Shown: in pieces, positions 1 through 64,000 of the stretch
Layout of the letters: each line of letters opens with the position of its first letter
Position numbering within the stretch: position 1 is the first letter of the stretch
Source of the DNA: Epiperipatus broadwayi
Lineage: Eukaryota; Animalia; Onychophora
DNA length: 64,000 nt
Reading direction: 5' to 3'
Assembly (NCBI GenBank): GCA_028023455.1
Contig: JAQFVV010000009.1
Location: 11,346,001-11,410,000 of the forward strand
Program-made: the position numbers and the translations under genes
The notes under the pieces: generated by a model
What the model saw: only the letters and a program-made list of their open reading frames with translations
What the model was told of the DNA's origin: nothing
Databases searched by the model: none

Positions 1-332
1 TAAAAGGTTTTACTCTAAAATAATTAATAACCCAGATTTGAACCCTAAAATAAAGAGCAAAACTATAAGTGCAAAAACAGATAGCTACTCATGTTCTACA
101 CTGCATGTTCAAGGATACCACTCTATGGATTTCAACAGTGGTGATTGGACTTAAAGGGCTTCATACAGTACTAGTTAAAACTGCTGATGGACAAATACAT
201 CAGCATCACAAAAACCAACTTAGGTTAGACAAGTCTACAGTTCTACAGCTAGCTATCAGCAAAGTCTCACCAAATGAAAATAAGTGGCAAACCAATAGTG
301 ATGTGGCATCAACCAGCTGTATAAATCTATAG
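1..332 (+). mobile_element. Ty3/Gypsy (Mag-like) integrase C-terminal relic
   Basis: ORF 69-332 contains GLKGLHTVLVKTADGQIHQHHKNQLR, resembling the Gypsy integrase tail motif (GP.sY.V...dG...rRH.dQLR). A PPT-like AAAAGGGGAGAG followed by TG lies at 1275-1288. Confidence 0.45.
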
Positions 333-1329
333 TTCCAAAACCAACCATGTAAAAAACCTGATCAGATGACAATTAAAATCTACCAGTAATAACTCATCAG
401 AGCCAGCTGTAAAGGACATTCAACTCCAAGAAACTCCAAACAATGATAACAATGAACCTATTGAGAATATCACCAAGCCAGAAGAAACAACTAAGTGAAG
501 AAAACATCTTCCAACATATCTGCTTTACTTTGTTCTCCAGGGCTAATTTTAGCCAGGAAGAGGGAATATTATATCTCACCTTGCCTTCAAATAGTGGACT
601 AGTCAAAATTCCTTTCTTATCACATGATTGGATTGAGCATTCATTGCGACTAACCAATGCATATAGATAAAGATAACACACAGACAATGGCAAGAATAGG
701 CCAATAGGCAGTGATGCTCACTGACTCTGAATGTTTCCATTAAGGTTGGGGATCTGGCTATAAATAGTCATCCCTGACTAACAGAAGCCTAGTTCTCCAT
801 ATATGGTCAAAGGAAACTCTTGCTAACCTGAACAGCAGTTATCGTTCTTCAGATTGTAACTGATTAAACTAATGGTTAATGCAATGAGGCAAGTCCACAT
901 TTCAGGGCTTAGAGCTGCCAGAATCAAATCCAACTGGAGTCAGACTATTAAGTGCAGCTAGAATTAGGTCAATAAACTATAAAGGCACATTTAGTCCCTT
1001 TTTCAATAGCTCACATTAGAACTGATAGCTGTACCCACTAGATAGTAGCAGGTGGAGTATAGCCAACATTGCTTAAATCTGTAAATATAATAGAAACCAA
1101 AGGTATGTTTGTATCTATATATTACTAATAAATATATCATTGAAATGTAGGTATCCTCATTTGTATTTATATGATTAATCCAAAATAAACAAACACAATA
1201 GGCCCTTATTTTCTGATGGCTATAAAGCTTGATGGCTATAAAGTCATAAGCCAAGACTGTAGCAGTTTTTGGTTAAAAGGGGAGAGTGCTAAGAAGTTCC
1301 TGAATGTGGAACTAAGTTTCTATTCAATA

Positions 1330-1720
1330 ATGAATGTATAGCTACCTACAATTTCAGAACTCTTTAAGTGATCAAAGAAGATTATACAAATTGGAAGAAG
1401 ACTGGTATAACATTAAATGGAACATTGTTAGACTTTGTAAACTTAGATGAAAATATGAGATAATTGACTTTAAAAGTGGACAGGTATTTAACTATAAAGG
1501 CATAAATATTGGATAAAAAGATACAATGGGATACATTATGAATCCAAATTAGAAGAATTATATTATGGAGATTGATGGGATGTCAGATAGTTTGGCATGA
1601 TTAATTATATATCAAATGTATGCAGTTCAGATTTATGTGTCAATATGTTCTCATTATGATAAAGATGCAGTAGAATTTTATATGAATGTGCAAAAGACTT
1701 GGTCAGACCAAACAATTTTA
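1330..1720 (+). mobile_element. RTE-clade LINE apurinic endonuclease relic (stops and frameshifts)
   Basis: Manual translation gives IATYNFRTL..DQRLYKLEEDWYNIKWNIVRLCKLR..IIDFKSGQVFNYKG and a later D.DAVEFY segment, matching the RTE endonuclease N-terminal pattern. Confidence 0.6.
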
Positions 1721-4406
1721 GACCAATAATGTCCCGTTTTTTTCTTTCTTTCGATTTATGCAATTTTCCTTCATTTCAAAATGATTTGCAGTTGTAGATA
1801 TTCGAATATAAGATTATTATCAAATGCTATACTGAGTTCACAATTAGAAGATTTAGTATCTTCTGCTTTTAGCTACCTACCTTTATTTTGGCTGGCTACT
1901 TTACAATTTCCTAAGTATAAGGACTATAATTTAGTTTTTTTCTGAAATGATTATAAATATTTATAAGTAAAAAATTGTTTGCACACATATTTATTTTGCT
2001 TTCAAGAAAACTCAACTGATACTTCAGTTAAGAACTATCAGGCAATTAAGAAAAAAGTTCACAGTGTTTATTGACCAAAACTTAGTGATAAACTTTCCCT
2101 GCTATATGATGTGTGTTGGTGAGCAGTCCACACATATTCATTTATCACATGAAAAGTCATACGCTGCACTGGTAAAAATATATGGGATAGAGATTAGGAA
2201 TTTTCCCTCTTAAGTTCTTTAAAACATTAAATAGGAATCAAATAGTCCTCCTTCAGTTAACAGTAAACTTTTTTGTGCAGCCTAAAATAACAAAATTTAA
2301 TATTAAATGTATAATTACAGGTTTTATATTGTTACATTCAATACATTGATTTAAAGAAAAGATATTAGCAAAATTGTTTGTTTAAAACTTAAAAATTCCC
2401 ACAAAACTGCTTCTTGATAAAGCATCACTATTTTCAATCTTCTTTTTATTTACCTCCTTTTTCTATATTATTAAAAATAGTTTATTGATTTTAAGTTAAA
2501 ATAATGATTGTAAATGAACATTAAATAAACGTTCTTTTGTTTCAATAATTGTTAATGTTTTATTATTACTATGGAAAGTATAATTTTTTTTCTCTATTAC
2601 TTCCATTGTATCAAATTTATGTAAGTACATATATTAAATCCTTGTTCTTGTCAATTAGATTACTATGACCAAATAATCAAGATTGATCATTAGAAAATCA
2701 GCTCTACTTAAATATAAAATCAAATCTAGATGCAGTATTAAATTGGAAATCATTGTTTTTACTCTGAATGACACTTTTTTTTTTTTTGTCTTAAACTTTT
2801 TATAAATTTTAAATTGACAATTTTGTGCACTGATTTACTATTTCTAATATGTGTGAAATAAAAATAATGTCTAATATACTATCAATATAACAATACAGCA
2901 ATACACTGGTTTAAAATTTATTAACTAGAGTCCAGTACAAATAACTAGTCATTTACAAAATTTACTGATGCAGTGGGATGTAAAATGGCAATTAGAAATT
3001 TCTGTGCATAGAGCATAAGGGCAGAGACCCCGTTAGCCAAGGTGAACATTACCCCTTCTGAAATTGTTAATTACTACTAATAAAGCTCATATTTTTTACC
3101 ACTTACTACCATATCATTCTTCTAGTATTAACTCTTTTTTTTTCCTATACTATTTTAATAAAAGCTCTTCCATTAATTCTTATAAGTTTCTTCCACTCTC
3201 AATGCAATTTTATTATGATTCTTTATCAAATTCTTATTCGAAAAATAAATGTTCATATAAACCACATCCATAGTTTAAATTTTTATTTTATTTTTGCTTT
3301 ATTTTTCTAGTATCTAAAGTTCGTGCACCAAATAACAGTAGGATTTTCTAGTTATTTCATACTTTACATATTCTTTTAATTCATAAGTATTTTTTGTACT
3401 GATGCCTTTTTCACGACTTTAATATATTCTCTACACATTTATTTTTATGTAAATATATAGGAACAAATTCATATTGTAAAAAGCCTATTTGTATAGATAT
3501 TTTCATTCAACTATTATAATATTTTAAACGGTTTTAATTTTTGTTAATTTCATCCATCCATTTTATTTCCTCTTGAATAGCCATGAATACTGTCAACAAT
3601 TTATACATATCTATGTATCTACCCACTTCTTTTTGAATTCTTTTAAAAAATTTTTAAATCGTCTAGCCAATACAAAATATATCATTTTCCAAACATTAAA
3701 ATAGGTACCTTATATTTTTAATCAACTCAATTCTATTTTTGTTTTTTTCCTCAACTTTAATTCAGAACTGTGTATATAATTTCTTTTTTCATTAACTATA
3801 TGGATAAATAATATTATTTTAAAGACTAATTTACCTATTGTTCATTTTTCAGTTTTGCCTTTTCTATTAATTACCATTTTTTTCTCCCAGAATTTAATTT
3901 TTTTTCCCCTTTAAAATAAAATACTATATTATCCCCCCCCCCACCCCCACACGCACATACACAAAAAGAGCTGCCATGTTATTTATTCTCCTGGAATTCA
4001 CTTCGGGGATACTCGCCTCTATCCACAATTTGTCTATCTCAACTATTAATTCTTCTAAATACAAAAGTAGCCTCTTTGTGCTGCCATCTAGCATCTATCA
4101 ATTTTATTCATTACTTACAAAGATCTGTAGATTTAGAAGAAAAATGTCACTAGTAATATTTCCTGCTTTATATCATTATTTAAGACGGTCAGCTATGTGT
4201 GTGTTATGTTTTTGTTGTTGATGTTGTTGTTATTATGACTTGATTCTGCTAGCATTAAAAGTATTATTTTAGTAAAAGATTTGCTACTGTGATAACTTTA
4301 ATAGTAATTGATTTGGTCAAGTACTATTTTTTAATTTGAGTATTTTTGCTAATTATTATAACTTTTTTTAAAAAAAAAAAATAATGTCATATAAATGTAT
4401 ATATTT

Positions 4407-6399
4407 GGTTCTAGTAAACTATTAACTGTGCAGCCTTTGGTGGCACTGTTTCTAGTTAAAAACAGAGCGTTATAACATTACCGGGCTGCTAGATTTTTTT
4501 TATCTAATAGATCGTATTTTGACATACGGCTGTAATTTTTTTTTTTAATATTTAATATATTGTTGTTGTTTGTTTTGGACGTAATTATTTTTTTTTTTTT
4601 GGTTTTCATTTGATAAATTTAAAACTATAATGGACAGTTTGACCTTTTTTTTGGATCTCAAAAGTACATAATTTTTGACATACACCTTTATGGGGGGGGG
4701 GGGGGATTTCCATTCAAAATCTACTGTTTCTTTTTTACAGACGTCTTTTTTTTTTTGTTTTGGATTCGATACATTTCAAAGTATAAGGGACAGTTTTAAC
4801 TTTTTTTAGGAATATCTCAAATATACACAATTTGCTTTACATATGACTTTCTTTTTTTTTGTTGTTGTTATTATTTAAAATTAGAATCGACACTTTCTTT
4901 TTGAATTATGTTAAAAATGAGGGGGTTTGCTGTTGATTGATTTAGCAAAAATAATTCAAACCTGTCCGACAAACTCCACCTCAGATGTCCGTATTTGCTT
5001 ATAAACGAAAAGAATTGTTTGGTATTTTATCTTACATTTATAAATACGGGGTTTTTTTTTGGGGGGGGGGGGGCAGCGTGTTTTGATTTTTTTTTTTTTT
5101 TTAATAATAACAAGTAAAACGGGGTTTTGATTTTTTTTTTTAATAATAATAAATAAAATAGGACTTCTTTTTTCTCTTAGATTTATAAATATGGGGGGTT
5201 TTTTTGGCGGCGTGTTTTTATTTTTTTGTTTTTTTTTAATAATAACAAAGAAAACATCAAAACCAAAAAGTCAATCATGGTATTGTTTTTTTAACACATA
5301 AAATATGTATGTTAACCAGTTTTGTTACATTCTGTGGATTTATTTATTTATCTTTTTTAAGAGTCGTACAAGTTTGTTAAAGATTTTTTGTTTTCATAAC
5401 AAATAAACGTCCGGTATTTTTATTCTTTTTTAACAACAAAAATTAGCTCAGGTTCATTTTTAAAATCTACTTAACGTGCTGTTTATTGATTTAAAACAAC
5501 AACAACAAAAAAACTCTTTTTGCTTCTAAACAGAACGAATAGGTATATCAAAAGAAGAAGTATTTTTTTTAACAAAAAAAAGTCAATCAATCAATCAAGA
5601 GATGTCCAACAAACTATGCCACCCCTTTTTAACACTGTCATTCTGGGTGTTAATTACATGATTTACAGATAAAAATAATCGCAAACAAAATACAAATTCT
5701 TTCCAGAAAATAAATTTATTAACCACATATGACTGAACTAAATCAACTGTAACAAATGGCAGGATGTTTTGGGCTTGCAAAAATGCAACTGCCTCACTTT
5801 CTCTGTTTGGGACGTCCCACAAATATAATAATGTGGTAGACATTTTGTTCTTCTTTTTCAACTCTTGTCCAAGTCACGACCGAAACGGTATTTTTCCGCA
5901 AACAACTCCAATCGTTTGCCAGAGAGCTTGAGAAATTTTATTTTTGTCTTTTTTGACCCCCAAAAAAGCCAAAATTAGCCAAAAAAAAATTTTTGACAAA
6001 TATCAATAATACGCTCAAAATTACTAGTACGCAAAAATCTTTCAGTTGGGAAACACAGAAAATCATAAACATCAACAAATAAACACTTGAAAAAGATGAC
6101 AGTGCTCACACTCTCATCTGAAATTCTAGTGACAATACAAATTCTGTCAATATGCATAGGAATTCAACCCGCAATGAAATCAACGGCAAACTATGCGATC
6201 ATAGTATTGTTAGTAAACGTAGTGTTATTGAACGCGGAAGAATTGGCCGCGTATTATAACCACTACATACGATCTTACTCGTATATTAATGATCATTCGT
6301 ATATTAGCCGTAAGTTCGGCTGCCAAAGCGGTATAATTCTGTGTTTTTACACAGAAACAGCGCCAACACAGGCTGTACAGTGAATAGTTTACTAGAACC
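4407..6399 (-). mobile_element. Complete non-autonomous Merlin (IS1595/ISXO2-like) DNA transposon
   Basis: TIRs of about 70 bp start GGTTCTAGTAAACTATT (first 17 bp identical at both ends). An 8-bp TSD ATATATTT lies at 4399-4406 and 6400-6407. The minus-strand ORF 5595-5861 has LWDVPNRESEAVAFLQAQNILP, like a Merlin transposase N-terminus. Confidence 0.8.
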
Positions 6400-7177
6400 A
6401 TATATTTCTATGCAATTGAGATAATACATTATCAATTAAAAGTTATAAGTCTCTTATGACACAATGAAAACTTTTTAACTAATCTGTTTTCGTTCTCTTA
6501 TCTTATATATTTTAAAATTTTTAATGAATTATTTTTTATTGTATTACTTTTGATTTTTATAAGATTTTCAGGGGGTAAAAAAAATATACGTCATCTTATT
6601 AGTAACGTGTTTCAGAATCTTACTTTTTAAAATAGAAAAATACTGATCTCAAACAAATTTTTATTTAATCAATCTATTAAAAGAATTTTTAAAGATTCTC
6701 CAAATGACTACAAAAAGAAATCTAATATGGATAAGATTTTTATAACTGTCTGGTTTAATAATAGAATTTAAGTTATATATTTTACTTCATTTAGTTCAAG
6801 GAACCCTCAAGCACATAGGCCATATTGGACACTCAAAAGCTCTCAATCTAGCACCAGACATTTTCAAAAACGTATATAAAATAGTCCTGTATAAAACTCT
6901 TTTATTTAAACATGCATATAGTGCAAATTTTGAATTAAGAGTTAAATAAAATAAAATATTTATTTTCTCAACTACATCTTTTTCTCTCTCCAATCTTTAT
7001 AAATGTATCTAATTCATTATATCAGCGATGCAATATTCCAACAACTTATTTATATTATGTGGTCTATCTGACTACAATTTAATCTATGATGCTGAGGATG
7101 TTTTATTTGTTTTTATAGATATTTTCACAGATGAACGGATAACTAGCAAAAATAAAATTTAAATTTTATTAATTACT

Positions 7178-7222
7178 GTTGTTGTTGTTATTATTATTAT
7201 TATTGTTGTTGTTGTTGTTGTT
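7178..7222. repeat. Compound (GTT)n(ATT)n(GTT)n microsatellite, 3' tail of L1/Tx1 copy A
   Basis: Directly visible; abuts the element 3' terminus. Confidence 0.9.
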
Positions 7223-10921
<3,699 letters not shown>

Positions 10922-13900
10922 ATTTCAAAGGATAAACTTTATTGTATTCTAAAAGGTTATACAAGTTACATTTGACAACATAGTTCTTATATATAAATTG
11001 TTTTCGCAAAACTGCATATGTACAATGATTTGATCAGTGACTGTATGCAATATCCAACTAGAAGTATCTAAGAAAAAAAACAGTTCAACAAAGTCAGTGA
11101 TGATCATTCAATCATACGATAATATTCAATTATACTTCAATTAAATTAAAGCAGGAATGCATCTAATTTGTGTCAGTTGACTTCAGAACTGGCACAAGGA
11201 TCCATGTTAGATATAGTTTGTGTTAGTGCTTTTATATAAGTTCTTGTATATTCCAGGTGTCAATGTACTTAGATTGATCTGTAATTTTCATGTCTCTTTC
11301 ACGTATGGTTTGCAGCTTATTTCTGAACATGTTTGGATGTCTTCTGGGGTTATAATTGAATATGAAATTACACCTTGTACACCATAAGGCATAGAGTAAA
11401 AATGTGCAGATTCTTATTTCAGCAAAGATACCCCTTTTAAAAGAGCCAAAAAGGGTTTTCATATTGATTTTTCTATCCTTGAGTGAAGTGCTAATAATTT
11501 CACGAATGTTTCTAGACTTGAGCATGAGAAAAAAAGGTGGTTTTGTGTCTCCGAGTCCCTATGGCAAAGATTACATATATCATCTATATCTTTATAGTTT
11601 CTTTGATATTTCAAAAAGTGTTGTGTAGGTAGCGAGTCCAGATTTATCTTTAGGAGAAAGTCAAAATATTTTGGTTCAAGTGACCATAGTTTGAATTTGC
11701 AACATAATTGTTTGAATTTGCAACATAATTGTTTATTGTTAATATGAAGTTGATTTTGTACATCATCTTGATTTGGATGTAGAAGTTGATAAACTTCCCA
11801 ATATTTATATTTGGCTTGTGGTGGTTTAAAGATAAGAGTGTGGATTGTTAATAATGGTGTATGTAGTGTGTTCAGATATCCCTGGAGAGGAGGTGGTCTA
11901 TCTGTAGGGGTAATCTTGACAGATATTTCTAAATATGGGAATTTTTGTCCACATGTAGATATTATGTTCAATGTTTTTTGTATCCTGAACACATGTATTG
12001 AGTGAAGGCCAAGGCCATTTTGTGAAAGGGGTTTTCTTAGACGTTTTACTGATATTGAGATAATCTTTTTTCCCCAGAATAATTTCCTGCATAAGGAGTC
12101 GATCTTATTTGTAAACGCCTTGGTATAAATGATTGTTGGAGTAAAATAAGAGATTTTTGTAATCACTAGCATGTTAAGGAAAACCATTTTTGTATATATA
12201 AAGAGGTAGGCTTTGGAGAGTGAATTGACAGTCTTTTCCACTTTCTGTATCAAATTTTTCTGTATGAGCGATCTCATAGGTGAATGATGTAAATAAAAGT
12301 TGAACCCAAGAAATGCGTTTGGTCTACCTTTGAAAACTTTAGTAAAGCTATTACCAGTGAAGATCTGGCATGCACACGATTTCTCCATATTAAATGTTAG
12401 CTTATATTCTTTTGTAAAATTGTTAAGTATCTTAAAAAGTTTGGGAATTTGTTTTTGGGATGATAGAAATACTGCTATATCATCCATATATGCAATACAC
12501 AAGATGTTGTCGTTGATGGTAGGCACATAGACTCCTGAAAACTCATTTTCTAATAAGAGGGTTGATATAGGCAGTGAACAATAAGGCACTGAGAGATGAG
12601 CCCTGGGGAATGGACAGATGTGGCACTATTGATGGTGAAGATTTCCCATTTAGGGAAACATAAATCTCACGGTTTAAAAGTAAGTTAGCAAGCAAGTTTA
12701 GATAGGCATTGGGGACTGAGTATTTTTGCAGAGTTTTAAGAAGAGTACTGATGGAAATCATGTCAAAAGCAGCTTCAATATCTAGTTGAATAACAATTGG
12801 ACTGTATTTTTTATTATCTCTAACAGTTTCAATAGTTGACTTGATAGAAAGGCTGCCTGTCTTGTTGAGGATTCTTTTTTGGAAAATTGCATTTTTGATA
12901 GGTTTGGAAAAATGAATGGCTCTATTTTATCTTTTATCACTGATTCTATTATCTTTATGCCAAGGGAGCACATTGAAATTGGACATAGGTTAGTGATGTT
13001 TGAGATTAATTGTTTCTTTTTCATGAATGGCACAAGCATAATTTGATTTAAGCCCTGTATTTTATAGATGTCTTTAGTGAGGTAGGAGACTAGGTTAATC
13101 ATATATTGTGCAGCGATTTTATTAATATGTTTGTATATAAACTTGGGAATTCCATCTATGCCAGGATGATATGAATCTGGCATCGCTTCTATTTTTTTAA
13201 TGAAATCTTTTAAATAAATTTTAAATTCACTTTCTGATCTATCTTGTGAAAAGGCCATTAGACTTGGTGAGGAGACCCTCTGGAATTTTTCTCTATACAA
13301 TATGTAAAGCCGCTCCAACATAAAATCTCTGTAGACAATTTCAGTTTGAACTTTAATAGCTGTTGGGACTCACACCTGGGAGGGGTGGCCTAGCACCCAT
13401 TTAATGAAATTTCTGGTATACATGTATGGCTTATTTAAATATAACCTTTTATTTTTAATGGAGATATATTATTTAAGCTGGTTTGTTAACTCTTGATATG
13501 TCTTCTTTAAAACTATCAGACAGAGACGATCGAGATTTGATTGAGAAGTGCCAATAATTTTTTTATAGGTATCGTCCATAAGCTTTAGTAGTTTTGTTGG
13601 GGGGTGTTGTTGTCCTGGTAAGATGATCAATGTTAAATGAAAGCAGATTAGTAAAAGCACACCATGCTTGGACTGGATCCATTGTAATATTCTTCAACTT
13701 GTGAAGATATATGTATACTTCTGAAAAAAGATATTTTGGTGTGCGTGATGGTAGTAGAACTCTGATGGTTCTTCCTGTATTAATTGTTGTTCTATTATCA
13801 AAATTAATTTCCAGTGACACTAAAACAGCTGCATGATCAGAGAGGGGGGAATTCTTTAATTGAATGCATATCATGTTATGTAATGATGGCGAATAGAAAA

Positions 13901-16260
13901 CCAGATCTAAGTGATGAATGTCTACCATTGTTAAATGACACAGCCTTCTCCGGCAGAAAGCCTCTTCCACTCATCATTGGAAAAGACAGCTGATGTAACC
14001 ATTTGCTGGTGAAGGTCTGATATGTCATGTTGAAATCTCCATCATCGGATACATAGCATTTGTGAACCTGGAGTTAAGTGTTTGTATAATTCTATTTATA
14101 ATAGTGGGACCTGGGGGGATATAAACAATTGCTATGTTTAAGGTAATGGCTTTGTGAGTAAATGTAATTATCAGCAAGTGTGCATCAATATGTAGGATTT
14201 TGAAAGAACTAAATGGGCAGGCTTTATCAATGATAATGCCTGTACCTGCTGATGGAGTGTCAGATGTGTTTGAGAAGGCTGTATAGCCCTTGGAATTTAG
14301 CTTGACTATAGGGTTGATTAGTGAGCCACTGTAGATTTTTGTTTCGATAATGCCCATTATCTGCGGTTTAACAATGTCGTACCATTTAGCAAGGAGGTCC
14401 ATTTTTTGTGGGGAGTTTAACCCTCTAACATTAAAAACTCCTATTTTAATATCCATTATTTGTATGTGTGTGCACGTATAATCAGAATCTAAGCCTAGCA
14501 TAGGAAAGTTTGATTCTAAGATAAAGTTAAATATTTTAATAAGGGAAGTTGTAGTATATTTTAATGGATCAATAAATATGCATTGTTCAATTATTGTCTG
14601 TAGATTTGAGAGAAATATCATTGGATCTCGTTTTCCTGTCTGTAAAGGAGTTTTCAAGTGAAACTTTATTTATGTTTGTAATACTATCAGTTTCCTCTTC
14701 CATTGGATTATTTTCTGATGAGTATGTGGCAATTAGCGAGGCATTGTAACTTTGTGTGATGTTAGCTTTTTTTCTAGAGGCTGGAGGAGGGGAATCATTA
14801 TCACTACTTTCACATTCTAGAGCCTTGAGTTTCTTCGGATTATTACCAGATTTTTTTTTAGTCAGCCAACCCGGTTTTCTAGTGATTTGTGAAGTTTCTA
14901 GAATTTGTTGGGATGCCAACACTGTGAGTGATTCCATTATTTCAAGGAATGTTTTATTAAGAGAGGGTGAGATTTTCAGATTAGGAGAGGAGGAAACTTC
15001 AATCCTATCGAACCCTGTAGGATGTAGAATCACCTTTCCACTATTGCTAATGTCAATATCATTTTTTCCCTCAATATTATGGTCTGTCGAATGCACATCT
15101 TCATCTGCAGTCACTTCTTGATTACTATGGAAATCTTCTTTTGGGCATTGATGTAAGGGGGATGTGCTCATATTACAATTACTACAATATAATCTCGGAC
15201 AATTGCTAATAAGATGACCACGTTCTTTACAATGAAAGCATTGTGGTTTTAGACCGTTTATAACAAGAAATAATGTCGCTTCTTCATCTGCAACTTGTGT
15301 TGGAATATTTTCAGGATTAATGTTCTCTCCCAATTTTACTTTAAATTTATAATTGTTACTAAATATTGGGATGGGTGTATTTTTAATCTGTAAAGGCTGA
15401 AAATCTATCACCTTCCCAAACGGTTTCATAAGTTTAATGAAATCTGTTTCTGAGTAACCTAAGTAAGTTTTTTAATTAAGCCAGTAATAAAGTTTTCTCT
15501 GTTGGGATTGACTACAACTAATGTGTATTGCCCCAGAGTTTTCATTTCTTGTCAGAACAATTCTTTGCTTTCTTCGTTTACAAATTGAATAGCCAAATAA
15601 CGTGGATTCGGATGATCTCCCACACGAACTATCAAATTCCATAGTTTTTTATTATTTATGTCTTCGAATAGAAGCTCCTTAGGGAATCTATAAAGTGAAC
15701 AGTTTCTATCTGTAATTGCTATGACAAAGGAGCGTTCAGTGAAAAAAAACGTTTAAATGAATTGAAGAGCTCCCTAGGGATGGTTTGATTAAAAACTTCA
15801 GATATTTTATTAAGGCTATTATTAGACCAAGGCGCTTTTATTGTGTTAACATAGGTTTCAGTAGATTTTGGGGTAAGATCTAGTTTCATCAGATCTCCTG
15901 CTGTAAAACGGTGAAATCTAGGTGCTAGCTGCATTTTCCTTGAGAAAAACAATCTCGGATTATTTTCACTTTTTTTTATAACCGTTGATGGTGATTTTGC
16001 AACTTGTGCATAAGAACTTTTTAACGTGTCTGAGCTTGCAGACATCATGGTTGGATGTTGGACATCTAAGTCCATTATGCAATCAATCTGAGTTGCCTTT
16101 TTGTATTTCTCTTCTTTTTTTAATTAATCTATTAGTTTTCTATTTTATAGTTATTAGAGATATAAAACTCTTACCTGTAATCGGTATATTTTATGATATT
16201 CTAATAAATTGAAGAGCACCATCTGAATGAGTGGTAAGCTAGAGGCGACCTCTGGTGATT
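10922..16260 (-). mobile_element. Near full-length L1/Tx1-like non-LTR retrotransposon, copy C
   Basis: ORF1 (about 16075 to 14587, broken) has the zinc knuckle CFHCKERGHLISNC. ORF2 starts at ATG 14456 with APE (IKIGVFNVRGLN, IMGIIETK), followed by RT (PQGSSLSALLF, IAYMDDIAVF) and C-terminal CNLCHRDSETQNHLFFSC. Several frameshifts are present. Confidence 0.93.
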
Positions 16261-16280
16261 GTATTATTATTATTATTATT

Positions 16281-16317
<37 letters not shown>
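16261..16317. repeat. (ATT)n(GTT)n microsatellite between copies C and D
   Basis: Directly visible. Confidence 0.95.
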
Positions 16318-17400
16318 CAACAGTAAGCTTTATTTGTCTTAAAGGGTTACAAAAGTTTACATAGCTTGGATTGCTGTGTTTACATGGGCAATCCGTAGTT
16401 GTAAGTTTACATATATAAAAATGGATTTATTGTTTTAAACAGGATTACAGGAATTTTAACATGCTGTGAATTAGTGACATGGTTTTACATAACTTGGATT
16501 GCTGTGGTTACATGGGGAATCCATAGATATAGTTTTACTTATATAAAAGTTGATTTATTGATTTACATGAGATTACAAAAAAAATTGTCATGCTGTGGAT
16601 TAGTTACAAGGGTTTTTACTTGGCTTGGATTTCCATGGTTTCATTAGCAATCCATAGGTGTAGGTTTATGTATGTAAAAGTTTATTTATGCTGTGGATTG
16701 TATAGAATGGTTTTACATAGCTTAGATTGCTGTGGTTACATGAATAGTCTGTAGTTGTAGTTTTACACATGTAAAAGTTGTTTTATTGGCTTACACAAGA
16801 TTGCATAAATTTTACATAGTCTGGACTACTGTATCTACAGATGCAATCCAAGTTTAGTTCTATATGTGGTTGAGTTGCCTTGGTAACATAGATGAGGACT
16901 AGAAATTTCTGGTGCATTTGAATAGATGAGTGTTGCAGAGGGGTGGGGTGGTACAGCTATGTTAGAATTGGTTGCAATTGTTAAGTTGAACTTTGTGGTA
17001 AGCTGGTCAGACTCTGGGTCTGTGTGCTAGAGGTCAGAGCTGAGTAAGGCTTTTGATGAAGTTTAAGAATGAGATCCATGTGTAGAGTGTCCTGATATCT
17101 AGAGGAGGCTGGTGGAACAGCTATGTTCGAACTGGTTGCAACTGTTGATTTGCGATTGGTTGGTCTCTGATTCTGGGTCAGGCTGTGTTAGAGTTGGTGG
17201 CCAAATAAGACTTTTCATATGATTTAAATGTGAGATTTGTGGCTAGTGTCCAGGCAAATTCTAGGCAGGTAGTTAGGCTCAGCATTGCTATTAGAAGTGA
17301 CATGTTTTTGAAATTATCTAGTAACTTGATGATAGTTGAAGATTTGAACAAAAATTGGAAATAAGTTATCAACTGATTGGTAATTGAAAAAAGTATATAT
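16318..17400 (-). mobile_element. Probable L1/Tx1-like copy D (3' UTR with ~115-bp tandem repeats plus ORF end)
   Basis: Shares the 3' terminal motif (plus strand TTTCAA..AGCTTTATT) with copies A and C. Four to five diverged repeats contain TTTTACATAGCTTGGATTGCTGTGGTTACATG. A short ORF end lies at 17178-17372. Confidence 0.6.
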
Positions 17401-18009
17401 TTTTTTTCTAGCCTAAAGTTTTGACTACTTTATAAGCATAAACAGCCAGAGCTTGTTAACTCAATTGTGAGCAAATGAACTAATTGCTGGGAACTTGAAA
17501 TCGAATTTTTATTACTAAACAAAGTTTAGACATTGCTACAATAACGTTAAAAATAAACGTATGCCTGACTGACCTATTGGACTTTGAAACTCTATGTTAG
17601 TATTATTGTGGGCAAACACTGGTCATGCAATGGCTTTTTTTTAAAAATTATCGTTAGGTAACTTGATTTAAAAAAAACAAAGCTAATTAACTTGTTTATT
17701 TAGTAAGTGAATTACTTGCGGGAAATTTGTAACTGATTTTTTTTCCAAAACAAAAATCTGACTTTTGCAATTAATAAAATTAAAAATTGGCTTACTTTTG
17801 ACTGAACTTTGGATTTTGTAACTCTGTGCTGACAATGTTGGCGGTAAGTATCTGGTCATGTGATTACTTTGTCTCCATATTGTTTTTCAAAATTATCGTT
17901 GGGTAACTTGATTTTAATTAAATTTTTGAATGAAAAATGCAATACAAAAGTATTAAACAATTATCAACTCATTGGAAATTTAAAAAGGTATATCAGGATA
18001 AAGTTTTTA

Positions 18010-18101
18010 TCCTGCCAGGTTTAAACCTTGAGTACCTTTGGAACATGGAAAACTAGAGCAGTTGACTTGGTTATGAACAAATGGACCTTTGCTGCTGAAC
18101 A

Positions 18102-18171
<70 letters not shown>

Positions 18172-18181
18172 GTTGTTGTTG

Positions 18182-18248
<67 letters not shown>

Positions 18249-18870
18249 CAATAAAAGAATCAAAACATTTTATGAAAATATAACCAAACCAAGCAAGGAC
18301 AAAAAACAACATATATGTCTGCCATACATACCTAATATTGCAAAAGAACTAGTCAAAAAATTACAGAATGAATTCATAGTAGGTTTTCGAACCCCTCCCA
18401 ACACCAATAGAATGATTAATAATTCCAAGGACAAAACTGACCTACAAACAACACCACATGTGGTATACAAAATGACATGCCCTCAAGCAAACTGTGGAGC
18501 AGTATACTAAGGTGAGACTCGGGCCACTATAAACAATAGAGTGGCTCAACACAAATACTTATACAAAAGAGTATTACGCAGAAATGAAGGTAGCTCAGTG
18601 TTTGTGGAGCACCAAAAAATAGCTAATCATGAATTTGAACTGGCAAGTGCTACAATAATTTCCACTGAGAGGAGTGACATCAAAAGGAATATTAAGGAGG
18701 CATGGTATATAGCAAGAGATATGAAAGCAATAAACAGGAAGGATACATGCTTTTCTATTTCAAAGAGATGGACAATATAAATGAGCTTGCATAGATTTGC
18801 ATAAATTATCATGTTTGAAGGCTATAAATATGGAGATGAAAGCTCTGAAAGTGCTTAGCCTTAAGAAATA
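18010..18870 (+). mobile_element. Penelope-like element fragment (GIY-YIG endonuclease), interrupted by (ATT)n at 18105-18248
   Basis: ICLPYIPNI..VVYKMTCPQANCGAVY*GET..RVAQHK..KEAWYI matches the PLE RT-linker and GIY-YIG pattern. Confidence 0.85.
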
Positions 18871-18959
18871 TTATTGCAATTTTTTTAAGAATTTACTTTC
18901 ACTATATACGTCAAGCAGATTAAATCTTACATAGTTGTTAATGGTGAAGAAAAATCTGA

Positions 18960-19040
<81 letters not shown>

Positions 19041-19052
19041 CATCATCACCAT
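18960..19052. repeat. (AAT)n(ATT)n(ATC)n microsatellite at the 3' end of copy E
   Basis: Directly visible; the tract switches from AAT to its reverse complement ATT. Confidence 0.95.
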
Positions 19053-22000
19053 CATCTATAAAGGTTACATGAAGTCTACACAATTATGCCTTGATTACAG
19101 TGGCATGACAATTTTTGATTACATCAGTATAAAAGTGTTGGATAGGAATCTACATCAGTAAACCCATTGAATTACATTGCTTTAAAACTTACTGTTACTC
19201 ATTTCTGATTTTGTTGTTCATTCTCGTGCAGTCTTTTATTAATATTCTGTTATCATCTTTGTTTACTAGTCATAACTTTTATATATTTGTTAGCTGAAAA
19301 TTCATATTTCATATTGTCCTTTTAGGTTTTGTTTGAACAGTCTGTGCTTATATAATGGCTAGCTTTGCATACTCCTATAAATTGGCTTGTGATTTTAATA
19401 GTGACCAAGTAGCCACATAGATATCTGGATACTCAATCTTTGCATCTCTGCTTCTTATTTGTTGCAGATTGTTGTATAATGTTTACGGATGTCTTCTGGT
19501 GTTATTTCCAAAGCTGAAAATACATTGTGTGCACCAATACACACAAAGCCCAAAGATTGCTGCTCTTGCTGTAGGGGTTGCCTTCTTTTGTGTAAAATCT
19601 GTTAGCTGCTGTATGGTTTGTCTTGTTCTGTATAGATTTAGCATATTGATTCATGTAGTATTTAGTGCTGTACAGTTGTAAAATATTTGTTGTGTTTCTT
19701 CAGCAGCATGGCACAGGTTTCAGAATGGATCTATTGACCTATAACGATGATGGTATCTTAAGAAATTGGAAGTCAGTAGTGCAAACAGGTTTAGCTTTAT
19801 CAAGAAGTGAAAGAACTTTGGTTCCATTGACCATTTTCTGATGTTTTTGAGTTGTTTGTTATTTACTCCCAGCATTGGGCTAAAGGTCTGGTTGTTGGTG
19901 GGGCTGGGTTGTTCAACTTGTATGTCTGCCAATATGTGTATTTGCTGTTAAATGTGAGCATTGTAGTTCCAACATTGATTTGTGCTGAGTGTACTAATGA
20001 CTCCATATATTCATATGTGGGGATGGACAATCTGTAGGCATTATATTGAGGAGGCTTTGTGACTTCTGAAATCATGCAGTGATCTTTTCCAATAGGCTTA
20101 TTGTTTTTTTGTATGGAACACATATATTGTGTGTAGCCCCAGACCATTCTGTATAGTTGGTTGGCTGAGTTGTTTGATTGATATGGCTACAGTTTCCTAC
20201 CTCGTAGTTTACTACAGAGTGGTGATATGGCCACTGTAAAATTTTTTGTAAAGTTGCCAATAGGTGAAAAATATGCAATTCTTGTTGTTATGAGTATGTT
20301 AAATAGGAGTACTTTTGAATATAGAGATAAGTATGCATTTGATAAATATGCTTTGTTTGAGGTTATTTTGCAGTGCTTGTCTCATTCCATGTGCTCCCCA
20401 TTGGTTTTCCTTGGTATAGCTGTGTACAGATGAACCGTGCTGATGTTTTGGCTAGGTTGAATTGCAGTTTATGCATTTCTGTTTAATTTTGTAATATTTT
20501 TTCTAATACTGGTATTTCTTTCTGCAATGTTAGAAACACTGTCACATCCATCCGTATATGCAATGCAGGGAATATGTTGGGCTGTTCAGGGTATTAGTAT
20601 TCATGGCAACTCATTTTTAATCTGTTTTAAGAGTGGATTTATATATAAGATAAACAGCAGTGCACTGAGTGGTGATCTTTGTGAAATTGATTGTGTGGGA
20701 GTAAACGCTGCTGTATTTCTGCTGCTAAGTGTGAGATGTATCTCTCGTTTAAGTAAGAGGTTTGCAATGATGTATAATAGGGTGGATAAAATTGCTATGT
20801 TTGTGAGCATGTCCATTAAGACATCTATTGCAATAAAATTAAATGCTGCTTGTATATCCAGTTGAATTGCAATTGGTGCATACTTTTTATTTTGCTGCAC
20901 TGTATCATGTTAAATACAAGTGCAGTCTGTAGGTTTCTATTTTATCTTTGACTACCTTTTGCAATGATTCCCAATGGACCCATGGAGATGGGTAGAAGAT
21001 TGTTGAGACTTGAAATGGCTGTTGTTTTTTTTGTTAAATGGTACTATTGCTATTGGATATCTAGTGTTGTATTTTTTGTGATAGGGAATTAGGAAGGTTA
21101 CAAAGGTATTCCATGGTAAATTGACTCAAATGTGAAAGGACAAATACTGGTATGATGTTGTTTTCAGGGGTCAAGTATTGGGTTTTTTTAAGTTTTTATG
21201 AAATTGTTGGATCTGAAAGAGACAATCTGTTTCAGGCATTCCAAACTGATAGGTGTTTGATTTGTATTGCTTATATATTTGGAGCTTTTGCTTAAAATGT
21301 TGGTATATGGGATCAAACATGTTATGACCTGCATAGATGATACCGCTTATTTCAATTGCCATGGGCACTTTTCTGGTTAACAGATAGCCTAGTGCCCATT
21401 GTCTATATCCATGTGTCCATTTGTGTTGTTGTGTGAGGCATATTTTTTTTCTTTGTGGCAATGTATTCTTTTAATTGTTTACATGTATTGTGATATTGCT
21501 TTGTTAATTTTTGTATATACTGATGGGGGTTGTGCTTGGGTCTGGTGATGGTGATTCTCTTGTCAAAATCGTCTGCTAGTGCCATTAATATGGAGGGTGA
21601 GGGTGATTATCTTGTCATGCGATGTATGTTAAAGGATAGTATGTTGATGAATGACTGATATTTTTGAATTGGATCTTATGGGATATTGTTAATTTTGTTT
21701 AGCATGATGTAAGCTTCTGAGAATAGGAATTCAGTAGTGGTTGTTGGAAGTAGGAGTCTGATTGTTTTTTCTAGATGAATAAATGTTGCCTGGTGCTCTG
21801 AGAAATTTATTGTAATAGTTTGTGCAATATGTTCTGAAATGGGCATGGAATAAATTGGAAGTTGTTCAGGTGATGAAGCATTGGTGTGTAGTAGCAAAGA
21901 TCAATGAGTGTGGCATGCTGTCGATTGTAGAATGACACTGAATCTGCTGCAACAATGCCTTGAGTGCTCATGAATGGCAGGTTTAATTGATGCAACCATT

Positions 22001-24230
22001 TTATATTGAAATTTTTAATAGATTAAGTTGAAATCCTCCATTAATATTGTTGGGTTGTGGCTAGTTGCAGACTGGGAGTTTATTGTGAGAATTATATGTG
22101 CTATTATGCTGTGACCTAGGAATACATACACAAAAATAATGTTGATGTGCTATTATGCTGGGTCCTGGGGATATATACACAAAAATAATGTTGAGTGTGG
22201 TAATTTGATGCTGGAATGTAGTGCTTAGGAGATATGAGTCAATGTAAATAATTTTGAAAGTTGAGAAGCTGCAATTTGAGACTATGAGTATGCCTGTGCC
22301 TGCAGAAGGTGATGATGTGTCCCTGGAGTATGTGAGAAAACCTTGATTATATAGGTATTTGACTGGATTAATTTATGATCCATTGTAGATCTTTGTTTGT
22401 AGTAGTCTTAGTATTTGTGGTTGTATGAGGCTAATCCAATTGTTAAGCTGGTATATTTTTGCTATTGAATTAATGCCTCTGACATTCAGTGCTGCTATTT
22501 TAATTTTCATTAACTATGTGACTGGAATTGATTTGTATTTTTTGTTGTGGTTGCTTTGGGGATTTACATTGTATATTTTTCACTGACTTTTATTTTTGTT
22601 TGTTTTTGGTCTATTTGTTTGCTTTTGTATCATTATTCTGGTTGGTTTTTATATTAAGTGTTTTTTGGTTTTGTGCTTCTTCAATTTGTGATGTTGTGTT
22701 TATTAGATGGTTTTCCAATAGATTTTTAATTGTTTCCATTGGACTTGAGTCTTCATTTATATTATTAATCATTGGTGATTTAGAATTATCATCATCTGTC
22801 TTCACTTTTTTTGCTAGCTTCTTTCTGGTAGGTCTCCCAGGCTTCCTCTTGCTTTCTAGTAGTATTGGATTTGTCAGGGCTGCTTGGTGGTAGCAGTGAC
22901 TCTATTAATTTCTATGGCTGTGTTATTAATAATATTGTGTTGTGTGTTTTTATCTGTTCTGCAGTCAAATTCTGGCATATATGCATTTGTTTTACTTGTT
23001 GAGTTATTTTTTGTTTGGTTTCCATTTTCTCTTTGATCATGTTCCTTGAGTTGGAGTTTTGTTTTTTTCTGTGAACAAATGTATAAGGTCTAAGCTTGGT
23101 ATCTCTGCTTCATTATTGTTATTATTTTTTGTGTGGTTTGTGAACTGCTATCCTTGGCAATAGCTATTTTTTCTTCTGTTTGCATGGTGTGTGTTTTGAT
23201 TTTTGGTTAAGTTCTGGCAGTTTGGGCATTGTGCAGTGATATGTCTTATTTGTTTACATGAATAACACTGTGGTTATATAGAGTGAGCATTGCTTCATGA
23301 TCCAGAATCTGTTTTGGTATATTATCTGGATCAGAATCTGGATGTAGTTTTATTTTGAACTTGTAAGAGTTAGTCGCAATTGGTATTCACGTGTCTTTCC
23401 AGTATACTGTTTTGAACATATCTTGCCAAATGGTTCTATCATCCTTTGGAAGTCTTGCTCTGTATATCCCAGGTAGGTGTTCTTAATTATACCTGAAATG
23501 GTATTGGGATAATTCTGGTCTATAGTGATCAGTGCAAAGTTACCCAATGGTTTGATTTGTCTTCAAAATCTCTCCCTTTGTGTGATTTCATACAATTCCA
23601 GTATTAGGTACCGGTCACTGGGATGCTCTGAAATCTGTTGAATGGTGTTCCATAATCCATTTAATGTTATTATCTCATACAACCACTCTTTCGGAAATTT
23701 ATATAATGAAATATTGCGGACAACATAATGGATTTGGGAGAAAAAAATCTTTTGAATGTTGCAAAGAGATGTTTTGGTATGGATTTATTGAACAATTTTA
23801 TTGTGATGTTCAATTTTTCTTCATTTCAGACAACTTCTGGTGGGTTTTGACTTTCCTGTTTTCCAATATATAAATTATTTATGTCACTATCGGTTGGTTT
23901 CCTATATCTAGGATTGATCTTTTGAGGGTGGTTGCATTGATTTTTTTTTATCTCTTTGTTGATATCTGAGTTAAATTGCCTTACAGTTTTTTTGTTAAGA
24001 TAAATGAATTTCTTTTTTTATTTTCCTTTGACCATGTCTGCAAATGTTGGCTTGTTTTTTTTCTTTTTTATGGCTTTCATTGATGTTTTTGCCACCGTTA
24101 ATTAGGTCCGCTTCCGTGTGTGCTTGCGTTGGTAATTTTGTAATATTTGTTTTCAATTTAAATATTATCAATTAATGCTTATTTTTTCTGTTAGTTAATT
24201 TCATTTAAGTTAATACTACAACTTTTGATG
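19053..24230 (-). mobile_element. Near full-length decayed L1/Tx1-like element, copy E
   Basis: ORF1 relic has CYSCKQIRHITAQC near 23230-23270. ORF2 starts at ATG 22510 (MKIKIAALNVRGIN). RT segments include YAPIAIQLDIQAAF and SQRSPLSALLF (20601-20900). Confidence 0.88.
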
Positions 24231-24251
24231 TTATATATATATATAGATATG

Positions 24252-25085
<834 letters not shown>

Positions 25086-25561
25086 ACCTTAAAATATAAT
25101 ATATATATATATATATATATATTGTTTCTGATGTTTATAATAGCTTTTTAATGGTTTGAATGTGGAACATTTTTGCCTGGTCTGATGTGATGTACTGTGA
25201 CTTCTTATTTGGGGTCAGAAATCTTTCAGCAACTATGCCCAGAGAAACCTATTAGCTACTTTATCTTCCCATTCCATTCTCAACCCTAAGTTTTCCCATA
25301 ATCTGTTCCATCCCATTTCCACAATATAATCTTTGTTTTTTATTATTAGTTTGTTATTATTATTGTATATATATTTTAATATTATATTTTTTGTAGTTTA
25401 ATTTTTATGTGTTGGGTTTTTGAAAGATTTGGGAGGATTTTGGTTGAAAGGGTTTGGATTGAGTTGTTTTTGCTTTATATTATTTTGTTTTATTTTATAT
25501 GGAAATATGAAGAATAATAATTTTGGTTGTATTGATATAATATTTGTCTAATTTTTTATGT

Positions 25562-25608
25562 TGTAGTTCTGATGAAGACTGCTAGTACAGTCGAAACTGT
25601 AAAATATA
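25562..25608 (+). ncRNA. Minimal type I hammerhead ribozyme (Penelope/retrozyme type)
   Basis: TGTAGTT-CTGATGA-A-GACTG(ctagta)CAGTC-GAAAC-T-GTA-AAATATA has an intact core, a 5-bp stem II, a GUA cleavage triplet and a stem I with one mismatch. AATAAA follows downstream. Confidence 0.7.
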
Positions 25609-25799
25609 TAAATAAAGTTATTTGCTTAAAGTGTTGAAGGAGTATTGATGAATTTATAGTGCAATATCTAAATCCCCTTATCTTTTCCCAAACTCAGCAT
25701 AAAAACCAATAACCCACTTTCTGTATAATCACTTTGTTCATATTTATTCTTCATAACTTCATTATTTATACCCTTTCTGCTTCCAAGCATTTACATTGA

Positions 25800-26480
25800 A
25801 TTAAGAGATGCCTAATATTTTCTATGTCTTCCTTACAGAACTTGCAGACTAAATCACCCATATTTTTCCATTTACATGTATATTTCCTTATTGCTAAAGA
25901 TCCTGTTTGAGCCCTAAACAATAAACTACTTACTGTTATCATAAATTAACTTGCATGCAATGTTCCGTTTACTTCTATATATATTTAAACTCCATACTAG
26001 TTCTCCAACTCCCTATTCTTTATTAATGCATCTATTCTTCTATCCCATTCCTTACCACTATAACAATCCTCCTAACACAACCATCCCACCTTTTGTACAA
26101 ATATACTGATATAAATTCTTTATCCAAATCTTCTGCATACCACATTACCTTTCTCACCTATCTTGTTGCCTGACCTTTATTTGTAACCCAATTAAATGCT
26201 ATTTTAGCTATTATTTTATTATTCATAAACTGCAATCTACCGAACATTTTAATTTTGCTTTTTGCATCTTTCATATAAAAACTTGACCATCCCATTTCTC
26301 CTTGAATTGCCTCTTTTGCTGTCCACACATCTGCATTTAATGCACATCTTCCTACTTCCCTTTGTACTTTTTCTAATTAATCTAATACCCCTTTACAAAC
26401 ACACAACACATCATTGCTACATGTTAACCCTGCTAATGCATCTCCCTTCCATACAATTCTAGCTACATCATATATGTCTT
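25800..26480 (-). mobile_element. Decayed non-LTR retrotransposon, post-RT region
   Basis: Manual minus-strand translation gives LEKVQREVGR..EAIQGEMGWSSF..KSKIKMFGRL, a LINE C-terminal pattern. Clade not assigned. Confidence 0.5.
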
Positions 26481-26559
26481 TGCTCTCCAAAGTCTAAAGC
26501 GTCCTCTATTATTATTATTTTGCATTTAATTTTTTTTTGTTAGAATGGCAATATGAAGT

Positions 26560-27250
26560 AAGACAAAAAAATCACTTAACTCAGAAAATCATGCATTTCA
26601 AAAGAAACACTTATTTTTTTATAGAAAAAAATAGTAAATCAGTGTGCTTAATACATCAGGATTTCATTTACTAAAGAACATATCATTAAGAGACACTATT
26701 TATCAAAGCATTTTGACTATGACAAATTATTGGGGAAAAAAATAAATTTTAAAATAGGAGACTTGAAAAGGAGCTTCAACAAGTGCTGACATGTTTTATA
26801 TAAAAAAGTACAAGTTAGAAAGTTCTGCAAAAGCAAGTTATTTCAAGAAATAAAACAGAAAATTTGAAACCATTTTCTGAAAAGGAGTTTATAAATACTG
26901 CTATAGAATTAACCTGTCCAGAACATAAAAATAAAATTTGAGAATATATCATGATAGTGGTATCAAGGTGAATTGAAAAGATTGTCATTAAATGTGGAAC
27001 AGTCATTAATAATAATAAAGTTACTTTATTTCTAATTCACAAAAAATTATGGCCATTATTTAAAAAAGGGAAAGTTGAAATTGACCCACCAATTGACAAG
27101 GTTGAATATTCTTGATGATTAGAGGTAAATTAATTACATTTTTGATCAAATGTAGTAGACTAATTTTTAAGTTGATAATTTTGTATGGTTCACAAATGAT
27201 ATTATAAATACCCAAATGGTCCTTGGCAGAAAAAAGGTTTTCCATCCTTG
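26560..27250 (+). mobile_element. hAT (Charlie/SPIN-like) transposon relic
   Basis: A TAIELTCPEHKNK segment resembles GTF2IRD2/SPIN-type transposases. The 3' end AAAAAAGGTTTTCCATCCTTG resembles a hAT TIR (CAGGGGTGGGGAACC reverse complement). Confidence 0.45.
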
Positions 27251-27859
27251 GTTTAGTTTAAAGCATTCTATGTGTTTGTTTATTTTTTAATTTTATCATA
27301 ATTTTATTTTGAAGTAAAATTGTTATTCTTTTGCTTTTTCTGCTTTTTTTTTTTTTTTTGCCTTTATTTTATTATTAATATAAACAAAACACCTATGCCC
27401 TTTTAAATGCAAAATTTTTATTATTATTTTGGCTAACAGTTTTCAACTGTCTAGCAGTCTTCATCAAAATTGTAATATACATACATATGTATAAATACAA
27501 ATATGAATAACAATAATATATTAATTTATATATTTAATTTTTAAAAAATACATATAATATATTTTTGTGTATATCTCTAAATTTTTTAAATTTTATTATT
27601 TTTTAATCACAATTAAATAATATTAATATTAAAATATAAATAAAATCAAATTTAAAAATTAACAAAATTTAAAGAATTTAAAAGTATATATATAAATATG
27701 ACAACCTAATACTCTTATTTTAAAAGTATATGTATAAATTAATATGTTATATTATTGATATTTATATTTGTATTTATGTATGTGTATATATATATAACAA
27801 TGAAACTTAAATATATTCCAAACAACGGTAAACAATTTATAATATAATATAAATAAAAA

Positions 27860-28800
27860 CTCATAAAGAAATATTTTCGATTATGTTCATAATCATTTTC
27901 AACTCAACTTTCAAAATGGAATCATCTATTACCAACCGGAAACACTTGTCGATTTAAATATCCCACAATTCATTAATCCTAACATTTGCTGACTGTCTGT
28001 TTATTATCGTATTTTTATACCTACTAATAAAAACTGCCTCTTTAATTTTTTTTTTCATTATCTCTCTCTTGGCCTAAAATTTTTATTTTGTTTATATCAA
28101 AATCAAATTTAAAATTACAATTCCTATTATGATCATAAAAAACAGATTCAGTATATAACTTGACTTCATTATTATTATCATTACATATCTGTACATTTTT
28201 CAAAACTCTTTTATACAACAATTTATGTTCTTTAATTCTTTTCTCAGTATTACATCTAGATTCCCTCACATATGATAAGTTACATCGACAAAAAATTCTA
28301 TAAATTATATTACATTATTTTTTTCTAACTTATCTTTTGAAATATTAACCATTCTATTTAAATTACCCGATCCATAAAATGAAACATTATATATACTATT
28401 ATAAACTTTTCTCATAAATTTTACTTGATTATTATTATAAAAAGGCAAAGAAATCTACTTCTTACTCTCAATTTTTTCATCATTAGTATTCCTATTAATT
28501 TTCTTACTAAATTGACAAACCACTTGATAAATTTCTTTTATATTATAACCCACACTTAATAATTCACTTACATAATTTTCAATATTTTTCCTTTTGTCAC
28601 ATGCATATTTACACAAAATATTATTTCTATGTAAAAAAGACCTAAAACCAGCCATTTTATAATTATGTGGCACTTTAGATAAATATGGAATATACCCTCT
28701 CGTTTCAATAGGTTTAATAAACAATTTTTAGTCAATCATATTATTATTCCTTGAAATCTTCAAATCTAAATATTTAATACTGTTATTATATTCTTTCTCC
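27860..28800 (-). mobile_element. Penelope-like element fragment (RT thumb and GIY-YIG) with decayed hammerhead
   Basis: ORFs show GYIPYLSKVPHNYKMAGFRSFLHR and GESRCNTEKRIKEHK-like motifs. A hammerhead-like relic lies at 27866-27905. Confidence 0.8.
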
Positions 28801-31269
28801 ATAGTCCAGTTAAGACCTTTTAATATATATATATATATTACAGCTCTAATGAAGTCTGTTGGACATTCAAAACTGTGAGCCGCTAAATAATAACAAAGAT
28901 AATACTTTGCATTTAAAAGAGTGTATAAGAAAAAGGTGTTTTATTTATTTACTTATATTAATACATAATTTTATATTTTTTATAAACACAATGATTTTAT
29001 AAATATATAACAATAAAATTTATGATGGATTAAATATAAATTTTATTATTTTTACTCTATATTGCTATGTATATGTATGTGTCTGTAATTTATGGAGTTA
29101 TTATGCAATAAAATACTAAGATTAAGTGATAGTCCTTAATTATTACTGATGTTAGTTCAAAATTTCTGTATTTAGAGTTAGATAATAAACTTTAATAATT
29201 CTTTTCTGTCATTAACATGCAGAATTGTGGAATATTAATTACAAAAGTTAATATAAAATATAACTTTATAACAAGGATATATAATATTTAGAAAAGCTTC
29301 TTCTTTTTTTTTGGCAAATATTTTTATTTCTTTTTTAATGCAATTGCAATCTACTTTAACCTTTAATTCACATTACATACATAGCAATATGTGTTTATAT
29401 ATATAATTAATCAGAACTAAACATGATAAAGTTATAAACATAACAAAAGCTAAATGTATTAATTATTCAATACATATATTATATATTAGATTCACAAGAA
29501 ATATAGATACAAAAGATAACAATTATTAAAAATTTTAAATACATAATGCAAATAAAAGTATAGCCAATTTACAAAAGAAACATTTTATTGAGTTATACAA
29601 AAACTATGGATATAATCCCAAAAATATTTAAAATGTACACGATTCTAATAAAAACAACATTTGTATTCTAAATATTTGTAATTATAACAATAATTCTAAT
29701 AAAAAATGGATTAAGCTTTCATAGTATCTTAAAATATATAATACATTAATAATAAATAAAAATTATATAGATAAAAACTAATATACAATGGTCAGATAGT
29801 AAAAATCTACATAAATTAATATGTAATTATAAAATAAATTTGTATAAAGTCTAAAAAAGGAATTGTATATAAAATTGTGGAAATTGTAATATGATTTACT
29901 ATTGACATACAGCGAATCATTAGATGAAAGAGCAAAAGAATATAACAATGCAATTAATAAAAGACTTGATGATTATGCTTTATAAATTTACTATTTAAAA
30001 TATGGACATAAAATATATTGTAAAAAATAAATTAAACCTTTTAACTACAGTAAATAATCTAATAGAATGAAAATATGTCAAAGTAGTGATATACAACAAA
30101 AATAATTGTATGACTATATATAAAACATCAATAAATTTAATTAATAATTGCTCAAATAAAAATGAATGAAAAATTATATAGTACATATATATTTTTGCAT
30201 AGTATGCATTTTATACAAATTGTTATGTGCTGTATAATTGTTAGGTGCTGTATAATTAATACATTTCACTTTTGTTATGTTTGTAAGTATTTAGATTGTT
30301 TTATAATTATTTTATTATTGGTTCTGAGTATTTTTATATATTTTAATAAATGTAACTATATATGTAATATAAATTAAAGATCAAAATTGATTTAAATTAC
30401 GTTGAGGAGAGTTTAAAAATATTTTTTGAAAAAAGCTTCTTTTCTTGTGTTTTAGAATTGAGAGTCCCACATGATTGAATTATTCCATCTGATTGGCTTT
30501 CATGTAAGCATGTTTAAAGCGTATCTGTTTGAAAGTGTTTAGCTTTCACGTTATTACAATATTATCTGTTTGCGCTTAAAATTTGATTTATTTACATATA
30601 TATACTGTATATATACTGTTATAATGATATTTTATATTATTTAATTGAAATTAATGACAAAACTTCATAGTGGATTACATTTATGTTGACAGATTTATTT
30701 TATGATAAATAAATACTATTATATAAGAAAATTTATAATAATAATGCTCTAATAATAATTTAGTTAATTTGAAATTGTAATAAATCTAAACAGGTTCTAT
30801 GCAGGTAAGGTTTTTAAAGAGAATAACTAAAATGTGATTGTTTTGATAATCAAAAAATAACATAATTCTATTTTATATATTATTTTTATGCATAAGTAGA
30901 GTGCTTACTTATTTCTGCTTGTGATTAAATTATGAACTTTATTATGAAATAACCTAATTTACATATTTATTTTATTTTTACAAATGGCAGTTCATTTTTA
31001 TAGTAATATATATATATATAATTTTCATTTTAAAAATAGTTTATTTATTTGCCTATATACTGGTTTTTTATAAACTTAATTTTTAAATTAACCTAATGAA
31101 ATTTATTCATATTGTTAACACAAGAAATGACTTCAACATTAATATCTATAGCAGCAGCATCTCCAAGTTGCAGAATACTCATGGACATCATCCATACAAT
31201 ATCATTGTATGTGAACTTTAACTCTTCATTCTTCTGTCCTTTTTGATGAGAGGTATTTTGTGTTTGTAG

Positions 31270-31377
31270 CATGTAGTCCAGTGCGTGATAGTAGCCGTAA
31301 AAACTATAGGGAACATCATGTTGGTGACCTTCTTGCTACAGTTTATGTTCGCTGTCATAGGAGTTCAACTTTTTAAG
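31270..31377 (+). CDS. Ca-alpha1D: Cav1 L-type calcium channel alpha-1, domain III S4-S5 linker and S5 exon, variant A (mutually exclusive)
   Basis: AG/GT-bounded 108-nt phase-0 exon encoding [36 protein letters not shown], recognisable as Cav1 IIIS5. Confidence 0.95.
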
Positions 31378-31414
31378 GTAGGCAATTAAGTAAAATTCAT
31401 TGTCTTCTCTTTAG

Positions 31415-31522
31415 TATGTAGTCAAGTGCGTGATAGTAGCTGTGAAAACTATCGGCAATATCATGTTGGTCACCTATCTTCTGCAGTTCATGTTTGCCGT
31501 CATTGGAGTGCAGATGTTCAAG
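31415..31522 (+). CDS. Ca-alpha1D: Cav1 alpha-1 domain III S5 exon, variant B (mutually exclusive)
   Basis: AG/GT-bounded 108-nt exon encoding [36 protein letters not shown]. It differs from A at 4 of 36 residues and at many synonymous sites. Confidence 0.95.
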
Positions 31523-31593
31523 GTAACGCTAAACACAATGCAATATGATACACTTGCCAATTAGTACTGCCTGGCATCTGCATATTGATGTAA

Positions 31594-31666
31594 TGCATGT
31601 CATTGCATGGCCAGCTTTAGTGAAGTAGGTGAATCAGATCAATGCTTGGCTATGTCACCATGCATG
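31594..31666 (+). promoter_or_regulatory. Cluster of three TGCATG (Rbfox-type) intronic splicing elements
   Basis: TGCATG at 31594, 31604 and 31661, downstream of exon B. Confidence 0.55.
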
Positions 31667-31810
31667 CTCTGTTTGTTCAGTGTGCTTTAGTGATTTGTCT
31701 AATAATATAGATTCATGCACTTGTAATTTGCTATCTACCCATGATGCCATGTCAAGTCTTTGTTTTATAACTAGAGAAACGTTGATCTTTATCTTTTTTT
31801 TACTTTACAG

Positions 31811-31863
31811 GGAAAATTTTTTGTTTGTAATGATCCAGCAAAGATGACTAAAGAGGAGTGCAG
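31811..31863 (+). CDS. Ca-alpha1D: Cav1 alpha-1 domain III S5-P loop exon (53 nt, ends in phase 2)
   Basis: Strong acceptor (..tttactttacag) and donor (CAG/gtaagg). Encodes GKFFVCNDPAKMTKEEC(R), in frame with either upstream exon. Confidence 0.93.
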
Positions 31864-34684
31864 GTAAGGATTTTAGTAAGACTAGAAAAAATGCCATGAA
31901 ATTGAAAAATAATATTACTTCATTTTATATATTGTTCTTAATACTTTACTAATATTTAAAGTTTTTTTCTAATATTATTTATAACATAATGTTCTTTAAC
32001 TCCTCTCAGTGATTTATATCAGTGATGAGAGAAACAGATTAAAGTGCATACAGATTCTGTATGAATCCCATCTGAGGAGAAAAAACAGGTAGACTAATTG
32101 AAATGAAATTCTGTGTTCAAAATCTCTCAACTTTTTCAGTTCAAGCAATTTTGAATAATTTTTTTAATGTGGAAGAAACTAAGAAAATTTTAGTTTTCAT
32201 TTTATGGGCTATTTGCAAATCAATTTATTATATTAATATTAACAAGTCTGTAAAGAATGTTACTTTGTTTTATGTTCTTCTCTTAATATTTTACTTTTTA
32301 AATTAAAATATATATTTAATTTACTAATATTTAAAACTTTTTGTAATAGTATTTATATCACAATCTTATTCTTATTCATCAAAGAAATTGGCATTGATAT
32401 AAGAATAGTTGGACATTATTTGCAAGTTTATTTGATTCTTTAGGATCTGGTTTGTGTATTATCATAGTAACATTTTCAGATTTGATTGTCTGTGAATAGA
32501 TTTATCTATTTTATATTTATAAGAGAATTAAGATTAAGGAGATCCTTGACATGAAGCTTTAAAAAAAATTATTTTTCAGGAAATAAGGTAAATCTTTAAA
32601 GTGAAATGATCATGAAATGCTTATTATATTTCTAATAAAAATTAATTTGACTGTTTGTGTTGTTCAATCATTTTATAGTTTTATATCTTATTTAGAGAAT
32701 CACAAGTGTTATTTTTAGCTTGTTTCATTCCTTAATTATGGTTTATTGATAATAAATAAAATATAAGTAAAAAACGTTTATATAAACCAGTTAACGTGAC
32801 TGAAGACAAATTTATAATATTATTGCATTTTAGAAGAACAACTTTTGACTAAGGTAGTTCAATATTCCAAGTATTAAAAATCATTGAATTATAACTAATA
32901 ATGATAATAATAATAATAATTATGATAACGAATAATAAAAAATAATTAATATTAGTAAAAATATAATTCTAGTTTATACATTACATTAACTAATAATGTG
33001 CAAATTATAATTAGTTATTAGCCATACAATTATACTATTGAAATTATAATGTTGATATGCAATAGTTAACTTGAGAAAAGACTAATTTCCATTATTACTT
33101 CAATTTATTGTAATATATTTTAACTAATATTGGTAAGAATTCTACATGATAACATAACTAGTTATAATCAAATAAATATTATTTTTAATATATTGAGACC
33201 ATTATGTGTCTCATGGCATAGAACAACATAGTAGTCTGTCTGCATATATATATATAAAGTTGAAAGGAAAAGTAGAAATAACCACAAACAAAATTTTTTG
33301 TAGATATCTTTTATATTACACCAGAATAACAGTTAAGGATTAAAATTATTATAAATTATTTTTAATCAAACATTTAAAAAGGTCTAATTAACATTTTATT
33401 AATTCTAATTTTGAAATTAAAACATGTGTGTTTTATACTACAATAGATATACTGGTAATTATAAAATTCCACTATTTATTTTGATTTAAAAAAACATTTT
33501 GATTAAATCTTGTATAACATATTTTGATAAAAATCCTACAAAATTGTTTTTGAAAAGATTAATGTGAATTAAAAAGTCATTAACTTTTTTCAATTAAGAG
33601 AAAGAAACTTATTTTTAATTACTAAGTTTTTTTAAAATTCCACCTGGACTGTAAAAAAGTTGGAAAAAAAGATTACAAGGGAGATTATGACAATTTTACA
33701 GTAGTAGAGTTATTATAAAGATATAGCTAAGGGCAAAATAGTGCAAGGCAGTTGCTTCTAGTGTCACAACAATAGAGTATGGATTTACATGGAAGTAAAA
33801 AATATTTTCTGTGTTCTCCATAGTCCATATTGTGTACTAGATGCTTATGCATGAAGTCTACTAAATTCTAGACTAAATGGATCTGATTGAATGTCAACAG
33901 TTACCAGATTATATCTTTCCTGAAAATGATGAGCCAGTCTGCATATACTGTTTTATCTATATGCAGATAAGCACAGATAAAGGTATTGCATTGTATATAT
34001 ATATATAAAGTACAGCTGGTGAATAGAGTGTGATACATATATTGAGAATATTATTTTAAATAATTTCTTGAAAATGACAGTTAAACTCTAATTTAAAAGT
34101 AAAACAAGTAAATAATTTTTGCTTGAATTATAAGTCTAAAACAAAGGATTGATTGGTAAACAATTTTATGTTGTTTTCTATTCCCTCATGTCAGCCACAT
34201 GTTGGTGCTATTTCTAGGTCAATTCCTAGAAATGTACTGTTTCAGTGGCCTACATTCAACCTAAGAGGCTTTTTTATGATAAAACAAAGAAAGAGTCCTC
34301 GCAGTGGCCTCAGCCAACCTAAGAGGCTTCTTTCTATGATAAAACTCAGAAAGAATCCCCACCAGCTGAGCCAGTCTGGCTTTTTTTATGCTAAAAGCAC
34401 AGACAAATAGCCTTATTGGCTGCTGTAGTTGGTTGTGTTATTAAATTTATCATAATCCTAGAATGTCTATTTTCTCTATACTTTCATGTGAGAGAGTGTG
34501 GATTTTAGCCTGTCATAATTATTTAAAATTTCATGACAAAGGTTTTTTTCAAGTGCTCTAACCAACTGTTGGGTAACCCCCAATAATGCTTTTAAGGGTG
34601 CAGTAGAGCAGTATTTTGACAATCATGTGAAAAGTAACATTTTCACGAGAATTTGCTCATGACAAATTACTTTTGATATATATG

Positions 34685-35200
34685 CACAAACAAAAACAAC
34701 CTAGTATCTGATTATTAATTACTGTCCAAAAAAGAAAATTCGTCGGGTATTATTTTTACATTTACTATTTAAATAAGATTAGTTTTTATAAGTACACACA
34801 TTAACAAAAACAACCCAGTTTCTGATTAATTACTGTCCAAAAAAAGAAAAGCAAACTAGTCGAGTTTGATTTTTAAATGTAGTATTTGAATTATGGTACT
34901 TTTCATATATATACACAATAACAAAAAGAATCCACTTTCTGATTAATGACTGTCCAAAAAATGCAAATTAGTCGGCTATTATTTTTAAATTTAGTATTTA
35001 ATGGTACTTTTTTATATATACACACTAACAAAAAGAACCCCCTTTCTGATTCATTATTGTCAAAAAAAAGCAAATTAGTCAGATATCATTTTTCAATTGA
35101 GTATTTCAGTGACGGTCCTTTTAACAAAAAGAACCCACTTTCTCAATTACTGTCTAAAAACAGCAAATTAGTTGGGTATCATTTGAAAATTGAGTGTGAA
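34685..35200 (+). repeat. ~110-bp tandem repeat array (about 5 units), left arm of the TIR element
   Basis: Recurring AACAAAAAGAACCCACTTTCTGATTAATTACTGTCCAAAAAA..ATTAGTCGGGTATCATTTTTAAATT. Confidence 0.85.
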
Positions 35201-37159
35201 TTTTTAAATGTTGTGGGTAAATTGAATAATTTAGAATTGCATCTTATTTTCTATTCAAAAAAAAACCGAAACTTTTTATATATTGAACCAACCTCCTCTG
35301 AACAACAATTAAACAAAATGACTAACTACTACTTACTACTACTATTTCATATTTAACACTTTCTACTTTCACTTCTCTTAACACTATAAAATTTAAAATT
35401 TATACTTAAACTTATGGGAAACAACAAACACATACCATCGACAAATAAAATATTAACTAATATTTTTTTATATCTTGTCCTCCTAAATTTCCCTTTCAGA
35501 AAAATGGTTGGTTTTCAGATAAAGTGTCAAATATTATCAATAGCGAACTATCAATAACATTCAACACTCGACTACCAAATATACACCGATCAAATAAACA
35601 CTTTATTATTATTTTTAAAGAAGAAAGAAAAATCCCTTAGGCACCAGCTAATTACATTAGAATTAGCATGTTTATCTGATCAGCACAACTTGGTATCTGA
35701 AAATCCCTGCTAGCTCAACCGGTTCCAACCACCCACTAAATAGACAAAACAAAAGGTATATCTTAAACGCTGCCTCTTCTAAGCTCTACTATTTTTTAAA
35801 AAAAAAAACTAAAATAGTTTTCACCTAACCATTCTAAATAATACTTCAATCCTTTAAAACTATTAATACAACATTATACTGAATGCCAAAACATTTATAG
35901 ATTTAAATTAGCGAATCTTTTCTAAAATACTATTATTAATGATTAGATTTTTCCCCTCCTACTCTTATTAATAAAATAAATATTTATACTTACCCACACA
36001 TATCAGAAATAAACATAAATGTTTTAAGAAAAATAATTTAAGTGTTTTTATATTATTTTAAAAAATAAATAAATCGTTTTATCTTATAATGAGACACACA
36101 CACTTCTTTTTTTAAGTTTAAAATAAGCATTTTAATATATTACCTTAGCAAATAAATTATACACGTTACATCATATTTTATTTTATCTTTTTTTTTAAGT
36201 TTAAAAAAAATCAAATTACACATACATGCATGCCATTGTTTCAAAAAATATCATTTAATAGAAGCTGCTTTTACTTATTTTATTATCACAAAATATTATC
36301 TTTTGAATTTTAAAGTTTATTCTTTTTTAAGTTTAATTCAAAAAGTTCAAAAGTTCTTTCAATAAAGTCTATCTTTATTTCAAGAAGAAATCGGAAATAT
36401 TTAGATATCAAAGTCAAATAGTTACCTAGGTTTTTATATACGACGGAAATAGTATAATGGAATTATTTTTTAATTCATCGACATCCAGTTAAATTGTTTC
36501 CTACATAGATCCTGTGATTTGGTATGATTTCCGTGGCTGGTTTGGCATTCTCACACTCCGCTGTCCATTTAGTCTATTTCAACATGATTACTTTCTGAAC
36601 TAATCGCAGATCTTAGATACATAGAGAGCGGCTTTCGGTCAACTGCAAATATGTTGGTTTTAACAATGCAACATTTTTGGAAATATTATTTCAAGAAATA
36701 TTTTATTAAAATGAAAAAGTCAGAACGAGAATGAACAAAAGTTGAGCTATTTATACTGTTTTAAACAATGGAAAACTTTATTAGCAGCAGCGTTCTTCGT
36801 TTTATGAAATAAAATCAGCTTCTGGCATCTACTTTTTATTAAAAATTGCATACACACACGCACATATATTTATTTATTTTATTATAAAATAAAACGAAAT
36901 CTTTTTATTATTTTATTAAAAATTCATTTAAAGAATATTAAATCATTTATTTATTACAAGATTTTTTTTCTTTTTTTAAACAAAAAAAAATATTATTTTA
37001 AACAGCATTTACAGTTTATTTTTCTTAGGAACAAAATCCCCCCCCCCCGGCTTTTTAGTTTTTACATTTTATTCTCTTAATTTTAAACTTTTATATTTTT
37101 AAAACATGGGACTCATACAATTACTTTAATATCAATGTACTTTGGTACAATATATACAC

Positions 37160-37630
37160 ACAAAGAAAATGAAACCCACTTTCTGATTAATTACTGTCAA
37201 TACAAAAAAAAGTTATTCAGGTATCATCTTTAAATTTAGCATTTAAATAATATTACAGCTTTTGATATCTACACACTAACAAAAACAATCCACTTTCTGA
37301 TTCATTACTGTCCAAAAAAAAAAAGAATTGCAAAATAGTTTGGTATCATTTTTAAATGTATTTAAAGAATGGTACTTTTTTATACGTACGCACTAACAAA
37401 AAGAACCCACTGTCAAAAAAAAGAAAAAAGCAAATTACTTGGGTATCACTTTTAAATTTAGCATGAATGTAGAAATTTCGTGTAAACTGAAAAATGTATA
37501 GTTGCATATTATTTTCTATTAAAAAAATACCGTAACTTCTTATAGATATACACACAAATGAAAACAACCCATTTTATGATTAATTACTGTCCAAAAAACA
37601 TCAATTATTCGGGTATCATTTTTAAATTTA
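37160..37630 (+). repeat. Same ~110-bp repeat array (4-5 units), right arm, direct orientation
   Basis: Same unit as 34685-35200. Confidence 0.85.
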
Positions 37631-40600
37631 ATGTGAATTTCTAAAATTTTTGTTTTTTAAATAATAATATTATTTACTATTAGTTCCTCTAATTTCCTAT
37701 TACAAAACTAAAAAAGCCGATATTTATATAGATAGAATCACAGGCCCAGTCCAGAATCGTAATACATATGTGTTTTTGATTAGCTTCAATGCCATCAAAT
37801 GGCTGACATGAGGGAATAGAAAACAACCCAATTTTATTTTGAAATTTTTTTTAAAAAAGAAAAAACTCATAAAATCGTATTGTAAATAAAGAAACAAAAA
37901 GTCAAATTTTTTTTTTTAAGAAAAGAACTTTCCAAACTAAATCTCATGATATTTTCTTTTAAAAAAGAAACTTTTTTTAACATAAAAATAATGAATTACT
38001 TAATAAATTTGATTCTTACTATCTATTTTATATATATATATACACACATATGTGTGCATTTATGTATTATTAAAAATGAATTGAATTTTTTATAAGTCAA
38101 TGACAATTAGAACATGTTAATTTTTAAATTATTGTACAGCACATCTGAGTGCTTATATATAGGAGTGCTTTATTAAACCAATTATGAGGTATTTGTAAAC
38201 CACAATATGATAGCTTATTGTATTAATCAAAATCAGAATGTGCATTTATATTTATAGCATACTCATGAGACCTCAATTTCATTTTAATTGTTATTAATAC
38301 ATTGATATTTCATTGTTAAAGCTGTTCCAGTGAATTTTATTTAATCCTAAAATATTATAAATTATTATATGTTGTATGACATCTCTTGAGCTTTTGCTAA
38401 CAGCTGGATTCATGCATAATGTTCTGTTATATAAAAGGGGGTTATATTTAGTGTTTATGGATATGTAATTAATATTGATTTCATTACTTGTGTAATGTTG
38501 GATGGTGCAAAGGGGATATCCTTTAAAGTTCATGCACTATATTTCATTTTAATTATTTATTTAAAAATTAAGTATATAGTTGGTCAATATATTAATGATA
38601 CTAAGTGGCTAGAGTACTGATGATGATCAGCATGTTTTAGTATCTCAGCATTATTTGACTTATTTTTGTATTTTGATGGAGTAGCACCTAAGTGTGTGTA
38701 TTCAGATAATTATTGTTTGTATTCCTGCCCTATGATTGGCAAGGGCTAAATAATTATTCTGATCTATAATAAATCCATTTCAAATTCAGTCACAAGGTTG
38801 ACTGTTGATTCATTTTTATTGTTTTATCATTCATGATGATGAATAATTATTACTTTTGTGTAATGCTGGTGAACTTATAGTTAACATAGTTAGTTCTGTG
38901 TTGATCTCATGCTCCTAATTGCATTCATTATCATTCCTCTGGTATTTAATTTTATATTTTGTTTATTTGGGGATAATGGTGGTTTCCAATATCTTCATAA
39001 TTCAGCCCTAATATGGTGTATTGTTACAATATATATAGCACCATATTTAAAACTCTTTATGCACTCAATATAATGTAATTTTGTTTTTATTTTTTCAATC
39101 CAGCTGAGAGTTTTAACTGTTTAATGATTTATTGCTAAGATATCAGTAAATAATTATTTATAATCAATATTTAAATTTAAGAACATTATAGTTATTCTTA
39201 GAGCTTTCATGCCTCAGTTTAGCATGTCTGAGATCTTTCTGTTTCCAACTATTAACTATAAAATTTTTATTGAGGTAACCATTTTTTCCCTTAGAATCAC
39301 ACCCAGAATTTTGCTAAACCATGTAAAATTCTGCAGTGTGAAAGCCACTTTTACTATATATATTTTTATCAGTAAGGCTTATAAAAGAGAAGTTTAAATT
39401 CTGATGCATTCATTTTTGACAATATCATGTTGCAAACATGTTAAAGATTATTAATATAATTTTTAATGATATGAATTATTTAATTTTTAGTCCACATATA
39501 AACTTTAAATTCAATTAAAGATTAATACATCAAATATTAAATCCCAGCAGGATTGTTATTCATTTAACTCTTCTCCCCTTTTCAACTCATGTGTAGTGTA
39601 TTCAGTATTCAATAAAATTTACAAACTCTATACATTCATTGAAATATGGATAAAGTTATATAAAAAAGAATGCATTTTGAGAAATTATTTGTTTGATTGA
39701 TTGTTTTTCATATATCTTTATTTATATATTTTTACATATTTTTTGATGATCTGGCATTGATGTATTGGCAAAGGCACTCTAAATGGGAAATGGCAGATAG
39801 TGTTACTTTATAAATGAGTGGAAATTGGATTTATTAATTGCAGTCACATGATCAGTTGTGGCACTTTATGTAGAAAGTCTTTCACAATTACATGTATGAT
39901 TTTGATTTTAGTAATTAGTTAGTTGGAGTATTTGACAAGCATAATAAATTTGAGAAATATTTTGTAGTTTATATCATTTACCCAATGAGCTCTTTTTTCA
40001 CAAATAGTGTGTATATTGAGATATTTAAAAGTTTAATTGCAGAACCAAAAGTATTAATTAGAGTCATGCTTCTCAGCATCTTCTATTCTAACTAAATTTA
40101 AAAGAGAAATGGATATTATATTTGTTCTAAAAAGTTGTTCACAATTCCTACTATTAAATCTACCATTAAGATTGCATTGTTGATATAGACAGACTCATTA
40201 TTGTTTTTTGAATAGAAAATTTATATATTGACCAGATTAGGAATGATGAAAACCTTTGTGCTAATCTTGCTTTGATTTGAAAGCTAGTGAAATTTCTAGG
40301 ATATTTTTAACAGGCAGATCAAAGGCTTTCTAAAATTTTAAATGGGAGTTAGAAAAGAGTTCTAGTTTCATTAATATGCTTCATGATCTCATGCAAGAAA
40401 AGTGAGGCATTCATTTGGCAAGGCAAATTATATGGGCTAGAAATTAGAATGATTTAATCAGACTTCTATAAATTTGATTGAAAGTCTGATAAACAAAATG
40501 ATTACTATAATTCATTTTTCATATGTTAAGAGGCTATTGTACCTCTTTACAAGAAAAGGTTAATTACAATTTTGAGGTTGCTGAATTGAACTTTTGGATT

Positions 40601-43600
40601 TGCAAATCTGTCATTGGCAATAAACATGAACATTACTATTTTGCTTGAATGGGTTCACAAATTCCACATCATTTCACATAACTAGGTCAATATTTTTTCT
40701 GAATAATTTACAATTGTAAAGTCAACTTAATCACCTATCAATGAAAGTGTTATTGCTTAGTATAATTTATGGTTATGAATATCTTATTAGATGATCTAAT
40801 GATATTTTTTGATTGTGATCATTTTCTTGCATTTTATTTATTTGAACATCATATCATTTGGATAGTACTGGTAAATGATAAAATATTGAATAGTTTATTG
40901 CTTATGAGTTTATAAGAAGTAATGAAGTTATAGCCACAATCCATGAACTTTGAATTCCAGAGTTCACCTCTCTATCACTCCATCACATTACTAATGCCCT
41001 TTTTTTTAGATTGAGTGAAAATATTGTTCAGCTTATCTTAAATGCTCCTCTTCAACTTTTTAATAAGTGAAAGAGAAATATCTTCCTCTTATGTATTAAT
41101 ATTTTTGCATATGTGTATTGTAGTTATCCAATCTTTGATAAAATAAAATTCTGCATTCATAGTTTAATTGTAAATTCAGAGTTTTTTAAGCTTCATTCTT
41201 AATCCAGTATACATATTCTCATGATATTGAAAGAAAATCATTATGTGGTCTTTGATATAGATATTGTCTGTGCACTGATAAAGGATAATGGAAATACATT
41301 GAGGATTTGGTTGATAAATCTGTTGCTGTTGGAAAAGAAATAATTATTCATTGCCATGTGGATTGTATTTTGCATCAGTATAGAATTTGGTAAGATGGGC
41401 AAGAAACTTCAAAAATGAAATTAAAATTCTCTTTATGATTCATAATCTTAGTCTCAGCAATCTATCACATTTTAATTTTTATCAGCTAAATAAATTATAG
41501 TATCAAAGAATAGGAATACCAATTGAAAAAGAAAATTGAAAATAATAATTGGTTCATTGATAATTTTTCATCTGATCAGAACTGCTATACTCTCACTTAT
41601 AGGTTATTTGCATGCCAAATACATGTTTAATTTTTGAAGAAATATTTTATGTAATTATTAAATTTGGTTCCGATTTTTGAATATGATTTTTGATTTATAA
41701 TTTATTTTTATCTCTTTTCTTGTATAAATTTAGTCTTTTGACATCTCTAATTTCCATCACATAATGCTAAAAGTTTTTATTTCTAAAAGTTTTTTAGATT
41801 TTCTGTCTTGTCATTTCCCATCTGGAAAACTGTTTTGCAAAACATACTTTTATCTTGAGATGTTATTTGTTTAATTTTCTCACATGCATTTGCAACAATG
41901 GATATAAAACAATCTTCTTGACTGGTGACATAATTTTATCAATAGCATAGTGGACTTGCTTTAATGATTACACTTTTTTATGAGTCTATCTTTTATCATT
42001 TTTCATAGTACAGTATTTAGCTATTTATCACCACTGGCATTTCAAACTTATAAATGTCATTGACAATATTTATTTTTTCTGCATGCAAATCATTCTACTT
42101 TACTTCAGAATATTTATGAGCAAAGCACCAAGTTAGAATTTTTTAAGCTTCAAACACATATAACCTAAATTGCAAAGTAGTTACTCATTGCATATTTAGT
42201 GATCATAAAATCTTTTCCAAATGTCCAGTCAGTAGCATTTAAAATAGTCTACCTATCTTCCTTTGATAATGTTTGTGCTTGGAATTCTGTCAAACAGCAT
42301 AACCTATGGAATGTTTTCTATATTCTTTTAGATTCAATTTAAAGTTGAAACTATGTTGTTTACTCAACAGTTTGTTTTTTATAATTTCAGAGTAATATTA
42401 CTTTCTTTCAGTGCATGTGAAAACATCTGATAGTCATAGTTTATGGTGGGTAATTTTTTTTTTCACTAATAATAAGATTTGTGTTATAAGGGATGTTATA
42501 TATTCTCAGCTTGTTGGACAAAAGAATCTTTCATTCAGTTTTCCTACTGTTCTCAATCTATTTAAACACATATTACAGCTAAGAAGTTTTAGCATAAAGC
42601 AAGGATATAAAATCAACAGTTTCACCTAGATGAACTTTGTAATTAACATTATCCAATTTTGACAACCTTATAAATAGATTTTTTTAATTTCTGTAAGATT
42701 TTTTTCAATTTTTATATCAACAGAAAAGATAAAAAAAATGAGTGCAACCAGTTTTCTTTCACAGTAAAAACCTATTTCCAAATATGAATCAAATTTCACA
42801 AACATGTTTGATGTTAACGTTTGGAAAATTTGGAGCTTCTATCTTTTGATAATATTAATATAATTTTCTAAATTAGCATTTCTGAATAACTATTGGCAGA
42901 GATTCATTTGTTGAATTTATTGGAATTTTTTTTTTAATTTTAAACTTCTAATCATTTGAAGAAAATACATACTGTTTTTATTATTATTTTCTTTACTCTT
43001 ATTTTAAAAAGTTTTTTCATTAATGTTAATGAATTGCAGAACATCTAAATCATTAATTTGAGATTTATTGTTTTAATTTTTTTTTACTGTAATGATATTG
43101 GAATTACCAAGTTGTTAGGAGAAATTTTTAGTGCATTTCCCAAACTGCTTTAGCCGTTTAAAGCATTGTGGAGATTTGTGGAGCATTATATAATTTTTGC
43201 TTGTTCATTGATATTGATTGATTGACCAAGCTCTCTTGCCCCAAAAATTTGCTTTTGATATTGATCTTTTTTTATTTATATAAGTCACAAAATATATCAG
43301 TACTAAAACTATAGATATTTAACTTAACAAAAAAATACTAGAAATAATTATATAACTTAATTTCCTATGTCTGCAGAGTAGATAGCTATTCGGGATCTTT
43401 TTTGTGGAATATAGTGCTAATTTTGACTTTTGAAATTTTGGGGATAAAAATATAAAGATTATAATGAACCGGATGATTTCTAATCACATATTTTTTATCC
43501 ATTTTTTTGCTGATAATTTTTTTCTAGCAGGCACTGTAATATCTACTTATACAATTTATTTGTATATCATCTCATTTTTTCACTGTTCAACATTTATCGT

Positions 43601-43905
43601 CACTTTTTCTGTGTTTTATATATAATGTCTTTTTTTCCTTAATGCATATGTAGATGTCTGGCCAAAAGTCTTATGGTTATTTATTAATAAAGGAATAAAA
43701 TGAACATTTTATTAATTTGTTGCTTAGTTCAGTGTGATTCAACCATGGATTCACAGAATCTGGCAGGAAATTTTATAATAAGAAAATCATATTTTAAACT
43801 TGTAATTAATATAAACAGTTTTTATTTATTATTGCAATTGTTTAAATAATATTCATTATAAATAATTTTTTTATTAAAATTATTAGATAATACTACTATA
43901 ATTAC

Positions 43906-49200
<5,295 letters not shown>

Positions 49201-49499
49201 AGAGTTTAACTTCTTTTCCCTCTCTTAATATTCACAGTTTTCGTTTTTCCTTTAAAATATCCAAATGAACATACACATATTAAAAAAAAAAAAACATGTT
49301 TAAAAAAAAAAAATCTTGCAATAACTCATAAATACATTACGAATAAAGTAAAATATTTTCGTTTTTCCTTTAAAAATCCAAATAAACACACACACGTTAA
49401 AAAATCCTCATTTTATTGTGATTGTGCATATTATCTTTTGTTTATTGCTTATTATTTAATATTGTTGTGGTATTTCTTTTGTAAAATTTTAAATCCCAC

Positions 49500-51200
49500 A
49501 AAATGGAGACAAAAAAAATAAAACAGCAAGATCTTTAAACCATCTTTTTAAGAAGAGACAAAAATAATATTCAAGTGAAAGTAGTGATGATATTGAAAGT
49601 AAGCAAAGTACAGTGCTTCAAGTTTAGAAAAAAACAAAGAAACTGAAATATGTTGATATTTTGGAGTGTGCAGTACAAATAAAAAAAAAAGGTAAATTTT
49701 GTTAGACATTATGATAAGGAATAATTAAAACAGGGTTTCATTATTACTCCTGGCAGTGAACTATTGTCATGATCTTGTGTAGTATGTTCCAAATTCTGTC
49801 AAATGATGCTATGAAACCTTCCAAACTGTCTCATCATTTGCATTCAAAGCATGGAGATTTTGCTTATAAGTTACTGAATCTTTTTTGAAAGCTTATGTGA
49901 TCAGATGAAAATTCAGAAAAGTCAAATGAGTATGATGATGATCAGTAAGAAAGTACTGCTTTTAGTATCTTATTTAATTGCTTTTCAAATATGTAGATGA
50001 ATTACTAAAGCCTTATATTCTGGATTTCATACAAAAAATTTGGGGTCCTAGAGCCTGTGCTACTTTAGGATACCACTACTATGAGGAGAATTATTGATAT
50101 GGCCACTGATATTGAAGAACAAGTTGTAGAAAGTATAAAGAAATCAAAATGTTTTGCAATTTAACTTGATGAATCAACTAATATGAATATATCCTACTTT
50201 TCTTCATGAGATTTTTGTTGTTTTGGTTTATCTTTATAGACTACTAGCTCAGACATATTTAATGTTCTTGATGAGTATTTTCAAGTGCAAACCTTAGATT
50301 CTAGAAAATACTTAGGAATGTGCACAGACAGTGCTATTATCATGATTGGATATCACTCAGGTGTAGTTATGAAAATAATGAAAGTCACAGACTCAGAAGT
50401 TTTGTTCACTCACTTCATGATCCATCAGGAACATCTAGCTGCAAAAAAGCTCTTTGATAAATTACTTTGTAAGAACATGGACTCACAGCACCAACATCTT
50501 CTCCATGCAGAGTGTGAATTGGATAAAGAGAGGAAGTGTTATTTTGTGTCTCTTTGAACTGAGACAAGAAATAAAGCAGTTTCTGTGAGAATGAAAATCT
50601 ACCTTAATAAAACCTTTGTTGAATGGGTTGTTAAACATGCATACTTATTAATTATATTTTATTTTCTTAATGGATTTTATCTTTCTCTCCAGGGATCTTG
50701 TACAAATATTTTACACTGAAAAATGAAATGGAGGCATTCAGAAAAAAGCTCTGTTTTTGGGGGAGATAGTCACATACAAAAAAGCTATAGATATGTTTCC
50801 ATTTTTTGGAGAATTTTTGATGTTGCTGATGTCGATCAGAAAGTTAAATTCGACATATAAGTTGACATTTAAGGGAGTTAACTAAAAACTTATAATAATT
50901 ATTTTTCTGAAAATTAGGATCCTCATAAAGTTAACCTCTGGTTAATAATCATTTATTGGAAGATATAAAATCACATGCACTTAAACTTCATGAGAAAGAA
51001 AAGCTTATAAAATTGTCATCTGATGTCACTCTAATATCCAGACACAAAATACAATCATTGTCTCAATTTTAGTTATTACTTGAAAAATAATATTCATCTT
51101 TGAGTTATAAATCAATCAAATTATTGATATTTTTTTTGACCTTGTATTTATGTAAAAAAATATTTTCAAAGAAATAGACTGGATGTTAAAGCAGCACTTC
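49500..51200 (+). mobile_element. Decayed hAT Buster (ZBED5/SCAND3-like) transposase
   Basis: CVVCSKILSNDAMKPSKLSHHLHSKHG, LDEST, CTDSA and HFMIHQEHLAAK motifs, with many stops. Confidence 0.85.
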
Positions 51201-52211
51201 ATCTTTTTAAACAACACTACAGTCGTGCATATCAAATTTTGTAATAAAGAAGCAATAGCAAGATATCACACTGATTAAAGATTATAATTTTAGAACAATA
51301 ATCTTAACAAATAAAATATTTTTCTCTGAACAGAAAATTATATTTTCAATTTTTGAATGAGTTGGAAGGCAATTGAATGTAATTTTGATCATATCATTAT
51401 CTTGGAAGCCTTTAGCTTGTTTACGGGGCAAAATATCATATTTGAAATTTTATTACAAGTTGTCAAATATCAAAAATGCCATTTTATGTAAAGTGCTGCT
51501 TTTATATAAAATATTTAAAACATCACTAAATATTATTTATTTAAACTAATGTGTAAAATACTTAAAATGTAAAATGTTAGTTATTCAGTTAAAACTAATA
51601 TCTGAAACATTTTCTTTGTTTGAAAGCGTCTAAATGTTTTGTTCTTTTTAATTATTTTTACACATTTTTGGTTTTTATTTGAAAATTTGCTTTATTGATA
51701 CGATCTGGTTCTCATGTCAATAAAATATTATTTTCAGTAATAGTTTGAAATGTTTTGTTATTGGAAATTTGTTCATTCTGATGTATTACAAATTAAGAAA
51801 TAACTTTCTGTATTTGTTTTATCTAAATAGAATTAAATTGTAATGTTAAGTTAGTTGTTGTTACACTCTTACAGAATTGAAACATTTAGGATTATATATC
51901 AGGTTCCTCAGCAAATCAGCCCTTACCTGATGGTTTTTTCTTTCATTTTACATCTTCAACATCATTATATAATATTGTTTTTAAGCTAAATAATCGTTCA
52001 ACTAATTTAACCTGCTGTTCATCTTCTTTATAGTTTTTCATTTCATCTACAGAAGTTTCATACTCCTATTTGCATATAATTTCTTTTTAAAAGAGCCTTA
52101 ATTAATAACCTCAATATATATATATATATATATATATGTACCGGGGCCCCCGGGGGGGGGAGGGGGGTTTAACACAGGGGGGGGACGGTTTATACATGGT
52201 GGGGGGGGGGG

Positions 52212-52279
<68 letters not shown>

Positions 52280-52299
52280 AGTGGCCAAGCAGATAATGT

Positions 52300-53700
52300 C
52301 ACTATTTGTTGCACTTAGCACATTTTTTACTGCCATTGTTCTGGATAAAAGTTCTGAAAATTTTATTTCTGAGCTTAAACATAATTTAAATAAGGAAAGA
52401 AATTCTGAAAAATAAATTTGTTGCTTATACTGAAATCTTTGACTATGCATTTAATGTTGCCTGGTTTCTCTCTTAAATGGTATATATAATCATTCATCAT
52501 ATCAAATTCAGAAATACAATTTTCAATCATATCACCAGCCATTATGCTATGCAAAAAAATAATTAAAATTGTTGTTAAAACCATAACTCTGTTCTTTATA
52601 AGAGGCAAGTTTATTTTGCAAACACAATTTTCAATCAGTTAAGTTAATAAATAATGTATTAATGTCCTGTGTTTTTGTTCATAGCAATGTTATATTTCAG
52701 CATCAGCATAATCCATGTAGCATGATTCACATCCAGTTGTCTTGGGTTATCTTTTATTATTTGTTCTTTCTCATTTTCTACTTTGTCAAATCCTTTTGAT
52801 TGTTTTATTTCACTATTTCTCTCTTTTTCTAATTCAATAGGTTTATCTTCTACAAGTCTTCTCAATTTTCATATTTTTGTCTGAGTGTTCTACACACTCT
52901 ACCATGGCATTTTCTTTAGAAGGACCACTATTATTTTTATTAACTTAATTTCTGTCTGTACCACTCTCAATATCATCAATTAGTAAATTTTTATTCTCTA
53001 TAAGCTCTTGAATATTGTCTTGATTATCTTCATTTTCCATCATTATTGTATTGGCTTATTCTAATTTCTTATTTGGAACAGCATCATTTTTAGTGACCCC
53101 AGCACATTCACTTTAATGTTATTCTTTTTCTTTTCTATTCAATCTGTTTTTTATCCACTTATCATCATTCTTTTTTATTCCCTAGGTACTTTGATCTATT
53201 ATTGTTTCCATTAAGTGTATATTTTGTACAAATTGCTTTCTTGTAGACTTTGTTCAATTTTTCTATTGAGCATTAACTTTGATCCAATTTATATTCCATT
53301 TTCTTTTCCACTGTGTGCTGATTTTGTTTCATTTCTGCAGATTTTCTTTTATTTCTTATTTAATTAATTGTTGATTTTGTTCCATTTCTTGTTTATTTTA
53401 TTGAGCATTGATTTTGATCCATATTCTTCTTAAATTCTTCTATTAATTGTTGCATTATATTCACAAGCATTTCCATAATATCCCAGTATATGTCTTTTCT
53501 TTCAACTACCTCTAAGTTTTTAAATGTTATAGGGCTACTTTCTTCTCATGATACTTCCTCAAATACTGAAAGCATTCTATATTGATTCTCTGATTCCATG
53601 TTGTAGAGAGTATTATTTCTTATATTTTCAATATATAGTATAAAACAACTTCTCTGTCTTCAAATATGTTATATTTTTTTCTAAGCTTTTTTTATCTTGA
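52300..53700 (-). mobile_element. Decayed retroelement gag/ORF1-like coiled-coil region
   Basis: Broken E/K/Q-rich ORFs with internal heptad-like repeats; no diagnostic motif. Confidence 0.3.
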
Positions 53701-55379
53701 AGTCTTTTATTTTTAATATGTTAAACTTTTTTTACTTGTTATGTCAAACTTCTAGTTTTATTTTTATATATGTTGGTCAAACTTCACTTCCAAGCATCTC
53801 ACCACACTTCCAGAAATGTCACTTCACTTGCAATATCCATCTACTTTTGATATTATTTTTTATTATTTCTTGTGCCAACCATTTACAACTAAATATGCTT
53901 ATTTCAGGATTTCTCTATATTTGTGCTTCAAATTATGTGGCCTTTTTATGTACAGACTACCAGAACTCAATTATCATCAGGCCTACAGTTGGTTATGCCA
54001 AACTTTAAATAAATATATTAAGTATACAACAGTAGGAACATCAATATCCAACTCCAAATGGCACCACTAGACTTAGAGCCTAGAATATATCAAGAGCCTT
54101 TCTTGATGATGATCTTAATTATAAACAGTTACATACCATTACTAATAGATACCTATAAATTGTCTCTAGATTGCAAAGAACAGAGATTGATCTAATAACA
54201 AACAAAACAAATTTTATTAACAATTCGATATAATACACAAATGTATATCAATTGAAATTGTCCCTCTTATGCTGGCATATATCGCATTTGATATCTGACA
54301 ACTTTTAAATATTAATTCTCACAAAACCTTACATTATAATATTGTATCATCTCTAAAGATTACTACTAAGTAGTATCTGATTCATTTAGTTATATGTTAG
54401 CTCAGTTAAGATGTGGGAACATTATATTTCTTTTTTGCATAAAAGAACAAGTAATAATAAAATGGCTTAAATTAACTATAAATGTTCACAATGCACAAGC
54501 CATTACAAAATCACATATATACATTATGCATTCAATCCTCTACTACATTAAATATAAAACAACATAATCAATAGTCTGTAATAACCTGGACTGCTAATTA
54601 AAAACAAATTCATGGGGAGTTATCTCTAAATTCAGAGCAAAACCAAATTCATCCATGAGTGCCTCAAGCTGGAATAATATATTATGGAGAGACAAATAAA
54701 CATATATAGAATTTGAGTGCATCTGATAAAATACCTATAGGATAGCTATATAAAATGCACTCACCCATAAATATCAATCGTCAATTTCAGATGCATATGT
54801 AAAACAAAGAAAATAAATAGTGCAAACTGTCTAGAAATTTTAAGCATAATTAAATCACCCTAATCACAATTTATATATACACACACATCACTTTAGACAC
54901 ACACTAACTTTCATTACTTGTAAAATACATTGTTTAAATGATTTTAATAGCTTTAGGGAAATAACTTTTGTTAAACTAAATTTTAACTATTTCAAATCTA
55001 AATCTTTCTTATATTCTTTTTTTTTTTAACTTTTATTTTATGAGAAAATTATTTTAGGAGAATGAAAGAAAACATTTAAGAAACAAAACTGATTTTCTTT
55101 TATCTAGAACATTTAAAGACATAGTCTCCTATCCACAATGGAATTTTTAAAATAACTTCTACATTTTTAAATAAAAATATTTAAAAATCATACCAAGATA
55201 TATATGTCAAACTTATAATACTAAACCAAGCATTATAAAACTAAGTTAATGTAAAATATAAATAAAATCAATACCTAAAATCACATAAATATAATTATAA
55301 ATTATCTGATATACTGGCTTGTGGTAATTAAAATATTAACAATTTGTTAAATCGTTCATAAAGTAAATAAATTGGTTAT

Positions 55380-56150
55380 CTTAAGTCTAAGATGTGACTG
55401 AGAGGAGATTGTTTCTCTGTAAAGGTAGAATTACATTTACTACATACACTTTCCCATAGACATAGTGAAAAGAGAGCTCTTTGCCAGGTCATTAGCGAAA
55501 TCATTGGATTGATGTTTTTCAAATATTAAGTCACAATTTAATTTTATGTTTCCAGGTAGAGTTTGTCTTGAAAATTTGTTCACTTTCACAGTTGACAAGC
55601 ATGTCTGTATTAACTCCAATTTAATATATGTGAAAGTTGTTGGTATAGAGTTGGACATAATTCAGCAGTGCTCAAGAAGCTTTGTGGGTTAGTCTAATAG
55701 GTGAAAAATGTCCGAATTACAGAACATAGAAATGCTTTTAATCAAAAAATTAGCATTTTTATTTCCCATTTTTTAGAAATTGGTCACAAACCTGATTTTG
55801 ACAATACAAAAATACTTGCTAATTTGGAAAGATATGATTTAAGAACCATGAGAGAGTCAATTGAAATATTAAAGAGAACTACTGGTTTAAATAGGGCTGA
55901 CGAAGCACAATTTATTCCAGCCATGTAGAAACCTCATTTTATCTAATATTAACTTAAAATTAATAGGTGAAAAAACTGAGGGAAATAATCATTTTGATAA
56001 GTCTCATATTGTAAATGCTGGAACTACTTCAAGTTGAATCTCATTTCTCATCTCACACTGAGTCACGTTATTGTTTGAGATCTAAAGATTTTTCTTTGAA
56101 AAGTTAATCTTGATAATGGCGGTTGCTAGTCTGTCGTAATATCGGATTGT
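55380..56150 (+). mobile_element. Penelope-like GIY-YIG fragment with decayed hammerhead
   Basis: VRITEHRNAF..HFLEIGHKPDFDNTKIL..RESIEILK (55701-55928). A hammerhead-like relic lies at 56107-56148. Confidence 0.8.
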
Positions 56151-56203
56151 AATGCAAAATAATACACAGTTTATTCCCATATATATATAGCATATATATA
56201 TAT

Positions 56204-56261
56204 ATATGAAAATCCCATTATATATATATATATATATATATATATAATGGGATTTTCATAT
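56204..56261. repeat. Perfect 58-bp palindrome centred on (TA)n
   Basis: ATATGAAAATCCCATTA-(TA)n-TAATGGGATTTTCATAT. Confidence 0.9.
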
Positions 56262-57153
56262 TATCATTTTCTTATGCTATTAATTATTAAACTTTAATAT
56301 TAATTACTTTTGAATCCTAGTCAGTATCTTTTTTTTTAAGTCATTTTGTATTCTACTTTGAAATATATGATTTCCCATATATACACAATTGTGTGTTTAA
56401 CAATTTTACAAATGTAAGTTTTAGGACTGAACTAAAATCCAAGATTATGATTACAGAATTTACAGAGTGAAAATAAATTGTCATCAGTCCATTTATTATG
56501 CTAAAATATGGCATTATCTATTATCTGGAAAACAAATTAAACCTAAGTCTTTAAGTAAACTTTTTAAAATGGCAGACTGTGTTGATGATGATTAATAGAC
56601 CTTAGTTTTATATTTTATGGATCAATATGCAATATAATCATTATTATCAGTTTTGACCCTGATCCTTGTTTGTAATATATTTTTGGTACAACCAACATGT
56701 AGCCAATTAATCACTTAAGGTATTAAAACATCCCAAATTATTTCTATGCTTTTGTTAATTCTGCTGTTAAATATTTTGATGCAATGAATATCCTGGCATG
56801 ATAAATCACTCAGGATGATTATTTCAAATGATGTTTATTTTTTTTAATCTAACGTAATTGTGTTGACACAATTAAACAAAAATCATCTGAGATATGGATA
56901 CCATTGAAATAATCACAAATAAATACACTACTATTGGAGAATATAAAAATGAAGTATAAATACTAAATGTTAGATAATATTAAAACACGGACAGTTATAC
57001 AATTTAAAATAAATGGAAATTGAGAGTTTGAATTAGAACTGTACAATGAGTTTAATATTTAAAGAAATACCAGAAAAGAATCACATGGAAGATTAAGACA
57101 AGCAGGCCAAATCTAATGCAAGATCCAACAGAAAAAATAAATAAGAATTTTAA

Positions 57154-57233
57154 GTAGGAGAGGTCATCGCACCCGCCTTGCAAGCAAGTAGTTGGTTGCA
57201 GACGGGTGTGGGTTCGCGTCCCGGCCGATGCTA
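57154..57233 (+). mobile_element. tRNA-Ala(TGC)-derived sequence (SINE head or tRNA pseudogene)
   Basis: GC-rich island with an anticodon-arm-like CCCGC-CTTGCAA-GCAAG, a B-box-like GGTTCGCGTCC and an enlarged variable region. The acceptor stem is not intact. Confidence 0.5.
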
Positions 57234-57259
57234 TGACATATGGAAAAAAAAGTATATAT

Positions 57260-58900
57260 ATGATTGATTGCATTAACAAATAATAACAAAAGTAAAGATA
57301 GTCAGCAACTGGAAGAAACAGAATCACAACTGCTAAGAAAATAGATTATCAAGAACAAAAAAGTAGAAGAAATGGAAATACACAAGAAATTGCAAAAAAT
57401 AAAGAAATTCACAAATAAAAAGCTCAACTTCAAGATGTTCCAGTCATTCTTTAAGCAAGCTAATACAGATGTGAAAACTGATATTTATGAAAAGTTAGAT
57501 GAAAATAATAATGATATAAAAAAAATGTGAATAAAAGCATTATAGATTTGAATCAAGGCATGAAAGATTCAAAGAATAAATAAATAAAAATAATATAAAT
57601 GTTAAAGAAAGGATTGTCAATATTATGAGTGACATTAAGATTAAGAGGATAGAATAGAGGGCATTGCACAATATGTTCAGGAAATGAAAGAAACTGTTAA
57701 AGGTAGTATAAAAAGGTGCAAAAAATGTGGAACTGTTATCCAGATAAAAAGAGAAATGAACAAAATTGAGGGAAAAGCATTAAGAATACATTTTCAAGAG
57801 GAAAAAGAAAGGGAGGCTAAAATTAATGCAAAAGTATAGAAAAAATTCAAATTAATATATAAGATAAAATGACTATCAATGTGAACCTGAAAATGACTCA
57901 AGATAAGATGATTGAAAGGATTCAACAAATAGAAGTAATGAGTAAGCATGTTAATCATTCTCATCTGCTTTTGAATGAAGAGGATATAATAATGGCATAG
58001 TGAAGTGCACATTGAAATAAGAAATGAAAAATGAATACAAGTTTAAGCAATTTTGATCAAGGTCCAGAAATAGTGAATCAATTTCTGAATATTAGAATGT
58101 TCACAGAATGATTAGGGGAAGGAATTTTCTTAAATCACATGGCAAAGTTAGCTGTAGTATATAATAATTTCCAAGGGGTTTCTCAGGTGTGATGTTATCA
58201 AGCTTACAAAAGATGCTTTAAGCAGTATTTATTGGACTGGTAAGTATCAGAAAAATATATTATACAAGCTTATCAGAAAAAGTATAAAACAAGATGAGAA
58301 GTTCACACCTTTTTTTAGAAGATTTGACCCAAGATTAATAACTTTAATACCATGCCTGCTATTAGGAAACCAAATTGTCTGGATTGCACAATATTCTAAG
58401 TAAAATAGAACATATGTAAATAGATATGAATTATAAAACATTTAATGCACAATCTTTTAATATAGTGGACTAAAGTATTCAGGTATGAGAAGATACAAGA
58501 AGGAAAGCTGTATTTCCATCACTTGAACTAGAATATTATACAGAGAAAAGTAGAATCACATATAAATAATATCAATATGAAAAATTGGAGAAAAAAGAAT
58601 TTATACTAGATAAATTGAAAATAAGCACTGAAAGCTCAGGAAGCACCCATGCATTTAAAAGCAATGGACATGAAACTGGCACTGAAAGAACACACAAAAA
58701 AGTATATCATCCAGTACATCACCATTGTCTTGTAGCTCAATAAGACCAAAAACATTAAAAATAGATTATTCATACAAAACTGAGTAAAGAGAAAGTTATA
58801 AAAAAGAACCCAAATCCTGTTCATACAGATAGATTGCTAGGAAATAAATCAAGGTTAAGAACAACAGATCTAGAATTAAACAAAAATGAGATAATGAGAG
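57260..58900 (+). mobile_element. Highly decayed Ty3/Gypsy gag-pro-RT relic
   Basis: Coiled-coil region, KRCKKCG, LIPCLLLG (protease-like tail) and PNPVHTDRLLG (PLPRIDDLL-like). Confidence 0.35.
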
Positions 58901-59879
58901 GGAGATTTTATTATTGATAGTGCATTGAGAAGTGGACATGATGTATATGAATATTTTTTAAAGATTCATTAATAGATTCCATATTATACTTTGTTGATGA
59001 GTATTTCTGAAATGGTTATTCACCAAAAATTGTGAGACTGCTCATCATGCAATAATGCTATTTACCTCTTTTAGGTATTGGGAAAAAAAGATTTAAAATA
59101 TAAAGTATAACTTATCTAAGTAATATATAACAACTGTGGACTATTTAAGAGCAGTAATAGTGTATTTCAAGCGTCTAAAGTAATATATTAATTAAAAAAG
59201 AATTATAAAAAATAATATTAAAAAAGAACAGTCAAAAAGAAGAGGAAGCTGTTGTGAAATCTCTTATTGCTGTATTGAAATTCATAAAGATGAACAAACA
59301 TAAAATATTGTAAATAAAATTAATATATAAAACAGAGTATAGATCCCTTGTAAATTTAGATTAGGAACAGTCATATAATGATGAATGATTTCATGGATTA
59401 TGTACTCATAAAAGACATAGTGTTAGTTATGGGCTTCTTATCAAGTAAGAACTAGAGTTTAATATTTTAAAATAAAAGACATAGTCTTAATTATGGGATT
59501 CTTATCAAGTAAGAACTAGAGTTTAATATTTTAAACTTAATATTTTGTGTCTCACATTTTTGATTTCAAAAAAGCTAAAGGAATTTTTTTTAATTTTTTA
59601 ACAACCATTAGAGAATGACCTCTTACACATGCACTGTACAAATATAATGCTTAAGGAATATTTTCATTTACTAAACACACTACAAAGTCTTTGAAAAGAT
59701 GAGATGAATCCACTGTTTCATTTTTACTTAAATATGTATGTGTAGGAAAATCTTAAGCATTTAGAAATGAGAGCATGAAGATCTTAATTAATCATTTTTA
59801 ATTTCATTTATTATATATCGAAAAAATAAATAATATAAAAAATAATATAAAAACTGTCAGATAATGAAAATTATTATAC

Positions 59880-60250
59880 ACGAATAAAGCATATTTATCA
59901 GTACAAAAAAATCTAAAAGTGATTTGCAGGTTAATTCTGTTTTTTCAAATCATGAAAGTAATTGTGGTCACGAGTTTTATCCTCAAAATATTACTACTGT
60001 GTGCAATGAGTCAAATGATCAGAAAAGGAAGTTGAAAGAGGCTTGGTTTATTGCAAAGTCTAAAAACGTTATTAATCAGCGTAACACTAGTGTTCCACTG
60101 AGCATGCACGGAATATTAACTGTTTAGTTCCAGTATATTGCCATGATTCTGGTATACAGTACCGAAAGCGCTTGGCTAATTGTTGTTTATAATTAATGTT
60201 TTTGTGCTCTGTTTATCATGCTTTATTCATGTAGAATAATTTTTATTATA
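59880..60250 (+). mobile_element. Penelope-like GIY-YIG C-terminal fragment with decayed hammerhead
   Basis: HESNCGHEF..KRKLKEAWFI..VINQR. A hammerhead relic GCC..GGTA/TACC-GAAA-GCGC-TT-GGC lies at 60140-60176. Confidence 0.8.
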
Positions 60251-60479
60251 TATCAATAAATAACATTTGCAAAATTTTTAGAATTTACTGCACAATAGTA
60301 TTAGATGTAATATTAAATATATATAACAAATTATTTATTTATCTAGAGCTTTATTTTACTTATAACAGTCATTAGGGAATCACTCCCCGTGCACATGTGC
60401 TTTTCCTAATGACTATTACAAATAAAACAAAGCACTAGATAAATAAATAACTTGTTATATATATTTAATATATCCTCTA

Positions 60480-61100
60480 ATACTCATGTTGTACAGGTCC
60501 AATTTGTATGTTCATTCAACAAAACTTAGAATCTGAGCAAAAATACCTCAAATCCAATCATTCCTGAGATACACAGGTCAGGAGCAATCATGAATTCTAA
60601 CCTATTTGCCCATTCCCAAATCCAAAACAACATGAACAACATCTCTTGTGATACAGATGAATTTAATTCATTCCAGACCTGGAGACACAGCAGAGAGACA
60701 TGATATCTTGTGGCTAAGTGTGACTATTTAACTAAATTATGAATGAACACTACATATAAACCTTAAAATAATATTTATAAGTGCATAGATCAAGAAATGA
60801 TGAGACTAAATTGATTGGTAAATGATGGACAAGGTAATGAAGACATGGATAATTGATCATAAAAGGGGCATCTACCTATGATACATGAGATCCTGGATAA
60901 CCTAGACATAATGAATTCTTAGAGTAATGAATTATCATAAACAAGTATAGGGACTAAATTAAATAATGATTCGAACACTTGAATAAACTGAGACATAAAC
61001 TTTAATAAATACACTATGACATAGTCATTTATACATTCTAATCATAGGTTTCATGCAAGGAATATTTGATTGGCATATTTATAAGGTTACATAATTTACT
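60480..61100 (+). mobile_element. Possible second Gypsy RT relic
   Basis: LPMIHEILDNL near 60872-60905, preceded by a WIIDH segment (CIDYR-like). Confidence 0.35.
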
Positions 61101-64000
61101 ATTTGTACATGGCATGATGTTGACACAAACATGTCAATTAAGGAACAGGTGCATTGAGAACCAAACTCAGGATAAATGATATATATATATAGTGTATAAT
61201 CAATACTGCATGATTTAATATGTCAATAACAATTAAACAAACTTTCTCATAACAATTTAACAATGATACATATATATTGTAACTTAAATAAACAAGCATC
61301 AAGTGGTGTAATTTAATAAAAATATTTCCAAAATATATCCAGCAATATTTTACCCACTTTTTATCTCTTAGTGCTATTAAGTGAATATCTAAGTGATTAG
61401 TAAGTGAATATGGAGTGAATATAGTCTATCAGGGTGCCTCTAGGTTAGCTGAACCTAGACAAAATTATATTCTATATCTATTTCAGATGTACCAGGTTTG
61501 AACCCCTTTTGGTCCCTTATTTATAACCGGATGTAGGATTTAGTATTTTATGACCATATCACATTTGCACTAACATTAAGAAAACAAAAAACATACTTAT
61601 GCTTTAGTTGTGCATATAAAATTTATCAGACAAAAAGTATCACTTAGATTTTAATATTATAAAAGCATTTTAACATTTTCATAAGTTTTGCTAGTTCATA
61701 TCAAACACTATCAATTTATGGTGGCAATTCACTCATCCTTGAATGATGTGGATGATTGGAATGGTGGTTATTATCTAATGACTCACAAATGATAACCAAA
61801 TACAGTGAAAATCATTATTTATCTATGACCATTAAACACATTTATCCAGATCATTAATTTAAAAACATGATGATGATGATGATGACACTTCCAGTCACAG
61901 ATTTAGAACTAACACCTAACATAAAATTTAGCTTTTATAAATTTATAATTATTTGCCTAACTTTATTATATTTTAACTTAACCCTTAATATTCAGCAGTG
62001 ATGATGAGGGATCATAATCAATAAAGCAAGGAATACTCTTTATAAAAATATACACCTCTTTTAATAAAACAAATTAACATTTATTACTGGACTACTAAAA
62101 TATACATACTATTTAAAGATATATATGAAAATTTGTATGAATAACAATGATGAGATTTATATTTAAATCATACTAATATTAAACTCTTCCCCCTTTCCCT
62201 GTAATGACAGTATCCAATGTTTATATTATAGTATAATAGTTATGCATTCATTTGGATAATAAATAACTAAAATTTTATATACACAAGAAAAATATTTCAC
62301 TAAAAATATAAACACTTTCTGCACACATACTTTTGTAACCTTATAAATTTAAACATAACATATAACAAGATAATTAATTTAAAAAAGATTAGTTAGATTT
62401 TAGAAGTAAAAACATTTGTAGAAACAAGCTTTAAATTACTTATCTCCCCCTCTAAGCTATTGAGGTCACTAATAATTATTTAAAAAAAAAAGAAAATCCA
62501 ACTCCTCCAATGCTACCTTTCTATCACTTTCAGCATTCATACAACACAGCTGTACATGTGGCAAATATAATTATATTACTATGTGTGTGTGTGTGTGTGG
62601 ATTCCCATTATGAATAAAATATTAAACAAAAAAACCTTTGAACATACAAAATATTGCATAATTTTGAAGTGACCCACAATAATACACATCACAAAATAAA
62701 ATACATCAATAAGTGGATAGTATAATAATTTTAGAATTTATAAAATCCTTAATAAAGCTTATAGCTATTATTACTGAAACTTTTTTTTCTCAATTTTTTT
62801 GGTTTTAAAATCCAGAGATAAGTAAAGATAAAAAATGTTATTAAAAATTTTGTTAATAGTCCCTGATATAATAAAAGAGAAAATATATAATTAAAATTCA
62901 TATTATCCGTCCTTTTATTTTCTTGAGGCAGAACTTTCCAATAGTTCAAATTCAGCTTGTTGAATGTTTATAAATTTTGTAGCAAACACATACACCAATA
63001 GATAACACACATATATTACCAATTTCCAGGGTTTACTGGAAGTCTTTCTTTTCTTGGCTAAGGATTGCAATTTTGTTACTGCAATGATGATAGTGAAGTC
63101 ACTTGCTTCCATAAGAACCATTGGGCACTGGAATTGTTTCTTTTTCTGTTCAGCATAATTATTTTAATAGATTAAGGATATCTGTTGTTTTATATTTTAT
63201 CATTTTTGCTGGGGTTTAAACTCAGTCACTGGCATAACTGAATTAGCATGGTTTAACACTTTTCAGCAGTTTGCTTATTTTCATTTAGCTTTCAAATGCA
63301 GATGAGCAATCATTGCTTCTATTTAAAACATAAGTGAGCAGTCAGTCTTTTCCATCTTATTTTTCACAATCAGTCACAAGATATGTAATACTTTTGGCTC
63401 AAACTTTCCAGATGCATTGGCTGATGGATGGCTGGAGCAGCCAGATAAAATATGTATGTGTACTTAGCCTGTCATTATTCTATATGCAACTTTCCAAACA
63501 AAATTATATATAAAAATGACAGAAATTCAAACTGATATGTTTCCACACTTTAATTTGTTCTCTCCAGTTTTAATATTTAATAATCCCTTTAAGTAATTGC
63601 CAGGCTTTTTTATATCACTGACTCTCTTTACAGACAACCCATATAGAAAACCTGATTTTTATTACTTAACTCATCTGATTAAAACTGATCATCTTCCAAT
63701 TTAATGTTGATAAGAAATCCAAACCAATAGATAAAAACACCTGATTTTTATTAATTAACCAGTCTAATTTAAAACTGATCATCTGTTTCAAATTTACTAT
63801 TGGTAAAAAAAAATCCAGACTAATAACTTTGTTGATAATTAACTAGTCTCACAAAATTTAACTACTTTTTTCTCTAATTATCTCTGACTTTAAAGACTTT
63901 TAGCTGTACTGCTAAATGAAACTATAACCTTGTGAGTTTAATTAACACCATAATTCTTTACACAATTTTTTCTTTAAAAAAATGATTTTAACAGAATTTT

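What the first reader, a model, noticed from the sequence alone, without database searches (positions are those of the whole stretch)
31270..31522. Mutually exclusive Cav1 IIIS5 exons locked by a 37-nt intron
Seen: two 108-nt paralogous exons with intact splice sites and mostly synonymous divergence (H/Y, Q/K, F/Y, L/M are the only amino-acid changes), separated by only 37 nt (31378-31414). Because each is a multiple of 3, double inclusion would not shift the frame or trigger NMD. Established: introns this short generally cannot accommodate U1 and U2 simultaneously, the steric mechanism known for tropomyosin MXEs. I recall similar HVVQC/YVVKC isoforms in insect Ca-alpha1D, so the exon pair itself is probably ancient. 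Inference: exclusivity here is enforced purely by steric hindrance, and the substitutions lie in the S4-S5 linker and S5, which tune gating and drug sensitivity.
Basis: partly seen in the sequence, partly recalled or inferred. Interest (0 to 1): 0.75.

Follow-up and report, generated by a model that had tools for sequence, protein, structure and literature searches.

The report
Calcium-channel twin exons, 37-base spacer
A velvet worm's L-type calcium-channel gene carries two alternative copies of one small exon only 37 bases apart, an ancient pair shared with insects, centipedes and horseshoe crabs; the tiny gap very probably stops both copies from entering the same message, which is a known kind of splicing lock.

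Summary
Exon A (31270-31377) and exon B (31415-31522) are each 108 nt with phase 0 at both ends. They share 32/36 residues. Of 22 base differences, 17 fall at third codon positions (dS 1.86, dN 0.069). A 37-nt GT..AG spacer separates them. Both encode the domain III S4-S5 linker/S5 of a Cav1 channel (Cav1.1 residues 916-951).

The genome is Epiperipatus broadwayi (Onychophora). The gene spans more than 527 kb. A, B and the next exon (31811-31863) form a 594-nt island between introns of about 68 kb and 80 kb.

Exon B groups with the arthropod Y..K..Y exon (support 97/96), so the duplication predates the onychophoran-arthropod split.

The steric reading is plausible. Any branch point in the spacer lies about 21 nt from A's donor, and the seven shortest introns I measured in this genome are 71-87 nt. 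"Purely steric" is not shown. Termite host contigs hold the same pair about 1.4 kb apart, and insect annotations list A-only and B-only isoforms, so another selection mechanism exists in relatives.

No RNA data could be reached. This is a new member of a known kind. The scan had not noted it before on other DNA.

The parts
31240..31269 (+). 3' splice region of exon A: candidate branch motif TTGAT (31243-31247, A at 31246), a T/G-rich tract, and AG at 31268-31269
   Evidence: Read from the sequence. The motif assignment is by consensus only.
31270..31377 (+). Exon A (H..Q..F type), 108 nt, phase 0/0; encodes the end of the domain III S4-S5 linker plus S5 of Cav1
   Evidence: It has the same boundaries as in many animals.
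31378..31414 (+). 37-nt GT..AG spacer between A and B. In A's frame it reads GTA GGC AAT TAA, so retaining it would put a stop at the fourth codon.
31396..31400 (+). Only YTNAY-type branch-point candidate in the spacer (TTCAT, A at 31399). It lies 21 nt after A's donor and 15 nt before B's acceptor.
   Evidence: Read from the sequence. Consensus match only, not mapped.
31415..31522 (+). Exon B (Y..K..Y type), 108 nt, phase 0/0; orthologous to the arthropod B exon
   Evidence: In the tree all B exons form one group (97/96).
31523..31810 (+). 288-nt intron between exon B and the next constitutive exon
31594..31666 (+). Three sense-strand UGCAUG hexamers (31594, 31604, 31661), 72-139 nt downstream of B's donor; a candidate Rbfox-type enhancer cluster
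   Evidence: There are 16 such hexamers on the + strand in 64 kb, and this is the only 288-nt stretch of the window that holds 3.
31811..31863 (+). Exon C, 53 nt (GKFFVCNDPAKMTKEEC..), the common downstream partner of A and B; donor GTAAGG
   Evidence: It matches the sequence that follows FK in all Cav1 proteins.

Best explanation
These are two mutually exclusive versions of the exon for the domain III S4-S5 linker/S5 of the single Cav1 (L-type) calcium-channel gene of the velvet worm Epiperipatus broadwayi. They are orthologous to the H..Q and Y..K exons of arthropod Ca-alpha1D. The upstream IIIS4 exon lies about 68 kb away. It is spliced either to A, whose donor then joins exon C so that B is removed inside the lariat, or to B, whose donor joins C. 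A-to-B splicing is blocked because the spacer is only 37 nt. A branch point inside it is at most about 21-30 nt from A's donor, too close for U1 and U2 to assemble together. A branch point upstream of it would lie outside the intron. With such large flanking introns, recognition is probably by exon definition. In that case U1 on A's donor and SF1/U2AF/U2 on B's branch site and pyrimidine tract would collide, so defining one exon would exclude the other at the first step. Reading through the spacer gives a 253-nt exon with a stop at the fourth spacer codon, which nonsense-mediated decay would probably remove. Which exon is chosen is set by something else, possibly factors bound to the 288-nt downstream intron. 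Shown here: the anatomy, selection on both copies, orthology, and the short-intron floor of this genome. Inferred: exclusivity in this species, the steric block, and the exon-definition collision.
For: The genome is identified by the exact scaffold number and size in PMC9985152. Both copies are under purifying selection (dS 1.86, dN 0.069). The B exon groups with arthropod B exons at 97/96 support. The same A-then-B order occurs in Limulus, Strigamia, Timema, Drosophila, Anopheles, Bombus, Periplaneta and others. Relatives have A-only and B-only isoform models, and one insect mRNA-like contig joins IIIS4-A-C without B. The shortest introns found in conserved genes of this genome are 71, 75, 77, 79, 82, 86 and 87 nt, and none is close to 37. 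D. melanogaster Ca-alpha1D is annotated with mutually exclusive exons 15/16 (PMC4174434) and with two tandem-exon substitution events (PMC9741552). Short donor-to-branch distance is an accepted cause of exclusivity (PMC5740500).
Against: There is no RNA evidence for this species. The intron sample is small (n=7) and cannot exclude rare ultra-short introns. Spliceosomes of some other animals do remove introns of about 40 nt (my knowledge). In insects the same pair sits 1.4 kb or more apart, so a short spacer is not needed for alternative use. Many insect gene models, including RefSeq isoforms, contain A and B in tandem, which shows either annotation error or real leakiness there. The branch point is a consensus guess. 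The assembly is nanopore-based, so the spacer length could be off by a base or two, which would not matter.
Confidence: 0.7

Rival explanations
1. Exclusivity is set mainly by an inherited mechanism that does not depend on spacer length, such as competing RNA pairings or tissue-specific splicing factors like Rbfox. Under this reading the 37-nt spacer is an incidental, lineage-specific state: either a small target that transposons never hit, or the original 145-nt duplication period. It adds little.
For: Termite contigs have the orthologous pair 1401-1436 nt apart, and other insect contigs show no partner within 0.7-3 kb. A-only and B-only isoforms are still annotated there. Three UGCAUG motifs cluster just downstream of B. 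Other short introns (71-288 nt) persist in this transposon-inflated genome, so shortness alone is not evidence of selection.
Against: No significant local RNA structure was found (z = -0.69). The inverted repeats around the exons are at chance level. The UGCAUG cluster is absent from the termite and ant loci. Whatever else acts, a 37-nt intron is still physically unfavourable for splicing, so the steric block would operate anyway.
Confidence: 0.2
2. The 37-nt spacer is spliced as an ultra-short intron and both exons are included together, as many automated insect gene models imply.
For: GT..AG ends and a pyrimidine tract are present. Tandem A+B proteins are predicted in many arthropods.
Against: The product would carry two S5 helices in domain III and invert the topology of the pore loop. 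The shortest introns measured here are 71 nt or longer. The donor-to-branch distance would be about 21 nt. A-only and B-only isoforms exist in relatives.
Confidence: 0.04
3. One of the two copies is a dead pseudo-exon that is never used.
For: None beyond the lack of RNA data.
Against: Both copies keep open frames and intact splice sites. They differ at 17 third-position sites but at only 4 residues. B keeps the three diagnostic residues shared with arthropod B exons after more than 500 million years.
Confidence: 0.03
4. The short spacer is an assembly artefact, that is, intron sequence lost in the nanopore assembly.
For: The assembly is from 26x ONT data. Frameshifted matches are common elsewhere in the genome.
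Against: The two exons are only 80% identical, so a collapse is unlikely. Both frames, both splice sites and a coherent pyrimidine tract are intact. No second copy of the locus exists.
Confidence: 0.03

Closest known systems
Arthropod Ca-alpha1D (Cav1) domain III S5 alternative exon pair (H..Q / Y..K), annotated as mutually exclusive exons in Drosophila melanogaster
   Same: The exon length (108 nt), phases, A-then-B order and diagnostic residues are the same. The B exons form one clade.
   Different: The host here is an onychophoran. The spacer is 37 nt, against about 1.4 kb in termites and more than 0.7-3 kb in other insect contigs. The flanking introns are 68 and 80 kb. I could not verify that the D. 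melanogaster exons 15/16 named in PMC4174434 are this pair.
Rat alpha-tropomyosin exons 2/3: steric-hindrance mutually exclusive splicing, where the branch point is too close to the upstream donor
   Same: Two adjacent alternative exons whose intervening intron cannot be spliced because the donor and branch point are too close. In both cases exclusivity is independent of reading frame.
   Different: In tropomyosin the intron is longer and the cause is an unusually distant branch point. Here the whole intron is only 37 nt. The tropomyosin case is experimentally proven, and this one is not (my knowledge; the mechanism is also listed in PMC5740500).
Vertebrate CACNA1C/CACNA1D mutually exclusive exons (8/8a for IS6, 21/22 for IIIS2, 31/32 for IVS3)
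   Same: They are tandem duplicated exons that swap one transmembrane segment of an L-type channel.
   Different: [quoted passage not shown] Their control involves PTB and other factors, not a short spacer.
Docking-site/selector RNA-pairing systems (Dscam1, 14-3-3zeta, Mhc)
   Same: They have the same outcome: one exon is chosen from a tandem array.
   Different: No conserved or significant pairing was found here. That mechanism may apply to the insect orthologues with long spacers, which I did not test.

Membership tests
Cav1 (L-type) calcium channel alpha-1 subunit, domain III S4-S5/S5 exon | The best sequence matches are Cav1 channels at the IIIS5 position, not Cav2, Cav3 or Nav channels | tested here: met
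   Cav1.1 residues 916-951 at E 6e-13, and Cav1.2 and Cav1.3 at about 1e-11. Nav1.7 scores only 0.007.
Cav1 (L-type) calcium channel alpha-1 subunit, domain III S4-S5/S5 exon | The exon is embedded in a colinear set of other Cav1 exons | tested here: met
   colinear exons lie along C9:11137254-11664923, including IIIS4 upstream and the IIIS5-S6 loop downstream.
Cav1 (L-type) calcium channel alpha-1 subunit, domain III S4-S5/S5 exon | The S5 dihydropyridine-contact residues Thr and Gln (Cav1.1 T935, Q939) are present | tested here: met
   Exon positions 20 (T) and 24 (Q) are present in both A and B. The residue roles are taken from PMC10981686.
Panarthropod Ca-alpha1D IIIS5 A/B exon pair | Two tandem 108-nt phase-0 exons, with the H..Q type first and the Y..K..Y type second | tested here: met
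Panarthropod Ca-alpha1D IIIS5 A/B exon pair | The B exon is orthologous to arthropod B exons, not an independent duplicate | tested here: met
   all 11 B exons form one group, UFboot 97 / SH-aLRT 96, and 94% of bootstrap trees recover it. There are only 36 columns, so the internal order is unresolved.
Panarthropod Ca-alpha1D IIIS5 A/B exon pair | Transcripts carry A or B but not both | not testable with these tools
In relatives there are A-only, B-only and also A+B models, plus one A-only mRNA-like contig.
Steric-hindrance mutually exclusive exons (tropomyosin type) | The donor-to-branch-point distance in the intervening intron is below the minimum for spliceosome assembly (about 45-50 nt in the studied systems) | tested here: met
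   The whole intron is 37 nt, and the only YTNAY motif puts the branch A 21 nt from the donor. The threshold comes from the literature (PMC5740500 uses less than 50 bp).
Steric-hindrance mutually exclusive exons (tropomyosin type) | The spacer is shorter than any intron the same organism normally removes | tested here: inconclusive
   The seven shortest introns found in conserved genes are 71-87 nt. The sample is too small to exclude rare shorter introns.
Steric-hindrance mutually exclusive exons (tropomyosin type) | Lengthening the spacer allows double inclusion | not testable with these tools
   This needs a minigene experiment.

The most novel reading that the evidence does not exclude
The 37-nt spacer may be more than a block on A-to-B splicing. 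It may make the exon-definition complexes on A and B physically incompatible, with U1 on A's donor colliding with SF1/U2AF/U2 on B's acceptor. That would give a hard-wired binary switch at the first step of spliceosome assembly. It may also be the preserved 145-nt period of the original duplication, older than the onychophoran-arthropod split. Insects would then have expanded it to kilobases and evolved a different, possibly leakier control, which would explain why their annotations contain A+B models.
Probability: 0.15. Interest if true: 0.55.

Novelty: new member of a known kind. Interest (0 to 1): 0.35.

Why it matters
The finding dates a functionally important alternative-exon pair of the L-type calcium channel to before the split of velvet worms and arthropods, more than half a billion years ago. 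It also offers a natural contrast within one orthologous pair: a 37-nt spacer in the onychophoran against kilobase spacers in insects. That contrast could be used to test how far steric hindrance alone can enforce either/or splicing, and how the control mechanism changes when an intron expands. A practical point also follows. Many public arthropod Cav1 protein models, including RefSeq isoforms, contain both exons in tandem and so carry a duplicated S5 helix that is probably wrong.

Tried and rejected
Spacer lengths in chelicerates and myriapods are therefore unknown.

2. Scans of genome contigs and viral contigs with the A/B alignment found nothing. Only metagenome contigs gave host-derived loci.

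3. I tried to name the organism from a reverse-transcriptase ORF in the window. The best hits were 41% identical or less and unnamed. The organism was instead identified from the assembly statistics in PMC9985152.

4. Local RNA structure was checked by folding 31230-31560, which gave z = -0.69. The inverted repeats in 30700-32400 are short, AT-rich and at chance level, including a 12-nt pairing of B's acceptor with exon C. I rejected both as evidence.

5. An 89-nt similarity between 30800-30888 and exon C's donor region suggested an upstream duplicate exon, but no exon-like frame is there.

6. The Hatje and Kollmar 2013 paper and the supplements of the genome paper are not held. The supplement of PMC9741552 lists Ca-alpha1D but gives no exon sequences.

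7. The Pfam proteasome search added no short introns. The tubulin hits were frameshifted or intronless.

Full report
OBSERVATION

Exon A occupies 31270-31377 and exon B 31415-31522. Each is 108 nt and each begins and ends in phase 0. Each is preceded by a pyrimidine-rich tract ending in TAG, and they are followed by GTAGGC and GTAACG. The spacer 31378-31414 is 37 nt.

The peptides differ at four of 36 positions (H/Y, Q/K, F/Y, L/M). The 22 nucleotide differences fall 4/1/17 on codon positions 1/2/3. A Nei-Gojobori count gives dS 1.86 (saturated) and dN 0.069. Both copies have therefore been kept by selection for a very long time, with no recent homogenisation. The repeat finder sees the pair as a 114-nt direct repeat with period 145, and the homology stops 3 nt outside each exon.

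IDENTITY AND CONTEXT

Exon A matches residues 916-951 of rabbit Cav1.1 (E 6e-13), and the same stretch of Cav1.2 and Cav1.3. This is the end of the domain III S4-S5 linker plus S5.

The window is C9:11346001-11410000 of a 5,601,407,764-base assembly in 18,588 pieces. The published Epiperipatus broadwayi (velvet worm) assembly has 5,601,407,943 bp in 18,588 scaffolds (PMC9985152), so this is that genome.

Colinear Cav1 exons lie along C9 from 11137254 to 11664923, a span of more than 527 kb. The IIIS4 exon (ending ..RAINRAKGLK followed by GT) is at C9:11308854-11308946, which is 68.3 kb upstream of exon A. A 53-nt exon C (31811-31863, GKFFVCNDPAKMTKEEC) follows B after 288 nt. The next exon is about 80.5 kb further on. 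A, B and C thus form a 594-nt island between two very large introns. The rest of the window holds retrotransposon remains.

AGE AND DISTRIBUTION

A scan of 1.8 billion protein representatives with exon A returned many fragments of two types, H..Q and Y..K. It also returned gene models that contain both types in tandem from Timema, Limulus and a moth. A region search with a spider Cav1 showed the same tandem H..Q then Y..K..Y arrangement in Drosophila species, Anopheles, Bactrocera, bees, ants, sawflies, beetles, butterflies, bugs, cockroach, termite and the centipede Strigamia. Molluscs, fishes, a rotifer and a nematode show only the H..Q type in the sequences returned.

In a maximum-likelihood tree of the 36-residue exons, all eleven B exons, including the velvet worm's, form one group (ultrafast bootstrap 97, SH-aLRT 96, recovered in 94% of bootstrap trees). 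With only 36 columns nothing else is resolved. The three shared derived residues (Y1, K4, Y21) make an independent origin unlikely. The duplication therefore predates the onychophoran-arthropod split.

Published work lists D. melanogaster Ca-alpha1D as having mutually exclusive exons 15/16 (PMC4174434) and two tandem-exon substitution events (PMC9741552). I could not confirm that one of these is this pair.

IS THE SHORT SPACER CONSERVED? NO.

The metagenome scan returned 80 host-derived loci. Six termite-gut contigs (L022, L023, L025, L031, L043, L044) hold both exons with spacers of 1401-1436 nt. Ant-garden and other insect contigs show A with no B within 0.7-3 kb downstream, or B with no A within 0.2-1.5 kb upstream.

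RefSeq-type isoform clusters of Drosophila, Blattodea, Neodiprion and Bactrocera contain A-only, B-only and also A+B tandem models, and in Neodiprion models with neither exon. One insect mRNA-like contig (L009) reads IIIS4-A-C without B. Alternative use of A and B in insects therefore does not rest on a short spacer. The tandem models are either annotation errors or signs of leakiness.

In some other animals A and C are one exon with no intron between them (L054, L067).

CAN THIS GENOME SPLICE 37 NT?

I looked for the shortest introns in conserved genes by searching Pfam families against the genome and then reading the junctions. The exact lengths found were:

- 75 and 87 nt in myosins;
- 79, 82 and 86 nt in CCT subunits;
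- 77 nt in ATP synthase beta;
- 71 nt in HSP90.

All of these have GT..AG ends and T-rich 3' ends. None is near 37, but a sample of seven is small.

Inside the spacer the only YTNAY motif is TTCAT. Its A is at 31399, 21 nt from A's donor and 15 nt from B's acceptor. The accepted steric rule, proven for tropomyosin exons 2/3 and used as a criterion of less than 50 bp in PMC5740500, says such a distance does not allow U1 and U2 to assemble on the same intron. If B's branch point instead lies upstream, inside exon A, it is outside the A-B intron and A-to-B splicing is equally impossible.

MECHANISM PROPOSED

The IIIS4 donor pairs with either A's or B's acceptor. A's donor can only reach C's acceptor, and B's donor likewise. 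A-B joining is sterically excluded.

The flanking introns are 68 and 80 kb, so exon definition is likely. U1 on A's donor and the branch-site/pyrimidine-tract factors of B would occupy overlapping space, so defining one exon would exclude the other. This step is inference.

If A's acceptor and B's donor were used together, the 253-nt product would carry a TAA at the fourth spacer codon and should be degraded. This step is also inference.

What chooses between A and B is unknown. Three UGCAUG hexamers lie 72-139 nt downstream of B. Only 16 occur on this strand in 64 kb, and by my own Poisson estimate the chance of three in a given 288-nt stretch is about 6e-5, or roughly 0.01 after allowing for the 222 stretches in the window. 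They are a lead for Rbfox-type control, but they are not seen in the termite or ant loci.

No significant RNA structure was found.

FUNCTION OF THE DIFFERENCES

Positions 1 and 4 lie in the S4-S5 linker, and positions 21 and 34 lie in S5. The two S5 residues that contact dihydropyridines in Cav1.1 (T935, Q939; PMC10981686) correspond to exon positions 20 and 24 and are the same in A and B. Only the neighbouring position 21 (F/Y) differs. An effect on gating is plausible. An effect on drug binding is speculative.

VERDICT

This is an ancient mutually exclusive exon pair already known from insects, found here in an onychophoran with an unusually short spacer. That spacer very probably blocks double inclusion by a known mechanism. 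'Purely steric' is not established, and the comparison with insects argues for additional controls.

LIMITS

- No RNA data or second onychophoran genome could be reached.

Noticed in passing
window 31594-31666: Three sense-strand UGCAUG hexamers lie within 73 nt, just downstream of exon B. This is the only such cluster in the 64-kb window and is a possible Rbfox-type splicing enhancer. The motif is absent from the equivalent termite and ant introns.
   Followed up: partly
window 30800-30888 versus 31859-31940: An 89-nt stretch 1 kb upstream of exon A is 71% identical to the end of exon C plus its donor and downstream intron (both contain TGCAG|GTAAGG). No exon-like frame precedes it. It may be a relic of a partial duplication or a chance match in AT-rich DNA.
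   Followed up: partly
proteins P0159-P0212, P0340-P0409 (public arthropod Cav1 models): Many public gene models, including RefSeq isoforms of Drosophila, Anopheles, Bactrocera, Bombus, Neodiprion, Periplaneta and Cryptotermes, contain exons A and B in tandem. That would give two S5 helices in domain III, so this is likely a systematic annotation error or evidence of leaky splicing.
   Followed up: partly
L006:3001-3493 and L007:925-1625 (metagenome host contigs); P0194 (acoel Convolutriloba); P0157: Other, unnamed animals carry two H..Q-type copies of the same exon 277-485 nt apart. An acoel model has two in tandem. This suggests independent tandem duplications of this exon outside arthropods.
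   Followed up: no
L067:3001-3170, L054:3001-3170: In some animals exon A is fused to the following exon with no intron and no B exon, so the intron that hosts B is not universal.
   Followed up: no
window 44503-46040 (- strand) and 11462-13369 (- strand): There are long open reverse-transcriptase frames of non-LTR retrotransposons. The one searched has no relative above 41% identity among 5.8 billion proteins, which reflects how poorly onychophoran repeats are represented.
   Followed up: partly
G000 contigs C6197:1228937-1229489, C6268:6223264-6223676, C166:2245240-2245700, C12405:2362652-2363285: Several tubulin matches are split by single frameshifts without introns. These are either processed pseudogenes or indel errors of the nanopore assembly, so caution is needed when reading frames in this genome.
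   Followed up: no
window 31378-31383 and L022, L055, L081 donors: Exon A's donor reads GTAGG in the velvet worm, termites, ants and another insect, while exon B's reads GTAAC in the velvet worm and termites. This may be a conserved sub-optimal donor pattern.
   Followed up: no
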